From Bacteroidaceae bacterium (GTDB lineage Bacteria; Bacteroidota; Bacteroidia; Bacteroidales; Bacteroidaceae): a stretch of DNA of 64,000 nucleotides. The stretch is from the NCBI GenBank assembly GCA_045535555.1, contig JAZSLV010000003.1, positions 2,117 through 66,116 on the forward strand, given 5' to 3'. The stretch's first letter is position 1, and every line of letters starts with the position of its first letter. The position numbers and the translations under genes were made by a program. The notes under the pieces were generated by a model. That model did not search any database. It saw nothing but the letters and a program-made list of their open reading frames with translations, and had not been told where the DNA came from. Below, one piece after another: positions 1 through 64,000 of this stretch.

Positions 1-1856
1 TACTTCTCACGTTTGGTCTTGTAAATGCGGTCATTCTGATCGATACGTGCAATGGGTTTATTGGTGGGAATTACAACCACATCCAACTTATAGATATCCC
101 AGAACTCACCTGCCTCGGTCTCGGCCGTACCGGTCATACCGGCCAACTTGTGATACATACGGAAGTAGTTCTGAAGGGTGATGGTGGCGAATGTCTGGGT
201 TGCGGCCTCGATGTTGACACGCTCCTTGGCCTCGACAGCCTGGTGCAGTCCGTCGCTCCAGCGGCGACCCTCCATGATACGGCCGGTCTGCTCATCCACA
301 ATCTTGACCTTGCCGTCCTCTGTCACGATGTAGTCAACATCGCGCTCAAACATGCAGTATGCCTTGAGCAACTGGTTGATGGTATGGATGCGCTCGCTCT
401 TTACAGCATAGTTGGTAAGGAGTTCATCCTTCTTGGCCAGACGCTCCTCCTGAGTCAGATCCTTCTCATTCTCGAGCTCAGACAACTGGGTTGCGATATC
501 GGGCAGGATAAAGAAATCGGGATCCTGGTTGGTACCGCTTATAAGTTCAACACCCTTATCGGTCAGGTCAACGCTGTTGAGTTTCTCGTCAATTACAAAG
601 TAGAGGGGCTCCACAGCCTCAGGCATACGCTTGTTCTGCTGCTCCATGTAGATCTCCTCGGTTTTTTGCATGCCCACCTTCATTCCGGGCTCACTCAGGA
701 ACTTGATCAGAGCCTTGTTCTTGGGCAGAGCCTTGAAACTGCGGAACAGTGACAGGAAACCTTCGGCACGCTCGTTCTCATCGTCCGAGTTCACCTTCTT
801 ACGGGCATCGGCCAGAAACTGCGTAGCCAGACGCTTCTGGGCCTCGAACAACTGCTCCACCTGAGGGCGCAACTGCTCAAACTGCTGGTCATCGCCCTTG
901 GGTACGGGACCCGATATGATAAGAGGTGTACGGGCATCATCAATGAGCACCGAGTCCACCTCATCCACTATTGCATAATTATGTCCGCGCTGCACAAGCT
1001 CATTCGGATGGCCGGCCATATTGTCACGCAGATAGTCAAAACCGAACTCGTTGTTGGTACCGAATGTGATATCGGCACGGTATGCGTTACGGCGGGCCTC
1101 GGAGTTGGGCTGATGCTTGTCGATGCAGTCTACGGAAAGGCCGTGGAACATGTAGAGCGGGCCCATCCACTCGGCATCACGCTTGGCCAGGTAGTCGTTC
1201 ACTGTTACTACATGTACACCGTTGCCTGTCAGGGCGTTAAGGAATACCGGCAGAGTGGCCACAAGGGTCTTACCTTCACCGGTTGCCATCTCGGCAATCT
1301 TGCCTTTATGAAGTACCACGCCGCCAAACAACTGAACGTCATAGTGGATCATGTTCCAAACGGTATCGTTACCGCCGGCTACCCAGTGCTGCTGCCACAA
1401 GGCCTTGTCACCGTCAATGATTACAAAATCATGCTTGGCAGCCAGGTCACGGTCAAAATCGGTTGCGGTAACCTCAACCTGCTCATTCTGCGTAAAGCGG
1501 CGGGCGGTATCCTTGATAATGGCAAATACATCGGGGAGAACCTCGTCCAGAACCACCTCATAGCGGTCCATGACCTCTTTCTCCAACTTGTCTATCTGAT
1601 TAAACAGAGGCTCGCGGTCCTCCATCTCAGTCTGCTCTACCTTAGCCTTAAGCTCCTCTATGCGTTTCTTTTCAGGTATTACAAAGTCCTGGACCTTGCG
1701 GCGTATCTCCTGTGTTGCGGCACGCAGCTCATCATTGGACAGTTTTTCATACTTGGGATACGCAGCCTTGACTTTCTCCACCCAAGGCTGAATCTCCTTT
1801 ATGTCGCGGGCCTGCTTATTACCAAAAAGCTTCCCGATAAATTCATTAAATCCCAT
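1..1856 (-). CDS. secA: Preprotein translocase ATPase SecA, N-terminal ~618 codons (3' end runs off the window)
   Basis: Absent from the supplied ORF track because there is no stop inside the window. My own minus-strand translation from the ATG (complement of 1854-1856) is uninterrupted to base 1. It begins [18 protein letters not shown] and contains [21 protein letters not shown] (Walker A), [17 protein letters not shown] and [22 protein letters not shown] (Walker B/DEAD-like). Confidence 0.95.
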
Positions 1857-1915
1857 TATGCGGTATTTCTATTGATTACTACTGTTTAACAGCACGCAAA
1901 ATCCGTGCCGAAATG

Positions 1916-1923
1916 CAAAAGTA
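1916..1923 (-). promoter_or_regulatory. Bacteroidetes -7 promoter box (TACTTTTG on minus strand) upstream of secA
   Basis: Matches the TAnnTTTG consensus about 60 nt upstream of the secA ATG. Confidence 0.4.
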
Positions 1924-1995
1924 CATTTTTTACAAGAAAACACGACATTTTTATCACATCAACTTGACTACAACCTTCATTTCAAACAAAAATGT

Positions 1996-2003
1996 TATAT
2001 TTG
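1996..2003 (+). promoter_or_regulatory. Bacteroidetes -7 promoter box TATATTTG upstream of the DUF4160 gene
   Basis: Exact TAnnTTTG match 34 nt upstream of the ATG at 2037. Confidence 0.5.
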
Positions 2004-2036
2004 CCAAAAATTTAACACCATCAAATAATTAAAACT

Positions 2037-2291
2037 ATGCCTGAGATTTGTAGATTTTATGGAATTATCATCAAGATGTTTTTCAAACCAAAAGAACACG
2101 AGCCAGCTCACATCCATGCTATATACAATGAATGCGTAGGAATTTTTGACATCAATACCTTTGAGATGATTGACGGAGATTTACCGCCTAAAGCACAAAG
2201 TTTGGTAAAAGAATGGCTAGAAAACAACTATAATAAGTTGATGGAGATGTGGAATACACAAATTATTACTAAATTGGACCCCCTAAAGTGA
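2037..2291 (+). CDS. DUF4160 domain protein (84 aa)
   Basis: N-terminus MPEICRFYGIIIKMFF..EHEPAHIHAIY and C-terminal LVKEWLENN..L.EMW fit the DUF4160 pattern as I remember it. It has its own promoter box and sits 7 nt upstream of the partner gene. Confidence 0.85.
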   Translation: MPEICRFYGIIIKMFFKPKEHEPAHIHAIYNECVGIFDINTFEMIDGDLPPKAQSLVKEWLENNYNKLMEMWNTQIITKLDPLK

Positions 2292-2298
2292 TCATTTT

Positions 2299-2547
2299 AT
2301 GGTTCCCAGAATAAAGAGCATACAACCACTTGACGATTTCATTCTTCTCGTTGAATTTGATGACGGGAAGAAGGTAGAGTATGATGTCAAGGATGACATA
2401 AGGACTTTGGCTGATTTCAAGGTTCTTGAGTCAGAGTATGGTCTTTTCCAAAATGTCAGACTGGACTCATCACGCACATGCGTATATTGGAACGATCGTG
2501 TAGATCTTCCGTCCGATACCATCCTTGAGTACGGGCAACCTATTTAA
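2299..2547 (+). CDS. DUF2442 domain protein (82 aa)
   Basis: IKSIQPLDDFILLVEFDDGKKVEYDV ... VYWNDRVDLPSDTILEYG fits the DUF2442 pattern. This family is the usual downstream partner of DUF4160 genes. Confidence 0.85.
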   Translation: MVPRIKSIQPLDDFILLVEFDDGKKVEYDVKDDIRTLADFKVLESEYGLFQNVRLDSSRTCVYWNDRVDLPSDTILEYGQPI

Positions 2548-2558
2548 CAGTTTATCAC

Positions 2559-2596
2559 AAAAGACGGTCGCATTATTTGATTTGCGACCGTCTTTC
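2559..2596. terminator. Bidirectional intrinsic terminator between convergent genes
   Basis: Perfect 13-bp stem AAAGACGGTCGCA (2560-2572) / TGCGACCGTCTTT (2583-2595) with a 10-nt loop. T-runs follow on both strands. Confidence 0.7.
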
Positions 2597-2615
2597 CTCG
2601 CATAATTGTTTATGC

Positions 2616-3062
2616 TCAATCATTCATTCGTTCAAAAGTATACTCAATTTTCTGTTTGTATTTTTTTTCGATTTTCCCCTCCTTCTCCATATTCAATTCA
2701 TCTTTCGAGAGGGTATATTCCCACTCACCCAAATCATCATCATCAAACTCCATCACGCCGGATTTAGCCGTGAACGAATACTTACCCTCCTTTTCCCACT
2801 CATCATCTTCATCACACTGATAGATAACCACGGAATATTCGTTACCACTCTTGTGGGAAATGACGAATTTTAGACAACCATACTCAGGCTTTTTAGGGTT
2901 ATATTCATCATTCCATTTCTCAATATCACCATCACCCCAATCAATTCTACTTTTTTCTTGGGTTAATCCCCAAGTGCCCACAAGACTTGGAGCCGTCTCT
3001 TCCTTTTCACAGGAACAGAACAGGAATGCAACCATTGCAATCGCGTAAAAAACTTTTTTCAT
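2616..3062 (-). CDS. Small acidic lipoprotein, lipocalin-like (148 aa)
   Basis: Signal peptide plus lipobox MKKVFYAIAMVAFLFCSC. The LVGTWGL motif is typical of lipocalin-like domains. The mature part is very D/E-rich. Confidence 0.7.
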   Translation of the reverse strand: MKKVFYAIAMVAFLFCSCEKEETAPSLVGTWGLTQEKSRIDWGDGDIEKWNDEYNPKKPEYGCLKFVISHKSGNEYSVVIYQCDEDDEWEKEGKYSFTAKSGVMEFDDDDLGEWEYTLSKDELNMEKEGKIEKKYKQKIEYTFERMND

Positions 3063-3465
3063 TGTGATTATTACTCCATTCCGCCTGGCCCCTGTGCGGC
3101 AGTTAGTCCTATAAAAAAGTGTGGAGCCAATCCCGTTTACTTATTGGAGGTTGTGGAAGACCCTTGCTGAATAAACGGATGATAGTACCCCACACTCGGC
3201 TTGATATGGAGTACCAGTTCCTCCCGGAACAGATAGCATAATCATAGCACGAGCGATAAGTAAATCCGCGTTCCTTCGGCGATAGAAACTTCCACATTTC
3301 CAATAAAGGACACGAAAACACTTTTCGTAATTATGTCTGAACCCGTTGGTTCGCTTACAAATATAGCGTTTTTTTTACAAGCACAACTATTACACAAATA
3401 TTTATTTACGACCATCTTTCTAACATATTTTGCATACAAATGTTTTGCACTACCTATTAAATAGG

Positions 3466-3473
3466 TAACTTTG
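3466..3473 (+). promoter_or_regulatory. -7 promoter box TAACTTTG for the ilv operon
   Basis: TAnnTTTG match, with a TTTG at 3444-3447 as a possible -33 element. It lies 58 nt upstream of the ATG at 3532. Confidence 0.5.
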
Positions 3474-3531
3474 CATTTCAAATACTCCGGATGGGGAATT
3501 TGTGAATATATATACAGAAAATTTGAATGTT

Positions 3532-5334
3532 ATGAAGATTCCATTGAGAAGTGACCAGTGTACGGTTGGACGCCGCATGGCGGGAGCCAGGGCTCTCTGG
3601 GTTGCAAACGGTATGAAAAAGGAGCAGATGGGCAAGCCTATAATTGCTATTGCAAACTCATTCACACAGTTTGTACCGGGTCACGTGCATCTTCATGAGG
3701 CCGGACAGATAATAAAGAAGGAGATTGAGCGTCTGGGCTGCTTTGCTGCCGAGTTCAACACCATTGCCGTTGATGACGGCATTGCAATGGGTCACGACGG
3801 AATGCTTTACTCACTGCCCTCACGTGACATAATTGCCGACAGTGTGGAGTATATGGTCAACGCCCACAAGGCCGATGCACTGGTATGCATAAGCAACTGC
3901 GACAAGATTACTCCGGGAATGCTTATGGCCACCATGCGTCTTAACATCCCAACCGTATTCGTAAGCGGCGGCCCCATGGAGGCCGGTGAGTTGGGCAGCG
4001 CACATCTGGACCTTATTGACGCCATGATCAAATCGGCCGATGAAAGCGTATCGGACGCCGACGTTGAGGCTATTGAGCGCTCGGCCTGCCCGGGCTGCGG
4101 ATGCTGCTCAGGTATGTTTACCGCCAACTCCATGAACTGTCTTACCGAGGTCCTGGGTCTGGCACTGCCCGGTAACGGTACTATACTGGCTACACATAAG
4201 AACCGCGTACAGCTGATGAAAGATGCGGCTGCTCTCATAGTAAAGAACGCCCTCAAGTATTATGAGCAGGGCGATGAGAGTGTTCTGCCCCTGAGCATAG
4301 CCAGGAAAAAGAACTTTGAGAACGCCATGAACCTGGATATAGCCATGGGCGGCTCTACAAATACGATACTGCACCTGCTGGCTGTGGCCTATGAGGCCGG
4401 CGTTGACTTTAAGATGGACGATATTGACCGTCTGTCACGCCACGTCCCCTGCCTTTGCAAGGTTGCGCCCAACACCCAGAAGTATCACGTTCAGGATGTA
4501 GGCCGAGCAGGCGGTGTGCTGGGTATCCTGGCCGAACTTGCCAAAGGCGGTCTGCTGCATACCGATGCCATGAACGTTACCGGCATGACTTACGGAGAAC
4601 TTATTGAAAAGTACAGCATACTCAAGGACAACATTGACCCTGAGGCCAAGCGCATATACTCAACCGCTCCCGCACGCAAGTTCAGCAACGAACTTGGCTC
4701 ACAGGACTGCACATACAGCACTCTTGACACCGACCGCGCAGAGGGTTGCATCCGCGACCTGCAGCACGCCTACACCAAGGACGGCGGTCTGGCCATACTT
4801 AAGGGTAACATTGCAGTTGACGGCTGCGTGGTAAAGACCGCAGGCGTTGACGAGAGCATATGGAAATTCTCAGGTCCCGCCAAGGTATTTGACTCTCAGG
4901 AGGATGCAGTTGACGGCATACTGGGAGGCAAGGTTGTAGCCGGCGATGTGGTTGTGATCACGCATGAGGGCCCCAAGGGAGGTCCCGGCATGCAGGAGAT
5001 GCTCTACCCCACCTCTTATATCAAGTCACGCCACCTGGGCAAGGCCTGTGCCCTGATTACCGACGGCCGTTTCAGCGGCGGCACATCGGGTCTGAGTATC
5101 GGCCACATATCACCCGAGGCTGCCAACGGCGGTGCCATAGGAAAGGTGGTTGACGGCGATATCATTGATATTGACATACCCGCACGCAGCATCAACGTTC
5201 GTCTTAGCGATGCAGAGCTGGCAGCCCGTCCCATGCGTCCTCTCACCCGCAAGCGCGTGGTAGCCAAGAGCCTCAAGGCTTACGCAAATATGGTAAGTTC
5301 GGCCGATAAGGGTGGCGTTAGGATTATTGATTAA
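3532..5334 (+). CDS. ilvD: Dihydroxy-acid dehydratase
   Basis: [23 protein letters not shown] ... [11 protein letters not shown] ... full-length IlvD/Edd family. The track ORF starts at a GTG at 3502; the ATG at 3532 gives the canonical N-terminus. Confidence 0.95.
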
Positions 5335-5342
5335 GCAAGATT

Positions 5343-7040
5343 ATGAGTAATATGATAACAGGAGCCGAGGCGATGCTCCGCGCATTGCTTGCCGAGGATG
5401 TGAATACGGTTTTTGCATACCCTGGAGGTTCTATTATAAAGGTATTCGACGCCCTGTATGACCACCAGAAGGATCTCAAGCAGATTCTGGTACGTCATGA
5501 GCAGGGTGCCACGCACGCGGCTCAGGGTTACGCACGCGTATCGGGCCGTACCGGTGTGGCTATAGTTACCAGCGGTCCCGGTGCCACCAACACCATAACC
5601 GGCATAAGCGACGCCATGCTGGACAGCACTCCCATAGTTGTAATTGCCGGTCAGGTTGGGACCGATGCCCTGGGTACCGATGCTTTCCAGGAGATTGACC
5701 TGGTGGGTGTTACACAGCCTATCACCAAGTGGAGTTACCAGATTCGCCGCGCCGAGGATATTCCCTGGGCTGTAGCACGCGCATTCTACATAGCAGGCTC
5801 CGGCCGTCCGGGTCCTGTGGTGCTTGACTTTACCAAGACCGCCCAGATGCAGCAGATTGATTTCAAGCCTGCCAAAATAGATTATGTTCGCAGTTATATC
5901 CCCGCTCCCGATCCCATTGAGAGCCAGATAAACGACGCCGTACGTCTTATTGACAGTGCCAAGAAGCCGCTTGTACTGGTAGGACACGGAGTTGAACTGG
6001 GTAATGCCGAAAAAGAACTTGCTGCTTTTATAGAAAAAGGTAACCTGCCGGCAGCCCGCACCCTTCTGGGTCTTGCAGCACTGCCCACTGACCACCCGCT
6101 TAATATGGGTATGCTGGGAATGCACGGAAATCTGGCGCCCAACGTAAAGACCAATGAGTGCGATGTGCTGATAGCCGTGGGTATGCGTTTTGACGACCGC
6201 GTAACCGGCACTTTGGATACATATGCCAAGCAGGCCAAGATAATACACTTGGATATAGACAAGTCAGAGTTCGGCAAGAACGTCAAGCCCGATGTAACTG
6301 TGCTTGGTGACTGCCGTCTTACACTCAGGCTAATAACCGAGCGTATGGCCAAGGCAGACCATAAGGAGTGGATTGAGAGTTTCAAGCCTCTTGACAAGGA
6401 GGAGTATGACAAGGTCATTGACAGTGCCATACATCCCGCCGGCGGCCCGCTCAGGATGGGCGAGGTTGTGACTGCCGTAAGCGACGCCGCTCCGCAGAAC
6501 GCCGTTCTGGTAAATGACGTAGGCCTTAACCAGATGTTCTCATCACGTTATTTCAAGTATCGCAGTCCCCGCAGCATAGTGACATCGGGCGGTCTGGGTA
6601 CAATGGGATTCTGCATGCCCGCAGCCATAGGCGCCACATTCGGCGCTCCCCAGCGTACCGTCCTGGCCTTTATGGGTGACGGCGGTTTCCAGATGAACAT
6701 CCAGGAACTGGGCACCATCATGCAGACACAGGCTCCCGTCAAGATGATCCTGATGAACAACACCTATCTTGGTAACGTGCGTCAGTGGCAGCAGATGATG
6801 TTCCAGAGCCGATACTCATGCACCCACATGATGAATCCGGACTACAGCAAGATAGCCGCCGCATACGGTATCCCCTACCGTCTGGTAACAGACCGCAAGG
6901 AGCTTAAGGATGCCGTTGCATATATGCTCAAGACCAAAGGTGCATTCCTTCTGGAGACAGCCGTTATGGATGAGGAGAATGTGATGCCCATGATCAAGCC
7001 GGGTAGCCCAGTGGATAAGATGATTTTTAGCATAGACTAA
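5343..7040 (+). CDS. ilvB: Acetolactate synthase large subunit
   Basis: TPP enzyme motifs GGLGTMGFCMPAAIGA and FMGDGGFQMNIQEL. It lies in an operon between ilvD and ilvN. Confidence 0.95.
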   Translation: MSNMITGAEAMLRALLAEDVNTVFAYPGGSIIKVFDALYDHQKDLKQILVRHEQGATHAAQGYARVSGRTGVAIVTSGPGATNTITGISDAMLDSTPIVVIAGQVGTDALGTDAFQEIDLVGVTQPITKWSYQIRRAEDIPWAVARAFYIAGSGRPGPVVLDFTKTAQMQQIDFKPAKIDYVRSYIPAPDPIESQINDAVRLIDSAKKPLVLVGHGVELGNAEKELAAFIEKGNLPAARTLLGLAALPTDHPLNMGMLGMHGNLAPNVKTNECDVLIAVGMRFDDRVTGTLDTYAKQAKIIHLDIDKSEFGKNVKPDVTVLGDCRLTLRLITERMAKADHKEWIESFKPLDKEEYDKVIDSAIHPAGGPLRMGEVVTAVSDAAPQNAVLVNDVGLNQMFSSRYFKYRSPRSIVTSGGLGTMGFCMPAAIGATFGAPQRTVLAFMGDGGFQMNIQELGTIMQTQAPVKMILMNNTYLGNVRQWQQMMFQSRYSCTHMMNPDYSKIAAAYGIPYRLVTDRKELKDAVAYMLKTKGAFLLETAVMDEENVMPMIKPGSPVDKMIFSID

Positions 7041-7043
7041 AGT

Positions 7044-7598
7044 ATGGAGAACGAAAAGAAGTTATACACACTGATAGTTCACTCGGAGAACATAGCCGGT
7101 ATCCTGAACCAGGTTACCGCAGTGTTCACACGCCGTCAGGTAAATATTGAGAGCCTGAACGTATCAGCATCGTCAATACCGGGCGTTCACCGCTACACCA
7201 TAACCGCCATGGCCGATAAGGAGACAATCGTAAAGATTGTGGACCAGATAGAGAAGAAGGTGGATGTGCTTCAGTGCCAGTACTTTACCGATGATGAGAT
7301 ATTCATGCAGGAGGTGGCATTATATAAGGTGGTAACCTCCGTGCTGACCGAGAACCCCGAGATGTCCAAGATCATACGCCGTTACGGCGCCAAGCTGATT
7401 GAGGTCAACTCCACATTCTCTGTCATCGAGAAGAGCGGACTGACTGAGGATATCACAGCACTCAACCACGAGCTTACCGCCCAGGGCGGCATGCTTCAGT
7501 TTGTAAGTTCCGGCCGCGTAGCCATCACCCGCGCCCGCATTGAGCATGTAAACGAGTATCTGGACAAGATGGAGGCCAGATACGGCAAAAAAGAATAA
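7044..7598 (+). CDS. ilvN: Acetolactate synthase small (regulatory) subunit
   Basis: N-terminal ACT domain (LIVHSENIAGILNQVTAVFTRRQVNIESLNV). It starts 3 nt after ilvB. Confidence 0.9.
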   Translation: MENEKKLYTLIVHSENIAGILNQVTAVFTRRQVNIESLNVSASSIPGVHRYTITAMADKETIVKIVDQIEKKVDVLQCQYFTDDEIFMQEVALYKVVTSVLTENPEMSKIIRRYGAKLIEVNSTFSVIEKSGLTEDITALNHELTAQGGMLQFVSSGRVAITRARIEHVNEYLDKMEARYGKKE

Positions 7599-7627
7599 CA
7601 GTTACTTTTTAAATACTACACAAGACT

Positions 7628-8668
7628 ATGAAAATGAATTTCGGAGGTGTCATAGAAGAGGTTATGACACGTGAGGAGTTCCCGCTGGAGAAAGCCCGCG
7701 AGATACTCAAGAATGAGACAATTGCAGTTATCGGTTACGGTGTTCAGGGCCCCGGCCAGGCTTGTAACCTTCGCGACAACGGTTTCAACGTAATCGTAGG
7801 CCAGCGTCAGGGCAAGACCTATGAGAAGGCTGTTGCTGATGGTTGGGTTCCCGGCAAGACTCTGTTCTCAATCGAGGAGGCTGCCCAGAAGGGAACAATC
7901 ATCTGCATGCTTCTGTCCGATGCAGCTCAGATGCAACAGTGGCCTAACATCAAGCCTTACCTGACCGCAGGCAAGACCCTCTATTTCTCACACGGTTTCG
8001 CTATTACATGGAATGACCGCACAGGCGTTGTTCCTCCCAAGGATATCGATGTCATCATGGTTGCCCCCAAGGGTTCAGGTACATCACTCCGTACCATGTT
8101 CCTTGAGGGCCGCGGTCTGAACAGCTCATACGCTGTATATCAGGATGCATCAGGCAAGGCTCTTGACAAGGTTCTGGCTTTCGGTATCGGTATCGGTTCA
8201 GGTTACCTGTTTGAGACCACATTCGTACGTGAGGCCACTTCTGACCTTACCGGTGAGCGCGGTTCACTGATGGGTGCCATCCAGGGCCTGCTCCTGGCTC
8301 AGTATGAGGTTCTGCGTGAGAACGGCCACACTCCCTCTGAGGCTTTCAACGAGACAGTTGAGGAGCTCACTCAGTCACTTATGCCTCTGTTCGCTCAGAA
8401 GGGTATGGACTGGATGTACGCCAACTGCTCAACAACTGCACAGCGCGGTGCTCTTGACTGGATGGGCCCGTTCCACGATGCAATCAAGCCCGTCGTTCAG
8501 AAGCTCTATGCCAGTGTAAAGAGCGGTAACGAGGCCCAGATCTCAATTGACAGCAACTCAAAGCCCGGCTATCGTGAGGGTCTTGAGAAAGAGCTGGCCG
8601 CCCTGCGCGACAGCGAGATGTGGCAGACCGGTGCTGTTGTACGCAAGCTCCGTCCCGAGAACAACTGA
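7628..8668 (+). CDS. ilvC: Ketol-acid reductoisomerase
   Basis: GYGVQGPGQACNLRDNG Rossmann motif and class I KARI length. Confidence 0.95.
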   Translation: MKMNFGGVIEEVMTREEFPLEKAREILKNETIAVIGYGVQGPGQACNLRDNGFNVIVGQRQGKTYEKAVADGWVPGKTLFSIEEAAQKGTIICMLLSDAAQMQQWPNIKPYLTAGKTLYFSHGFAITWNDRTGVVPPKDIDVIMVAPKGSGTSLRTMFLEGRGLNSSYAVYQDASGKALDKVLAFGIGIGSGYLFETTFVREATSDLTGERGSLMGAIQGLLLAQYEVLRENGHTPSEAFNETVEELTQSLMPLFAQKGMDWMYANCSTTAQRGALDWMGPFHDAIKPVVQKLYASVKSGNEAQISIDSNSKPGYREGLEKELAALRDSEMWQTGAVVRKLRPENN

Positions 8669-8685
8669 TCCTGATCAGTAAACAC

Positions 8686-8727
8686 AAAAAAGAATCCCTC
8701 GGAAACAATTCCGAGGGATTCTTTTTT
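8686..8727. terminator. Bidirectional intrinsic terminator (ilvC / ppiD-like convergent pair)
   Basis: AAAAAAGAATCCCTCGG - 8-nt loop - CCGAGGGATTCTTTTTT. Confidence 0.8.
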
Positions 8728-8740
8728 ATATCTGTATCAA

Positions 8741-10879
8741 TCAGAATATCTTGTAGCGGTTGTCAACAACCTTTGCCTGATAGTAGAGTTCCTCTATCAA
8801 AGCATTCATGATACGGCTTGAGGCCATGCTGCGTGTACGCAGTTGCTCAGACTTGTCATCCAACTCGGCCGAATATGAATCTGGAGTGATTTTCTCTGCT
8901 ACGAATACGCAATTCTCGCCCTTCATGGGAGCGGTAAGTTCATTCTCCTGCAGGTTGAATACGCTTGCACCGATAGTGGGCTCGTTTGCATAAATAGCAC
9001 TGATGTAGGCGTCATTGTTGAAGTTGACCATTCTGATGGTATCCATAACCACACCGTCAATAGCCTTTACCTCATCAAGGCTCTTTCCGGCCAACTGACC
9101 TTTAAGCATATCAAACTTCTTGTTTTTAAGTGCTCTGAGTGTCAGGGCGGGAGTTGCATCGGCTATACTGCGTACACCGCGCGGATGGATCTTCTCAACA
9201 CCTACTGCAAGCAGATGATCGTTGGCGTTACCAACCTCATATATACGTGATACTTCACCTTCCTGAGCCTCAAAAGCCCAGCGCAGTGCCTCATGTGACT
9301 TGGCCACGCCACCTATTGTATGAGTGTAGTTCTCATAGTTGGGATAGAAGAGAAGACCGAAATCTGAATTTTCGGCATTGTTCTTCAGATCATCAACAGT
9401 GGTGTTCTGTGACAGGAATGAACTGAGTTTGTTGTAAGCGGCATTGCTGGTCTCCTCGCTGAATTCAACAGGACGCTTAAGTACAGCAAGATTATACTTC
9501 CTGACTGGAGTCCTTACATCAGTAACCTTGATGATAAGGATTGCTCCGGGTATCTCAATCTTTGAAATCTCACCCTTCTTCATACCGTTAAGGGTGTTCA
9601 GGAACAATGCGTTCTCACCGCTGATGGCAGCCGGTTCATAAGAATCGGCGGCAAGCCACAACTCAGCGGCAGCCTGTCCGTAGTTACCTGCTATCGCTGC
9701 AAAATCAGCACCCCTCTTACCGGCAGCAGTCATAATACTGTCAGCACGCTTTGCGGCAGCCTCCTCATCGTCCATAACCACCTGGATCATGGCATACTGG
9801 ATAGAGTCATAACCGTTGACGTCAGAAATGTACTTGAATGCGTTGTAGGTATCGTCATCGGCATTATAATACGGGCCGAATACACCGCCTGCCTTTACTG
9901 AATCAATTCTTTCAGCTACATCATCGGGAAGGTTCTTTGCAGAACGGGCCACCTCACTGAATGCAACAGCAGAACCTGAACGGCGCAGGAATGCGGCATA
10001 GTCATCAATATCACCCTCCATCTGATCAACGAGTTCGTTAACCTCGGCAAGCAGAGCCTCACGGTCAGCCTCTGAAGGAAGAATCTCGTAGTCGATGTAT
10101 ACGATATCACGGCTCTCCGAGTAATTGTACAGAGCCGGCTTGAGTTCATTGTAAACGTTCTTTATATCCGATGAGTTGACATTGGCGTCTGCATCGGCAA
10201 TTGTTGTGTAAGGCAGGCAGGCAACCAGAACATCTGTTCTCATGATACGGTTCTTGAATGCGTTCTCAGCAGCAGCGGGGTTGGAGAGAATTGCACCGTT
10301 AACCAAAGCGGAATACTTCCTGTAAAGCAGATTGCTCTTAATGTTCTTCTCGATGAAAAGCCAGTAGTTGTATACGCTTCTGTAATACTCATACTCCTGT
10401 GCCGAAACCAGTTCGGGATTCAACTCGTTGAAGAAAGCCAGGAAATCCTTGAGCTTGTCAGAATCAAAACCACCCTCCTCATTGCTGAAAGGAGTCTGTG
10501 AAAGGACAGGATCTGCACCGCGATCGATAACGTCCCTTACCTCTGCATCAGTAACAGTCAGACCTATACCCTTTGCCTCTTTCTCAAGAATACGGTTACG
10601 TACCATGGTAGCCCACACCTCATCCTTGAGTGAGTTCTGATCATCTTCGGTAAAGTCCTGGATCTGGTTGGCAAACTTGACTACGTCAGTATAGACCTCA
10701 AGTTCATCCTGGAAATCCATTGCAGTGATATCCTCACCTGCTATAGTACCTACATACTGGATTCCCTGGTTGGGACGGATAATCTTCCATGCATCACCAA
10801 GAATGAAGGCCAGCATAGCAAGACCGATAACGATAAGAAGCAGTGGTCCTTTGCTTCTGATTTTCTGTAATGTTGCCAT
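8741..10879 (-). CDS. Periplasmic chaperone / peptidyl-prolyl isomerase, PpiD-like
   Basis: N-terminal membrane anchor MATLQKIRSKGPLLLIVIGLAMLAF followed by a long SurA/PpiD-like periplasmic region. The internal ATG at 10879 is preferred over the ORF-track start at 10942. Confidence 0.8.
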   Translation of the reverse strand: MATLQKIRSKGPLLLIVIGLAMLAFILGDAWKIIRPNQGIQYVGTIAGEDITAMDFQDELEVYTDVVKFANQIQDFTEDDQNSLKDEVWATMVRNRILEKEAKGIGLTVTDAEVRDVIDRGADPVLSQTPFSNEEGGFDSDKLKDFLAFFNELNPELVSAQEYEYYRSVYNYWLFIEKNIKSNLLYRKYSALVNGAILSNPAAAENAFKNRIMRTDVLVACLPYTTIADADANVNSSDIKNVYNELKPALYNYSESRDIVYIDYEILPSEADREALLAEVNELVDQMEGDIDDYAAFLRRSGSAVAFSEVARSAKNLPDDVAERIDSVKAGGVFGPYYNADDDTYNAFKYISDVNGYDSIQYAMIQVVMDDEEAAAKRADSIMTAAGKRGADFAAIAGNYGQAAAELWLAADSYEPAAISGENALFLNTLNGMKKGEISKIEIPGAILIIKVTDVRTPVRKYNLAVLKRPVEFSEETSNAAYNKLSSFLSQNTTVDDLKNNAENSDFGLLFYPNYENYTHTIGGVAKSHEALRWAFEAQEGEVSRIYEVGNANDHLLAVGVEKIHPRGVRSIADATPALTLRALKNKKFDMLKGQLAGKSLDEVKAIDGVVMDTIRMVNFNNDAYISAIYANEPTIGASVFNLQENELTAPMKGENCVFVAEKITPDSYSAELDDKSEQLRTRSMASSRIMNALIEELYYQAKVVDNRYKIF

Positions 10880-10979
10880 TTCTATTGTTGTTTTTATTCG
10901 TTTTTGCCTGTAAAAAAACCGCCAAAGCGGGTAAAAGCGCACAAAATTACTAAAAATGTTCTAAAACTCCAATAAGCGC

Positions 10980-12239
10980 TTATTTATTTAATGTCAGTTC
11001 AACCAGTTCAATCTTAGTCTCTCCGCGTTTGAGTATCCTGAATGAATAATCGCCCACATTCACCTTCTCATTAACCTTGGGGAATCCCTTGGTCCTGGTC
11101 AGTATCAGACCTCCAACTGTCATATATTCATCGGACTCCGGTATATCCAATCCGAACATGGAGTTAACCCTGTCTATCTCCATGCGTCCGGACAGCAGGT
11201 ACCCCTCGTCGGTCTTCTTTGCAATAAGGTTCTGGACATCATGTTCATCCTCTATCTCTCCAAGGATCTCCTCGATAATATCCTCCAGGGATACTATGCC
11301 CGATGTGCCGCCAAACTCGTCAACCACCACGGCAAGACTCTTCTTACGCGCCATGAGTTGTTTCATAAGTTTCTGGGCTGCAAGAGTTTCGGGCACAAAC
11401 GGCACCGTCTGTATATGGTCGCGCCAATCATCCTTGTGACGGAAGAGTTCGGACGAATGGATATAGCCGATAATATGGTCCATATCCTCCTCATAGACCA
11501 GGATTTTGGAATAACCTGTCTCAATGAACATCTCCCTCAGAGCATTCCATGAAACCCCTTTCTCCACAGCGCATATCTCATTACGGGGAACCATGCAGTC
11601 ACGAGTCTTTACGTTTGAGAAATCAAGCACGTTCTGGAATATGCGCACTTCCTGATCCGGTTGACTATCCTCCTCTTTTCCGGAAAGCGCGGACTGCACA
11701 AAGTAATCCAGGTCCACTTTTGAGAAAGCCTTGGCCGTATTCTCCTTATCGATCCGTATGCCCAGCATCCTGAGCAGCATCCTTGAGAGCCATGTGGTAA
11801 AAAGGGAAATAGGATACAGGATGATATAGATCAGATAGACGGGGAATGCCAGGAAATTCAGTTTGCCGTTGGGATTGAACCGGAAAATGGTCTTGGGCAC
11901 GAATTCGCCCACCACGATGACTATGGCGGTTGATATGAGCGTCTCTATTACAATGAGCAGGAACTCATTGGATATCAGTCCGTCCGGCATCAGCATCTCT
12001 ATCAGATGAGCCATCATCGTGCTATAGAGTACAAGCGCGATGTTATTGCCCACCAGCATAGTTGAAATATAGATATTGGGATTGCGGAAGAACCGCTCCA
12101 GAAGACGGGAACTGAATGTATGACGTTCCACATCCATCTCAAATCTGAGACGGTCGGCCGATACGAACGCAATCTCAAGTCCCGAGAAGAGCGCCGAAAA
12201 GAACAGCGCCACCAGCATTATGATGAGAGTGTGGCTCAT
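10980..12239 (-). CDS. CNNM/HlyC-CorC family transporter (DUF21 + CBS pair + CorC_HlyC; GldE-like)
   Basis: The N-terminal TM region, CBS region and C-terminal transporter-associated domain follow the typical order. An ATGA start/stop overlap links it to the upstream gene. Confidence 0.85.
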   Translation of the reverse strand: MSHTLIIMLVALFFSALFSGLEIAFVSADRLRFEMDVERHTFSSRLLERFFRNPNIYISTMLVGNNIALVLYSTMMAHLIEMLMPDGLISNEFLLIVIETLISTAIVIVVGEFVPKTIFRFNPNGKLNFLAFPVYLIYIILYPISLFTTWLSRMLLRMLGIRIDKENTAKAFSKVDLDYFVQSALSGKEEDSQPDQEVRIFQNVLDFSNVKTRDCMVPRNEICAVEKGVSWNALREMFIETGYSKILVYEEDMDHIIGYIHSSELFRHKDDWRDHIQTVPFVPETLAAQKLMKQLMARKKSLAVVVDEFGGTSGIVSLEDIIEEILGEIEDEHDVQNLIAKKTDEGYLLSGRMEIDRVNSMFGLDIPESDEYMTVGGLILTRTKGFPKVNEKVNVGDYSFRILKRGETKIELVELTLNK

Positions 12240-12826
12240 TTTGTATCGGTAATTGGGAACACCCCTTCGGTCTTGCGTATGGTATACTCCGTCAGGTTGC
12301 CGTTGGACTCAAAACCATGGCCTACTATTATCTGCTTTTCCTGTCTGATATGTATCACGCTGTCGGAGTACATCCTGTTGGTATGGTTGTTCACGAAAAG
12401 TTCCGGAGTGTCAAACTCCTCATTCCTTATGTTTTCGGCGTGAACGTTGCTTATCAGATGCCATATCTCATCATCAATCATATAGTATGCCGTATCGGCT
12501 ACGAGTTTTGACTCCACCTGCATAAGAGAGTCCAATATTTCAAGCATAACCCCCTCCTCCATACTGTAGAAAGGAGGCTTCATCTTGTCAAATATCTTCC
12601 ACTCCTCGGCAATCACATGATATCGTATCATGCCGTTCTCGGATATCAGCATATCCACTCCGCGGGTGGTTATGACCGATGTGGAGTCACGACTGGTCAC
12701 CGCCGGTCCCAACTGTTTGTCCTTGTTGGAACAGGAGAGGCAGAAAAACGACGAGACAACCGCCAGAATGACGGTTGCCAGGTACGTTCTCTTTATCATC
12801 GGTTCAAGACCGGTGGTTTGTATCAT
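12236..12826 (-). CDS. LptC-like periplasmic LPS-export protein (lipoprotein-type signal)
   Basis: About 190 aa with signal/lipobox ...VVSSFFCLSCS. The position upstream of the CorC-type gene matches the conserved Bacteroidales cluster. The assignment is by context and size only. Confidence 0.5.
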   Translation of the reverse strand: MIQTTGLEPMIKRTYLATVILAVVSSFFCLSCSNKDKQLGPAVTSRDSTSVITTRGVDMLISENGMIRYHVIAEEWKIFDKMKPPFYSMEEGVMLEILDSLMQVESKLVADTAYYMIDDEIWHLISNVHAENIRNEEFDTPELFVNNHTNRMYSDSVIHIRQEKQIIVGHGFESNGNLTEYTIRKTEGVFPITDTK

Positions 12827-14206
12827 TTATCTGATAGTGGTAGTCTCGTTTATCCAGCCCTTGATCTCTACCTGATCACCCACCTTGTATCCGAGCATGA
12901 ACAGGTCATCGGGCTGCGGGCACTGTTTCTTATAGGAGTTGATAAGCTCATTGGCCTTGGCAGCAACTGAAGAATCAACCTTCTTGGCCTGCTCCAGCTT
13001 ATCGATGACTGCAAAGTATGCGCAACGGTTCAGAGCGGGCTCGCTTGACCATTCATGCTTTACGGCATAGAGCTGAGCCATAAGGATGTATGCATCACCT
13101 CTGTTGGGGTTGTTCTGTATGCACTTCTGCAGGCATGAACGGCTGCGGTCGTAATTATCCTTAGCAAAATAGAGGGTAGCCATCAGATAGTAGGTACCGG
13201 CTATGCTGCTCTTGTCGTCATCAAGCTCAATGGCCTGATTGAAGTACTCAATAGCCTTCTCGGTATCATCACGCTGCTTGTAGTAGAGAGCACCCAGAGC
13301 CTTTGCTGTTCTGGCAGAAGGTTGGATGGCGTGAGCATACTCTGATGCAGCAAAATAAGCGTCGCTTGTGTTGCACTCAAACATCTGCATGATCTTAACC
13401 ACCTTGGTCAGATACTCCAGGTCATCCTTGTTGGCCTCGATCTTGGGACCGTAGATAGCCTGCAGAGACTCGCAGTCAGCGGCACCGCTCTTTACAAAGT
13501 GGCCGTCGATATTCTCCTTGACAGTGATAGCGTTCTTAAGGACGTCCTCGTCATCCTGATGGTTTGCAATGAATACGTCAATGAAACCGGCGCAATCCAG
13601 ATAATCCTGGATCAGAGCATCGCGGTACTCTTCATTATCCTTCTTGTTTGTATAACGTGTGGACGAAACTGCCATCAGGTCATCCAGGACATAATACTGA
13701 GTCTCACCCTGACCCAGATCTACAGCCTTACGAAGGAGTTCATAAGCCCTGCTTACTGATACTCTGGGGTTGTATACCCTGTAAGCATGACCGTACTGTC
13801 CGTAGATTTCAGCCTCGGTTACCTTGTTCTTGGCCATTGCATTCAACTGATCCAGATACTTGAGACGCTGCTCAAACACCTCGAAAAGTTCATTTGAATA
13901 CTGAGTCATAAGATCGGTGTTCTTCTCCTTCTTGGCGTCATTGTAAAGTGACTGAAGTATTCTTATGCCATATGTATAAGTGTTTACGGAAGCAAGAGGA
14001 GCATCGTGGAATACATCCTTCCAACCTGACTCGTAAGCCTCCTTGTAGTTCTTGGTCTTGACATATTCAGTATAGATACTGATGTTCTTTAAAGTGTTGA
14101 TACTATCCTGTCCGTGTCCGTAACGTGAACCGTCTTCCACGCCCTTCTGTGCATATACACCTGTAACTGTAACAAGTGCCAGGGCAATTAATCCAAATTT
14201 TTTCAT
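12827..14206 (-). CDS. Secreted tetratricopeptide-repeat protein
   Basis: Signal peptide MKKFGLIALALVTVTGVYAQ and recurrent TPR-like A/Y/L patterns (e.g. GDAYILMAQLYAV, AIEYFNQAIELDD). Confidence 0.8.
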   Translation of the reverse strand: MKKFGLIALALVTVTGVYAQKGVEDGSRYGHGQDSINTLKNISIYTEYVKTKNYKEAYESGWKDVFHDAPLASVNTYTYGIRILQSLYNDAKKEKNTDLMTQYSNELFEVFEQRLKYLDQLNAMAKNKVTEAEIYGQYGHAYRVYNPRVSVSRAYELLRKAVDLGQGETQYYVLDDLMAVSSTRYTNKKDNEEYRDALIQDYLDCAGFIDVFIANHQDDEDVLKNAITVKENIDGHFVKSGAADCESLQAIYGPKIEANKDDLEYLTKVVKIMQMFECNTSDAYFAASEYAHAIQPSARTAKALGALYYKQRDDTEKAIEYFNQAIELDDDKSSIAGTYYLMATLYFAKDNYDRSRSCLQKCIQNNPNRGDAYILMAQLYAVKHEWSSEPALNRCAYFAVIDKLEQAKKVDSSVAAKANELINSYKKQCPQPDDLFMLGYKVGDQVEIKGWINETTTIR

Positions 14207-14241
14207 ATCGTTTAGTTTAGTACTTTCATTAATAAGATATG

Positions 14242-14249
14242 CAAAGATA
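14242..14249 (-). promoter_or_regulatory. -7 promoter box (TATCTTTG on minus strand) for the TPR gene
   Basis: TAnnTTTG match 36 nt upstream of the ATG at 14206. Confidence 0.45.
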
Positions 14250-14274
14250 CAAATAAGTTAAATCAACGCAACTG

Positions 14275-15540
14275 TCAGTCTACCATCAGTTTCATGAACC
14301 AGCGTTCCATAAATGTCACTCCTATGTTGATCCTTATGTAGTTCTCGGATATCATTCCTTTGGACATCGGCTGGACCCTTATGTACTCACCCGACACATG
14401 CAGATTGGATATACTGTTGTATGAGGTGTTGAACGGCAGGGTAAAACCTGCGCTCACTCCGAACTGCATCGGACCCATGGAGTCGCCCACCTTGAAATAG
14501 GATTGCGAGAAATTCAGACCCACCTGATAAGAGGTACGCAAAAGCAGGTTGCGGCTCAAGCCGTCGGGTTTTCTCATGTATCCGACTGCGGCCGATACTC
14601 TGTCACTGCCTGTCTTCTGGCCAAAGAAACTGGCCTTGGACCATGTCTGATATGAGACATCGGCACCGATTATACCTTTGTTCCAATGATATGTAAAGCC
14701 GGCCGACATGAGATCTGGCATTGAGAATGCATCGGCTATGATGACAGTATCACTTACCGAATGCCGGTCTGTAACGTACGTATCGCTTTTGAGTGTCTGT
14801 GCAGGAGCGAATGTGGCGCCCAGGACCAGACTCCTGTCCGGTGAGAAAGACATTGTACCCTGCGCACCGAATTCATATCTGAAAGCGGACATCTCCGTGT
14901 TGTATGTCTTTTCTCTGGACTGAACCTCGGATGACGAGTATGTGTTGCTGATGTAATGGTTTATGTCTCCGCTCAGATAAGCTGCGTTAACACCCACGGA
15001 GAGCCACTTGGTGGGTCTCCATCCCAATCCGCCAAGAAACTGGCGGACTCCGCCGGAACCCGAATTGGTAATGGTTGACGTTATCTCGCCGTCCTCGTCA
15101 CGGCGTACAGGTTCAGTTTTGGAAAAGCCGTAGCCCACATTTGCAAAAGGCATGAAACCCACAGTCATTCCCACCTTGGGCAAAATTCTGAACTGCATAG
15201 CCATATGGTCAATGAAGGCATTGCGGGCGTTCACGCTTACTCCGTTCTCATTGAAATTACCGTTCTGCAGTGCAAAACCCAGATCGGCTATGAAAGTAAG
15301 GGTGTCAACCGTTGAATATGAAGCGGGGTTCTTGACATTCAGGGTATTGGGATAACGTAAGCCTGCACCTATACCGCCCATGGCTTTGGCCATACCCGAC
15401 GAGGGGTCTGACAGCAGACCCATTCCATATCTGGAATATGGTGAATTGACACCTGTTTGAGCCTTTGCCGGACTAAAACCGGTAAGGCATAGCAGAGAGA
15501 AAACCAAGACGGCTGTTATGTTCTCAAATACCCTTCTCAT
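14275..15540 (-). CDS. Putative outer-membrane beta-barrel (porin-like) protein
   Basis: Signal peptide ending AKAQ and an N-terminal SPYSRYGMGLL motif. Alternating beta-strand pattern throughout. Start chosen at the internal MRRVFEN. Confidence 0.6.
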   Translation of the reverse strand: MRRVFENITAVLVFSLLCLTGFSPAKAQTGVNSPYSRYGMGLLSDPSSGMAKAMGGIGAGLRYPNTLNVKNPASYSTVDTLTFIADLGFALQNGNFNENGVSVNARNAFIDHMAMQFRILPKVGMTVGFMPFANVGYGFSKTEPVRRDEDGEITSTITNSGSGGVRQFLGGLGWRPTKWLSVGVNAAYLSGDINHYISNTYSSSEVQSREKTYNTEMSAFRYEFGAQGTMSFSPDRSLVLGATFAPAQTLKSDTYVTDRHSVSDTVIIADAFSMPDLMSAGFTYHWNKGIIGADVSYQTWSKASFFGQKTGSDRVSAAVGYMRKPDGLSRNLLLRTSYQVGLNFSQSYFKVGDSMGPMQFGVSAGFTLPFNTSYNSISNLHVSGEYIRVQPMSKGMISENYIRINIGVTFMERWFMKLMVD

Positions 15541-16213
15541 TGAATTCTGTAATCCGGGCCAGTCCGCGAAGAACCAGATCCGGAACTGCAAAAGTAGTGC
15601 TTTTGGCTTTTATATCAAAGAATTCAGCATCGCCTCCGGTTAAAAAAACCAAAAGAGAAGGATATATGGAGCGCAATTCATTGACATATCCCTCCAGTTC
15701 CTTGCGGATTCCGTTTATCACTCCGCTCCGGATTGCGGTCGGGGTATCGTAACCGAACATAGGCATGTCACCTTGAGACTGAACCAGCGGCAGAGCGCCT
15801 GTATGTTCATGAAGCGCCCTGAACCTCAATTCTATTCCTGGAGCTATGTTACCTCCTTTATATATACCGTCGGCCGATACGAAATCAAACGTGACAGCGG
15901 TACCGGCATCCACCACAAGCAGGTCTTGTCCGGGTTTCATGGACCAGGCTCCGACAGCGGCGGCTAGACGGTCCATCCCCAACGAGCGGGGTGACGAATA
16001 TGCATTGGTCACCGGTATGGGAGTATCAGCAGTCAGCCTTTTCATGCCATGAACGGTCATCCACTCCTCAACATCCGGAGCCAACGGATGCACCGAGCAC
16101 CACATACCTCCGTCAACTTCCACCTTCATCATGTCATCCACATGACGTAGACGGCCGTTTTCCAGAACGGCGGCTTTTACTCTTGTATTACCAAAATCGG
16201 CCAACAGTATCAT
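15524..16213 (-). CDS. coaX: Type III pantothenate kinase
   Basis: MILLADFGNTRVKAAV N-terminus and DAGTAVTFD motif typical of CoaX. Start at the internal ATG at 16213. Confidence 0.85.
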   Translation of the reverse strand: MILLADFGNTRVKAAVLENGRLRHVDDMMKVEVDGGMWCSVHPLAPDVEEWMTVHGMKRLTADTPIPVTNAYSSPRSLGMDRLAAAVGAWSMKPGQDLLVVDAGTAVTFDFVSADGIYKGGNIAPGIELRFRALHEHTGALPLVQSQGDMPMFGYDTPTAIRSGVINGIRKELEGYVNELRSIYPSLLVFLTGGDAEFFDIKAKSTTFAVPDLVLRGLARITEFNEKGI

Positions 16214-16304
16214 AATGACCGCAAAAATAGTAACTTTAGATAAGTTAGGCTGCGCCAAGGAATAAAAAATGAACTAGTTCCTTTTTTCTCCACTTGGCTT
16301 GCAC

Positions 16305-16312
16305 TAACTTTG
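16305..16312 (+). promoter_or_regulatory. -7 promoter box TAACTTTG
   Basis: TAnnTTTG match 31 nt upstream of the ATG at 16344. Confidence 0.5.
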
Positions 16313-16343
16313 CACAAAATAAAAATACGCACATACTATAAAC

Positions 16344-19097
16344 ATGCTCAAGAAACTCTTATCCATTCTGGCCACCTTGCCGTTCCTTGTTCCCGGAGCC
16401 AAGGCTCAGAATGACAGCATAAACGCATACCTGCTGACTTGTGAGCCCGGCAAGGCCATATATGAGCTGTACGGCCACACGGCCATTTGGATTGAGGATG
16501 TAGGCAACGGTACGGACGTTGTATTCAACTACGGTCTTTTTGATTTCAACACTCCCAATTTCGTATGGCGTTTCACTCTTGGCAAAACCGATTACATTCT
16601 GGGCTATACCCGACTCAATTCTTTTCTGAGAGAATACAGGGAGCGCGGATCGGAGGTTTTTGCCCAACGGCTCAACCTGACGCCTAAGGAGTCCCGCAGG
16701 CTATATCAGTCACTCGTGGATAACAGCCGGGCAGAGAACCGGGTATACCGTTACAACTTTCTGTTCAACAACTGTGCCACAATGGCATTGGACAAGATTG
16801 AGGAGAGCATTGACGGCACCGTTACCTATAACAGCCCGGATACCACACAGACATTCCGCGACATACTTACCGCACACACCAGGGTCCGTCCCTGGAGTGA
16901 ATTTGCCGTTGACCTGATAATAGGAGCCGGAGGAGACGTACCTACAGGTTACAGGAGAGAGGCATTTGCACCCCTTTACATGAAAGAGATGGCCGCCACG
17001 GCTGAAATCACCGATACCGCCGGGGTGAAAAGGCCTCTGGTATTCCCCGCAACCGGACTTGTCAACCCGGACCATGGAGTGGATTTCGGGAAACCGGTCC
17101 TTACTCCGATACAGGTAATGTGGATAGTCTTTATGCTGGTATTGTTCCTTTCCCTGATAGGATGGTACAGGAACAAACCATATTGGATGATAGACACCAT
17201 ACTGTTCGGAATACAGGGATTGGGAGGAATAATCATAGCACTGATGTATTTCTTCTCGGAACACCCCACCCTGGATACCAACTGGCTGGTCATCTGCCTC
17301 AACCCGTTGCCGCTGGTTTTCATACCTTTCTTTATACGCAAGAGCCGTCGCAGCAAGGTATCGGTATTCATTATAATTGAGGCAGTAACCTGCATAGCCT
17401 TCCTGCTCTTCTCACCTGCCATTCCGCAGGTCATAGAGCCATCCGTAAAGATTCTGATTGCAACTTTTGCGCTCAGGGCATTGAGCACATCCATATTCCA
17501 GTTGTCGGCAAGACTCCGCGATGACACATCCGGCAAGACCTTTCATGGCAGGTTTCCGGTGGCGCTGATTGCAGCCCTCTCATTGTCGGCCACACTCCAG
17601 GCCAAGCCCGAGAAAAGCCCCAGACTGGTAGTGGGTATAGTTGTTGACCAACTTGACGAGGAGTGTCTGGAGAAACTGATGCCCATAATGGGTACAGGCG
17701 GACTTAAACGTTTGTGGACCGACGGTTACAACCGCACCAACGCCACCTTTGACTATGACGACATGGACCGCGCATCGGCCGTAGCCTCCATTCATACCGG
17801 AGCGTCTCCGTTTCAGCATGGAATAGTGGCCAGCCGATGGATGAACCCCAAGACTCTTGTATCGGCTTCTCCGGTCGACGACAGCGACAGCAAAGGTATC
17901 AACACGATAGAGAAATCATCGCCTCGCAAGCTCCTGGCAACCAATCTGGCCGATGAGATGAAACTGGGCTCAGGCAGCCGTTCCAAGGTCTGTTCCATCG
18001 CCATAGACAGAGACGCCGCCATCCTTGCGGGCGGCCATGATCCGGACGTGGTCATGTGGATGAATACCGATGACGGCCGATGGAGTTCATCGGACTACTA
18101 CGGAAAACTCCCCGAATGGGCCGATGCAATCAACGACAGCACCTGGTTCCTTAAGGAGTGGAGGCCGGCTCTGGCCACAAGTTCATACGTACCCATTTCG
18201 GACCACGACCGTTTCCGCCCTTTTTTTTACCTGCTCCGCAAGGGTGAGATAAGCGACTATCTCACCACTCCTTATGCAAATGACAAGGTCACAGAGATGG
18301 CACTTGCAGGTATTGAGGGTATGGAGTTGGGAGACGATGACACCCCGGACCTGCTTACCCTTACATATTACGCAGGCAATTTCCGTCACACCCCCAATAC
18401 CGTCTGGTCACTCGAGCAGCAGGATATCTATGTCCGGCTGGACCAGACGCTGGAGCAACTCATCAGCACCATCACGTCCAGGATAGGACTGGATAACGTG
18501 CTCTTTTTCCTTACATCAACAGGATATGTGGAGAATGCCACTCCGGAACTTGGAGGTACCCGTATCCCCACCGGACAGGTGAGCATGGAGCGCGCTACAG
18601 CCCTGCTCAGTCTCTACCTGTCGGCCAAATACGGAAGCGGCACCTGGGTAAGGACATTTTACCGCAACCATATTTATCTCAACCACGACCTTATAGAAGA
18701 CAAAGGGATGGCACTGCACGAGGTGCTTGAGAGTTGCGTGGACCTTCTGGTACAGGTTACCGGAATCCGCAGCGTCCTGCTTATGCGTGACCTTATGTCA
18801 ACCGTTCCCGACATGGAGGCGGTCCGCAAGCGTAACGGTCTGAACGCATCCTGGTCTGGTGACATAATCATCGACGCCATACCCGGTTGGGGTATTTCCG
18901 ATGAGAAAGCCGGAACGGTAATTTACCGCAAGCCCGTAGCCAAACCGGTTCCCTTTATACTGTACGGCAACGGAATCCGTGCCGAAGTAAACCACGAACC
19001 CATATCCGTAAGCGTCCTTGCGCCCACTATCTCCCTGATAACCCGCAACGACCCGCCCAACGCCTGCTCTGCGGTACCCCTCAAGAATCTGAAGTAA
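16344..19097 (+). CDS. Fusion protein: DUF4105 (Lnb-like N-terminal) + polytopic membrane region + alkaline-phosphatase-superfamily domain (917 aa)
   Basis: N-terminus YLLTCEPGKAIYELYGHTAIWIED..FNYGLFDFNTPNFVWRF fits DUF4105. Hydrophobic segments span roughly aa 250-390. From about aa 421, PRLVVGIVVDQLDEE...IHTGASPFQHGIVASRW is alkaline-phosphatase/PafA-like. Confidence 0.75.
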   Translation: MLKKLLSILATLPFLVPGAKAQNDSINAYLLTCEPGKAIYELYGHTAIWIEDVGNGTDVVFNYGLFDFNTPNFVWRFTLGKTDYILGYTRLNSFLREYRERGSEVFAQRLNLTPKESRRLYQSLVDNSRAENRVYRYNFLFNNCATMALDKIEESIDGTVTYNSPDTTQTFRDILTAHTRVRPWSEFAVDLIIGAGGDVPTGYRREAFAPLYMKEMAATAEITDTAGVKRPLVFPATGLVNPDHGVDFGKPVLTPIQVMWIVFMLVLFLSLIGWYRNKPYWMIDTILFGIQGLGGIIIALMYFFSEHPTLDTNWLVICLNPLPLVFIPFFIRKSRRSKVSVFIIIEAVTCIAFLLFSPAIPQVIEPSVKILIATFALRALSTSIFQLSARLRDDTSGKTFHGRFPVALIAALSLSATLQAKPEKSPRLVVGIVVDQLDEECLEKLMPIMGTGGLKRLWTDGYNRTNATFDYDDMDRASAVASIHTGASPFQHGIVASRWMNPKTLVSASPVDDSDSKGINTIEKSSPRKLLATNLADEMKLGSGSRSKVCSIAIDRDAAILAGGHDPDVVMWMNTDDGRWSSSDYYGKLPEWADAINDSTWFLKEWRPALATSSYVPISDHDRFRPFFYLLRKGEISDYLTTPYANDKVTEMALAGIEGMELGDDDTPDLLTLTYYAGNFRHTPNTVWSLEQQDIYVRLDQTLEQLISTITSRIGLDNVLFFLTSTGYVENATPELGGTRIPTGQVSMERATALLSLYLSAKYGSGTWVRTFYRNHIYLNHDLIEDKGMALHEVLESCVDLLVQVTGIRSVLLMRDLMSTVPDMEAVRKRNGLNASWSGDIIIDAIPGWGISDEKAGTVIYRKPVAKPVPFILYGNGIRAEVNHEPISVSVLAPTISLITRNDPPNACSAVPLKNLK

Positions 19098-19103
19098 TTT
19101 TAC

Positions 19104-19111
19104 TACCTTTG
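19104..19111 (+). promoter_or_regulatory. -7 promoter box TACCTTTG upstream of slyD
   Basis: TAnnTTTG match 16 nt upstream of the ATG, which implies a very short leader. Confidence 0.4.
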
Positions 19112-19127
19112 CACAAATTTTCAAGAA

Positions 19128-19700
19128 ATGGATAAGAAATATATCAGCCTTACCTATGATCTGATGCTGAAAGACGCAGACGGTCAGTTGTACAAGTACG
19201 AGAGCGCTACCCGTGAGAGACCCTTCAAGTTCATTACCGGAATAGGTTACGCCCTGGATCTCTTTGAGAGCAACGTAGGTTCTCTCAACGTAGGTGACTC
19301 TTTTGAATTTGAGATACCGTCAGACAAGGCATACGGCGAGTACAGCAAGGAGAACGTACTTGAACTGGACAAAGGCATATTCCTGCGCGACGGCGTATTT
19401 GATGACGAGCATGTAAAGATTGGCGCCATCATTCCCCTGAGCGACGGCCAGCAGACATTCAACGCTACAGTAACGAATATCACAGACGATAAGGTCACCG
19501 TTGACCTGAACCACCCCCTGGCCGGTGAAAACCTCACCTTCAAGGGTGTCATACTTGAGTCACGTCCTGCCACACAGGAGGAGATTGACGCTATCCTGCA
19601 CCCCAAATGCAAGGGTTGCGGCGGCGGTTGCAATAACGGCGACTGCAAAGGCGGTGACTGCGGCGGTGACTGCAACTGCGACGGCGACTGCAAAAAATAA
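19128..19700 (+). CDS. slyD: FKBP-type peptidyl-prolyl isomerase SlyD with a Cys/Gly/Asp-rich C-terminal tail
   Basis: FKBP plus IF-domain pattern (FKFITGIGYALDLFESNV..., VDLNHPLAGENLTFKGVILE) followed by HPKCKGCGGGCNNGDCKGGDCGGDCNCDGDCKK. Confidence 0.85.
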   Translation: MDKKYISLTYDLMLKDADGQLYKYESATRERPFKFITGIGYALDLFESNVGSLNVGDSFEFEIPSDKAYGEYSKENVLELDKGIFLRDGVFDDEHVKIGAIIPLSDGQQTFNATVTNITDDKVTVDLNHPLAGENLTFKGVILESRPATQEEIDAILHPKCKGCGGGCNNGDCKGGDCGGDCNCDGDCKK

Positions 19701-19706
19701 ACATAT

Positions 19707-20777
19707 ATGAATACTCTGGGCCAAAACCTTACCCTGACCACTTTCGGCGAGAGCCACGGCCCCGCCATAGGTGGTGTTCTTGACGGATTTCCTTCCGGAA
19801 TAACCGTAGATATGGAATATGTACGTCAGTGCATGCAGCGCCGCCGTCCCGGACAGAGCACCGTGACCACCGGCCGTCAGGAGCAGGATGAGGTGGAGTT
19901 CCTGTCAGGACTTCTTGACGGAGTCAGCACAGGAGCGCCCATAGCATTTATAATAAGGAACACTGACCAGCACTCATCAGACTACGATGAACTCAAGGAC
20001 CTGTTCCGTCCGTCACATGCAGATTATGCATGGCTTCAGCGTTACGGTATCCGTGACTGGCGCGGCGGCGGACGTTCATCGGCCCGCGTTACAGCCCCCA
20101 TCTGCGTGGCAGGCGCCCTGGCCTCACTGGCTTTCCGCAAAATGCTGCCCGGCCTTAAGATAAAGGCTTTCACATCACAGATAGGTCCCTACTCCACTGA
20201 TCCCGCCAAGGATATGGAGTACGCAGGCACAAATGTAGAGACCAATGCAGTAAGATGTCCCGATGAACAACTGGCCTCCAGGATGGAGGACTATATCAAG
20301 GATCTGCGCAAAGAGCAGGATTCAACCGGCGGTTGCGTTACATGCATCGTAGAGGGTCTGCCCGCCGGAATAGGCAACCCCGTATTTGACAAACTTGAGG
20401 CATCACTGGCCAAAGCCATGCTGGGTATCAACGCCTGCAAGGGTTTTGAATACGGAGACGGTTTCCTGCCAGCCTCACAGCGCGGTTCAGAGCATAACGA
20501 CGCATTCCGCATGGAGGGCGGCAACATCACAACTGCAACCAACCACAGCGGCGGTATCCAGGGCGGCATAAGCAACGGTCAGCCCATAAGGTTCCGTGTG
20601 GCTTTCAAACCCACCCCCACCATCGGTCAGGAGCAGAACACCGTGACAGTTGACGGCCGCGAGACCACAATCGCAGCCAAGGGGCGTCACGATCCGTGCG
20701 TGGTTCCGCGTGCGGTTCCGGTTGTGGAATCACTTACGGCACTGGTCATTCTTGACCAATACCTCTCAAGCAAATAA
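19707..20777 (+). CDS. aroC: Chorismate synthase
   Basis: TTFGESHGPAIGGVLDG and GGGRSSARVTA signatures. Confidence 0.95.
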   Translation: MNTLGQNLTLTTFGESHGPAIGGVLDGFPSGITVDMEYVRQCMQRRRPGQSTVTTGRQEQDEVEFLSGLLDGVSTGAPIAFIIRNTDQHSSDYDELKDLFRPSHADYAWLQRYGIRDWRGGGRSSARVTAPICVAGALASLAFRKMLPGLKIKAFTSQIGPYSTDPAKDMEYAGTNVETNAVRCPDEQLASRMEDYIKDLRKEQDSTGGCVTCIVEGLPAGIGNPVFDKLEASLAKAMLGINACKGFEYGDGFLPASQRGSEHNDAFRMEGGNITTATNHSGGIQGGISNGQPIRFRVAFKPTPTIGQEQNTVTVDGRETTIAAKGRHDPCVVPRAVPVVESLTALVILDQYLSSK

Positions 20778-21449
20778 GTTTTCCAGATTGTCTGCCAACT
20801 CCTGCATGGAGTGAAGCAGCAGTACGGGTTTTTCGGCCAGCAGGATCTCATCCTCAAGTGGGCCGGTATTGACTGCTATGGTATCTATTCCCGCTGCTAC
20901 GGCAGCACGTATTCCAAGCGGAGCATTTTCTACGACCACCGCCTCGCCGGCAGGTACGCCTGCTATCTGCAGGCCTTTCAGATAGGGATCGGGATAGGGC
21001 TTGCCGCGCTTTACCTCAAAGGCGGTCACCATGCGGTCACGGGTGATGTAACCCTCAAAATCCCTCTGTACACGCTCTATCAGGTTCTTCTGTCCCGATC
21101 CTGTCACAATAAGAATCTTAAGTCCCAATGCCCCGGCCTTTCGGAACACCTCCTGAGATCCGGGCATGATGCAAGCCTCGGGCATGGAACGGAAAAGCTG
21201 AGCCTTGTATCCGTATATATCATCTATCTCCTGCTCGGATGCCTCATAACCCCTGTCGCGCAGACTGATACGTACCACCGTGTCATGTCCGGTGGCTCCC
21301 TCGTTCAGGTAGACGTCATGGGGAGTCATATGCATACCGTACTTTTCCATGGCCTGGCTCCACGCCTTGGAGTGGTTGGGCATGGAATCATACAAAACGC
21401 CATCCATGTCAAACAGGATGGCGCTTTTGTTATGGAAAGTAAATGCCAT
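20766..21449 (-). CDS. HAD-IA family hydrolase (beta-phosphoglucomutase-like)
   Basis: DMDGVLYDS motif I, VTGS motif II and VVENAPLGIRAA motif IV region. Confidence 0.85.
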   Translation of the reverse strand: MAFTFHNKSAILFDMDGVLYDSMPNHSKAWSQAMEKYGMHMTPHDVYLNEGATGHDTVVRISLRDRGYEASEQEIDDIYGYKAQLFRSMPEACIMPGSQEVFRKAGALGLKILIVTGSGQKNLIERVQRDFEGYITRDRMVTAFEVKRGKPYPDPYLKGLQIAGVPAGEAVVVENAPLGIRAAVAAGIDTIAVNTGPLEDEILLAEKPVLLLHSMQELADNLENLFA

Positions 21450-21458
21450 TTCTTAAGA

Positions 21459-22802
21459 TTACTTCTTTATCCTTGAGAGAATCTTCTTTGACTCCTCCTC
21501 ATATCCGGGTTTGCCCAGAAGAGCAAACATGTTCTTCTTGTAGGCCTCCACGCCCGGCTGGTTGAACGGGTTCACGCCAAGCACGTAACCGCTTATGCCG
21601 CAACCCTTCTCAAACATATAGATGAGTTGTCCAATCCAGTACTCATTGAGTTGGGGAACGGTGATGCGGATATTGGGAACACCTCCGTCCACATGTGCCA
21701 GTTGGGTACCCAGTTCGGCCATCTTGTTGACCTCATCCACGTGCTTTCCGGCCAGGAAATTCAGACCGTCCAGATTCTCGTCATCAGCAGGTACCAAAAC
21801 TGAGTGCTGCACCTTATCGACCGATATCACCGTCTCGAAAATAGTACGCTCACCCTCCTGAATCCACTGACCCATGGAGTGCAGGTCTGTTGAGAAATCA
21901 ACCGATGCGGGGAATATGCCCTTGCCGTCCTTACCCTCTGACTCTCCGTAGAGCTGCTTCCACCATTCGCTCAGGTAGTGCAGTTTGGGCTGGAAGTTGA
22001 CCAGGATCTCTATCTTCTTGCCACCGCGGTAAAGTGCATTGCGTGCTGCCGCATACATGGCTGCGGGGTTATCCTCCAACCTGACGGTTGAGGTTGTCTG
22101 TCCTTCCATATCGGCTGCACCCTTAACCAGTTGACGGATATCGTATCCGGCAACAGCGATGGGCAGAAGTCCAACCGGGGTAAGTACTGAGAATCGGCCG
22201 CCCACATTGTCTGGGATTATGAAACTGCGGTAGCCCTCCTTGTCGGCACATACGCGTGCGGCACCGCGCCTGGCATCGGTGATTGCAACGATAACCTTAC
22301 GGGCCGTCTCCTTGCCGCGCTGATCCTCACACTGTTTCTTGAGCAGACGGAAAGCCAGAGCGGTCTCGGTAGTTGTACCAGACTTGGATATGTTGATTAT
22401 TCCGAACTTCTTGTCCTTGATGTACTCGGTGAGTTCATAGAGATAATCCTCACTGATATTGTGTCCGGCAAACAGTATCTGCGGATTCTTTCCGTCCCGG
22501 ACAGATTGTACAAAACTGTTGCTGAGCGCCTCAATGACGGCACGTGACCCAAGATAACTGCCGCCTATACCGGCTACTATTACCACCTCACAGTTATCAC
22601 GCAGAATGCGGGCTGTCTCCTCAATAGCATCCAGAAGACCTTTTTCTGTCTTTGATGCAAGATCCATCCAGCCGATAAAATCATTACCTGCTCCGCTGCC
22701 GTTCTCAAGTTTGCGGATGGCATCCGTTACTTCAGGCTCAAGCGCCTTTATTGCACTTTCCGGAATGAATTTCTGAATCTGTGAAATGTCAATCTTAATC
22801 AT
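21459..22802 (-). CDS. pgi: Glucose-6-phosphate isomerase
   Basis: Full-length short-type PGI ([20 protein letters not shown]). Confidence 0.95.
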
Positions 22803-22808
22803 AGTCCC

Positions 22809-23810
22809 TTATTTGAATGAGTCGGTAAGGAGTTTAATCTCTATTACCGGCGAAATATGTTCGTAAAGAATGTTGTACATAGCATCAAGGATGGGCATAT
22901 TCACTCTGTAATGCTCGTTTATCTCCTTCATGCACTTGGTGCCGTAGTAACCCTCGGCAATCATCTCCATCTCCAACTGTGCAGCCTTTACCGAGTAGCC
23001 CTTACCCACCATGGTACCGAACACGCGGTTACGGCTGAAATTTGAATAACCGGTTACCAGCAGGTCTCCCAGGTAAACCGAGTCATTGACGGCGCGGTTA
23101 GGCATGGGGCGTGCGGTGGCCAGGAAATTGTTCATCTCCTGGATGGCGTTTGACATAAGCACGGCCTGGAAGTTGTCACCGTACTTGAGTCCGCTGCAGA
23201 TACCTGCGGCTATGGCGTACACGTTCTTGAGCACTGAACTGAACTCAATGCCGGCCACATCCTCCGATACCGATGTCTTAACGTATGAGTTGGTGAGTTT
23301 GCGTGCTATATCCTGAGCGTTCTCCAGTTCCTGGCAGCCTACAGTCAGATATGAAAGACGCTCCAGCGCAACCTCCTCGGCATGGCAGGGGCCTGCCACA
23401 ACTGCGATGTTCTCCATGGGAACGCCGTAGTAGCGGTGGAAATAGTCCGACATGAGCAGATTGTCATCGGGCACGATACCCTTGATGGCCGATACCACGA
23501 ACTTGTCACGGAGTTTCACCTTGAGTTTCTTCATGTGACTCTTGAAGTACGGTGACGGAGTTACGAACACCAGCACGTCAGACTCTTCGACAATCTTGTT
23601 GATATCGGACGAGAAGTTTATCCGGTTCACATCAAACTGCACACCGGTAAGGTATGCGGGGTTGTGACCCAGACGCTTGAAATCCTCTATGCGGTCATCA
23701 CGACGGATGTACCAGTTTATGGAATCCTCGGTGGAGAGCAGGATCTTGGCTATTGCTGTAGCCCAGCTGCCGCCACCCATAATTGCCAGTTTTCCCTGTG
23801 GAATTGCCAT
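22809..23810 (-). CDS. gpsA: NAD(P)H-dependent glycerol-3-phosphate dehydrogenase
   Basis: GGGSWATAIA Rossmann motif and typical GpsA length. Confidence 0.95.
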   Translation of the reverse strand: MAIPQGKLAIMGGGSWATAIAKILLSTEDSINWYIRRDDRIEDFKRLGHNPAYLTGVQFDVNRINFSSDINKIVEESDVLVFVTPSPYFKSHMKKLKVKLRDKFVVSAIKGIVPDDNLLMSDYFHRYYGVPMENIAVVAGPCHAEEVALERLSYLTVGCQELENAQDIARKLTNSYVKTSVSEDVAGIEFSSVLKNVYAIAAGICSGLKYGDNFQAVLMSNAIQEMNNFLATARPMPNRAVNDSVYLGDLLVTGYSNFSRNRVFGTMVGKGYSVKAAQLEMEMIAEGYYGTKCMKEINEHYRVNMPILDAMYNILYEHISPVIEIKLLTDSFK

Positions 23811-23822
23811 AACAGATATGAT

Positions 23823-25331
23823 TTAATCCTTACTTTCAGGTTTCATCTGCGGGAAGAACAGAACCTCCTGAATGGCCTGCTGACCGGTCATGAGCATAAC
23901 CAGACGGTCTATGCCGATGCCGATACCGCTTGTGGGAGGCATACCGTACTCCAGTGCGCGTACGAAATCCTGATCTATGAACATTGCCTCGTCATCACCC
24001 TTCTGGCTCAGGCGCAGCTGATCCTGGAAACGCTCGTACTGATCTATGGGATCGTTCAGTTCACTGTAAGCATTAGCCAGTTCCTTGCCGTTGACCATCA
24101 GCTCAAAACGCTCGGTAAGACCAGGCTTGCTGCGGTGCATCTTGGTAAGGGGTGACATCTCTACCGGATAGTCGGTAATGAATGTAGGCTGGATGAATGT
24201 ACCCTCGCAGGTCTCGCCGAATATCTCGTCAATGAGCTTGCCCTTGCCCATGGAGGGAGTAACCTCCACGCCGCACTTCCCCGCAACCTCACGCATCTCA
24301 TCCTCCGACATACCGTTCAGGTCATAGCCTGTCTTCTCCTTGATGGCATCCAGGATAGGCAGACGGCGGTAGGGAGCCTTGAAGTCAACCTCGTTCTCAC
24401 CAACCATTACCTTGGTGGTACCGTTTGTCTCAAGTGCTATTTTTTCAAGCAGTTTCTCGGTAAAGTCCATCATCCAGTTGTAGTCCTTATAGGCCACATA
24501 TAGTTCCATGCAGGTGAACTCGGGATTGTGGGTGCGGTCCATACCCTCGTTACGGAAGTTCTTGCCAATCTCATATACGCCCTCAAAGCCGCCTACTATA
24601 AGACGCTTCAGATACAACTCTGTTGCGATACGGCAGTAGAGGTCTATATCAAGGGTGTTATGATGTGTTATGAACGGACGTGCGCTTGCACCACCGGGGA
24701 TTGACTGCAGTATGGGAGTCTCAACCTCAGTATAACCGGCATTGTCCAGGACTGAACGCAGGGTGCGGATAACCTTGGTACGCTTTAGGAATGTCTCCTT
24801 TACGCCCTCATTGACCACCAGATCAACATAGCGCATGCGGTAACGCAGGTCGGGGTCATCGAACTTGTCATATGCAACGCCATCCTTGTACTTTACGATA
24901 GGCAACGGACGCAGTGACTTGCTCAATACAGTGAGTTTCTTGGCGTGGATTGTTATCTCTCCCATCTGTGTGCGGAACACAAAACCTTCTATTCCGATGA
25001 AATCGCCGATGTCAAGAAGTTTCTTGAACACCTTGTTGTACATCTCCTTGTCTTCCTCATCGGGGCAGATGTCATCACGGGTGATATAGACCTGGATACG
25101 GCCTGTCGAATCCATCAACTCTATGAATGATGCCTTTCCCATAATACGGCGGCTCATCATACGGCCTGCCACGCATACCTGGCGGGGCTCATCCTCATCC
25201 TTGAAGTTCTCTTTTATCTCGGCAGCGAAAGCGTTTGTGGGATACATTGCTGCGGGATAGGGATCGATACCCATGGCACGCAGTTCCTTAAGACTCTCTC
25301 TTCTGAATTGTTCCTGATCGCTTAATTCCAT
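23823..25331 (-). CDS. lysS: Lysine--tRNA ligase (class II)
   Basis: FRNEGMDRTHNPEFT motif 2 and GIGIGIDRLVMLMT motif 3. Start at the internal MELSDQEQF, which lies downstream of a promoter box. Confidence 0.95.
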   Translation of the reverse strand: MELSDQEQFRRESLKELRAMGIDPYPAAMYPTNAFAAEIKENFKDEDEPRQVCVAGRMMSRRIMGKASFIELMDSTGRIQVYITRDDICPDEEDKEMYNKVFKKLLDIGDFIGIEGFVFRTQMGEITIHAKKLTVLSKSLRPLPIVKYKDGVAYDKFDDPDLRYRMRYVDLVVNEGVKETFLKRTKVIRTLRSVLDNAGYTEVETPILQSIPGGASARPFITHHNTLDIDLYCRIATELYLKRLIVGGFEGVYEIGKNFRNEGMDRTHNPEFTCMELYVAYKDYNWMMDFTEKLLEKIALETNGTTKVMVGENEVDFKAPYRRLPILDAIKEKTGYDLNGMSEDEMREVAGKCGVEVTPSMGKGKLIDEIFGETCEGTFIQPTFITDYPVEMSPLTKMHRSKPGLTERFELMVNGKELANAYSELNDPIDQYERFQDQLRLSQKGDDEAMFIDQDFVRALEYGMPPTSGIGIGIDRLVMLMTGQQAIQEVLFFPQMKPESKD

Positions 25332-25362
25332 TGTTTCCTGAATACTACTTATATACGGACTG

Positions 25363-25370
25363 CAAAGGTA
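25363..25370 (-). promoter_or_regulatory. -7 promoter box (TACCTTTG on minus strand) for lysS
   Basis: TAnnTTTG match 32 nt upstream of the ATG at 25331. The ORF-track N-terminal extension would include this box. Confidence 0.5.
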
Positions 25371-25464
25371 GTAAAATAAAATAATAATGGCGCGTAACGC
25401 GCCACTATTACATAATCTTAACTCCTTCGGAGTCAATAGGAATCCCTTTCGGAGTCGGCAGCAA

Positions 25465-26058
25465 TCACTTGCCCAGAAGGCCGAAAATGCTTGTCAGGGA
25501 CGAGATTGTGCTCGACACCTCATCCGAGGCATCCTCAATCATCTCAACTGCCTCCGAAACTGTCTCCTGAGCGGCAGCCTTTACCTGTGTGGTTGTCTCC
25601 TGTACAGTCTGCTTGGCTGTCTGGGTAGCCTGCTGACCGGTCTCCTCAGCACCTGCCTTGGCAAGTACACCTGCAGCGGCTATCGTTGACAGGTCAGTAC
25701 CGCTGGCCAGAGTCTGGAGAGTGTTGGTTACTGTGCTTGCGGTGTTCTTGGTTACCAGATGATCAGAGCCCAGGATGAGACCCTTGGCAAAGTCATTGTA
25801 AAACTCACTCTTGTCATCTACGCCCTTAAGGTCCTGGATACCATTGGTCAACTGGGCAAGCATAATGATGTTGCTCAGATTGGTCACATCAATCTGACCG
25901 TCGGTCTGATACTGGGAATAAAGGCTCTTAAGAGCTGCGCCCGATGCCTGTCCGCTGACTGATGCGCTGCCGTTCTTTGTTCCTACACCCAATATGCCGC
26001 ATGACGATGTCATAAGGCATACTGCAAAACAAACTGCTAATCCAAAAAACTTTTTCAT
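25465..26058 (-). CDS. Lipoprotein of unknown function
   Basis: MKKFFGLAVCFAVCLMTSSC lipobox and a T/Q/A-rich low-complexity C-terminal half. It lies 17 nt downstream of the GH97 stop. Confidence 0.6.
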   Translation of the reverse strand: MKKFFGLAVCFAVCLMTSSCGILGVGTKNGSASVSGQASGAALKSLYSQYQTDGQIDVTNLSNIIMLAQLTNGIQDLKGVDDKSEFYNDFAKGLILGSDHLVTKNTASTVTNTLQTLASGTDLSTIAAAGVLAKAGAEETGQQATQTAKQTVQETTTQVKAAAQETVSEAVEMIEDASDEVSSTISSLTSIFGLLGK

Positions 26059-26075
26059 AAATATCATTTTTAAAG

Positions 26076-28091
26076 TCACTTCATTATCATGGTGGCGCCG
26101 CTGGGCTGCATCACAAACTCATAAGGCTTCTTTGTCTTGAGTTTGAGTGTGCTCAGTGAAGGCTCCAGAGTCTTCTTGTCATCAGTGTAGAACTGCACCT
26201 CTCCGTCGCCAAGGAATGAAAGGTCTATCTTGGATTTGATAACCTCCTTGGTGGCATTCAGTCCTGCTACGAACCAGCGGCCGTCTGTACTCTTGCGGGC
26301 CAGTATCACGTACTTGCCGGGATAGCCGTCAAGGAAACGTGTCTCGGTCCATGTGGTGGGAGCGTCACGCAGCCAGTCCATGCAGATCTTGGGGGCATCC
26401 TCCAGATTGTTGGGGCAGATGGCTATGTTCTGGATGGGGTTCTGGAAAATGACCTCGGTTGCAATCTGGAATACGGGAGTGGTCTTGAGCTGTGATCCGC
26501 GTCCGCTGTTCTGCTTGTTGAGGATGCGGTTCATGAAGCAGCCGCCGAATTCCATGCAGCCCACGGTGTTGCGTACAAACGGATGCAGGGTGGCCTTGAA
26601 AGCCTCCTCATCACATGCGCCCTGGCCAAAGTACATATTCTCCGATGCCAGTACAGCCTCGGATCCTACGTAGTTGGGATACATTCTCTCCCATCCGCGG
26701 GGCAGTGTGCAGCCGTGGAATATGCACATGATTCCGTGGTCGTTGGCATCGGACAGCACCTCCTCATAAAGACGGATGGTCTCCTGCTTGTCGCCGCCCC
26801 AGAAATCAACCTTGATTCCCTTGCAGCCCACTTTCTCCAACCAGGCCATCTCCTGCTTGCGGATGATTGAGTTGTCCATCTTGCAGATGGGGCTCTGTAC
26901 TATATCGTTCCAGTAGCCGCTCGAGCTGTACCACAGGAATACATCGACCTTCTTGGAGTTGGCATACTTGATGAGCTGCTCCATGCGGTCATAGCCTATA
27001 TTCTCATCCCAGCTGGCATCAATCAGGATATACTCCCAGCCCATCTCGCTGGCCAGGTCTATGAACTTTATCTGGTCATCCCAGTTGCAGGATGCATCCT
27101 GCCATACTATCCAGCTCCATGTGCTGCGGCCGTATACATACTCGCGTGAAGGAGCATAGAGAGGCTCAACATAATCCCACATAACGGTTGTCTCAACGAT
27201 AGGCTTCAGGTCTGCACCCACTGTGATTGTACGCCAGGGTGTTGAAGCGGGAAGACGGAATGCAGGGCATACGGTGCCGATGCCGTTGTTCTCATCGGGC
27301 ATGGGGAACTCAATCTTATAAGTATTATCCTTGCAGTCACCCAGACGTGATGCGCAGTAACTGCTGCTTACACCGGTCTCGCACAGCAGCACCCAACCGT
27401 TATCACCTACGTGGAACAGTCCGGGGAATGTGTAACCGTGACCGTACTGTGAGCGTACGTTCATCTGTCCGTCATTGGAGTAGCCCTCCTCATAACTGGG
27501 CTTGCTGCGCTGCCAGCCTATCATTGCATCACTCTGCGGAGTGAGGAATGTGGTGGTGCCGTCAGGGAAACGGAATCCGGTATTCTCAAAGAGAACGCGG
27601 GTGCTTGCGCGCTGGCGGGGTTTGGGGATGTTATAGCGGATGGCTATGTCATTGTCGCTTACGCGGAACTCAAACTCTATGTTCTGGCGAGCTGCATTCT
27701 GCAACTCTATCACTGCAGCATTATAGGCATGGTTTACATGGGCTGTCTTGATGCGGTCCATGGTGTAATCCACCTGTGCACTCTCAACAGTGTTCTTTAC
27801 CAGTGTCAGGTTCCCGGTAAAATCGCCATTCCCGGCCTCACGTCCCTGAGGAAGTCCCTCAAGTGTCGGTTTGGAACCCATATCCAGCATTATGCCGATG
27901 GGTGAATCCTCCAGCATCTGTTTACCGTCATATTTTACCGAGTAGGTAGGACTTTCCGTTCCGGTAAGATTGAATGAAACGACAAGACGGCCGTCCGGGC
28001 TTGTAAGGTCCGGTATTCCTGAACCATCCTGTGCAAACACTCCCATGCAAGCCAGCACTGATCCGACTGCAAAAGCAAAAATTTTCTTCAT
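26076..28091 (-). CDS. Glycoside hydrolase family 97 (alpha-glucosidase/alpha-galactosidase type)
   Basis: Signal peptide and about 670 aa. The N-terminal beta-sandwich plus TIM-barrel sequence pattern is characteristic of SusB-like GH97 enzymes. Confidence 0.85.
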   Translation of the reverse strand: MKKIFAFAVGSVLACMGVFAQDGSGIPDLTSPDGRLVVSFNLTGTESPTYSVKYDGKQMLEDSPIGIMLDMGSKPTLEGLPQGREAGNGDFTGNLTLVKNTVESAQVDYTMDRIKTAHVNHAYNAAVIELQNAARQNIEFEFRVSDNDIAIRYNIPKPRQRASTRVLFENTGFRFPDGTTTFLTPQSDAMIGWQRSKPSYEEGYSNDGQMNVRSQYGHGYTFPGLFHVGDNGWVLLCETGVSSSYCASRLGDCKDNTYKIEFPMPDENNGIGTVCPAFRLPASTPWRTITVGADLKPIVETTVMWDYVEPLYAPSREYVYGRSTWSWIVWQDASCNWDDQIKFIDLASEMGWEYILIDASWDENIGYDRMEQLIKYANSKKVDVFLWYSSSGYWNDIVQSPICKMDNSIIRKQEMAWLEKVGCKGIKVDFWGGDKQETIRLYEEVLSDANDHGIMCIFHGCTLPRGWERMYPNYVGSEAVLASENMYFGQGACDEEAFKATLHPFVRNTVGCMEFGGCFMNRILNKQNSGRGSQLKTTPVFQIATEVIFQNPIQNIAICPNNLEDAPKICMDWLRDAPTTWTETRFLDGYPGKYVILARKSTDGRWFVAGLNATKEVIKSKIDLSFLGDGEVQFYTDDKKTLEPSLSTLKLKTKKPYEFVMQPSGATMIMK

Positions 28092-28130
28092 AGCAAAATA
28101 TTGTAAGTTTTCAAGTTGAATAATGTCTTA

Positions 28131-28997
28131 TCAGAGTGCGCGGAAACTGAGACGCAATGTAATCTGCGGGTAGATGGGATACTTGTCAACGTACTCAAGT
28201 ATCTCCTTTGCGTCATTGTCAAGTCCCTCGGCGGCATCTGTTATCGAACCCACCTCCTTGTCCTGGCAGTAGAGTGCCGAATTATGATAAATCATGGCAC
28301 CTGCCTCCAACTGCAGGCCCACCGTACGGTTGGGTATGCATCGGCCAAGGCCCAGACCTACGTAATACTTCAGGGGATCCATCCTGAAATCGGCCTGCAT
28401 GTATCCACAGCCGTCTTTTTCCACAACAGGGTAAGTCTCCTCTCCTATTTCAAGGGCAAGTTCCCTCTTTCCGTCCGGAGCGGTCGGATCGGGATATTTC
28501 TGATTCAGTTCATTCAGGGCGGCCCAATCATTCTCCGTGGTCTTACCGCTCACGCTCAGGAACGGTTTGTCTCTCTTGGAGGAGGGGGTGTAATAGATAC
28601 CTCCGGCCACGTAGAAACGTCCCATGGCAAACGGATACCAGTTAATCATTGCCTTGATATTTGAAAGGTTGAGGCCCAGACCGGCATCGATTTTGGCCTC
28701 ATCTCCGAATTTATGTTCAAATTCCTGAGCAGTCAGCGTGGTGTATTGTTCCTGAGCCTTACGTAGGTCCTCGGTATCAAGCACCAAATCAGTTCTGAAG
28801 AGGTCGCCTGAAGGTGCCCAGTTATAACCGGCCTTGACAACCAGATGTTTCTGGACGGGCATAGCCAACTCCACACCGAGGCCGTGGAGACCCACCTCTG
28901 CTCCTACTGAAAAATGACGGAACGCTTCCATATTATCCTGTGCCGATGCACAAAGAAACATGGATGCGGCAAATAAGGGAAGAAATAATTTTCTCAT
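28131..28997 (-). CDS. Putative outer-membrane beta-barrel protein
   Basis: Signal peptide MRKLFLPLFAASMFLCASAQ, alternating amphipathic strands, and a C-terminal ...LRLSFRAL. Confidence 0.55.
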   Translation of the reverse strand: MRKLFLPLFAASMFLCASAQDNMEAFRHFSVGAEVGLHGLGVELAMPVQKHLVVKAGYNWAPSGDLFRTDLVLDTEDLRKAQEQYTTLTAQEFEHKFGDEAKIDAGLGLNLSNIKAMINWYPFAMGRFYVAGGIYYTPSSKRDKPFLSVSGKTTENDWAALNELNQKYPDPTAPDGKRELALEIGEETYPVVEKDGCGYMQADFRMDPLKYYVGLGLGRCIPNRTVGLQLEAGAMIYHNSALYCQDKEVGSITDAAEGLDNDAKEILEYVDKYPIYPQITLRLSFRAL

Positions 28998-29113
28998 ATA
29001 TCAAAAAGGATTTATCTGTCAGATTAGAAATCGTTTGACCATGCAAAAATAAACCTTTCTTACACAGTAAGAAAATAAATCACGAAATAATTACTTAACT
29101 TCGCGTCCGAAAT

Positions 29114-29187
29114 GGCTCCGTAGCTCAGTTGAATAGAGCGTCAGATTCCGGTTCTGCAGGTCGTGGGTTTGAATCCCACCGGGGTCA
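29114..29187 (+). tRNA. tRNA-Arg (anticodon CCG)
   Basis: Hand-folded cloverleaf. Acceptor stem GGCTCCG/CGGGGTC (two G-U pairs), D stem GCTC/GAGC, anticodon stem-loop TCAGA-TTCCGGT-TCTGC (27:43 mismatch), T arm GTGGG-TTTGAAT-CCCAC, discriminator A. CCA is not encoded. Confidence 0.85.
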
Positions 29188-29188
29188 C

Positions 29189-29222
29189 AAAAATGGCGAT
29201 CGCGATAGCGACCGCCATTTTT
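29189..29222. terminator. Bidirectional intrinsic terminator (tRNA-Arg / ung)
   Basis: AAAAATGGCGATCGC - GATA - GCGACCGCCATTTTT with one mismatch. Confidence 0.75.
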
Positions 29223-29234
29223 ATGACCGGACAT

Positions 29235-29897
29235 TCACCATTCTATGGGAGTCTGTCCGTGTTTTATGAGCCAGTCGTTGGTGAGGCTGAAGTGGTGATT
29301 GCCGAAGAACCCGTTATAGGCTGAGAGGGGGGATGGATGGGCCGATGAAAGTACAAGATGACGGGAGCGGTCTATGATGGCTCCCTTTTTCTTGGCATAA
29401 CCTCCCCAAAGTATGAATACAAGGCCGTCACGGTGAGCGTTGAGTTCACGGATTGCAGCATCGGTAAACTCTTCCCAACCCTTTCCCTGATGGGAACCGG
29501 CCTGACCGGCACGGACCGTCAGAGTGGCGTTCAGAAGCAGCACACCCTGCTGCGCCCAACGCGTCAGGTCGCCGCTTACCGGAACAGGTTTGCCAAGGTC
29601 ATCGCTTATCTCCTTGAAAATATTACGGAGTGAGGGCGGGAACGGCACGCCGTCGTTTACCGAAAAGCACAGGCCGTGCGCCTGACCCGGCTCGTGATAC
29701 GGATCCTGTCCTATTATGACAACCTTGACCTTATCGAATGGGCACAGATCAAAGGCATTGAATATCAGACGTCCGGGAGGATAGACCGGACCATGGGCGT
29801 ACTCATCCCTGACAAAGTCCGTCAGAGTCCTGAAATAGGGCTTGTCAAACTCTGTCTGGAGATGCTCCTTCCAACTCTGGTCTATCTTTACCTCCAT
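29235..29897 (-). CDS. ung: Uracil-DNA glycosylase
   Basis: GQDPYH and HPSPLSA motifs. Confidence 0.95.
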   Translation of the reverse strand: MEVKIDQSWKEHLQTEFDKPYFRTLTDFVRDEYAHGPVYPPGRLIFNAFDLCPFDKVKVVIIGQDPYHEPGQAHGLCFSVNDGVPFPPSLRNIFKEISDDLGKPVPVSGDLTRWAQQGVLLLNATLTVRAGQAGSHQGKGWEEFTDAAIRELNAHRDGLVFILWGGYAKKKGAIIDRSRHLVLSSAHPSPLSAYNGFFGNHHFSLTNDWLIKHGQTPIEW

Positions 29898-29898
29898 A

Positions 29899-30936
29899 TC
29901 AGATCAGTTGAATGCCTGCGGCAGCGCATTCGGCACGCATATCATCGGGCCAGATGCTCGCCTGAATCTCACCTATGTGAGCTTTCTGCAGGAACAGCAT
30001 GCAAAGACGCGACTGGCCTATACCGCCGCCGATTGACAGAGGAAGCTGGCCTGCCAGCAGTTTCTTGTGGAAATAGAGTTCCTTGCGCTCCTGCTTGCCG
30101 CAGAGTTCCAGCTGACGGAGCATAGACTCCTTATCAACGCGGATACCCATTGACGAAAGTTCCATCGCGCGCCCCAGTATGGGGTTCCAGACCAGAAGGT
30201 CACCGTTCAGTCCCATGAATCCGTCCTGGTTGGGAGTGGTCCAATCATCGTAGTCGGGTGCGCGCAGGTCATGCTCCTTGCCGTCACCCAGTTTGCCGCC
30301 GATACCCATGATGAAGACGGCGCCGTGCTCGCGGCATATGGCATCCTCACGTTCCTTGGGGGTCTTGTCGGGATAGAGACGGCGCAGTTCCTCTGAGTGG
30401 ATAAAGAACACCTCGCGGGCCAGGAACGGCTCCAACTGGGGATAGGTCTCGTTTATCAGATACTCTGTACGGAGCATGGCTGAGTATATCTTGCGTACTA
30501 TGCGCTTAAGGAAATCAATGTTGCGGTCATCGGCCGTGATTACACGTTCCCAATCCCACTGGTCAACATAAAGCGAGTGCAGGTTTCCCAGGCTCTCATC
30601 GGCGCGTATGGCGTTCATATCGGTATAGATTCCGTAACCGGGCTTTACCTCATACTCGGCCAGGGTAAGACGTTTCCACTTGGCAAGTGAATGAACCACC
30701 TCGGCCTTGGCGTCGCCCAGGTCTTTTATGGGAAATGTGACGGCGCGCTCAACTCCGTTCAGGTCATCGTTTATACCCATACCCTTGAGAACGAACAGAG
30801 GGGCGGTGACACGTCTCAACTGCAGTCCGGTTGAAAGATTCTGTTGGAAAAACTCCTTGATGAGTTTGATACCCTGCTCTGTCTGCTGCATTGACATGAG
30901 CGGTTTGTACTTTTCTGGAATGATCAGGTAGCTCAT
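29899..30936 (-). CDS. asnA: Aspartate--ammonia ligase (asparagine synthetase A)
   Basis: Full-length AsnA-type class II aaRS-like fold sequence (about 345 aa; IKLIKEFFQQNL..., GGGIGQSRLCM). Confidence 0.9.
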   Translation of the reverse strand: MSYLIIPEKYKPLMSMQQTEQGIKLIKEFFQQNLSTGLQLRRVTAPLFVLKGMGINDDLNGVERAVTFPIKDLGDAKAEVVHSLAKWKRLTLAEYEVKPGYGIYTDMNAIRADESLGNLHSLYVDQWDWERVITADDRNIDFLKRIVRKIYSAMLRTEYLINETYPQLEPFLAREVFFIHSEELRRLYPDKTPKEREDAICREHGAVFIMGIGGKLGDGKEHDLRAPDYDDWTTPNQDGFMGLNGDLLVWNPILGRAMELSSMGIRVDKESMLRQLELCGKQERKELYFHKKLLAGQLPLSIGGGIGQSRLCMLFLQKAHIGEIQASIWPDDMRAECAAAGIQLI

Positions 30937-30951
30937 AGCATTTATGTTGTT

Positions 30952-33792
30952 TTATTCATTATACCAGTTGACGTAACTGTTAGAGCTGGAGCGTTTCTTG
31001 ACCTTAAGCAGGTCTGCCAGCATCTGCGAATTGGCCTTGACTGTAAAGTTATATGACGTATAGGGTTTGAGTACGACGCTGCAAGACATATTGAAGCAGT
31101 GCAGGTCACGCGTCACACTCATAGTCGTGGTCGTAAAATCATGCCAGGTAAAATCCCAGCCCGATGAGAAGTTGATGTTCCACTTGTTGGTCAGTTTCAT
31201 GTTTCCGGACATGTTCAGGCTGTGCGACAACGCCCAGGGATACCGCATACGCTTCACATTGATCTGCGCTTTGGTATCTTCACGCATTGTTATGCCGTAA
31301 GAGATGGAGAATGACCACGGCAGGGAATAATTAACGTAACCGTCTTCATCTACAGGAGCAGCGCCACCGTTCTTACCTGGTGCCGACTGGGTCTTGCCTA
31401 CCCTTTCCGGCTTGTCCGCATTGGGATTCTCATCAAACCCCTCATCATCGGTTTCATCATCTCCGTAATCACGATGGAACAGGTTGTTAAACTTTCCTTT
31501 CCACTCTCTGAGCGTATTGTTGGAGAATGTGTATGAGAAATTCTGGCTCATACCCTGGAAACGGCCGAACCTTCCGTAAGAATACTCTGTACGTTCACCA
31601 ACTATAACCTTACCCTGTTCATTGAACTCATAGGCATACGTAGCCCAAACCGCATTCAGGTTGAACGTATGGTTTCCCGGGAGTTTAAGGCGCAGACGGG
31701 TATTGAGGTTACTCCACGGTCTGCTTATGGCGGCGAAATTGTATGACATCGATGCTCCCAGTTCGTCTATCAGGGAAACTGTTTTCTCTGACCTTGTAGT
31801 ATCCTTGTCCGTCCGCAATTTCATCTCCAGATTATTGCCTACGCTCAGTGACAGGGTACCGGACTTGCCTTTTCCCGGAACGCCATACATCGAACCCGAG
31901 TATGGTGAATACTCCACGGTACGGACTTCGCCCTTGTCATCGGTGTAGGTATATGTGTCATAGAAACCGTAGCGGGCGGCACTGAAATCGGGAGCCATAC
32001 TGTAACTGACCGAAGGCGTGAACACATGCCTTACAGCCACCAGTTTGTCACCGAACATCCTTATCCACAAGTTTGACGGCTCGTACATACCGTACAACTT
32101 AGTGTTTGCACTTACGCTCAGGTTGTAATTGTACACGCGGTTGAATCCGTATACGGTATCCCTTGCCGCCTTCATGTTCTGGTCATCCCACCTCTGCATA
32201 ACCTTGTACGTGTACCAGCGTGAGTTGTAGTTGAATGAAGGAGTAATGTTTATTGTCTTGAATATCTGGAACGTAGCACTTATGGGGATAGAATGCCTCA
32301 TGCCGTTGTTCCAGTCACGGAGCAGGTTCTTGTCCATGATCTCATTCTCCTTGCCGGTTATGCTGTTACTCAACGAGCCGTTGTATGACATGGATATCTT
32401 CTCATACCATTTCTCAGTTCCGGCAACCTTCTTTCGCTTGAACGGATAGAAACGCTGCAGTGATATATTGAGCGAAGGCAGGTTTAACGAAAGCGTTGAG
32501 TCACGCATGTTCTGCGACATGTTGGCGGAGCTGGAAACAGAGAGGCCTATCGACGGAAAATTCCTTGAATAACTGATACTTGACGTACGTGTGCTCTGCG
32601 ATGTCAGCGACGGATTGTACAGACTGCTCAGATTGGAGCGTTCGTAACTCTGTGTGGCAAAATTCACACTGGCCGAAAAATTCTGGTACGGATTGGCCTT
32701 GGGATCCTGACGGTGCGTCCAACGTACCTTGAAGTTCTTTGTGACAGCATAGTCCGGGAGTCCCTTGTCACCGGTCTTGGTAGTTAGCGAACTGGCATAC
32801 ACATTGCCTGAGAACTTGTAACGTTTCTTGTATTTGCTCTCGCCTGATATACCCCAGGAACCTTTGGTGAATATCTCACCCAGCACTTTCAGGTCAACGT
32901 AATCAGAAAGTGCGAAATAGTATCCGCCATCCTTCAGGTAGAAGCCCCTCTCCATCTCATCACCGTAAGTAGGCACAATTATGCCCGATGCATAATCGCC
33001 CTCCAGGAACGGAAAGAATCCGAACGGCACGAAAAGAGGTAAGGGAACACCCATAACCTCCAGATAAGCCGGCCCGAATATTACATCACGGCCGGGACGC
33101 ACCTTGGCACGCGTTATGCGGATGTTGAAGTGGGGATCATCGTGAATATCACAGGTGGTGTATATGCCATCGGCTATGTAATACTCTCCGTCCGGACCCT
33201 TCTTGGCCTCGTTACTGGTCATATAGCCCTCGCCCTGCTGGGTGATGATCTCATTGATGTAACCCTTCTCGGTCTTGAAGTTGTAACTTATATGATTGGA
33301 ATTATACGGAGTGCTTCCGTCCACGAAAACCGGGCTGCCCTGCCATTCACCGGTGGAATCCTGAATTCCGTCGGCATAGACCATGCTGCTGTCCATCTGC
33401 ATCTTTATCACGGCTGCGGTGAGTTGGACATTCTGGTAGTTGACATGTCCGTTACCGTAGAGTGATGCATAGCCTCCGTTGTTCCAGACCATGGAGTCAC
33501 TGGACTCATAGGCAACCGGATCATCCAGTGCGTCTTTCTTTTTCTTGGGACCCTTTGGAACAGAATCCTGTACGGATGATATTGAGTCAGGGACAGCCTG
33601 AACCCGAACAGAATCTGCTGCCGCAATGCCTGAAAGGGAATCAACAGGGACCTGAGCCACTGCCATTCCGGCCGGAATAAACAATCCGAGAAGTATCGGA
33701 AGCCAACTTTTTCTGTTATTTCCCCTCACTTGCTGACGAGCTTTCTGCGTATCAAACTGCAAAAGTACCCATAAAACCTCACACAAGCGCAC
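30952..33792 (-). CDS. LptD-like outer-membrane LPS-assembly protein (Bacteroidetes type)
   Basis: About 946 aa with an N-terminal signal-like segment, an OstA-like N-terminal region and a large beta-barrel region rich in Y/S/N/F. The start codon is uncertain. Confidence 0.7.
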   Translation of the reverse strand: MRLCEVLWVLLQFDTQKARQQVRGNNRKSWLPILLGLFIPAGMAVAQVPVDSLSGIAAADSVRVQAVPDSISSVQDSVPKGPKKKKDALDDPVAYESSDSMVWNNGGYASLYGNGHVNYQNVQLTAAVIKMQMDSSMVYADGIQDSTGEWQGSPVFVDGSTPYNSNHISYNFKTEKGYINEIITQQGEGYMTSNEAKKGPDGEYYIADGIYTTCDIHDDPHFNIRITRAKVRPGRDVIFGPAYLEVMGVPLPLFVPFGFFPFLEGDYASGIIVPTYGDEMERGFYLKDGGYYFALSDYVDLKVLGEIFTKGSWGISGESKYKKRYKFSGNVYASSLTTKTGDKGLPDYAVTKNFKVRWTHRQDPKANPYQNFSASVNFATQSYERSNLSSLYNPSLTSQSTRTSSISYSRNFPSIGLSVSSSANMSQNMRDSTLSLNLPSLNISLQRFYPFKRKKVAGTEKWYEKISMSYNGSLSNSITGKENEIMDKNLLRDWNNGMRHSIPISATFQIFKTINITPSFNYNSRWYTYKVMQRWDDQNMKAARDTVYGFNRVYNYNLSVSANTKLYGMYEPSNLWIRMFGDKLVAVRHVFTPSVSYSMAPDFSAARYGFYDTYTYTDDKGEVRTVEYSPYSGSMYGVPGKGKSGTLSLSVGNNLEMKLRTDKDTTRSEKTVSLIDELGASMSYNFAAISRPWSNLNTRLRLKLPGNHTFNLNAVWATYAYEFNEQGKVIVGERTEYSYGRFGRFQGMSQNFSYTFSNNTLREWKGKFNNLFHRDYGDDETDDEGFDENPNADKPERVGKTQSAPGKNGGAAPVDEDGYVNYSLPWSFSISYGITMREDTKAQINVKRMRYPWALSHSLNMSGNMKLTNKWNINFSSGWDFTWHDFTTTTMSVTRDLHCFNMSCSVVLKPYTSYNFTVKANSQMLADLLKVKKRSSSNSYVNWYNE

Positions 33793-33852
33793 ACGCGGGG
33801 CTGTTTTCAGAATTTTTAATAGTAAAAAGACTGTTAGAGACTGATTTGGGGG

Positions 33853-37562
<3,710 letters not shown>

Positions 37563-37674
37563 TTAAGTTGTTTTCGCAATCGCGAAAGTAATTGTTTTTT
37601 GCCTAACGGAATGCTGTTATCGGGAAAAATGCTACCTTTACACCAATTTTTACACGCACACGCGCGAACCGTTA

Positions 37675-39627
37675 ATGCATATGTCATTTTCAATCGTCAA
37701 TAAAACAAAAGGGCTTTCAGAAAAGATATTCCGACTGTTACCCTATATACTTGCATTACTGCTTTGGGCAGCACTTTCCATTTACGGACAGTACTACCTG
37801 AAAAAAGTTGAAGACCTTTCACTTTTTCTGTTTGACTCCCTCTATCTGAAGGAAGCCGCTCAGATACCGGGTGGCCTGCTGGGGGTCATGGGCTCGTTCC
37901 TGACCCAGTTCCTGTATTACCCGTGGCTTGGCGCACTCATATGGATAATAACCCTCCTGTCGGTTTATCAGTTGACCATAAAGGCATTCGACATTCCGGA
38001 ACGGCTCATGTCACTGGCTGTCATACCCGCCGCCCTTCTGGTAATAGCAAACATGTCTTTAGGTTACGGAGTGTATATAATGAGGGAACCTGACCATTTC
38101 TTTGCTCCGCTGTTGGGATACCTCGCCGCCCTCATTCCACTCTTCACGTTCAAACATGTCAGGTCACTTTGGGGCAGGATCCTCTTTCTGACAATATGGA
38201 CAGCCGCAGGATATCCCATTCTGGGAATGTTCGCTTTCCTGGGTACGGTGTCCGCGTCGCTGATGGCGCTCACCCAATCCGGATCACTGTCCAAAGAGAG
38301 GTTTACCCTGTTCGCATCGGGCATAATCCTGGTACTTGTCATACCGCTTATAGAGTACAGTTTCTACACATCCTACCGCATAGCGGACAGTTGGATCATT
38401 GGACTGCCTGTAATATCCGAGGATGCCTGGACACGCGTCATGCGCACACCCTTCCAGTTGGCACTGCTCTTCATACCGGTGATGGCCGCCGTGTCCAACC
38501 GACTCAAGGCCGACGGAAAAAGCACCCTGCTGCAGGCATCTGTCCTGACTGTTTCGGTCCTCTGCGTATGGATATTCTGGTTCAAGGATGATAACTTCCA
38601 AATTGAACTGGCCATGTCCGAATCAGTAGACCGTATGGAGTGGCAGAAAGTGGTTGACATCTACGACAAGGCTGTCAAATCACATTCCAAGTCCGATGAA
38701 AGGGCTTACAAAGCACGCTCCAAAAGCCTCAAGGACGTTACAAACCGTGATGAGATTGCAGATATAACAGAAAGATACAGGAGCCGTTTCTTTGAGCCCA
38801 CCCGCACCATGATAATATACCGTGACATGGCTCTGCTCAAGTTAAACAGGGCTCTGGAGCAGACTTTCACCATGAAGGACGGAGGACGGCCCCAGAAATC
38901 CCGCTGCCTGATTCCCATGGCTTATCAGTCGGGAAAGCAGATTTATCTGCAATACGGCCTTATCAACCTATGCTACCGTTGGTGCCAGGAGGATCTGATT
39001 GAGCACGACTGGAGTTACGGCACGCTCAAGTACATGGCCATGCACAGCATAATCATGAGCGAGAGCGAGTTTGCATACAAATATCTCAACAAACTCCGTA
39101 AGACCATATTCTACCGCCGTTGGGCCAAGGAGCAGACACCTTACTCGCTCGACAGCAACCTGATGGCTGCCAATGAGCCTTACAAGAGCATTCTGCCCTA
39201 TATGTGTTTTGAGGACCGTATGGTAAACGACATGGTAAAATGTGAAACTTTCATGATGCGTCATTACACGGAGGAAGAACCGCCCCATGCTACGCCAGAA
39301 TACGACCGTGCCGCACTGCTGTGGGCGATGCGCATGCAGAACATACCCCTATTCTGGAACAGGCTCTACCTGTATATCAATTCCAATAAGGTGGTGGAAC
39401 TGCCCCGCAGCGTACAGGAAGCCGCCCTGCTATACAGCAAACTTGAGAAGCCCCCGTTTGAGATACCGTTCAGCAAACAGGTAACCGACAGTTATGACGC
39501 TTTCAACCGTTTCATTAAAAGCAATCCTATACGCAACATGGAAGAATCGGCCTACCCGTACTACAGCAGGTTCGGAAAGACATTCTTCTACTATTACTAT
39601 TTCATCCGGAACCTTCAGACCTATTGA
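37675..39627 (+). CDS. Polytopic membrane protein with a C-terminal soluble domain (DUF6057-like)
   Basis: About 9-10 hydrophobic segments in the first ~300 aa, then a soluble region rich in Y/W/R. The family assignment is from memory of Bacteroides DUF6057 proteins. Confidence 0.65.
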   Translation: MHMSFSIVNKTKGLSEKIFRLLPYILALLLWAALSIYGQYYLKKVEDLSLFLFDSLYLKEAAQIPGGLLGVMGSFLTQFLYYPWLGALIWIITLLSVYQLTIKAFDIPERLMSLAVIPAALLVIANMSLGYGVYIMREPDHFFAPLLGYLAALIPLFTFKHVRSLWGRILFLTIWTAAGYPILGMFAFLGTVSASLMALTQSGSLSKERFTLFASGIILVLVIPLIEYSFYTSYRIADSWIIGLPVISEDAWTRVMRTPFQLALLFIPVMAAVSNRLKADGKSTLLQASVLTVSVLCVWIFWFKDDNFQIELAMSESVDRMEWQKVVDIYDKAVKSHSKSDERAYKARSKSLKDVTNRDEIADITERYRSRFFEPTRTMIIYRDMALLKLNRALEQTFTMKDGGRPQKSRCLIPMAYQSGKQIYLQYGLINLCYRWCQEDLIEHDWSYGTLKYMAMHSIIMSESEFAYKYLNKLRKTIFYRRWAKEQTPYSLDSNLMAANEPYKSILPYMCFEDRMVNDMVKCETFMMRHYTEEEPPHATPEYDRAALLWAMRMQNIPLFWNRLYLYINSNKVVELPRSVQEAALLYSKLEKPPFEIPFSKQVTDSYDAFNRFIKSNPIRNMEESAYPYYSRFGKTFFYYYYFIRNLQTY

Positions 39628-39630
39628 CCT

Positions 39631-41115
39631 ATGAAAAGAATAGCCATACCTGTACTTGCCGCCCTTCTGGCATCATGTACTACCAAGGCGCCCTCCTCAT
39701 ACAGCAACTTGGATAAAGCGCCATCGATATTTCCCGATTACACGGACATCACCATACCCGCCAATATCGCTCCCATGAACTTCAGTATTGACGAGCAGGC
39801 CGATGAATACATCACGGTGTTCAGCACATCGTCCGCAAGCACAACCGTCAAGGGGCGCAAGGTCCGCATTCCCGAATCCAAATGGAGGAAACTCACAGCC
39901 GGCTCCCGCATAACCGTTCAGGTCTACGGCCGCAGCGGAAAGCAGTGGAGTGCCTACGCCCCGTTCAGCATGAGCGTGTCCGATGACATCGACCCCTATA
40001 TCTCATACCGTATCATTCCCATCTCAGTGGAGTCATATGAAAAGCTGTCGATACGGCAAAGGAACATAACCAATTTCAGGGAGAAGGTCATCTTTGCCAA
40101 CACCATGGTTCACAACAATGCACAGGGATCATGTATCAACTGCCACCATTACAGGAACTGGGAGACTGACAACATGCTGTTTCATGTACGTCATTTCAAA
40201 GGCGGCACGGTATTTATTCTTGACGGTGAACTCCATAAGATAAACACCAAGACAGACTCAACCATTTCCGCCGGATCGTACCCGTCGTGGCATCCGACTC
40301 ATGATTTCGTAGCTTTCGCAAGTGATAAGATACATCAGTCTATACATGCTCTATCTCATGATAAACTGGAAGTTATGGATGACAAAAGCGACATAATACT
40401 GTATGATATTCGCAACAACACCGTCAGTCCAATAGAAAATGACACCATTCAGTTTGAGTGTTTCCCAGCTTGGTCATCTGACGGCAAGAGTCTCTATTAT
40501 GTATCTTCGGCCTATCAGGTGCCCACGGGGACTTCCAGAATAGATGCTGTCTTTCTGGACAGATTCAAATTTCACTACAATCTCTACACGAAACCTTTTG
40601 ATCCCGACACACGCACATGGGGTGCCAGCAAACTTTTGTACGATGCAGTGGCTGCTGACAGCAGCATAACATGGCCAAAGGCATCACCCGACGGCCGTTG
40701 GCTATTGTGCTGTATAAGTACTCACGGAATGTTCCCTTTAGACCAGATAGAATCCGACTTTATTATTTTTGACCTGAAAGACTATTCTTACCGATATGCC
40801 GATGAATTGAACAGTCCTTTTGCCGAAAGTTTCCACTGCTGGTCATCCAACGGAAAATGGTTCATGTTCAGCACACGGCGCGAGGATGCGGTCCACACCC
40901 GCCTCTATTTCAGTCATATTGACGAGAACGGCCATTTCTCAAAACCGTTCGCCCTGCCGCAACGTGACCCGGAGTTCAACCGTGAATTCCTGAATGCGTT
41001 CAACATAGGTGAATTCATGAAGGAACCCGTCCACATAACACCCAGACAATTCGCCTCATTCATCTCAAGTACAGACGCAACCCCTTCCAAATACGAATCA
41101 AAAAGAGGAGAATGA
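39631..41115 (+). CDS. Lipoprotein with a single CXXCH haem-binding motif and a TolB-like beta-propeller region
   Basis: Lipobox LAALLASC. CINCH at 40132-40146. Repeated WSSDGK/SPDGRW/WSSNGKW PD40-like blades. Confidence 0.7.
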   Translation: MKRIAIPVLAALLASCTTKAPSSYSNLDKAPSIFPDYTDITIPANIAPMNFSIDEQADEYITVFSTSSASTTVKGRKVRIPESKWRKLTAGSRITVQVYGRSGKQWSAYAPFSMSVSDDIDPYISYRIIPISVESYEKLSIRQRNITNFREKVIFANTMVHNNAQGSCINCHHYRNWETDNMLFHVRHFKGGTVFILDGELHKINTKTDSTISAGSYPSWHPTHDFVAFASDKIHQSIHALSHDKLEVMDDKSDIILYDIRNNTVSPIENDTIQFECFPAWSSDGKSLYYVSSAYQVPTGTSRIDAVFLDRFKFHYNLYTKPFDPDTRTWGASKLLYDAVAADSSITWPKASPDGRWLLCCISTHGMFPLDQIESDFIIFDLKDYSYRYADELNSPFAESFHCWSSNGKWFMFSTRREDAVHTRLYFSHIDENGHFSKPFALPQRDPEFNREFLNAFNIGEFMKEPVHITPRQFASFISSTDATPSKYESKRGE

Positions 41116-42224
41116 TCAAGACAAGAATCATATCTGCATTTATTATTACAGCTTTCTGCTTTTTGTGGACTTTGCCGGCCATGGCTGTTGACAAGGACGG
41201 CAAGTTCATACTGGTCATTGACGCCGGCCACGGAGGCAAGGACCCCGGAGCAGTAAACGGCAAGAATCAGGAGAAAAGCATAAACCTGAACGTAGCTCTC
41301 AAGATGGGCAAACTCATTGAGGAGAACTGCAAGGATGTAAAGGTAATCTACACCCGTAAGACAGACGTATTTGTAGAATTGTACAAGCGGGCAGATATTG
41401 CCAACAAGGCAGGAGCCGATATGTTCATATCGGTACATACCAATTCGGCCAAGAGCAAAAGCGCCAACGGAGCTGAAACATACCTTCTGGGAGTTGAGGA
41501 AAACCGAGCCAGTGCAAATCTGAACGCTGCGCTCGAGGAGAACAAGGCCATACTTCTGGAAAATGACTACGAGGCTCATTATGAGGGCTATGACCCTAAC
41601 AGTCCGGAGAGCATGATAATATTTGAATTCATGCAGAACGAGTATCAGAAGGAGAGTCTTAAAATGGCCACCTTCACTCAGGAAAGGATGGTAAAATCAG
41701 CCAAACGGCCCGACCGCGGTGTCCATCAGGCCGGATATCTGGTTTTGTGGAAAAGCACTATGCCGAGCATCCTGATTGAATTGGGATTCATATCCAATGA
41801 TGCCGAATGCAAGTACCTGGTTTCGCAGAAAGGCGTGGACGAAATGGGACAGAGCCTCTACGAAGCATTCAGGGATTATCTGGATTACCACAACAAACTT
41901 GTTGAGAAAGCTGTGCCCACCGCACAGGCAATAGGGAACAAAGGAGCCGATCGTGAACTGCCTGTGTATAAGGTGCAGTTCATGAGCATCAGGAATCCTC
42001 TCAAGAAAAACGACAAACGCCTCAAGGCTTACGACAATGTAGATTACTATACCGAAGGCGGAATGTGCAAGTACACATGCGGTGACACTACTGATTTTGA
42101 GGCGGTGCAAAAGACGAAGAAGGAGGTCCAGAAAAAGTATAAGGATGCGTTCGTAATTGCCGTGTATGAAGGCAGGAAAATCAGCGTCAGAGAGGCCCAG
42201 GAAATCAACGCCAAAAACAAATAA
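41112..42224 (+). CDS. N-acetylmuramoyl-L-alanine amidase (Amidase_3) with a C-terminal SPOR domain
   Basis: VIDAGHGGKDPGA ... SVHTNS ... GAETYLL amidase_3 motifs. C-terminal YKVQFMS...AFVIAVYEGRKISV is SPOR-like. An ATGA overlap links it to the upstream gene. Confidence 0.9.
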   Translation: MIKTRIISAFIITAFCFLWTLPAMAVDKDGKFILVIDAGHGGKDPGAVNGKNQEKSINLNVALKMGKLIEENCKDVKVIYTRKTDVFVELYKRADIANKAGADMFISVHTNSAKSKSANGAETYLLGVEENRASANLNAALEENKAILLENDYEAHYEGYDPNSPESMIIFEFMQNEYQKESLKMATFTQERMVKSAKRPDRGVHQAGYLVLWKSTMPSILIELGFISNDAECKYLVSQKGVDEMGQSLYEAFRDYLDYHNKLVEKAVPTAQAIGNKGADRELPVYKVQFMSIRNPLKKNDKRLKAYDNVDYYTEGGMCKYTCGDTTDFEAVQKTKKEVQKKYKDAFVIAVYEGRKISVREAQEINAKNK

Positions 42225-42246
42225 TATACAGAAAATATTCACACGC

Positions 42247-42296
42247 CAACAACGCCGTATTTAGATTTCGTCTAAATATGACGTTGTTTTGGTTTT
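42247..42296 (+). terminator. Intrinsic terminator-like hairpin after the amidase gene
   Basis: Outer stem AACAACG/CGTTGTT and inner stem TATTTAGA/TCTAAATA around loop TTTCG, followed by TTGGTTTTT. Confidence 0.6.
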
Positions 42297-42600
42297 TAAT
42301 ATGGCCAAATATGCAATCGCGTTTTGGTAGGTGTTTAATAGGGTTATCCAAGTGCTCAAAATGGCTCCCGAATTATAGTTATCAACAGGCTTTCTCGCTG
42401 ATTTTCAGGGCTATACTAAAAATCAATAGGCTATTTTCAACTATTTTAATACGTTTTTCCAAGTGCCTAATTCCCAACATCTTACAAAAGACGTATTTTC
42501 GGGTAGGTCAAACCGGTTTGGTTTATTGAAATAAGATTGTCAACTTTGCAATGCAGTTGAAGGAAAGGCACCTATAGTCCGACCCCAACCAACAGAAAAA

Positions 42601-43998
42601 ATGATAGGGACTGAACTAAAAAACCAATGGAGCTTATGTCTGGATTTCATCCGGGACAACGTGTCGAAAGCAGTTTTCGATACGTGGTTTACGGTTGTAG
42701 AGCCGGAGTCATTGGAAAACGGTGAACTCGTACTGCAGATCCCAAGCCCGTTCGTATTCGAGTATCTGGAGCAGAACTGCCTGGACGTTATAAAGGCGGC
42801 TCTGACCAAGGTTTTCGGCAAGGGCACCAAACTATCATACAGCATACTTACAGATAAGGAGAACAACATCAGCCAGAACGTCAGTTCGGCAGATACCTTA
42901 TATAATATAAAGGGTACTGCAGAGATAGGAAACAAGGCCCCGTCCGTAAACGATGCTCCGTATGTTCAGGATCTCAATCCCCAGTTGGACCCCAACTACA
43001 GTTTTGAGAATTTCGTAGAGGGAATAAGTAACAAACTTGCTCGCACAGCCGGTGAGACCATAGCCTTGAATCCGGCAGGAAGCGCATTCAACCCCCTGTT
43101 CATATATGGTTCATCCGGCGTGGGCAAAACTCACCTGGCAACAGCCATAGGCCGTAAGGTAAAGGAACTCCACCCCGAAAAAAGAGTCCTTTACGTATCA
43201 GCCCACCTCTTCATGGTACAATATACTGATGCGGCCAGAAACAACACTGTCAATGATTTCATCCATTTCTATCAGTCCATAGACGTGCTGATCATTGATG
43301 ACATGCAGGAACTGTCAGGTTACACCAAGACACAGAACACATTTTTCCATATATTCAACTATCTGCACCTTAACCACAAGCAGCTTATCATGACGAGTGA
43401 CCGTCCGCCCAAGGACATGAAAGACCTTGAGGAGCGTCTGATCACCCGCTTCAAATGGGGCTTGGTGGCTGAGTTGGAGCGTCCGGACCTTAACCTGCGC
43501 AAAGACATACTACGCGACAAGACCAGACGTGACGGTATCAGGTTCCCGGAGCCGGTTATTGATTACATAGCCGACAAGGTAAGGGATAATGTTCGTGATC
43601 TGGAGGGTGTGATTGTCTCACTGATGGCATATTCAACAATTTACGGCAAGGACGTAGACCTGAATCTTACCCATGAGGTGATAGACAAGAGCCAGCATCA
43701 TGAGCAGAAACCAATCACGATTGAATCCATTATCTCAAAGGTCTGTGACTATTATAACATCGACGAGACATCCGTACAATCCAAATCACGCAAGCATGAG
43801 ATTGTTCAGGCAAGACAGATAAGTATGTATCTGGCCAAGAAATACCTGGATTTCTCCACTTCAAAGATTGGAGCGTACATAGGAAAGCGCGATCACGCCA
43901 CAGTTCTCCACGCCTGCAATATGGTCCGTGACCAGATTCAGGTAGACAAGAATTTCAAGGCCGATATGGAAAATATCGAGAGTGGTTTGCGCTGCTGA
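42601..43998 (+). CDS. dnaA: Chromosomal replication initiator protein DnaA
   Basis: GSSGVGKTHL Walker A, IDDMQEL Walker B, and C-terminal DNA-binding domain ...GKRDHATVLHACN. Confidence 0.95.
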   Translation: MIGTELKNQWSLCLDFIRDNVSKAVFDTWFTVVEPESLENGELVLQIPSPFVFEYLEQNCLDVIKAALTKVFGKGTKLSYSILTDKENNISQNVSSADTLYNIKGTAEIGNKAPSVNDAPYVQDLNPQLDPNYSFENFVEGISNKLARTAGETIALNPAGSAFNPLFIYGSSGVGKTHLATAIGRKVKELHPEKRVLYVSAHLFMVQYTDAARNNTVNDFIHFYQSIDVLIIDDMQELSGYTKTQNTFFHIFNYLHLNHKQLIMTSDRPPKDMKDLEERLITRFKWGLVAELERPDLNLRKDILRDKTRRDGIRFPEPVIDYIADKVRDNVRDLEGVIVSLMAYSTIYGKDVDLNLTHEVIDKSQHHEQKPITIESIISKVCDYYNIDETSVQSKSRKHEIVQARQISMYLAKKYLDFSTSKIGAYIGKRDHATVLHACNMVRDQIQVDKNFKADMENIESGLRC

Positions 43999-44023
43999 AT
44001 CTCAGGGACGTAGAAGTTGACTG

Positions 44024-44050
44024 AAGCGGTGATCCAATCACCGCTTTTTT
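44024..44050 (+). terminator. Intrinsic terminator after dnaA
   Basis: AAGCGGTGAT-CCA-ATCACCGCTT followed by a T-run. Confidence 0.8.
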
Positions 44051-44244
44051 GTTTTTATACAATTCATATTCAAGTTAATTCCAAGTGACAACACGAGTAA
44101 CTATTTCCCGTTTTGGAAAACTTTTAAGCCATCGCATTTTCTTATATAATTGATTATCAATGAATATCTGTTTCAAAACGGAAAACTTTGTTTTTGAATG
44201 GAATTTTATTTTTTCAAACATTAGTTTTTATCGGACGCATTATA

Positions 44245-44252
44245 TACATTTG
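44245..44252 (+). promoter_or_regulatory. -7 promoter box TACATTTG upstream of nrdJ
   Basis: TAnnTTTG match 66 nt upstream of the ATG at 44319. Confidence 0.45.
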
Positions 44253-44318
44253 TAATGCTGTAGCCAATCCACATATTGGCGTGCATTTCTTGCGCATATA
44301 TCAAACAAGTAATATAAA

Positions 44319-46898
44319 ATGGACGACAAAAAACTAACCTACACTTTCGATGAGGCGTTCAAGGCCTCAGTGGACTATTTCGGAGGTGACGAACTTGCAG
44401 CCAAAGTATGGGTGAACAAGTACGCGGTAAAAGACTCCTTCGGAAAAATTTATGAGAAGACTCCAGATGACATGCACTGGCGAATAGCCAATGAGATTGC
44501 CCGCGTGGAGAAAAAGTACAAGAACCCCATGACCGCCGCCCAACTTCATGACTTGCTCAAGGGATTCAAGTACATCGTTCCGCAGGGAAGCCCTATGACC
44601 GGAATAGGTAACAATTACCAGATTGCATCACTCTCCAACTGTTTTGTTATCGGTACTGAGGGAGCAGCCGATTCATACGGTGCCATCATGAAGATTGACG
44701 AGGAACAGGTTCAGCTTATGAAACGCCGCGGCGGTGTAGGTCATGACCTGTCAGATATCCGTCCCAAGGGTTCACCCGTAAAGAACTCCGCACTCACTTC
44801 AACAGGCCTGGTTCCGTTCATGGAGCGTTTCTCCAATTCCACCCGCGAGGTGGCACAGGACGGCCGTCGCGGCGCCCTGATGCTGAGTGTATCCATCAAG
44901 CACCCGGATTCAGAGTCATTCATCGACGCCAAGATGGAGAGCGGCAAGGTTACCGGCGCCAACGTATCGGTAAAGATTGACGATGAATTCATGAAAGCTG
45001 CCATTGAAGGCCGCAAATATACCCAGTGCTACCCCATCGACTCCAAGAAGCCACTGTACAAGAAGGAGATCGATGCTAGTGAACTCTGGAAAAAGATTGT
45101 CCACAACGCATGGAAATCGGCCGAGCCCGGAGTCCTGTTCTGGGACACCATACTGCGCGAGTCTGTCCCCGACTGCTATGCTGACCTGGGATTCCGCACC
45201 GTCAGCACCAACCCCTGCGGAGAGATTCCGTTGTGCCCGTATGACAGTTGTCGTCTGTTGGCCATAAACCTCTATTCGTACGTAAAGAATCCGTTCACCC
45301 CCAAGGCCAAGTTTGACTTTGACCTGTTCAAGAAACATGTGGCCATAGCACAGCGCATCATGGACGATATCATAGACCTGGAGATTGAGAAGATAGATAT
45401 GATCCAGGCCAAGATAGCCAGTGACCCCGAGGATGACGAGACCAAGTATACCGAGAAACGCCTTTGGGAGAAAATCATGCGCAAGAGCACCATGGGCCGT
45501 CGTACCGGTGTAGGTATCACCGCCGAGGGTGATATGCTGGCCGCAATGGGACTCCGTTACGGAACCGATGAGGCTACCCAATTTGCCGAGACAGTTCAGC
45601 GCACCCTGGCACTTACCGCCTACCGTTCATCAGTTGAGATGGCTAAGGAACGCGGTGCTTTTGAGATATTTGACTGGAAGCGCGAGCAAAAGAACCCCTT
45701 CATACTGCGCATCAAGGAGGCCGATCCCCAGCTCTATGAAGATATGAAGAAATACGGTCGCCGTAACATTGCCTGTCTCACAATAGCCCCCACCGGAACA
45801 GTAAGTCTTATGACTCAGACTACCTCCGGTCTGGAGCCGGTATTCATGCCTGTCTACAAGCGCCGCCGCAAGGTTAACCGCGACGATGAGAACGCCAACA
45901 TCACCTTTGTCGATGATAACGGCGATGCATTTGAGGAGTTCATCGTATTCCACCACAAGTTTGTGGAGTGGATGGTTGTGAACGGAATCAATCCCGCCCA
46001 GAAGTTCACGCCGGAGGAGGTTGATGAACTGGTTGCCCGCTCACCCTACTACAAGGCTACCGCCCAGGATGTCGACTGGGTTAACAAGGTTAAGATGCAG
46101 GGTGCCCTGCAGAAATGGGTTGACCACTCCATCAGCGTTACCATCAACCTTCCCAACGATGTATCAGAAGACCTGGTCAACCAACTCTACGTAGAGGCCT
46201 GGAAGAGCGGATGCAAGGGTTGCACCGTATACCGTGACGGTTCACGTGACGGCGTTCTTGTTGATGCCAAGAGTGACAAGAAGGCAGAAAAGGAGAAGAA
46301 AGACGGCAAAGAGCCAACTCTGGCACCATGTGACTGCGAGCCGCGTCAGGTAGTTGAGGTCCGTCCGCGCATTCTTGAGGCCGACGTGGTACGTTTCCAG
46401 AACAACAAGGAGAAATGGGTGGCATTCGTAGGTATCCTGGACGGCCGTCCGTATGAGATATTCACCGGTCTGCAGGATGACGACGAGGGTATTGTACTAC
46501 CCAAGACCGTTGAGAAAGGCTGGATTATCAAGAATATTGATGAGGAGGGCCGCAAGCGCTACGACTTCCAGTTCACCAACAAACGCGGATACAAGGTTAC
46601 TATCGAAGGCCTGTCCGAAAAATTTGACAAGGAGTACTGGAACTACGCCAAGCTGATATCAGGCGTACTCCGCTACCAGATGCCTATTGACCTGTGCATC
46701 AAGCTCATCGGCTCACTTGACCTTGGATCAGAGAACATCAACAACTGGAAGAACGGTGTGGAGCGCGCCCTTAAGAAATACGTCCAGGACGGCACCGCTG
46801 TAAAGGGTGAGAAGTGTTCTGTATGCGGAAGCGAGTCACTGGTATATCAGGAGGGCTGCCTCATCTGCAAGAACTGCGGATCATCACGTTGCGGTTAA
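44319..46898 (+). CDS. nrdJ: Adenosylcobalamin-dependent (class II) ribonucleotide reductase
   Basis: RNR barrel motifs including STNPCGEIPL. About 860 aa with no beta subunit nearby. C-terminal Cys-rich tail CSVCGS...CLICKNCG. Confidence 0.9.
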   Translation: MDDKKLTYTFDEAFKASVDYFGGDELAAKVWVNKYAVKDSFGKIYEKTPDDMHWRIANEIARVEKKYKNPMTAAQLHDLLKGFKYIVPQGSPMTGIGNNYQIASLSNCFVIGTEGAADSYGAIMKIDEEQVQLMKRRGGVGHDLSDIRPKGSPVKNSALTSTGLVPFMERFSNSTREVAQDGRRGALMLSVSIKHPDSESFIDAKMESGKVTGANVSVKIDDEFMKAAIEGRKYTQCYPIDSKKPLYKKEIDASELWKKIVHNAWKSAEPGVLFWDTILRESVPDCYADLGFRTVSTNPCGEIPLCPYDSCRLLAINLYSYVKNPFTPKAKFDFDLFKKHVAIAQRIMDDIIDLEIEKIDMIQAKIASDPEDDETKYTEKRLWEKIMRKSTMGRRTGVGITAEGDMLAAMGLRYGTDEATQFAETVQRTLALTAYRSSVEMAKERGAFEIFDWKREQKNPFILRIKEADPQLYEDMKKYGRRNIACLTIAPTGTVSLMTQTTSGLEPVFMPVYKRRRKVNRDDENANITFVDDNGDAFEEFIVFHHKFVEWMVVNGINPAQKFTPEEVDELVARSPYYKATAQDVDWVNKVKMQGALQKWVDHSISVTINLPNDVSEDLVNQLYVEAWKSGCKGCTVYRDGSRDGVLVDAKSDKKAEKEKKDGKEPTLAPCDCEPRQVVEVRPRILEADVVRFQNNKEKWVAFVGILDGRPYEIFTGLQDDDEGIVLPKTVEKGWIIKNIDEEGRKRYDFQFTNKRGYKVTIEGLSEKFDKEYWNYAKLISGVLRYQMPIDLCIKLIGSLDLGSENINNWKNGVERALKKYVQDGTAVKGEKCSVCGSESLVYQEGCLICKNCGSSRCG

Positions 46899-46899
46899 A

Positions 46900-47268
46900 A
46901 TGAAAAATAAAGAACAGACAATAACACTTGACAGCCTGCGGTTCTACGCCTACCATGGTGCCGAACCGCAGGAGGCCATTGTGGGTGCCTGGTACACGGT
47001 TGACATCAGTATCACAGCCGATGCCACCGATGCCATACTCAACGACAATCTGAACGGGACAATCAACTACGCGAAAGTAACCGAGATAATAAAGCAGCAG
47101 ATGCAAATCCGCTCCGCCCTTCTGGAACACGTAGCCGGCCGCATAGCCAATGCTCTGCTAAACGGTTTCCCCGCAATCAGTTCACTGACAGTAAAGGTGT
47201 GCAAACAAAATCCCCCCGTCTGCACTCCCTGCACCGCTTCCGGCTTTACCCTCACTGTTGAAAGGTAA
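46900..47268 (+). CDS. folB: Dihydroneopterin aldolase
   Basis: MKNKEQTITLDSLRFYAYHGAEPQE...INYAKV pattern of FolB. The ATG is 1 nt after the nrdJ stop. The ORF-track start at 46807 lies inside nrdJ. Confidence 0.85.
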   Translation: MKNKEQTITLDSLRFYAYHGAEPQEAIVGAWYTVDISITADATDAILNDNLNGTINYAKVTEIIKQQMQIRSALLEHVAGRIANALLNGFPAISSLTVKVCKQNPPVCTPCTASGFTLTVER

Positions 47269-47274
47269 CAGCAA

Positions 47275-49716
47275 TTAAACAAGAATTGCTGTTACGTGCA
47301 CCCTGGAACCTTCTGCAAATAGGGGGATTAGATTTCCGGCAATCTCTTTTCCGTTCACCAGAAGTTTCTGTAATCCGCGCATTGAGCCGTTGGGGTTCTT
47401 GATTTCAATCTGGTAGGTGGCTCCGCGGAATTTGCGGGTTATCTTGTACTCCTTCATATCGGGACTGATGCATGGATCAATCTCAAGACCGTTGTAGGTG
47501 GGCTTGATACCCAGGATGAACTGGGTGATTGTGTACCAGTTCCAGGCGGCTGTGCCGGTAAGCCAGGAGTTCTTGCCCTCGCCGGGACGGAACGCATCCT
47601 TGCCGGCCACCATCTGTGAGTAGACATAGGGCTCAACCTTGTGCAGAGTCTGATCCTTGATATAGGCAGGGCATATTTTGCGCCAATATTCCATAGCAGC
47701 CTTTCCGTTTCCGCGGACCGTCTCACCAATCATAACCCAGGGATTGTTGTGGCAGAATATGCCGGCATTCTCCTTGTAGCCTGCGGGGTAACTTGAAATC
47801 TCGCCGTACTCGATATAATACTTTGTGAATGCGGGATTGTTCAGCACTATGCCGTGCTCTGAGTCAAGGCGCTCCTTTACGGAGTCAAGAGCCTTATCAC
47901 AGAGGCCCTCTTTAAGGCCGATGCCCGCCATGGTGCACCAACCGTTGGATTCAATGAATATCTGGCCCTCCTCATTCTCATGTGAGCCCACTTTTCGCCC
48001 ATAATAGTCATAAGCACGCAGGAACCAGTTGCCATCCCAGCCGTATTTCTCAACAGCGGTAATCATGGAATCAATATGCTTCTGGGCACGGTCAGCCTCG
48101 GCATTCTTACCCAACTGACGGCAAAGCTCCACATAGTCACGGCCGCTGAACACAAACAGTCCGGCAATCATCAGGCTCTCGGCCTTGCTGCCCTCGGTCT
48201 TGTTCTCGGTAGTCTGGAAACTCTCGTCGGGATCATTTGAGAAACAGTTCAGGTTAAGGCAGTCATTCCAGTCGGCACGTCCAATCAGGGGCAGACCGTG
48301 CGGACCAAGATTATTTATCACATGGTCAAATGATATAGTCAGGTGCTCAAACAGGCTCTTCTCGCTGCCGGGCATGTTGTCAAACGGAACCGGCTCATCA
48401 AGGATACTGAAGTCTCCTGTCTCGCGCAGGTAACCGCATACTCCGAATATCAGCCACATCGGGTCGTCATTGAACCCGCCGCCAATGCCGTCGTTACCGC
48501 GTTTGGTCAACGGCTGGTACTGATGGTAGCAGCCGCCGTCGGCAAACTGGGTCGATGCGATATCGATAATACGCTCGCGGGCACGCTCCGGAATCTGATG
48601 CACAAATCCTATCAGGTCCTGGTTGGAGTCACGGAATCCCATGCCACGGCCTATACCGCTCTCAAAGAACGATGCGCTGCGTGAGAAACAGAACGTTATC
48701 ATGCACTGATACTGGTTCCAGATATTGACGGTACGGTCCATACGCTCATCGCCACTCTCAACATTGAATATGCTGAGCAGGTCATCCCAATATTCATTAA
48801 GTTTACGGAACTCGGCATCAACCTTGGCCGATGTATCCAGACGCGACAGGGTCTCGCGGGCCATGCGCTTGTTTATAACGCCCTTGCTCTCCCACTTGTC
48901 ATCCTGTGCGTTCTCGACATAACCCAGTATGAATATCAGGTCACGGCTCTCGCCCGGCTTAAGCTCTATCTCAAGATAGTGGGATGCTATGGGCGACCAT
49001 CCGTGAGCCACGCTATTAAGGGGTTTTCCTTCAAGCACAGCCTGAGGTGCATCAAAACCGTTGTACAGGCCCAGGAATGATTCCCGGTCAGTATCAAAAC
49101 CCTGAACCGGGACATTGACGGAGTAATATGCGTAATGGTTGCGGCGCTCCTTGTATTCGGTCTTGTGATATATTACCGACCCGTCAATCTCCACCTCACC
49201 GGTCGAGAAGTTGCGCTGGAAATTCTCCATATCAGTGGATGCGTTCCACAGGCACCACTCCTGAAAGCTGAACAGTTTCAGTTTCTTAACCACATCAGTG
49301 GTATTGGTCAGCGTAAGTTTCTGAACCTCGGCCCAGGTCTTGAGCGGCACAAAGAACAGCACCTTAGCGGTAATGCCGTCCTTGCGACCCTCAATCAATG
49401 TGTAGTTCATGCCGTGACGGCACTCGTAGAAATCAAGCGACGTTTTGCAGGGTTTCCAACCGGGATTCCATACGGTATCTCCATCCTTGATGTAGAAATA
49501 ACGCCCACCGGCATCCATAGGCACACCGTTATAGCGGTATCGTGTAATGCGGCGGAACCTGGCATCCTTGCAGAAACTGTAACCGCCGGCGGTATTTGAA
49601 ATCAGGCCAAAGAAATCCTCGGTACCCAGGTAGTTTATCCAAGGCCACGGGGTGCAGGGATCGGTAATGACATACTCCCTTGCCGCATCATCATAATGTC
49701 CGTATTCCTTTGCCAT
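47275..49716 (-). CDS. GH94 disaccharide phosphorylase (cellobiose/chitobiose/cellobionate phosphorylase type)
   Basis: 813 aa, no signal peptide. N-terminus [17 protein letters not shown] and catalytic-region [13 protein letters not shown] typical of GH94. Confidence 0.9.
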
Positions 49717-49721
49717 AAATA

Positions 49722-51077
49722 TTACTTCTTGATGGGGAACTTATAAGCCAGGAATCCCATTACCAGGGCAATGACAGCCGGGATAAGCGAGAACAAGGAC
49801 CATACCATAGTACGTACCGATTCTGTGACCGATGCGGGATCAATCGACATGTTGCCAAAGTCGTCTGGAATCATGCGTGCACCTGCCAGACCCAGCAACA
49901 GAGCTATGAGTGAGCCCGATATGGCACCGCCCAGTTTCTGCGCCATTGTACCCGATGAGAATATCAGTCCGGTCGATGATGTTCCGAACTTATCGGTGGC
50001 AAAATCGGCCACATCGGCATACATTGACCACAGCAGCGGTGAGTAGAGACCTACACCTACCGACGTGAGTATCACCACTGCGACCATCAGCCAGATGTAC
50101 TTGGGATTCATCGGTATGAAGAAGAACAGTACCGAGAACACCACGCATATCACGGCAGACCAGACGAATGCCATCCGTTTGGAGCCGACCCACTTGGCAA
50201 ACTTGGGAGATACACCGCCGAATATCATGCAGGTAACCTCACCGAAAGCCATAAGCACGGTGTAGTTTATGATGAGTGAACCCACGGTCACGTCACCGCC
50301 CAGGCAGTATGAAATAAGATAGCCTGCCACAGCATAACGGAATCCGTTAAAGAAATTGGTGCAGAGTCCAATCAGTGTCAGGTATATCCATGGCTTGTTC
50401 TTGAACAGGTCGACAAACTGGCTCAGGGAGTATTTCTCGGCCCTTATGGGTTTGAGACGCTCCTTGGTCATCAGACCGCATGCCAGAGTCATGGCTGCGG
50501 CGATGATTCCGAACACAGCTCCCAGCACTGCATACTGATGCGCATCAGTACCACCTACCATTTTCTGCAGATAAGGGAATGACAGGAGCGTTATGAAACC
50601 CATGGCATATGCACCTACCATTCGATATGACGAGAACTGGTTCTTTTCATTGTCATCATCAGTCATTACACCCAGCAGTGAACCGTAAGGCACATTGACT
50701 GCAGTATAGACCGCCATCATGAGCAAGTAGAGGACATAAGCATAGATCCGCTTTCCGGCCGGACCGAAATCCGGTGTATAGAGCAGCAGCGCGAATATCA
50801 GACCGAATGGTATGGCTCCGAATATGAGCCAGGGCCTGTATGTACCCCAACGGGATTGGGTACGGTCAGCCAGGCTGCCCATTATCGGATCCGTAACTAC
50901 GTCAAACAGACGTGCAATAAGCATAAGTGCGGCTGCATCGGCAAATGTCAGTCCGAATACGTTGGTAAAGAACAGCGGAAATGCAATGGACATTATCTTC
51001 CATGTAATACCTCCGGCTGCGGCATCGCCCAGTGCATAGGCGATCTTTTCCCTGATTGTAGGTTTCTGGTAACTCAT
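49722..51077 (-). CDS. GPH-family (glycoside-pentoside-hexuronide) cation symporter
   Basis: [26 protein letters not shown] signature and 12-TM pattern. Confidence 0.85.
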
Positions 51078-51099
51078 AATGGTCAGTAACTGTTATCGT

Positions 51100-52101
51100 T
51101 TAAAGAATTATCGAATCTATTTCATAAAGTTCATCAGCGGTAAACTCCGTGTTACGGACTGCCCTGATATTGGTGAGCAGTTGCGCAGGAGAGCTTGCAC
51201 CGATCAGCACAGAGGTTACAAGTCCGTCCTTGAGCAGCCAGGAGAGTGCCATCTCCGACAGACTCTGGTTACGGGCTGCGGCTATCGCGTTGAGCCGGTT
51301 CAGTTTGGACAGGAGTTGTGGAGTCAGGACTTCACGTTTAAGGAAATGGTTGCGTGCCATACGTGAATCCTCCGGGATACCTCGCAGATAACGGTCTGTC
51401 AGCAGTCCCTGGGCCAGCGGTGAGAATGCGGTAAACCCCACTCCCGCATCCCGGCACGCATCCAGTATGCCGTTCTCCATCCTGCGGTCCATCATATTGT
51501 AACGGCCTTGATATATAAGACACGGCACGTCACGCTCCCTGAGATAGCCAAAACAGAAATCAAGCGTATCAACAGGATAGTTTGACAGACCTATGTAAAG
51601 CGCCTTGCCTTGACGCACTATGTCCACCAGAGCCTGCATGGTCTCCTCAAGCGGGGTTTCCGGGTCATATCGGTGTGAGTAGAACAGGTCCACATAATCC
51701 AGCCGCATCCGTTTGAGGCTCTGGTCCAGACTGCTCATAAGATACTTGCGCGAACCCCAGTCCCCGTATGGGCCGGGCCACATGTCATAACCGGCCTTGG
51801 TAGTAATGAACAGCTCATCACGATACGGACGGAACGACAGGTCCATCATCCGGCCCAGATTCTCCTCGGCCGTTCCGTATTCAGGCCCGTAGTTATTGGC
51901 CAGATCAAAGCAGGTGATACCGTTGTCAAACGCACATCTGGCCGTAGCATGAGCCTTGTCAAAGTCATCCACGCTTCCGAAATTGTGCCAGAAACCGAGT
52001 GACACCGCGGGTAGTCTGACCCCGCTGTGTCCACATCGGATATATGGCATACGCCCGTCATAACGGGTATCGACCGCCTTATAGTCTGGTATTACCGACA
52101 T
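51100..52101 (-). CDS. Aldo/keto reductase, YghZ (L-glyceraldehyde-3-phosphate reductase)-like
   Basis: YIRCGHSGVRLPAVSLGFWHNFG N-terminus closely resembles E. coli YghZ. AKR length. Confidence 0.85.
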   Translation of the reverse strand: MSVIPDYKAVDTRYDGRMPYIRCGHSGVRLPAVSLGFWHNFGSVDDFDKAHATARCAFDNGITCFDLANNYGPEYGTAEENLGRMMDLSFRPYRDELFITTKAGYDMWPGPYGDWGSRKYLMSSLDQSLKRMRLDYVDLFYSHRYDPETPLEETMQALVDIVRQGKALYIGLSNYPVDTLDFCFGYLRERDVPCLIYQGRYNMMDRRMENGILDACRDAGVGFTAFSPLAQGLLTDRYLRGIPEDSRMARNHFLKREVLTPQLLSKLNRLNAIAAARNQSLSEMALSWLLKDGLVTSVLIGASSPAQLLTNIRAVRNTEFTADELYEIDSIIL

Positions 52102-53561
52102 CAGTCTACAACGATAGGCTTATATTTGGGAACCAGAAGTTTCATCACGGTCCAGCCGATAAGATAGGCAACGGCGCAGATACAGAATACAATCATGTAA
52201 CCGGCCTCCTTGCCCTCAAATCCCAGGAATGTGAATGCCGATCCCAGAGCGGCGCTCTTGGTAAAGAGCATACCGGCGCCCTTGTTTATCATGAACGATG
52301 CAAGACCGCCCATGGTTGTACCCACACCTGTGATTGTTCCGATGGTTGACTTGGGGAACATATCACCGATGGTTGAGTACAGGTTGGCCGACCATGCCTG
52401 ATGTCCTGCACCGGCCAGACCTATTATGATAGCGGGGAACCATGCGCTGTACTTACCCAGAGGCTGGGCAAAGAGTGCCAGCAGCGGGAAGAAAGCGAAT
52501 ATCAGCATAGCTTTCATACGACCCGAGTAAGGCTCCATGCCTTTCTTCTCAACAAACAGCTTGGGCAGGTAGCCACCGCCTATACTTACCACGGTTACAA
52601 TCAGATAGAGTACGAATATCAGCAGGATAGCCTCCTTGGAGTCCGAGCGGTATCCGTACTGGTCGCTGAAGTATGCGGGAGCCCAGAACAGGAAGAACCA
52701 CCAGACACCGTCCGTAAAGAACTTACCGCAGATGAAAGCCCATGTCTGACGGAAAGAGAAACACTTGAAGAACGGGATTGACTTCTGCTCCTTCTGTGGC
52801 TCGGCAGCCTTGGCGGCAGCCAGTTCGGCAGCGTCATCCTGATGGATATACTCAAGCTCTGCCTGGTTTACATACTTGGACTTCTCGGGCTTCTGATAGA
52901 GGAAGAACCAGAAGAACATCCATACAAAACCCAGAGCACCTATTATTATGAATGCCATCTCCCATCCCCACTTGGCAGCCAGAGGCGGAATGCAGGCAGG
53001 TGCTGCAAGAGCGCCCACCGATGCACCTGCATTGAATATTGATGTGGCAAAAGCGCGGTCCTTCTTGGGGAAATACTCTGCGGTTACCTTGATGGCAGCA
53101 GGGAAGTTTCCGGACTCACCCAGCGCCAGCACAGCGCGGCAGAATATGAACATATAGACCGATACAGTCGATATGATCAGCATCACATCGGCCGAATTAC
53201 GAGCAGCCTCCATAGAAGGTACACCGGCCCACTTGAGCGATGCCCATCCGCAGGCAGCATGCATACAGGCACCTACCGACCAGATGAATATGGCCCAAAG
53301 ATAACCCTTGCGTGTACCCAGCCAGTCAATGAACTTACCTGAGAACAGGCAGGCCACGGCATAGAAAATAGAAAAGAAACCGGTAATTGAGCCGTACTGA
53401 CTGTCAGTCCAGTGGAAATCGGCCGATATAAAATCTTTCCAAGTTAATGACAGCACCTGACGGTCCAGGTAATTGACTGTTGTGGCCACAAACAGAAGTG
53501 CACACAACACCCAACGGAAATTTGTCATCCGCTGAGCCTTTGAATTTGAAATTGTTGACAT
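52101..53561 (-). CDS. MFS transporter, ACS/ExuT (hexuronate/aldonate)-like
   Basis: TNFRWVLCALLFVATTVNYLDRQVLS N-terminus typical of ExuT-type MFS. Its TGATG stop/start overlaps the downstream AKR gene. Confidence 0.8.
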   Translation of the reverse strand: MSTISNSKAQRMTNFRWVLCALLFVATTVNYLDRQVLSLTWKDFISADFHWTDSQYGSITGFFSIFYAVACLFSGKFIDWLGTRKGYLWAIFIWSVGACMHAACGWASLKWAGVPSMEAARNSADVMLIISTVSVYMFIFCRAVLALGESGNFPAAIKVTAEYFPKKDRAFATSIFNAGASVGALAAPACIPPLAAKWGWEMAFIIIGALGFVWMFFWFFLYQKPEKSKYVNQAELEYIHQDDAAELAAAKAAEPQKEQKSIPFFKCFSFRQTWAFICGKFFTDGVWWFFLFWAPAYFSDQYGYRSDSKEAILLIFVLYLIVTVVSIGGGYLPKLFVEKKGMEPYSGRMKAMLIFAFFPLLALFAQPLGKYSAWFPAIIIGLAGAGHQAWSANLYSTIGDMFPKSTIGTITGVGTTMGGLASFMINKGAGMLFTKSAALGSAFTFLGFEGKEAGYMIVFCICAVAYLIGWTVMKLLVPKYKPIVVD

Positions 53562-53577
53562 ATTGAATTTAGGTTAG

Positions 53578-56046
53578 TTATTCTGTATAATATACCCGCT
53601 TTACACGGATTGAAACGGTCGAAATTATCTCATAAGGTATGGTGCCCAGAATATCCGACAGCACGTGAACCGGCAGGTTGGGACCGAAAATCTCCACGCT
53701 GTCACCCTCCTGGCAATCAATGTCCGTGACGTCGATCATGCACACATCCATGCATATGTTTCCCACATAATATGCCTTCTGGCCGTTCACAAGGCAGTAG
53801 GCGTTGCCGTTGCCCAGATGGCGGTCCAGTCCGTCTGCATAACCTATAGGTATGGCGGCTATGCGGGAGTGCTTGGTTATCTTGCCCTTGCGGCTGTAAC
53901 CCACAGTCTCCCCCTTCTCCAACTCACGTATCTGAAGTATGGTGGTCTTAAGCGTGCAGACAGTCTCAAGCGGCTGGTTGTCAATAGGATTGATTCCATA
54001 GAGTCCCAATCCTAAACGAACCATGTCATAGTGTACGTCAGGGAAGCGCTCAATAGCGGCAGAGTTACAGATATGACGCAGGATATGGTGCTTGAACGCA
54101 GCCTGAAGTTCATCGGCTGCCTTATTGAAACGCTCTATCTGGAGTTTGGTGAAATCATCAAAATCCGGACTGTCACTGCCTACAAAATGTGAGAACACCG
54201 AACACGGAATTACCGCAGTCTGTTTCTGCAGGCGGTGAACCAGCTCCGGTATGTCATCGGGAGCAAATCCCAGGCGGTGCATACCCGTATCTATCTTTAT
54301 ATGTATGGGGAAGTTGGTAACACCGCTGTGCTCGGCGGCTCGTATAACCATATCCAGCAGATGGAAACTGTAAACCTCGGGCTCCAGTTTATAATCAAAC
54401 AGAGTATTGAATGATGTACGTTCCGGGTTCATGACCATAATACTGGTAGTTATGCCTGCCTTACGCAGTTCGGCACCCTCATCGGCCACTGCCACAGCCA
54501 GATAATCCACCTGACGGTCCTGTAGTGTCTTGGCCACCTCGATGGCGCCCGATCCGTAGGCCGATGCCTTTACCATGCACACTATTCCCGTCTCTATCCT
54601 GAGCATGCCGCGATAGCGGTCCAGATTGTCGGCAAGCGCCTGCAGGTTCACCTCAAGTATAGTCTCGTGAACCTTGAGCTCCAGACGTTCCGCTATACGG
54701 TCAAACTCATAGACACGGGCTCCCTTTATAAGTATCAGTTCGTTATGGAAATTCTTCATCAGATCTGATTTGAGAAAATCTTCCGTGGTCTTGAAGAAAT
54801 ATTTCTCAGGAACATCAAATCTTTTCTTTTCCGATGATATGTCATCGCCTATGCCTATCAGCTTGGTAATGCCGCGGCTCTCCACCAACTGCGACACCCT
54901 GCGGTACAACTCATGGACCGACCAGCCCGACTGCAGGATATCAGACAGTATGAGTGTTCGGCTGCGCTGCTTGTCATCCTGACGGCGGGCCATGAAATCC
55001 AGAGCGATACCCAGTGATGAAATATCTGAATTGTAACTGTCATTGATGATTATGCACCCCTGCTTACCGTCTTTCACCTCAAGACGCATAGCCAGCGGTT
55101 CCAGTCTGGCCATCCGCTCCGTGATCTTCTCCGGCGGAACCATAAGGTATATGCAGACTGCCAGACAGTGGAGTGCATCCTCTATGGAGGCATCATCGAT
55201 GAACGGGATGGTAAACTTGTTCTCCAGTCCGATGTAACGGTAGGTTATCTCCGTGGAGTCCTGTCCTTTCACTACCGATGAAATGAACAGAGGCTTGTCC
55301 TGGTTCTTACGCGACCATGCTATCTCGCGGGCCGTGATGATTGACTTGTCCACACAACTCTGTATCAGGTCATTGTCTCCGTTGTAAATCACCACGTCAC
55401 AGTCCTGGAAAAGCCTGAGTTTCTCCACGCACTTATCCTGGAGAGACTGGAAATTCTCCTGATGTGCCAGACCGATGTTGGAGATGACGCCTATGGTGGG
55501 TTTTATGATCTTCCAGAGTTGGCGCATCTCATCCTTCCTGGATATTCCCGCCTCAAAAATACCTATCTCGGACTGCCTGTTAAGAAGCCATACCGAGAGC
55601 GGAACGCCAATCTGGGAGTTGTAACTCTTGGGAGAACGTGTCACGGCATAATCAGGCTCGAGCAACTGGTACAGCCACTCCTTGATAATGGTCTTGCCGT
55701 TACTTCCGGTCACGCCTATTACAGGAATGTCAAAATGCTGTCTGTGTGCAGCAGCCAGGGTCTGCAAGGCAGCCAGAGTGTCTCTTACAAGCAGGAAATT
55801 GGTCTCTTGGTAATCGGCCATATTATCAGGCAGGTAACTTACCACAAAATTCCTTACACCCCTTTTATACAACTCACGTATATAATTGTGACCGTCATTG
55901 CGTTTGGTTTTCAATGCAAAGAAAAGAGTCTCGGCGGGGAAGCACAGGGAACGGCTGTCAGTAAGCAGCCATGATATCCCGGCAGGACAGAAACCATGCC
56001 TCTCAGCGCCAGTCATACTGACAATCTCATCTATGGAATATGTCAT
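53578..56046 (-). CDS. Bifunctional UDP-MurNAc-tripeptide--D-Ala-D-Ala ligase (MurF) / alanine racemase (Alr)
   Basis: N-terminal Mur ligase (VIGVTGSNGKT). The C-terminal ~370 aa is alanine racemase (VKASAYGSGA PLP-lysine motif, ...GYADG...). Confidence 0.9.
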   Translation of the reverse strand: MTYSIDEIVSMTGAERHGFCPAGISWLLTDSRSLCFPAETLFFALKTKRNDGHNYIRELYKRGVRNFVVSYLPDNMADYQETNFLLVRDTLAALQTLAAAHRQHFDIPVIGVTGSNGKTIIKEWLYQLLEPDYAVTRSPKSYNSQIGVPLSVWLLNRQSEIGIFEAGISRKDEMRQLWKIIKPTIGVISNIGLAHQENFQSLQDKCVEKLRLFQDCDVVIYNGDNDLIQSCVDKSIITAREIAWSRKNQDKPLFISSVVKGQDSTEITYRYIGLENKFTIPFIDDASIEDALHCLAVCIYLMVPPEKITERMARLEPLAMRLEVKDGKQGCIIINDSYNSDISSLGIALDFMARRQDDKQRSRTLILSDILQSGWSVHELYRRVSQLVESRGITKLIGIGDDISSEKKRFDVPEKYFFKTTEDFLKSDLMKNFHNELILIKGARVYEFDRIAERLELKVHETILEVNLQALADNLDRYRGMLRIETGIVCMVKASAYGSGAIEVAKTLQDRQVDYLAVAVADEGAELRKAGITTSIMVMNPERTSFNTLFDYKLEPEVYSFHLLDMVIRAAEHSGVTNFPIHIKIDTGMHRLGFAPDDIPELVHRLQKQTAVIPCSVFSHFVGSDSPDFDDFTKLQIERFNKAADELQAAFKHHILRHICNSAAIERFPDVHYDMVRLGLGLYGINPIDNQPLETVCTLKTTILQIRELEKGETVGYSRKGKITKHSRIAAIPIGYADGLDRHLGNGNAYCLVNGQKAYYVGNICMDVCMIDVTDIDCQEGDSVEIFGPNLPVHVLSDILGTIPYEIISTVSIRVKRVYYTE

Positions 56047-56071
56047 TTCGTATAGTAATTTTCCGGTTTGT

Positions 56072-56079
56072 CAAAGATA
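56072..56079 (-). promoter_or_regulatory. -7 promoter box (TATCTTTG on minus strand) for murF-alr
   Basis: TAnnTTTG match 26 nt upstream of the ATG at 56046. Confidence 0.45.
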
Positions 56080-56152
56080 ATCATTATTTGTGTCACCTAA
56101 TTAAAAAAGCAATATGTATAATGAAAAAGAATCTACATTCACACTAATTTGG

Positions 56153-56160
56153 TACATTTG
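56153..56160 (+). promoter_or_regulatory. -7 promoter box TACATTTG for dxs
   Basis: TAnnTTTG match 26 nt upstream of the ATG at 56187. Confidence 0.45.
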
Positions 56161-56186
56161 CCGTTTGAACAACAAAAGGAGAGAGG

Positions 56187-58109
56187 ATGCAGAAAGCCGA
56201 AGAGGAACAACCGACAGATAACCTGCTAAAAAGAATTGACTCCCCGGACGACCTCAAGAAACTCAGTCCGGAGCAGTTGCCGCAGGTTTGCAATGAGCTC
56301 AGACAGATGATCATAGACGAGCTCTCGCAGAATCCCGGGCATTTCGGCTCCAGTCTGGGCACCGTGGAACTTACTGTCGCCCTTCATTATGTCTTCAACA
56401 CCCCCGATGACCGTATAGTATGGGATGTAGGACATCAGGCCTACGGGCACAAGATCCTGACAGGCCGGCGTGACCGGTTCTGCACCAACCGCAAACTGGG
56501 CGGACTTCGTCCCTTCCCGTCTCCCGATGAAAGCCCTTACGACACCTTTACCGCCGGACACGCATCCAACTCCATTTCAGCCGCATTGGGTATGGCCGTG
56601 GCCGATAAGCGCAACGGCAATGCCACACGCCGTGTCGTAGCCGTCATAGGCGATGGAGCCATGAGCGGAGGCCTTGCTTTTGAGGGCATAAACAACGCAT
56701 CCATAACCGACAACGACCTGCTCATAATCCTTAACGACAACGATATGAGCATATCGCAGAGCGTAGGAGGCATGCGCAGCTACCTTACGCAGCTCCATAC
56801 CTCACGTTCCTACAACAAGTTCCGCTACTACGTGTCAAGGGTACTTGACAAGCTGGGACTCATGACCGATCAGCGCCGCCGCAACATAATACGCCGCAAC
56901 AACCACCTCAAGATAAAGCTCACCCATCAGAACAACATGTTCGAGGGTATGGATATCCGATATTTCGGACCCATTGACGGGCACAACGTCCAGAACCTGG
57001 TACGTGTCCTGAGCAACATCAAGAACATGCACGGCCCCAAGCTGCTGCATATCAAGACGGTCAAGGGCAAGGGCTACGAGCCGGCCGAGAAGGACTCCGC
57101 CATATGGCATGCCCCCGGACTCTTTGACAAGGTTACCGGCGAACGCATAGTACGCAACGGCAACGGTCAGCCTCCCCTGTTCCAGGACGTGTTCGGTGAG
57201 ACTCTTCTGGAACTCATGCGGGAGAATCCCAAAATCATAGGAATAACACCCGCCATGCCCATAGGCTGCAGCATGGACATTCCCATGAAAGTATACCCCG
57301 ACCGCTGCTTTGACGTAGGTATAGCCGAAGGTCATGCCGTGACATTCTCCGGCGGTCTGGCCAAGGAGGGCATGATGCCGTTCTGCAACATCTACTCGTC
57401 TTTCATGCAGCGTGCATACGATAATGTCATCCACGATGTTGCCATACAGAAACTCAACGTGGCAATCTGTCTGGACCGTGCCGGTCTGGTAGGTGAAGAC
57501 GGCCCCACTCATCACGGAGCTTTTGATCTGGCATTCCTGCGCCCCATCCCCAACCTGACCATAGCATCACCGTATGACGAGATTGAGTTGCGCAACCTCA
57601 TGTACACCGCCCAACTCCCCGACCAGGGACCTTTCATCATCCGCTATCCCCGAGGCCACGGCATACTGTCCGATTGGCGCAAACCGTTCAATCCCGTTGT
57701 CATCGGCACCGGACGCAAGATAAAGGATGGCGATGACATTGCCGTACTCTCCATCGGACCTATAGGCAACCTTGCCGAACAGGCCATTGAGACTTGGGAG
57801 AAAGAGAGCGGAAAGACCGCCGCACTCTACGACATGCGCTTTCTCAAGCCGATTGACACCTCCATTCTAAAGGAGGTAGGAAACAAATACAGCCGTATCA
57901 TAACCATTGAGAACGGCACAGTGACCGGAGGACTTGGCTCCGCCGTTGTGGAATATATGGCCGATAACGGCCTCCATCCTGTAATAAGGCGTATGGGACT
58001 GCCCGACCGTTTTGTGGAACACGGATCCACGCCTCAACTTCTGCATCTCTGTCATATTGACTGCGATGCCATCATCAGCACACTCAGAGAGCTGACTTCA
58101 GAACCCTAA
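56187..58109 (+). CDS. dxs: 1-deoxy-D-xylulose-5-phosphate synthase
   Basis: [13 protein letters not shown] and [16 protein letters not shown] motifs. Confidence 0.95.
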
Positions 58110-58120
58110 AAACCAGAACA

Positions 58121-59458
58121 ATGAAAATAGTAATTGCGGGAGCCGGAAACGTAGGTATCCATCTGGCCAAACTTCTGGCCGGAGAGAATCAGGATATAGT
58201 TCTCATAGACGAGAGTCCCGAGAAACTGGCCCGACTGGATTCAAGTTTTGACCTGCTTACCATTCAGGAATCACCTGTATCGCTTCACGGACTCAAGGAG
58301 GCCGGTGCAGGAAGTGCAGACCTCTTTGTAGCCGTCACTACCGATGAGAGCCGAAACATCATCGCCGCGCAGCTGGCCCATTATCTGGGAGCTAAGAAAA
58401 CCGTAGCACGAATCAACAACTACGAGTATCTCCAGCCCAAGAACATGGAGTATTTCAACAGCATCGGACTGGATTCACTCATCTACCCCGAGCTTCTGGC
58501 TGCAAGGGATATTGTAGACGGAATGAAACTCAGTTGGATACGTCAGTGGTGGGAATTTGCCGGAGGTGCCCTGGTCATGATGGGTATCAAACTGCGTGAA
58601 AACGCCCAGATACTCAACAAACCGCTCTCTGAACTCGGCAAGGAACTTCCCTATCACATAGTCGCCATACTACGTGAAGGAGTTACCATCATACCGAGCG
58701 GTAGCGATACCATGCAGGCCGGTGATCTGGTATACTTCATGACAATGAAAAAACACATCCCGCACATCCGCCGCATTGCCGGCAAGGAGGAACTGCCCGA
58801 CGTGCGTGATGTAATCATAATGGGCGGCAGCCGCATAGCCGTACGCACGGCACAACTTATGCCCGACTATATGAATCTCAAGATCATTGAGAGTGACCTG
58901 GAACGCTGCAACCGTCTCACCGAATTGGTTGATGACAAGGTTATGATAATAAACGGTGACGGCCGCGACCCCAGTCTGCTCATGAGCGAAGGCATTCAGC
59001 ATACCGAGGCATTCGTCGCTCTGACCGATAATTCCGAGACCAACATCCTGGCCTGCCTGGCAGCCAAGCGTTTCGGAGTGACCAAGACCATAGCCGAGGT
59101 TGAGAACATAGACTACATCAACATGGCTGAGAAACTTGATATAGGCACGGTAATCAACAAGAAGAAGATTGCCGCCAGCCACATATACCAGATGATGCTC
59201 GATGCCGATGTAACCAACGTCAAGTGTCTCACCTTTGCCAACGCCGATGTAGCCGAGTTCAACGTCATTGAGGGAGCCAAGATAACCCGCAGTCAGGTCA
59301 AGGACATATCCCTGCCTCGCGGAGTGACCATAGGCGGACTTATCCGTAACAGGGAGGCTCTGATAGTAACCGGCAACACTCAGATACTGCCCGGAGACCA
59401 CGTGGTTGTATTCTGCCTGGAAGGAATGATTAAGACCATAGAGAAGTATTTCAATTGA
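58121..59458 (+). CDS. trkA: Trk potassium-uptake system NAD-binding subunit
   Basis: Two RCK_N/RCK_C repeats and N-terminal IAGAGNVG. Confidence 0.9.
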   Translation: MKIVIAGAGNVGIHLAKLLAGENQDIVLIDESPEKLARLDSSFDLLTIQESPVSLHGLKEAGAGSADLFVAVTTDESRNIIAAQLAHYLGAKKTVARINNYEYLQPKNMEYFNSIGLDSLIYPELLAARDIVDGMKLSWIRQWWEFAGGALVMMGIKLRENAQILNKPLSELGKELPYHIVAILREGVTIIPSGSDTMQAGDLVYFMTMKKHIPHIRRIAGKEELPDVRDVIIMGGSRIAVRTAQLMPDYMNLKIIESDLERCNRLTELVDDKVMIINGDGRDPSLLMSEGIQHTEAFVALTDNSETNILACLAAKRFGVTKTIAEVENIDYINMAEKLDIGTVINKKKIAASHIYQMMLDADVTNVKCLTFANADVAEFNVIEGAKITRSQVKDISLPRGVTIGGLIRNREALIVTGNTQILPGDHVVVFCLEGMIKTIEKYFN

Positions 59459-60918
59459 TAAACATTAAGATCATACATAGGATACTGGGAGTCCTGCTTC
59501 TGATAGAATCAGGAATACTGCTGCTCTGCGCACTTATCCCTGTATTCTACGGTGAGGATGACCTGTTCGGGTTCATCATGGCCTCGCTCACATCGGCCTG
59601 CGTAGGTATGACCGCCCTCTACATAGGCAAGAGCACCAAACATAAGGAAGGCGCGATGACCCGCCGCGACGGATATATAGTTGTGGCTCTCAGTTGGGTT
59701 CTGTTCTCGATATTCGGTTCCCTGCCCTATCTCATCAGCGGTTATTTACCTTCATTCACCGATGCCTATTTTGAGACCATGTCCGGCTTCACAACCACAG
59801 GAGCCACCATAATACAGGATGTGGAGCTAATACCCCACGGCCTGCTGTTCTGGCGCAGCCTGACACAATGGATAGGCGGTTTGGGTATCGTGTTCTTTAC
59901 GGTAGCGGTACTGCCTATATTCGGTGTAGGTGAGGTCCAGTTGTTCGCAGCCGAGGCCATCGGACCCACTCACAACAAACTCCACCCGCGCATAAGTGTA
60001 AGCGGCCGATGGATCATAACCGTATATATCGTGATAACCATTCTGTGTGCCGTTGCACTGAGGTTCTGCGGCATGGGAGTCTTTGACAGCGTAAACCATG
60101 CACTGACCACGGCAGCCACCGGCGGATTCTCCACCAAGAATGCCAGCATAGCCTACTTCAACTCTCACTCGGTTGAGTATGTAATAACATTCTTCATGTT
60201 CCTGTCAGGCATCAACTACGGTCTGCTGTTCTTTGTGATATTCCGCGGCAAGGTACATAAGCTGATTGAGGATACCCAGTTCAAATGGTACCTTATGTTC
60301 CTGCTCATATTTACCTTTATAGTAGGCCTAAGCCTTTTCATATCAACCCCCTACAACGGCTCATCAGCATTGCGCAACGCCCTCTTCCATGTAACCGCCA
60401 TTATCACTACCACAGGCTTCACATCGACCGATTATACCCAATGGCCGCCGTTCATATGGATGACACTGGGACTATGCATGTATTTCGGTGCCTGCGCAGG
60501 TTCCACCACCGGTGGTATGAAATCAATCCGCATTGCCATCCTGTTAAAGTCCATGCGCAATGAGTTCAACCGCATACTTCACCCCAACGCCATACTTCCG
60601 GTCCGGGTAAACGGCAAGGTCATCCCGCCTTCAACCAGACAGAGTGTGCTTACATTCAGCATATTCTTCTTTGCGTTGGTATTTATAGGATGGTTCTTCT
60701 ACCTGGCCATAGGCATAGACATTGCCGAGGCTTATGGCATCTCACTGTCGTGTCTGAGTAATATCGGTCTTACAATAGGATATCACGGATGCAACATACC
60801 GTGGGACGATATGCCCACCATAGGCAAATGGTTCTCAACCTTTCTGATGCTGATCGGCCGACTGGAGGTTTTCAGTGTCCTGCTGGTTATCACCCCCGCT
60901 TTTTGGAAGCATCGCTAA
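59455..60918 (+). CDS. trkH: Trk/Ktr-type potassium transporter membrane subunit
   Basis: TrkH-family polytopic protein with repeated selectivity-filter-like TTTG/TATGG/TTTG/STTGG segments. A 4-nt overlap links it to trkA. Confidence 0.9.
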   Translation: MINIKIIHRILGVLLLIESGILLLCALIPVFYGEDDLFGFIMASLTSACVGMTALYIGKSTKHKEGAMTRRDGYIVVALSWVLFSIFGSLPYLISGYLPSFTDAYFETMSGFTTTGATIIQDVELIPHGLLFWRSLTQWIGGLGIVFFTVAVLPIFGVGEVQLFAAEAIGPTHNKLHPRISVSGRWIITVYIVITILCAVALRFCGMGVFDSVNHALTTAATGGFSTKNASIAYFNSHSVEYVITFFMFLSGINYGLLFFVIFRGKVHKLIEDTQFKWYLMFLLIFTFIVGLSLFISTPYNGSSALRNALFHVTAIITTTGFTSTDYTQWPPFIWMTLGLCMYFGACAGSTTGGMKSIRIAILLKSMRNEFNRILHPNAILPVRVNGKVIPPSTRQSVLTFSIFFFALVFIGWFFYLAIGIDIAEAYGISLSCLSNIGLTIGYHGCNIPWDDMPTIGKWFSTFLMLIGRLEVFSVLLVITPAFWKHR

Positions 60919-61899
60919 GAACTCCCTTACATCCTCTCTCATACGCTCATACGTCTCACATCCCTTGTAGTGCGTATTCTTGCGGATAGCCTCAGTGAGG
61001 CCCATCTGACTGTGCTGATAAGCACTGATCTCGTTATGATACTGCTGGTTGTGGACAGCGAACCTGCGTATTTCCAACTCACGTTCCTGACGCAGCACCG
61101 TACATACGGGCATAAGCAGTTTGAGTATTACGTTCTCCACCAGATGATGTCCCTGAAGGAACAGATACGTGTTATCCTCCCTGACACCCATTGATGTAAG
61201 TTCCTTTCGCAAGGCGGCCACCTCGGGTATTGCCTCCGGATAATGGTTCTCCATCCAGCGGACCTTATGGCTCACCCTCTCCGATACGCTTATAATTGCA
61301 GCCTGAGGCCGGTGTACATCAACAGACTTGAGTTTTATATCCAGGTTAAGGTCCTGCATGCTGTAACTGTTATGCAGTTTCTTGCGGTAGAACCACACGT
61401 TCCATACAAACAGAGGATATACCGCCTTTGAGTAGAGTTCCATAAAACCCTCAAAATCAATCAGTCTGTGGTCATTCAATGTACACTGCACACAAATCTG
61501 ATGCAAGCTCCCCGACCAGCACTGATAGTTTTCAATGGCATAAGTGTAGGTCTGTATGACAAACGGATTACTTATTATCTCTTTTGATGTCTGTGTTACC
61601 CCCTGAAGCAGCCAGTCATAATCACTGTCCACACAAGCAATCAGGTTGCTGCCCAATCCGTTATGCTCAATACACGAACGCAAGGCCGATTTCTTGCCTT
61701 TAGTCAGACCGCCACGATTGGGCAGCATTATCTGGAAATAGTGATCCGGAGTCTCAAACTCATCCAAAAGCACACGCCAGAAAGAGACATCGTCATAACT
61801 CTCCACGAAAGCCACGATACGGCCTCTGCGCTTGCCCGGCAACAGTCTGTCAGCCGCCTCGAAATAACGGGAAGAAATATTGTCTGTAAGTCTCTTCAT
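60835..61899 (-). CDS. DUF4435 / TOPRIM-like protein (putative nuclease effector, AriB-like)
   Basis: Motif series RIVAFVESYDDVSFW (E33), LIACVDSDYDW (D91/D93), TYAIENY. It lies 13 nt downstream of the ATPase gene. Its last 28 codons overlap the trkH 3' end on the opposite strand. Confidence 0.8.
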   Translation of the reverse strand: MKRLTDNISSRYFEAADRLLPGKRRGRIVAFVESYDDVSFWRVLLDEFETPDHYFQIMLPNRGGLTKGKKSALRSCIEHNGLGSNLIACVDSDYDWLLQGVTQTSKEIISNPFVIQTYTYAIENYQCWSGSLHQICVQCTLNDHRLIDFEGFMELYSKAVYPLFVWNVWFYRKKLHNSYSMQDLNLDIKLKSVDVHRPQAAIISVSERVSHKVRWMENHYPEAIPEVAALRKELTSMGVREDNTYLFLQGHHLVENVILKLLMPVCTVLRQERELEIRRFAVHNQQYHNEISAYQHSQMGLTEAIRKNTHYKGCETYERMREDVREFLAMLPKSGGDNQQDTENLQSADQHQKG

Positions 61900-61912
61900 G
61901 CTCTATTACCCC

Positions 61913-62734
61913 TCACTTGACGGTAATATCCTCAACATCATATACTGAATCCATCCACCCGTCCATAATCAGTGCCGGCGAATGGGTTGTCATGATAATC
62001 TGACAGTTGGGGTTGAGTGAACGGACGCGCTGTATAAGTTGCTGCTGCCACTCTATATGAAGTGAAATCTCCGGCTCGTCCATAAGCAGTACTCCGGGTG
62101 TCTGGTCCTGAACCAGGGTTGTGAGCATTATCACCAGCAGCTGTTTCTCACCAGATGACAGGTTGTAAGGCAGCAGCGTGGCGCCGAACTGGTCAAACAG
62201 AATCTCATTGCTGGTACGGATTATCTTCTTACCCGTATCGGTAAAGAGTTCATCCATGTAATCCATGAACTTTATCTTGGGAGCCGATATCTCCTGCGCC
62301 TCACGTATCTTTTCGGGATCACCCGATGTAAGCAGCTGAATGGTACGGTTGCCTATGTTAACCTGATAATCCAGATAACGGCGCTGCAGTTTGTAGAGTT
62401 GCCAGTCCAGTTCCGATACCACGCTCTTATCGGACATCTTCTCCAACAGATTGCTGTGCATGAGCGGACGGTCTATGCTGCGTATAACATCATACTTGAT
62501 CCTGGTTGACCCTTCGGGGAAATAATCTATCTGTACCTCAGGATTCTCTTCCTGACTCTCTCCGGCCAGGTAATCCAGACGTGCTACAGTCTTATTGAGA
62601 ATGGTACTCTTGCCTGTACCGTTAACACCGCTCAGGATATTCACATCGGGACGCAGGTTCCATACTATGTGCTTTCTGCCCCAAAGTGAGTTGATCTCTA
62701 TGCGGCTTATTCCATCGGCGTATCCATTTTCCAT
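61913..62734 (-). CDS. Short soluble ABC-type (AAA_21/OLD/RecF-like) ATPase, 273 aa
   Basis: Walker A GVNGTGKST (62603-62629), signature LSSGEKQ, Walker B VLLMDEPEISLH, H-loop TTHSP. No TM segments. Confidence 0.8.
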   Translation of the reverse strand: MENGYADGISRIEINSLWGRKHIVWNLRPDVNILSGVNGTGKSTILNKTVARLDYLAGESQEENPEVQIDYFPEGSTRIKYDVIRSIDRPLMHSNLLEKMSDKSVVSELDWQLYKLQRRYLDYQVNIGNRTIQLLTSGDPEKIREAQEISAPKIKFMDYMDELFTDTGKKIIRTSNEILFDQFGATLLPYNLSSGEKQLLVIMLTTLVQDQTPGVLLMDEPEISLHIEWQQQLIQRVRSLNPNCQIIMTTHSPALIMDGWMDSVYDVEDITVK

Positions 62735-62762
62735 AATCAGTCAGTTTTACGGGTTCTGTCGG

Positions 62763-62770
62763 TAAATATA
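62763..62770 (-). promoter_or_regulatory. Near-consensus -7 box (TATATTTA on minus strand) upstream of the ATPase gene
   Basis: 7/8 match to TAnnTTTG, 29 nt upstream of the ATG at 62734 and immediately downstream of the terminator hairpin. Confidence 0.35.
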
Positions 62771-62771
62771 T

Positions 62772-62813
62772 AAAAAAAGAAGAGTCACCGTAAGGTAACT
62801 CCTCTCTTTTTTT
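62772..62813. terminator. Intrinsic terminator hairpin flanked by an A7 and a T7 run
   Basis: A-run 62772-62778, imperfect stem AGAAGAGTCACC-GTAA-GGTAACTCCTCT, T-run 62807-62813. Confidence 0.65.
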
Positions 62814-63025
62814 GGCGGCGCGTGATTCACATCAAACGATACCCAATGATATTTATAAAAAGGACTATCTATCTACATTAGCAACCTCTTAACGGTCATA
62901 CCGTTTCGTGATTGCGCTACAAAGATATTCTTTATTTTTTATTTTGCATATTATTGAGGGGTATTTAAGTGATTTTTGCAGTTAATAACACTTAAAATGG
63001 CCGAATTAGGCCATAAAATGCATTA

Positions 63026-64000
63026 TTATTCACTGACATCCAACCCGTCAAGTAACTCAATGTAACGTGGAACAGCCTGTTCCAACTCCGTCAGGGTCAC
63101 ATACTCGTCGGCCGTATGAGAACGTGCTGACTGTCCCGGCCCCAGCTTGAATGAGGAGCATGACAGTATTGCCTGGTCAGAGAGTGTAGGTGATCCGTAG
63201 GGTTTCATACCCAGGCTCTCAGCCTTGCGGATTATGGGATGAGTGACATCTATTCTTGATGAGTTCAGGTTGAATGAGCGCGCCTTGACCTCACAATACC
63301 CGGGCAACATGCCGCTGATGATGTCAAACACCTCATGGTTGGAGTAAAGCTCATTGGTGCGGACATCGGCCGTAAAGGTACAGGTGTCGGGGATTACGTT
63401 GTGCTGTGTTCCGGCATTGATCATCGTTATGGTAAACTTGACCGGACCAAGCAAGTCAGATACCTTATCAAACTTGAATGTACGTATTTTTTCAATCAGC
63501 TCAGTGGCGCGGTAAAGTGCATTTATGCCCTCGTTACGTGCAGCATGTCCGGCCTTACCGTGAACAGTAAAGTCCAGTACCATCAAACCCTTCTCGGCCA
63601 CAGCCGGCTGCATTCCGGTAGGCTCGCCAATGATTGCCACATCCACCTTGGGCAGGCTCTGCACTGCCAGCTTCATGCCGTTCTGGCCGTTACGCTCCTC
63701 CTCGACCGTAGCCAGGAACAGAGGGTTGTAAGACTGAGGTTTGTTGTCCAACTCATAGAAAGCATATAACAGCGAAACCAGTCCTGCACCGTCATCATTG
63801 CTGCCCAGTCCATACAGCTTTCCGTCCTCAACGGTAGGAGTGAACGGATCCTTTGTCCAGCCTGCAACCGGCTTTACGGTATCCATATGGCTGTTGAGCA
63901 GAATAGTAGGCTTGGCGGGATCATAACTGTGACCGTAGCACAGCAGGTTAAGCCCAATGCACTCGGGCTTGTAGCCATGACTCTCCATATCGGCCTTCAA
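63026..64000 (-). CDS. M20-family metallopeptidase (ArgE/DapE-type deacylase), C-terminal 324 codons; 5' end outside the window
   Basis: LNSHMDTV, GSNDDGAG and EEE..GQNG metal-ligand motifs, plus the dimerisation-domain pattern. Confidence 0.85.
   Translation of the reverse strand: MKADMESHGYKPECIGLNLLCYGHSYDPAKPTILLNSHMDTVKPVAGWTKDPFTPTVEDGKLYGLGSNDDGAGLVSLLYAFYELDNKPQSYNPLFLATVEEERNGQNGMKLAVQSLPKVDVAIIGEPTGMQPAVAEKGLMVLDFTVHGKAGHAARNEGINALYRATELIEKIRTFKFDKVSDLLGPVKFTITMINAGTQHNVIPDTCTFTADVRTNELYSNHEVFDIISGMLPGYCEVKARSFNLNSSRIDVTHPIIRKAESLGMKPYGSPTLSDQAILSCSSFKLGPGQSARSHTADEYVTLTELEQAVPRYIELLDGLDVSE

Follow-up and report, generated by a model that had tools for sequence, protein, structure and literature searches.

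The 64,000-nt window, the whole stretch of Bacteroidaceae DNA analyzed here, carries a two-gene ATPase-nuclease pair that, judged by its protein sequences, is a putative compact PARIS-type module akin to the proposed "class 4" of the OLD family. In the Bacteroidaceae (in the GTDB sense, including Prevotella) this pair is vertically inherited at a single fixed chromosomal site and evolves as housekeeping genes do. With somewhat better than even confidence, we favor the explanation that a compact PARIS-type module has turned into a fixed, vertical resident of the Bacteroidaceae chromosome, where it would serve as an ATPase-gated RNase and core-genome sentinel. Deep vertical conservation at housekeeping-like rates is atypical of immune genes, and a nonimmune role fits it equally well.

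The open reading frame list of the window places two minus-strand genes, separated by a 13-nt gap, between trkH (PF02386, 1e-65 in Pfam) and an M20 peptidase gene (PF01546, 3e-22). The coordinates, lengths, flanking genes, and ATPase and nuclease motifs given in the initial annotation, which had been made from the sequence alone, all proved exact. The features of the locus are as follows.

61913..62734, minus strand: ariA-like gene (ORF), compact ABC ATPase of 273 aa, AAA_21/AAA_15 clade, no TM segments.
62603..62629, minus strand: Walker A/P-loop GVNGTGKST, residues 36-44; K42 aligns with K39 of E. coli AriA (8ux9_B).
62246..62413, minus strand: predicted two-helix hairpin, residues 108-163 (AF2 secondary structure, helices H108-135 and H140-163).
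62141..62161, minus strand: ABC signature LSSGEKQ, residues 192-198, aligned with residues 366-372 of E. coli AriA.
62069..62092, minus strand: Walker B VLLMDEPE, residues 215-222; E220 aligns with the catalytic E393 of AriA.
61976..61990, minus strand: H-loop TTHSP, residues 249-253.
61900..61912, minus strand: ariA-ariB spacer of 13 nt (ORF coordinates).
60835..61899, minus strand: ariB-like gene (ORF, Pfam, PADLOC), putative DUF4435/TOPRIM nuclease of 354 aa.
61789..61809, minus strand: TOPRIM motif 1 FVESYDD (E33, D36, D37), invariant in 48 species, corresponding to E26/D30 of E. coli AriB.
61615..61635, minus strand: TOPRIM DxD motif CVDSDYD (D91, D93, D95), corresponding to E. coli D88/E90.
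61525..61542, minus strand: YAIENY with E123, corresponding to E122 of E. coli AriB.
60835..60918, no single strand: convergent 84-nt overlap of the 3' ends of ariB and trkH (ORF coordinates).
62765..62927, minus strand: candidate element immediately upstream of ariA, either an sRNA gene or a 5' leader that contains a terminator.
62920-62927, minus strand: Bacteroidetes -7 box TAtcTTTG of this candidate.
62812-62869, minus strand: its invariant core of about 58 nt.
62772-62811, minus strand: its 18-bp intrinsic terminator.

In relatives, ariA and ariB lie 5 to 50 nt apart or overlap, a spacing consistent with a single operon. The overlap with trkH encodes part of the C-terminal tail of AriB, which is disordered and poorly conserved (pLDDT below 50, residues 335-354), and it recurs at loci L001-L010 (74 to 77 nt, by tblastn) and at L083 (84 nt, between called genes). 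The candidate sRNA or leader has a 5' hairpin with covariation and is conserved and restricted to this clade; its membership in the ariAB module is uncertain.

In the ATPase, K42, D219/E220, LSSGEKQ, and H251 are all present and invariant in 48 species, as are G36, N38, G39, G41, S43, and T44 of Walker A; invariant positions number 88 of 273 and include every Walker, signature, and H-loop residue. The profile searches proposed in the initial annotation for both proteins returned AAA_21 (6e-21, 76.2 bits) and AAA_15 (1e-16, 61.9 bits) for the ATPase and DUF4435 (1.3e-46, 159.8 bits, profile positions 2-235 of 238) for its partner. PADLOC's AriA profile PDLC04164 covers the ATPase at 6.7e-58 over profile positions 5-251 of 253, its PtuA models match with E values down to 6e-25, and the top PDB sequence match is E. 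coli AriA (8ux9/8v45). NCBIfam matches to retron Eco8 and PtuA lie far below the cut-offs, and a Foldseek search with the AF2 model (pLDDT 84.5) placed AriA and PtuA at the top. These motifs and matches show an AriA-like protein predicted to be a soluble Rad50/SMC-type ABC ATPase with its nucleotide-binding motifs all intact.

Some source annotations instead call this protein an "ABC-type Mn2+/Zn2+ transport system ATPase," that is, the subunit of an importer or exporter. To this reading, which draws on a weak ABC_tran match (1.7e-6, 29 bits, versus 76 bits for AAA_21), the JGI name, and the nearby transporter genes for TrkH, EamA, and MscS, we give next to no credence. The operon encodes neither a permease nor a binding protein to go with the ATPase, whose obligate partner is a putative TOPRIM nuclease, the strongest matches are to AAA_21, AAA_15, SMC_N, and AriA, and the transporter matches in NCBIfam all fall far below the cut-offs. 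Moreover, AF2 sets a helical hairpin between the N- and C-lobes in Rad50/SMC fashion. The Pfam and PADLOC matches, the AF2 fold, and Foldseek effectively refute the transporter reading.

From K42 to S193 we counted 151 residues, in accord with the roughly 150 first estimated. E. coli AriA builds its trigger-sensing four-helix bundle from the coiled-coil/insertion region, of which only the modeled hairpin appears to be left within this interval. The first helix of the hairpin is nearly invariant in the 48-species alignment (D110, Q112, L116-R118, L121-V125, G128, N129, I132, and L135), and the hairpin is free of any hypervariable surface. As to oligomeric state, two hairpins may pair into an intermolecular bundle.

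The partner protein carries E33, D37, D91, D93, and E123, all invariant across the 48 species, in which 50 of its 354 positions, including all TOPRIM acidic residues, do not vary. The acidic set of E. coli AriB is E26, D30, D88, E90, and E122 (PMC11464382), and we matched the two sets by motif order and the DUF4435 profile rather than by direct pairwise alignment. PADLOC AriB models also matched (PDLC02983, 2.3e-57; PDLC04165, 3.4e-34), while TOPRIM_OLD did not, so that DUF4435 stands alone among these families. Taken together, the matches show what is predicted to be a TOPRIM nuclease of the DUF4435 family in which the two-metal acidic set is complete. Searched with phmmer or with a family profile, the PDB did not yield E. 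coli AriB, and the sole meaningful Foldseek match of the AF2 model of the AriB-like protein (pLDDT 86.4) was 8ux9_A (E 2e-3, prob 1.0), structurally weak at a TM of 0.41 to 0.46. By these comparisons the protein is highly diverged from E. coli AriB, which counts against the explanation we favor.

The published rule for PARIS asks for an ATPase scoring at least 32 bits against AAA_15 or at least 27 bits against AAA_21, adjacent to a DUF4435 protein of at least 27 bits (PMC9122126). With 76.2 bits for AAA_21, 61.9 for AAA_15, and 159.8 for DUF4435 in genes 13 nt apart, the pair passes this rule, and because the Pfam ATPase matches span only the C-terminal third of their profiles, the profile-coverage filter of DefenseFinder could act differently. 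Both the ABC ATPase catalytic motifs and the TOPRIM two-metal acidic set expected of PARIS are present, and the Pfam, PADLOC, PDB, and Foldseek matches bear out the early proposal of a split, OLD-like relative of AriA/AriB; we consider the homology to PARIS solid. Where AriA has a four-helix bundle with IS1/IS2, the AF2 model has a single predicted hairpin. OLD classes 1 to 3 join ATPase and TOPRIM in one polypeptide, and here they occupy two ORFs. The pair is not the "so far unclassified" subtype that had been suggested, as PDLC04164 (PADLOC-DB v2.0.0, 253 positions) already covers the compact form and matches it end to end. Orthologues in Segatella and Bacteroides receive identical PADLOC calls.

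The census of the locus covered 70 species-level genomes (Prevotella-like and other Bacteroidaceae) with at least 4 kb of sequence downstream of dxs-trkA-trkH. In 52 of them the pair is found no more than 8 kb past these genes, and it keeps the same site even where TrkH is only 45 to 50% identical; at the other 18 loci it is not near trkH and may be either elsewhere in those genomes or absent. A divergent arrangement of EamA and ariA-ariB is common to Prevotella-like genomes, Bacteroides, and Phocaeicola. Pairwise AriA distances track those of Dxs, TrkA, and TrkH (r = 0.94 to 0.95; 0.92 to 0.95 for the pair overall; 0.88 to 0.92 for AriA in a thinned set, Mantel p = 0.0005), and these correlations equal those among the housekeeping proteins themselves. 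AriA has a median dN/dS of 0.053 and AriB one of 0.089, compared with 0.049 to 0.095 for the flanking genes. Purifying selection on both proteins is strong, and their divergence keeps step with that of dxs, trkA, and trkH.

Such a history speaks against an ordinary PARIS abortive-infection cassette, gained by horizontal transfer and lying between trkH and the M20 gene by chance. The domain architecture and the PADLOC and Pfam calls would suit a cassette, as would the finding that PARIS calls in gut MAG surveys are chiefly in Bacteroidales (PMC10924106) and the slightly lower GC upstream of ariA (0.40 to 0.42, versus about 0.50). The coding GC of the pair, however, resembles that of its neighbors, with the low-GC stretch confined to the intergenic region, and the site is kept across the deep TrkH divergence noted above. 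The AriA/Dxs distance ratio (5th to 95th percentiles 0.93 to 1.41, compared with 0.85 to 1.42 for TrkA/Dxs) yields no outliers, and no integrase, transposase, or tRNA border lies around the pair. The neighborhood survey agreed with the initial annotation in finding neighbors that are all housekeeping and no defense island, the lone exception being a Type ISP RM gene inserted beside the pair in L014. An acquired cassette is accordingly disfavored, and we regard it as improbable.

The pair likewise lacks the behavior of an accessory gene (patchy occurrence, residence in defense islands or mobile elements, horizontal transfer). It had no match among 50,697 phage records and no close relative among 2.9 million viral contigs, in which the single, distant match reached 26% identity, and the only close "plasmid" matches resemble chromosome fragments. 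Conservation at one locus with no enrichment in defense islands, named at the outset as an outcome that would count against an abortive-infection-type module, is largely what the synteny, co-divergence, and dN/dS revealed. A typical sporadic module is therefore not what we see, and a defense function of the Bacteroidaceae pair is possible.

These observations give weight to an enzyme whose immune role was lost or never present and which acts on nucleic acids either constitutively or under stress regulation. It might, for example, mature or quality-check a stable RNA in the way of RNase M5, a TOPRIM enzyme, or handle DNA ends much as RecF/RecR do. Family-wide synteny and co-divergence, dN/dS on a par with housekeeping genes, an invariant "sensor" hairpin, and no phage, plasmid, or defense-island association in the lineage would all be expected of it. 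So would the fact that the pair is very common in Bacteroides and Prevotella data from gut and rumen, with clusters whose membership runs from hundreds into the thousands. The catalytic center of AriB, moreover, has RNase M5, which matures 5S rRNA, as its closest structural relative (PMC12409363); searches of Pfam, NCBIfam, and Foldseek gave no RNase M5 match for the AriB-like protein. Against such an enzyme, the nearest characterized relatives (PARIS and Septu/retron PtuA) are all antiphage, related compact pairs sit on small mobilizable plasmids of Proteobacteria as typical defense or addiction cargo, and the 18 loci of 70 without the pair near trkH leave universality beyond demonstration. 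We consider this reading unlikely, though a serious contender. Rather doubtful, too, is that a PARIS-type module was domesticated for a conserved physiological job, instead of or besides phage defense, or that the pair is an ancestral housekeeping form. Such a job may be stable-RNA processing or surveillance or stress-induced translational shutdown, and in the ancestral case the mobile PARIS systems could derive from a Bacteroidaceae-type housekeeping form.

The selection data also bear on a purely selfish toxin-antitoxin module, kept by addiction without benefit to the host, for which one might point to E. coli AriA, an antitoxin and chaperone of the toxic AriB (PMC10802264), and to the related pairs on small plasmids. 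Addiction, however, would not shield the toxin from inactivating mutations, and here no catalytic residue varies and dN/dS stays at about 0.09 across family-level divergence, which argues that nuclease activity itself is selected. The locus is chromosomal and nonmobile as well, and we judge this reading very improbable.

For the core-genome sentinel that we favor, a mechanism can be proposed by analogy to E. coli PARIS (PMC11464382, PMC10802264, PMC12409363), in which an AriB dimer cuts tRNA(Lys/Thr/Asn). ATP-bound AriA head-to-head dimers would dock monomeric AriB and keep it silent, and it would be released when the conserved hairpin/head surface receives a signal and ATP is hydrolyzed. Freed AriB would then dimerize and cleave structured RNA, probably tRNA anticodon stems, leading to translation arrest. 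Since the sensor surface does not evolve fast but is invariant, and the genes are nonmobile in this lineage, we think that the trigger would be some conserved cue, whether a phage factor that is likewise conserved or a disturbance of a guarded host process, as befits a sentinel rather than an arms-race cassette. Because the Ocr-binding, hexamer-building bundle is missing, sensing and assembly may differ fundamentally from those in E. coli.

Knowledge of PARIS comes from a single satellite-borne E. coli system whose ATPase senses phage Ocr via its coiled-coil bundle. Prevotella, Segatella, Bacteroides, and rumen relatives hold a large, abundant clade without a sensor bundle that behaves in evolution as a core gene pair. 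Counts of Bacteroidales "PARIS" in defense censuses may tally a vertically inherited locus, which would inflate the apparent dynamics of defense repertoires in gut and rumen microbiomes. If the module is domesticated, one of the major bacterial families of gut and rumen would have taken an immune-type ATPase-nuclease machine into its core genome. Orthologues in genetically manipulable Bacteroides make both the choice between sentinel and housekeeping roles and minimal AriA sensing tractable.

Among known systems, the PARIS of E. coli B185 (PDB 8UX9 and 8V45-8V49; proposed OLD-family "class 4") has the same operon with the ATPase upstream of the DUF4435 gene, and its AriA and AriB are the best PDB sequence and fold matches of the pair. 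The ABC motifs are kept (K42 = K39, E220 = E393), and the acidic residues E33/D37/D91/D93/E123 would equal E26/D30/D88/E90/E122 by motif order and profile. As the initial annotation had recognized, however, the ATPase is far shorter, with 273 aa compared to 464 and 151 residues between Walker A and signature compared to about 328, some 177 fewer. The E. coli four-helix coiled-coil bundle with IS1/IS2, which provides the CC dimer interface, homohexamer, pores, and Ocr trigger binding (PMC11464382, PMC10802264), is here apparently cut down to a two-helix hairpin, and sequence similarity between the two AriB proteins is undetectable. E. coli PARIS rides P4 satellites and phage hotspots, whereas the Bacteroidaceae pair is chromosomal, fixed, and vertical.

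The compact PDLC04164/PDLC04165 family on small ColE1-type plasmids of E. coli, Klebsiella, and Acinetobacter shares the same best PADLOC models. Its ATPases, of 325 to 336 aa as against 273, are 36% identical to ours in the C-terminal half and have about 60 additional residues past the first lobe; their partners are DUF4435 proteins of about 325 aa with some 19 to 23% identity to the AriB described here. These plasmid pairs are mobile cargo, in contrast to the chromosomal, syntenic, slow-evolving Bacteroidaceae clade. Septu/retron PtuA, Gabija GajA, and P2 Old belong to the same AAA_15/21 clade (PtuA to 6e-25; Foldseek E about 1e-10) and likewise place a nuclease under ATPase control, but they are much larger (450 to 630 aa), PtuA is partnered by the HNH nuclease PtuB, and GajA and Old carry ATPase and TOPRIM on one chain and act on DNA. 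RNase M5 is, by contrast, a small monomer that uses the ribosomal protein uL18 as a cofactor and works without an ATPase partner; it has a TOPRIM two-metal site and, as a housekeeping enzyme, offers a parallel to the evolutionary behavior of the pair.

Both minus-strand open reading frames between trkH and the M20 peptidase gene, and the 13 nt that separate them, are as first described from the DNA alone, and so are the two flanking genes. All of the motifs quoted for the ATPase (GVNGTGKST, LSSGEKQ, VLLMDEPEISLH and TTHSP) and for the 354-aa protein (FVESYDD, CVDSDYD and YAIENY) are in place.

The pair and its 3' boundary in the window:
61913-62734, minus strand: ariA-like ABC ATPase gene, 273 aa
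60835-61899, minus strand: ariB-like DUF4435/TOPRIM nuclease gene, 354 aa
60835-60918, trkH on the plus strand and ariB on the minus strand: convergent overlap of 84 nt, encoding the low-confidence and poorly conserved AriB tail (residues 335-354)

The overlap, in which the final 84 nt of the DUF4435 gene run into the 3' end of trkH, was missing from the initial annotation; a comparable one is present in relatives, measuring 74 to 77 nt in tblastn matches (loci L001-L010) and 84 nt between called genes in another relative (L083). Profile matches of the ATPase are far beyond chance (AAA_21, 6e-21; AAA_15, 1e-16; SMC_N, 4e-10), and the DUF4435 identity of the nuclease holds at 1.3e-46 over nearly the whole profile. 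An NCBIfam scan placed neither protein above the cutoff of any family, and an exact-sequence lookup returned no record for the ATPase.

The proposed relationship to PARIS is borne out by several lines of evidence. The ATPase matches the PADLOC-DB AriA model PDLC04164, which is only 253 positions long, from end to end (E = 6.7e-58, profile positions 5 to 251), the nuclease matches both PADLOC AriB models (2.3e-57 and 3.4e-34), and the pair falls within PARIS under the published Pfam-score rule that defines the system (PMC9122126). Among PDB sequences the ATPase is closest to E. coli AriA (8UX9, 8V45-49), with the alignment confined to the N-terminal 40 and C-terminal 75 residues. AlphaFold models of both proteins are confident (pLDDT of 84.5 for the ATPase and 86.4 for the nuclease), and in Foldseek the nearest structures to the ATPase model are AriA and the PtuA ATPases found in Septu and retrons (E of about 1e-10). 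Neither phmmer nor a 58-sequence family profile found E. coli AriB in the PDB from the nuclease, and the link between the two therefore required Foldseek, in which AriB chain 8ux9_A was the sole meaningful match (E = 2e-3, probability 1.0, TM score of 0.41 to 0.46). PDB matches of the nuclease to GAS7 and YidC were discarded as coiled-coil noise. A fused OLD-type nuclease was rejected as a reading, as the ATPase and nuclease are two separate open reading frames and TOPRIM_OLD gave no match, and a transporter ATPase was excluded because the domain and structure matches point elsewhere.

The suggestion that this might be a so far unclassified subtype did not hold up, since PDLC04164 already represents the compact form; the pair adds a new member to a compact PARIS-type family that has been catalogued before. 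The PADLOC AriA and AriB models that match it are also the best models for plasmid-borne pairs of E. coli and Klebsiella, in a scan that covered the pairs from these two hosts.

Compact ATPase and DUF4435 pairs on small plasmids:
L124, 1879-3826
L125, 1559-3548
L126, 1539-3516

These plasmids, from Klebsiella, E. coli and Acinetobacter hosts, are 4 to 7 kb long and ColE1-type or mobilizable, and they carry little beyond replication or mobilization genes and the pair, each ATPase (325 to 336 aa) having a DUF4435 partner. A profile search with the ATPase against 1.84 billion cluster representatives returned 626 clusters at an E value of 1e-30 or below, and as many of them are 270 to 350 aa long, the compact ATPase family is large.

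What the pair does not resemble is a sporadic cassette of the abortive-infection type that had been proposed for it. A scan anchored on TrkH, with one genome per species, returned 80 loci, in which we located Dxs, TrkA, TrkH, the AriA-like and AriB-like proteins, and M20. The order dxs-trkA-trkH followed by the pair is seen in the rumen and horse-gut Bacteroidaceae metagenome-assembled genomes (MAGs) closest to the window. It extends to many genomes of Prevotella, Segatella, Hoylesella, Hallella, and related groups in which TrkH is only 45 to 50% identical to that of the window, and the pair was present within 8 kb in 52 of the 70 loci with 4 kb or more of sequence downstream. Across the 48 loci in which all five genes are complete, pairwise distances correlated with those of Dxs, TrkA, and TrkH at an r of 0.94 to 0.95 for AriA and 0.88 to 0.91 for AriB, the housekeeping proteins correlating with one another at 0.94 to 0.96; after tight clusters were thinned, the values were 0.88 to 0.92 versus 0.90 to 0.93 for housekeeping proteins (Mantel P = 0.0005). 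Distance ratios were equally narrow for AriA/Dxs and TrkA/Dxs (5th to 95th percentiles of 0.93 to 1.41 and 0.85 to 1.42), and mean divergence was the same for AriA and TrkA (0.314), with AriB (0.466) evolving somewhat faster than TrkH (0.396). Median dN/dS values among close relatives were 0.053 for AriA and 0.089 for AriB, within the 0.049 to 0.095 of the flanking genes, figures that are rough, as dS, at about 1.4, is near saturation, but comparable between genes. In 26 loci, including Bacteroides finegoldii, Phocaeicola massiliensis, and another Bacteroides lineage, a divergent EamA/DMT transporter gene lies 90 to 190 nt upstream of ariA; the order in these Bacteroides and Phocaeicola loci is MeaB...EamA followed by AriA-AriB-MscS. 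The Bacteroides ATPase clade is dense, with at least 85% identity between species and clusters of more than 1,000 members.

As initially noted, the pair sits among housekeeping genes, and this holds for all of the neighborhoods but one. In the window the neighbors are dnaA, ribonucleotide reductase, GH94, MFS transporters, murF-alr, dxs, trkA, trkH, and M20; in a 78%-identity relative they are genes for queuosine synthesis, ETF, acyl-CoA dehydrogenase, MatE, and M20; and in some species RecA, saccharopine dehydrogenase, an ABC transporter, or a BspA-like surface protein lies between trkH and the pair. The sole exception is a Prevotella species, UMGS1103, with an insertion between the mannose-6-phosphate isomerase gene and ariB:
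L014, 10644-16614: Type ISP restriction-modification enzyme, 1646 aa, with a RhuM-family gene

This enzyme is the only known defense gene adjoining the pair among loci whose intervening or neighboring genes are annotated. As to mobility, a search of 50,697 phage records with the nuclease found nothing, and 2.9 million viral contigs yielded one match, of 26% identity. Two close plasmid matches were rejected as evidence of mobility, being chromosome-like fragments of fragmented assemblies. They are the PLSDB records "plasmid 41" and "plasmid 93" of strain TSDC17.2-1.1 (L081, NZ_OY725943.1, and L082, OY726067.1); the first (B. finegoldii) carries housekeeping genes, among them MeaB, alpha-2-macroglobulin, MscS, and a TonB receptor, the second (P. 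massiliensis) is unannotated over the stretch examined and has the same arrangement of EamA and ariA-ariB, and both look like mislabeled chromosome fragments.

A recently acquired canonical PARIS cassette is disfavored by the synteny, codivergence, selection, neighborhood, and mobility results. Conservation at the locus with no enrichment in defense islands, which the initial annotation had named as an outcome that would speak against its own reading, is largely what we found; this changes the picture from a sporadic cassette to a long-standing core-genome resident and does not disprove an immune function.

We also searched the Segatella copri complex for clean presence/absence polymorphism and found no empty site there. 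In two genomes of the complex that lack the pair near trkH (L018 and L020), synteny breaks exactly at the pair, and an IS transposase and unrelated genes follow; in one of them, the complete genome of S. copri G8 (NZ_CP146523.1), the break is followed by an ECF sigma factor, a DDE transposase, and a FecR/TonB-receptor cluster.
L020, 10848-12669: end of synteny in S. copri G8, about 140 nt before the ariB position of pair-bearing S. copri genomes

A synteny break at the pair that leads into an IS transposase suggests an IS-associated rearrangement and not a clean excision.

Two features of the surroundings are worth recording in their own right. The dnaA gene lies at 42601-43998 on the plus strand, about 17 kb from the pair, with ribonucleotide reductase, a GH94 phosphorylase, and MFS transporters in between, and the locus is therefore probably close to the replication origin. 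The conserved neighbors of the pair are ion or solute homeostasis genes in both lineages (window 58121-60918; L081 7138-11364; L119 6003-10146). The window and Prevotella have trkA-trkH, for K+ uptake; in Bacteroides an MscS-type channel gene follows the pair directly; and both have a divergent EamA/DMT exporter gene upstream. The pattern may be coincidental or may hint at function.

The 291-nt spacer between M20 and ariA contains an element that is conserved in the genus-level clade of the window.

The upstream element and its parts:
62765-62927, minus strand: sRNA-like or 5'-leader element
62920-62927: Bacteroidetes-type -7 box, TAtcTTTG
62812-62869: invariant core of about 58 nt, GATAGTCCTTTTTATAAATATCATTGGGTATCGTTTGATGTGAATCACGCGCCGCC
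62772-62811: strong intrinsic terminator of 18 bp, whose apical pairs also covary

Between the -7 box and the core is a 5' hairpin whose stem covaries, with double changes in five of six pairs, and the ariA start codon comes 38 nt after the terminator. The window has a single copy of the core. All 33 metagenome contigs with the core have it at the same locus, and ariA follows in the 31 that reach far enough. The element is absent from more distant relatives (L007-L009, L083, Prevotella, and Bacteroides), and an Rfam scan assigned it to no family; subthreshold matches to mir-6, BSnc120, and MicX fell on the terminator hairpin only and were rejected. Two readings fit it: a stand-alone sRNA gene of about 150 nt (roughly 62,915 to 62,770), or a leader whose terminator would gate transcription of ariAB.

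We favor, with moderate confidence, a model in which the pair keeps the logic of PARIS and would be triggered by a conserved cue. An ATP-bound head-to-head AriA dimer would silence AriB, a signal together with ATP hydrolysis would set it free, and the AriB dimer would then cut structured RNA, such as tRNA, and arrest translation; the cue might be a conserved phage component or a perturbed host process under guard. The main rival, a domesticated or ancestral housekeeping nuclease-ATPase, draws on the reported resemblance of the AriB active site to RNase M5 (PMC12409363). We regard it as rather improbable. The catalytic residues of the ATPase (K42, D219/E220, and H251) and of the nuclease (E33, D37, D91, D93, and E123) are intact and invariant over 48 species, and a pure addiction module is disfavored because the catalytic residues of its toxin would not stay invariant. 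It is plausible that published PARIS calls, found mainly in Bacteroidales of gut MAGs (PMC10924106), are calls of the conserved locus described here. Because the AriA/AriB phylogeny in the literature kept only matches with more than 75% coverage, it may have left out compact ATPases; our literature searches found no paper on the compact clade of Bacteroidales, its lack of a sensor bundle, or the fact that it is inherited vertically.

The pair behaves as fixed, vertically inherited, and slowly evolving in Bacteroidaceae and lacks the canonical trigger-sensing bundle, and a PARIS-type pair of this kind behaving as a core-genome locus is what makes it noteworthy. In E. coli the coiled coil of AriA is a short four-helix bundle, with insertions IS1 (122-180) and IS2 (242-289), whose CC interface serves hexamer assembly and binding of the trigger Ocr, and AriB docks at the head-head interface of the ATPase (PMC11464382, PMC10802264). 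The AriB N terminus caps the ATP sites in 8UX9. The ATPase is indeed shorter than an AriA-type scaffold, as had been remarked (273 versus 464 aa): 151 residues separate the Walker A K42 from the signature serine, compared with about 328 in E. coli AriA, and the AlphaFold model shows just one hairpin, with helices at 108-135 and 140-163. The canonical sensor and hexamerization module is therefore missing, unless two chains come together to form a substitute. Over the 48 species most of the first hairpin helix (D110...L135) is invariant, and both the nuclease activity and the "sensor" surface of the ATPase are under strong purifying selection. Burman et al. found the trigger-binding pores of AriA to be poorly conserved among PARIS homologues, whereas the corresponding region is here among the most conserved parts of the ATPase.
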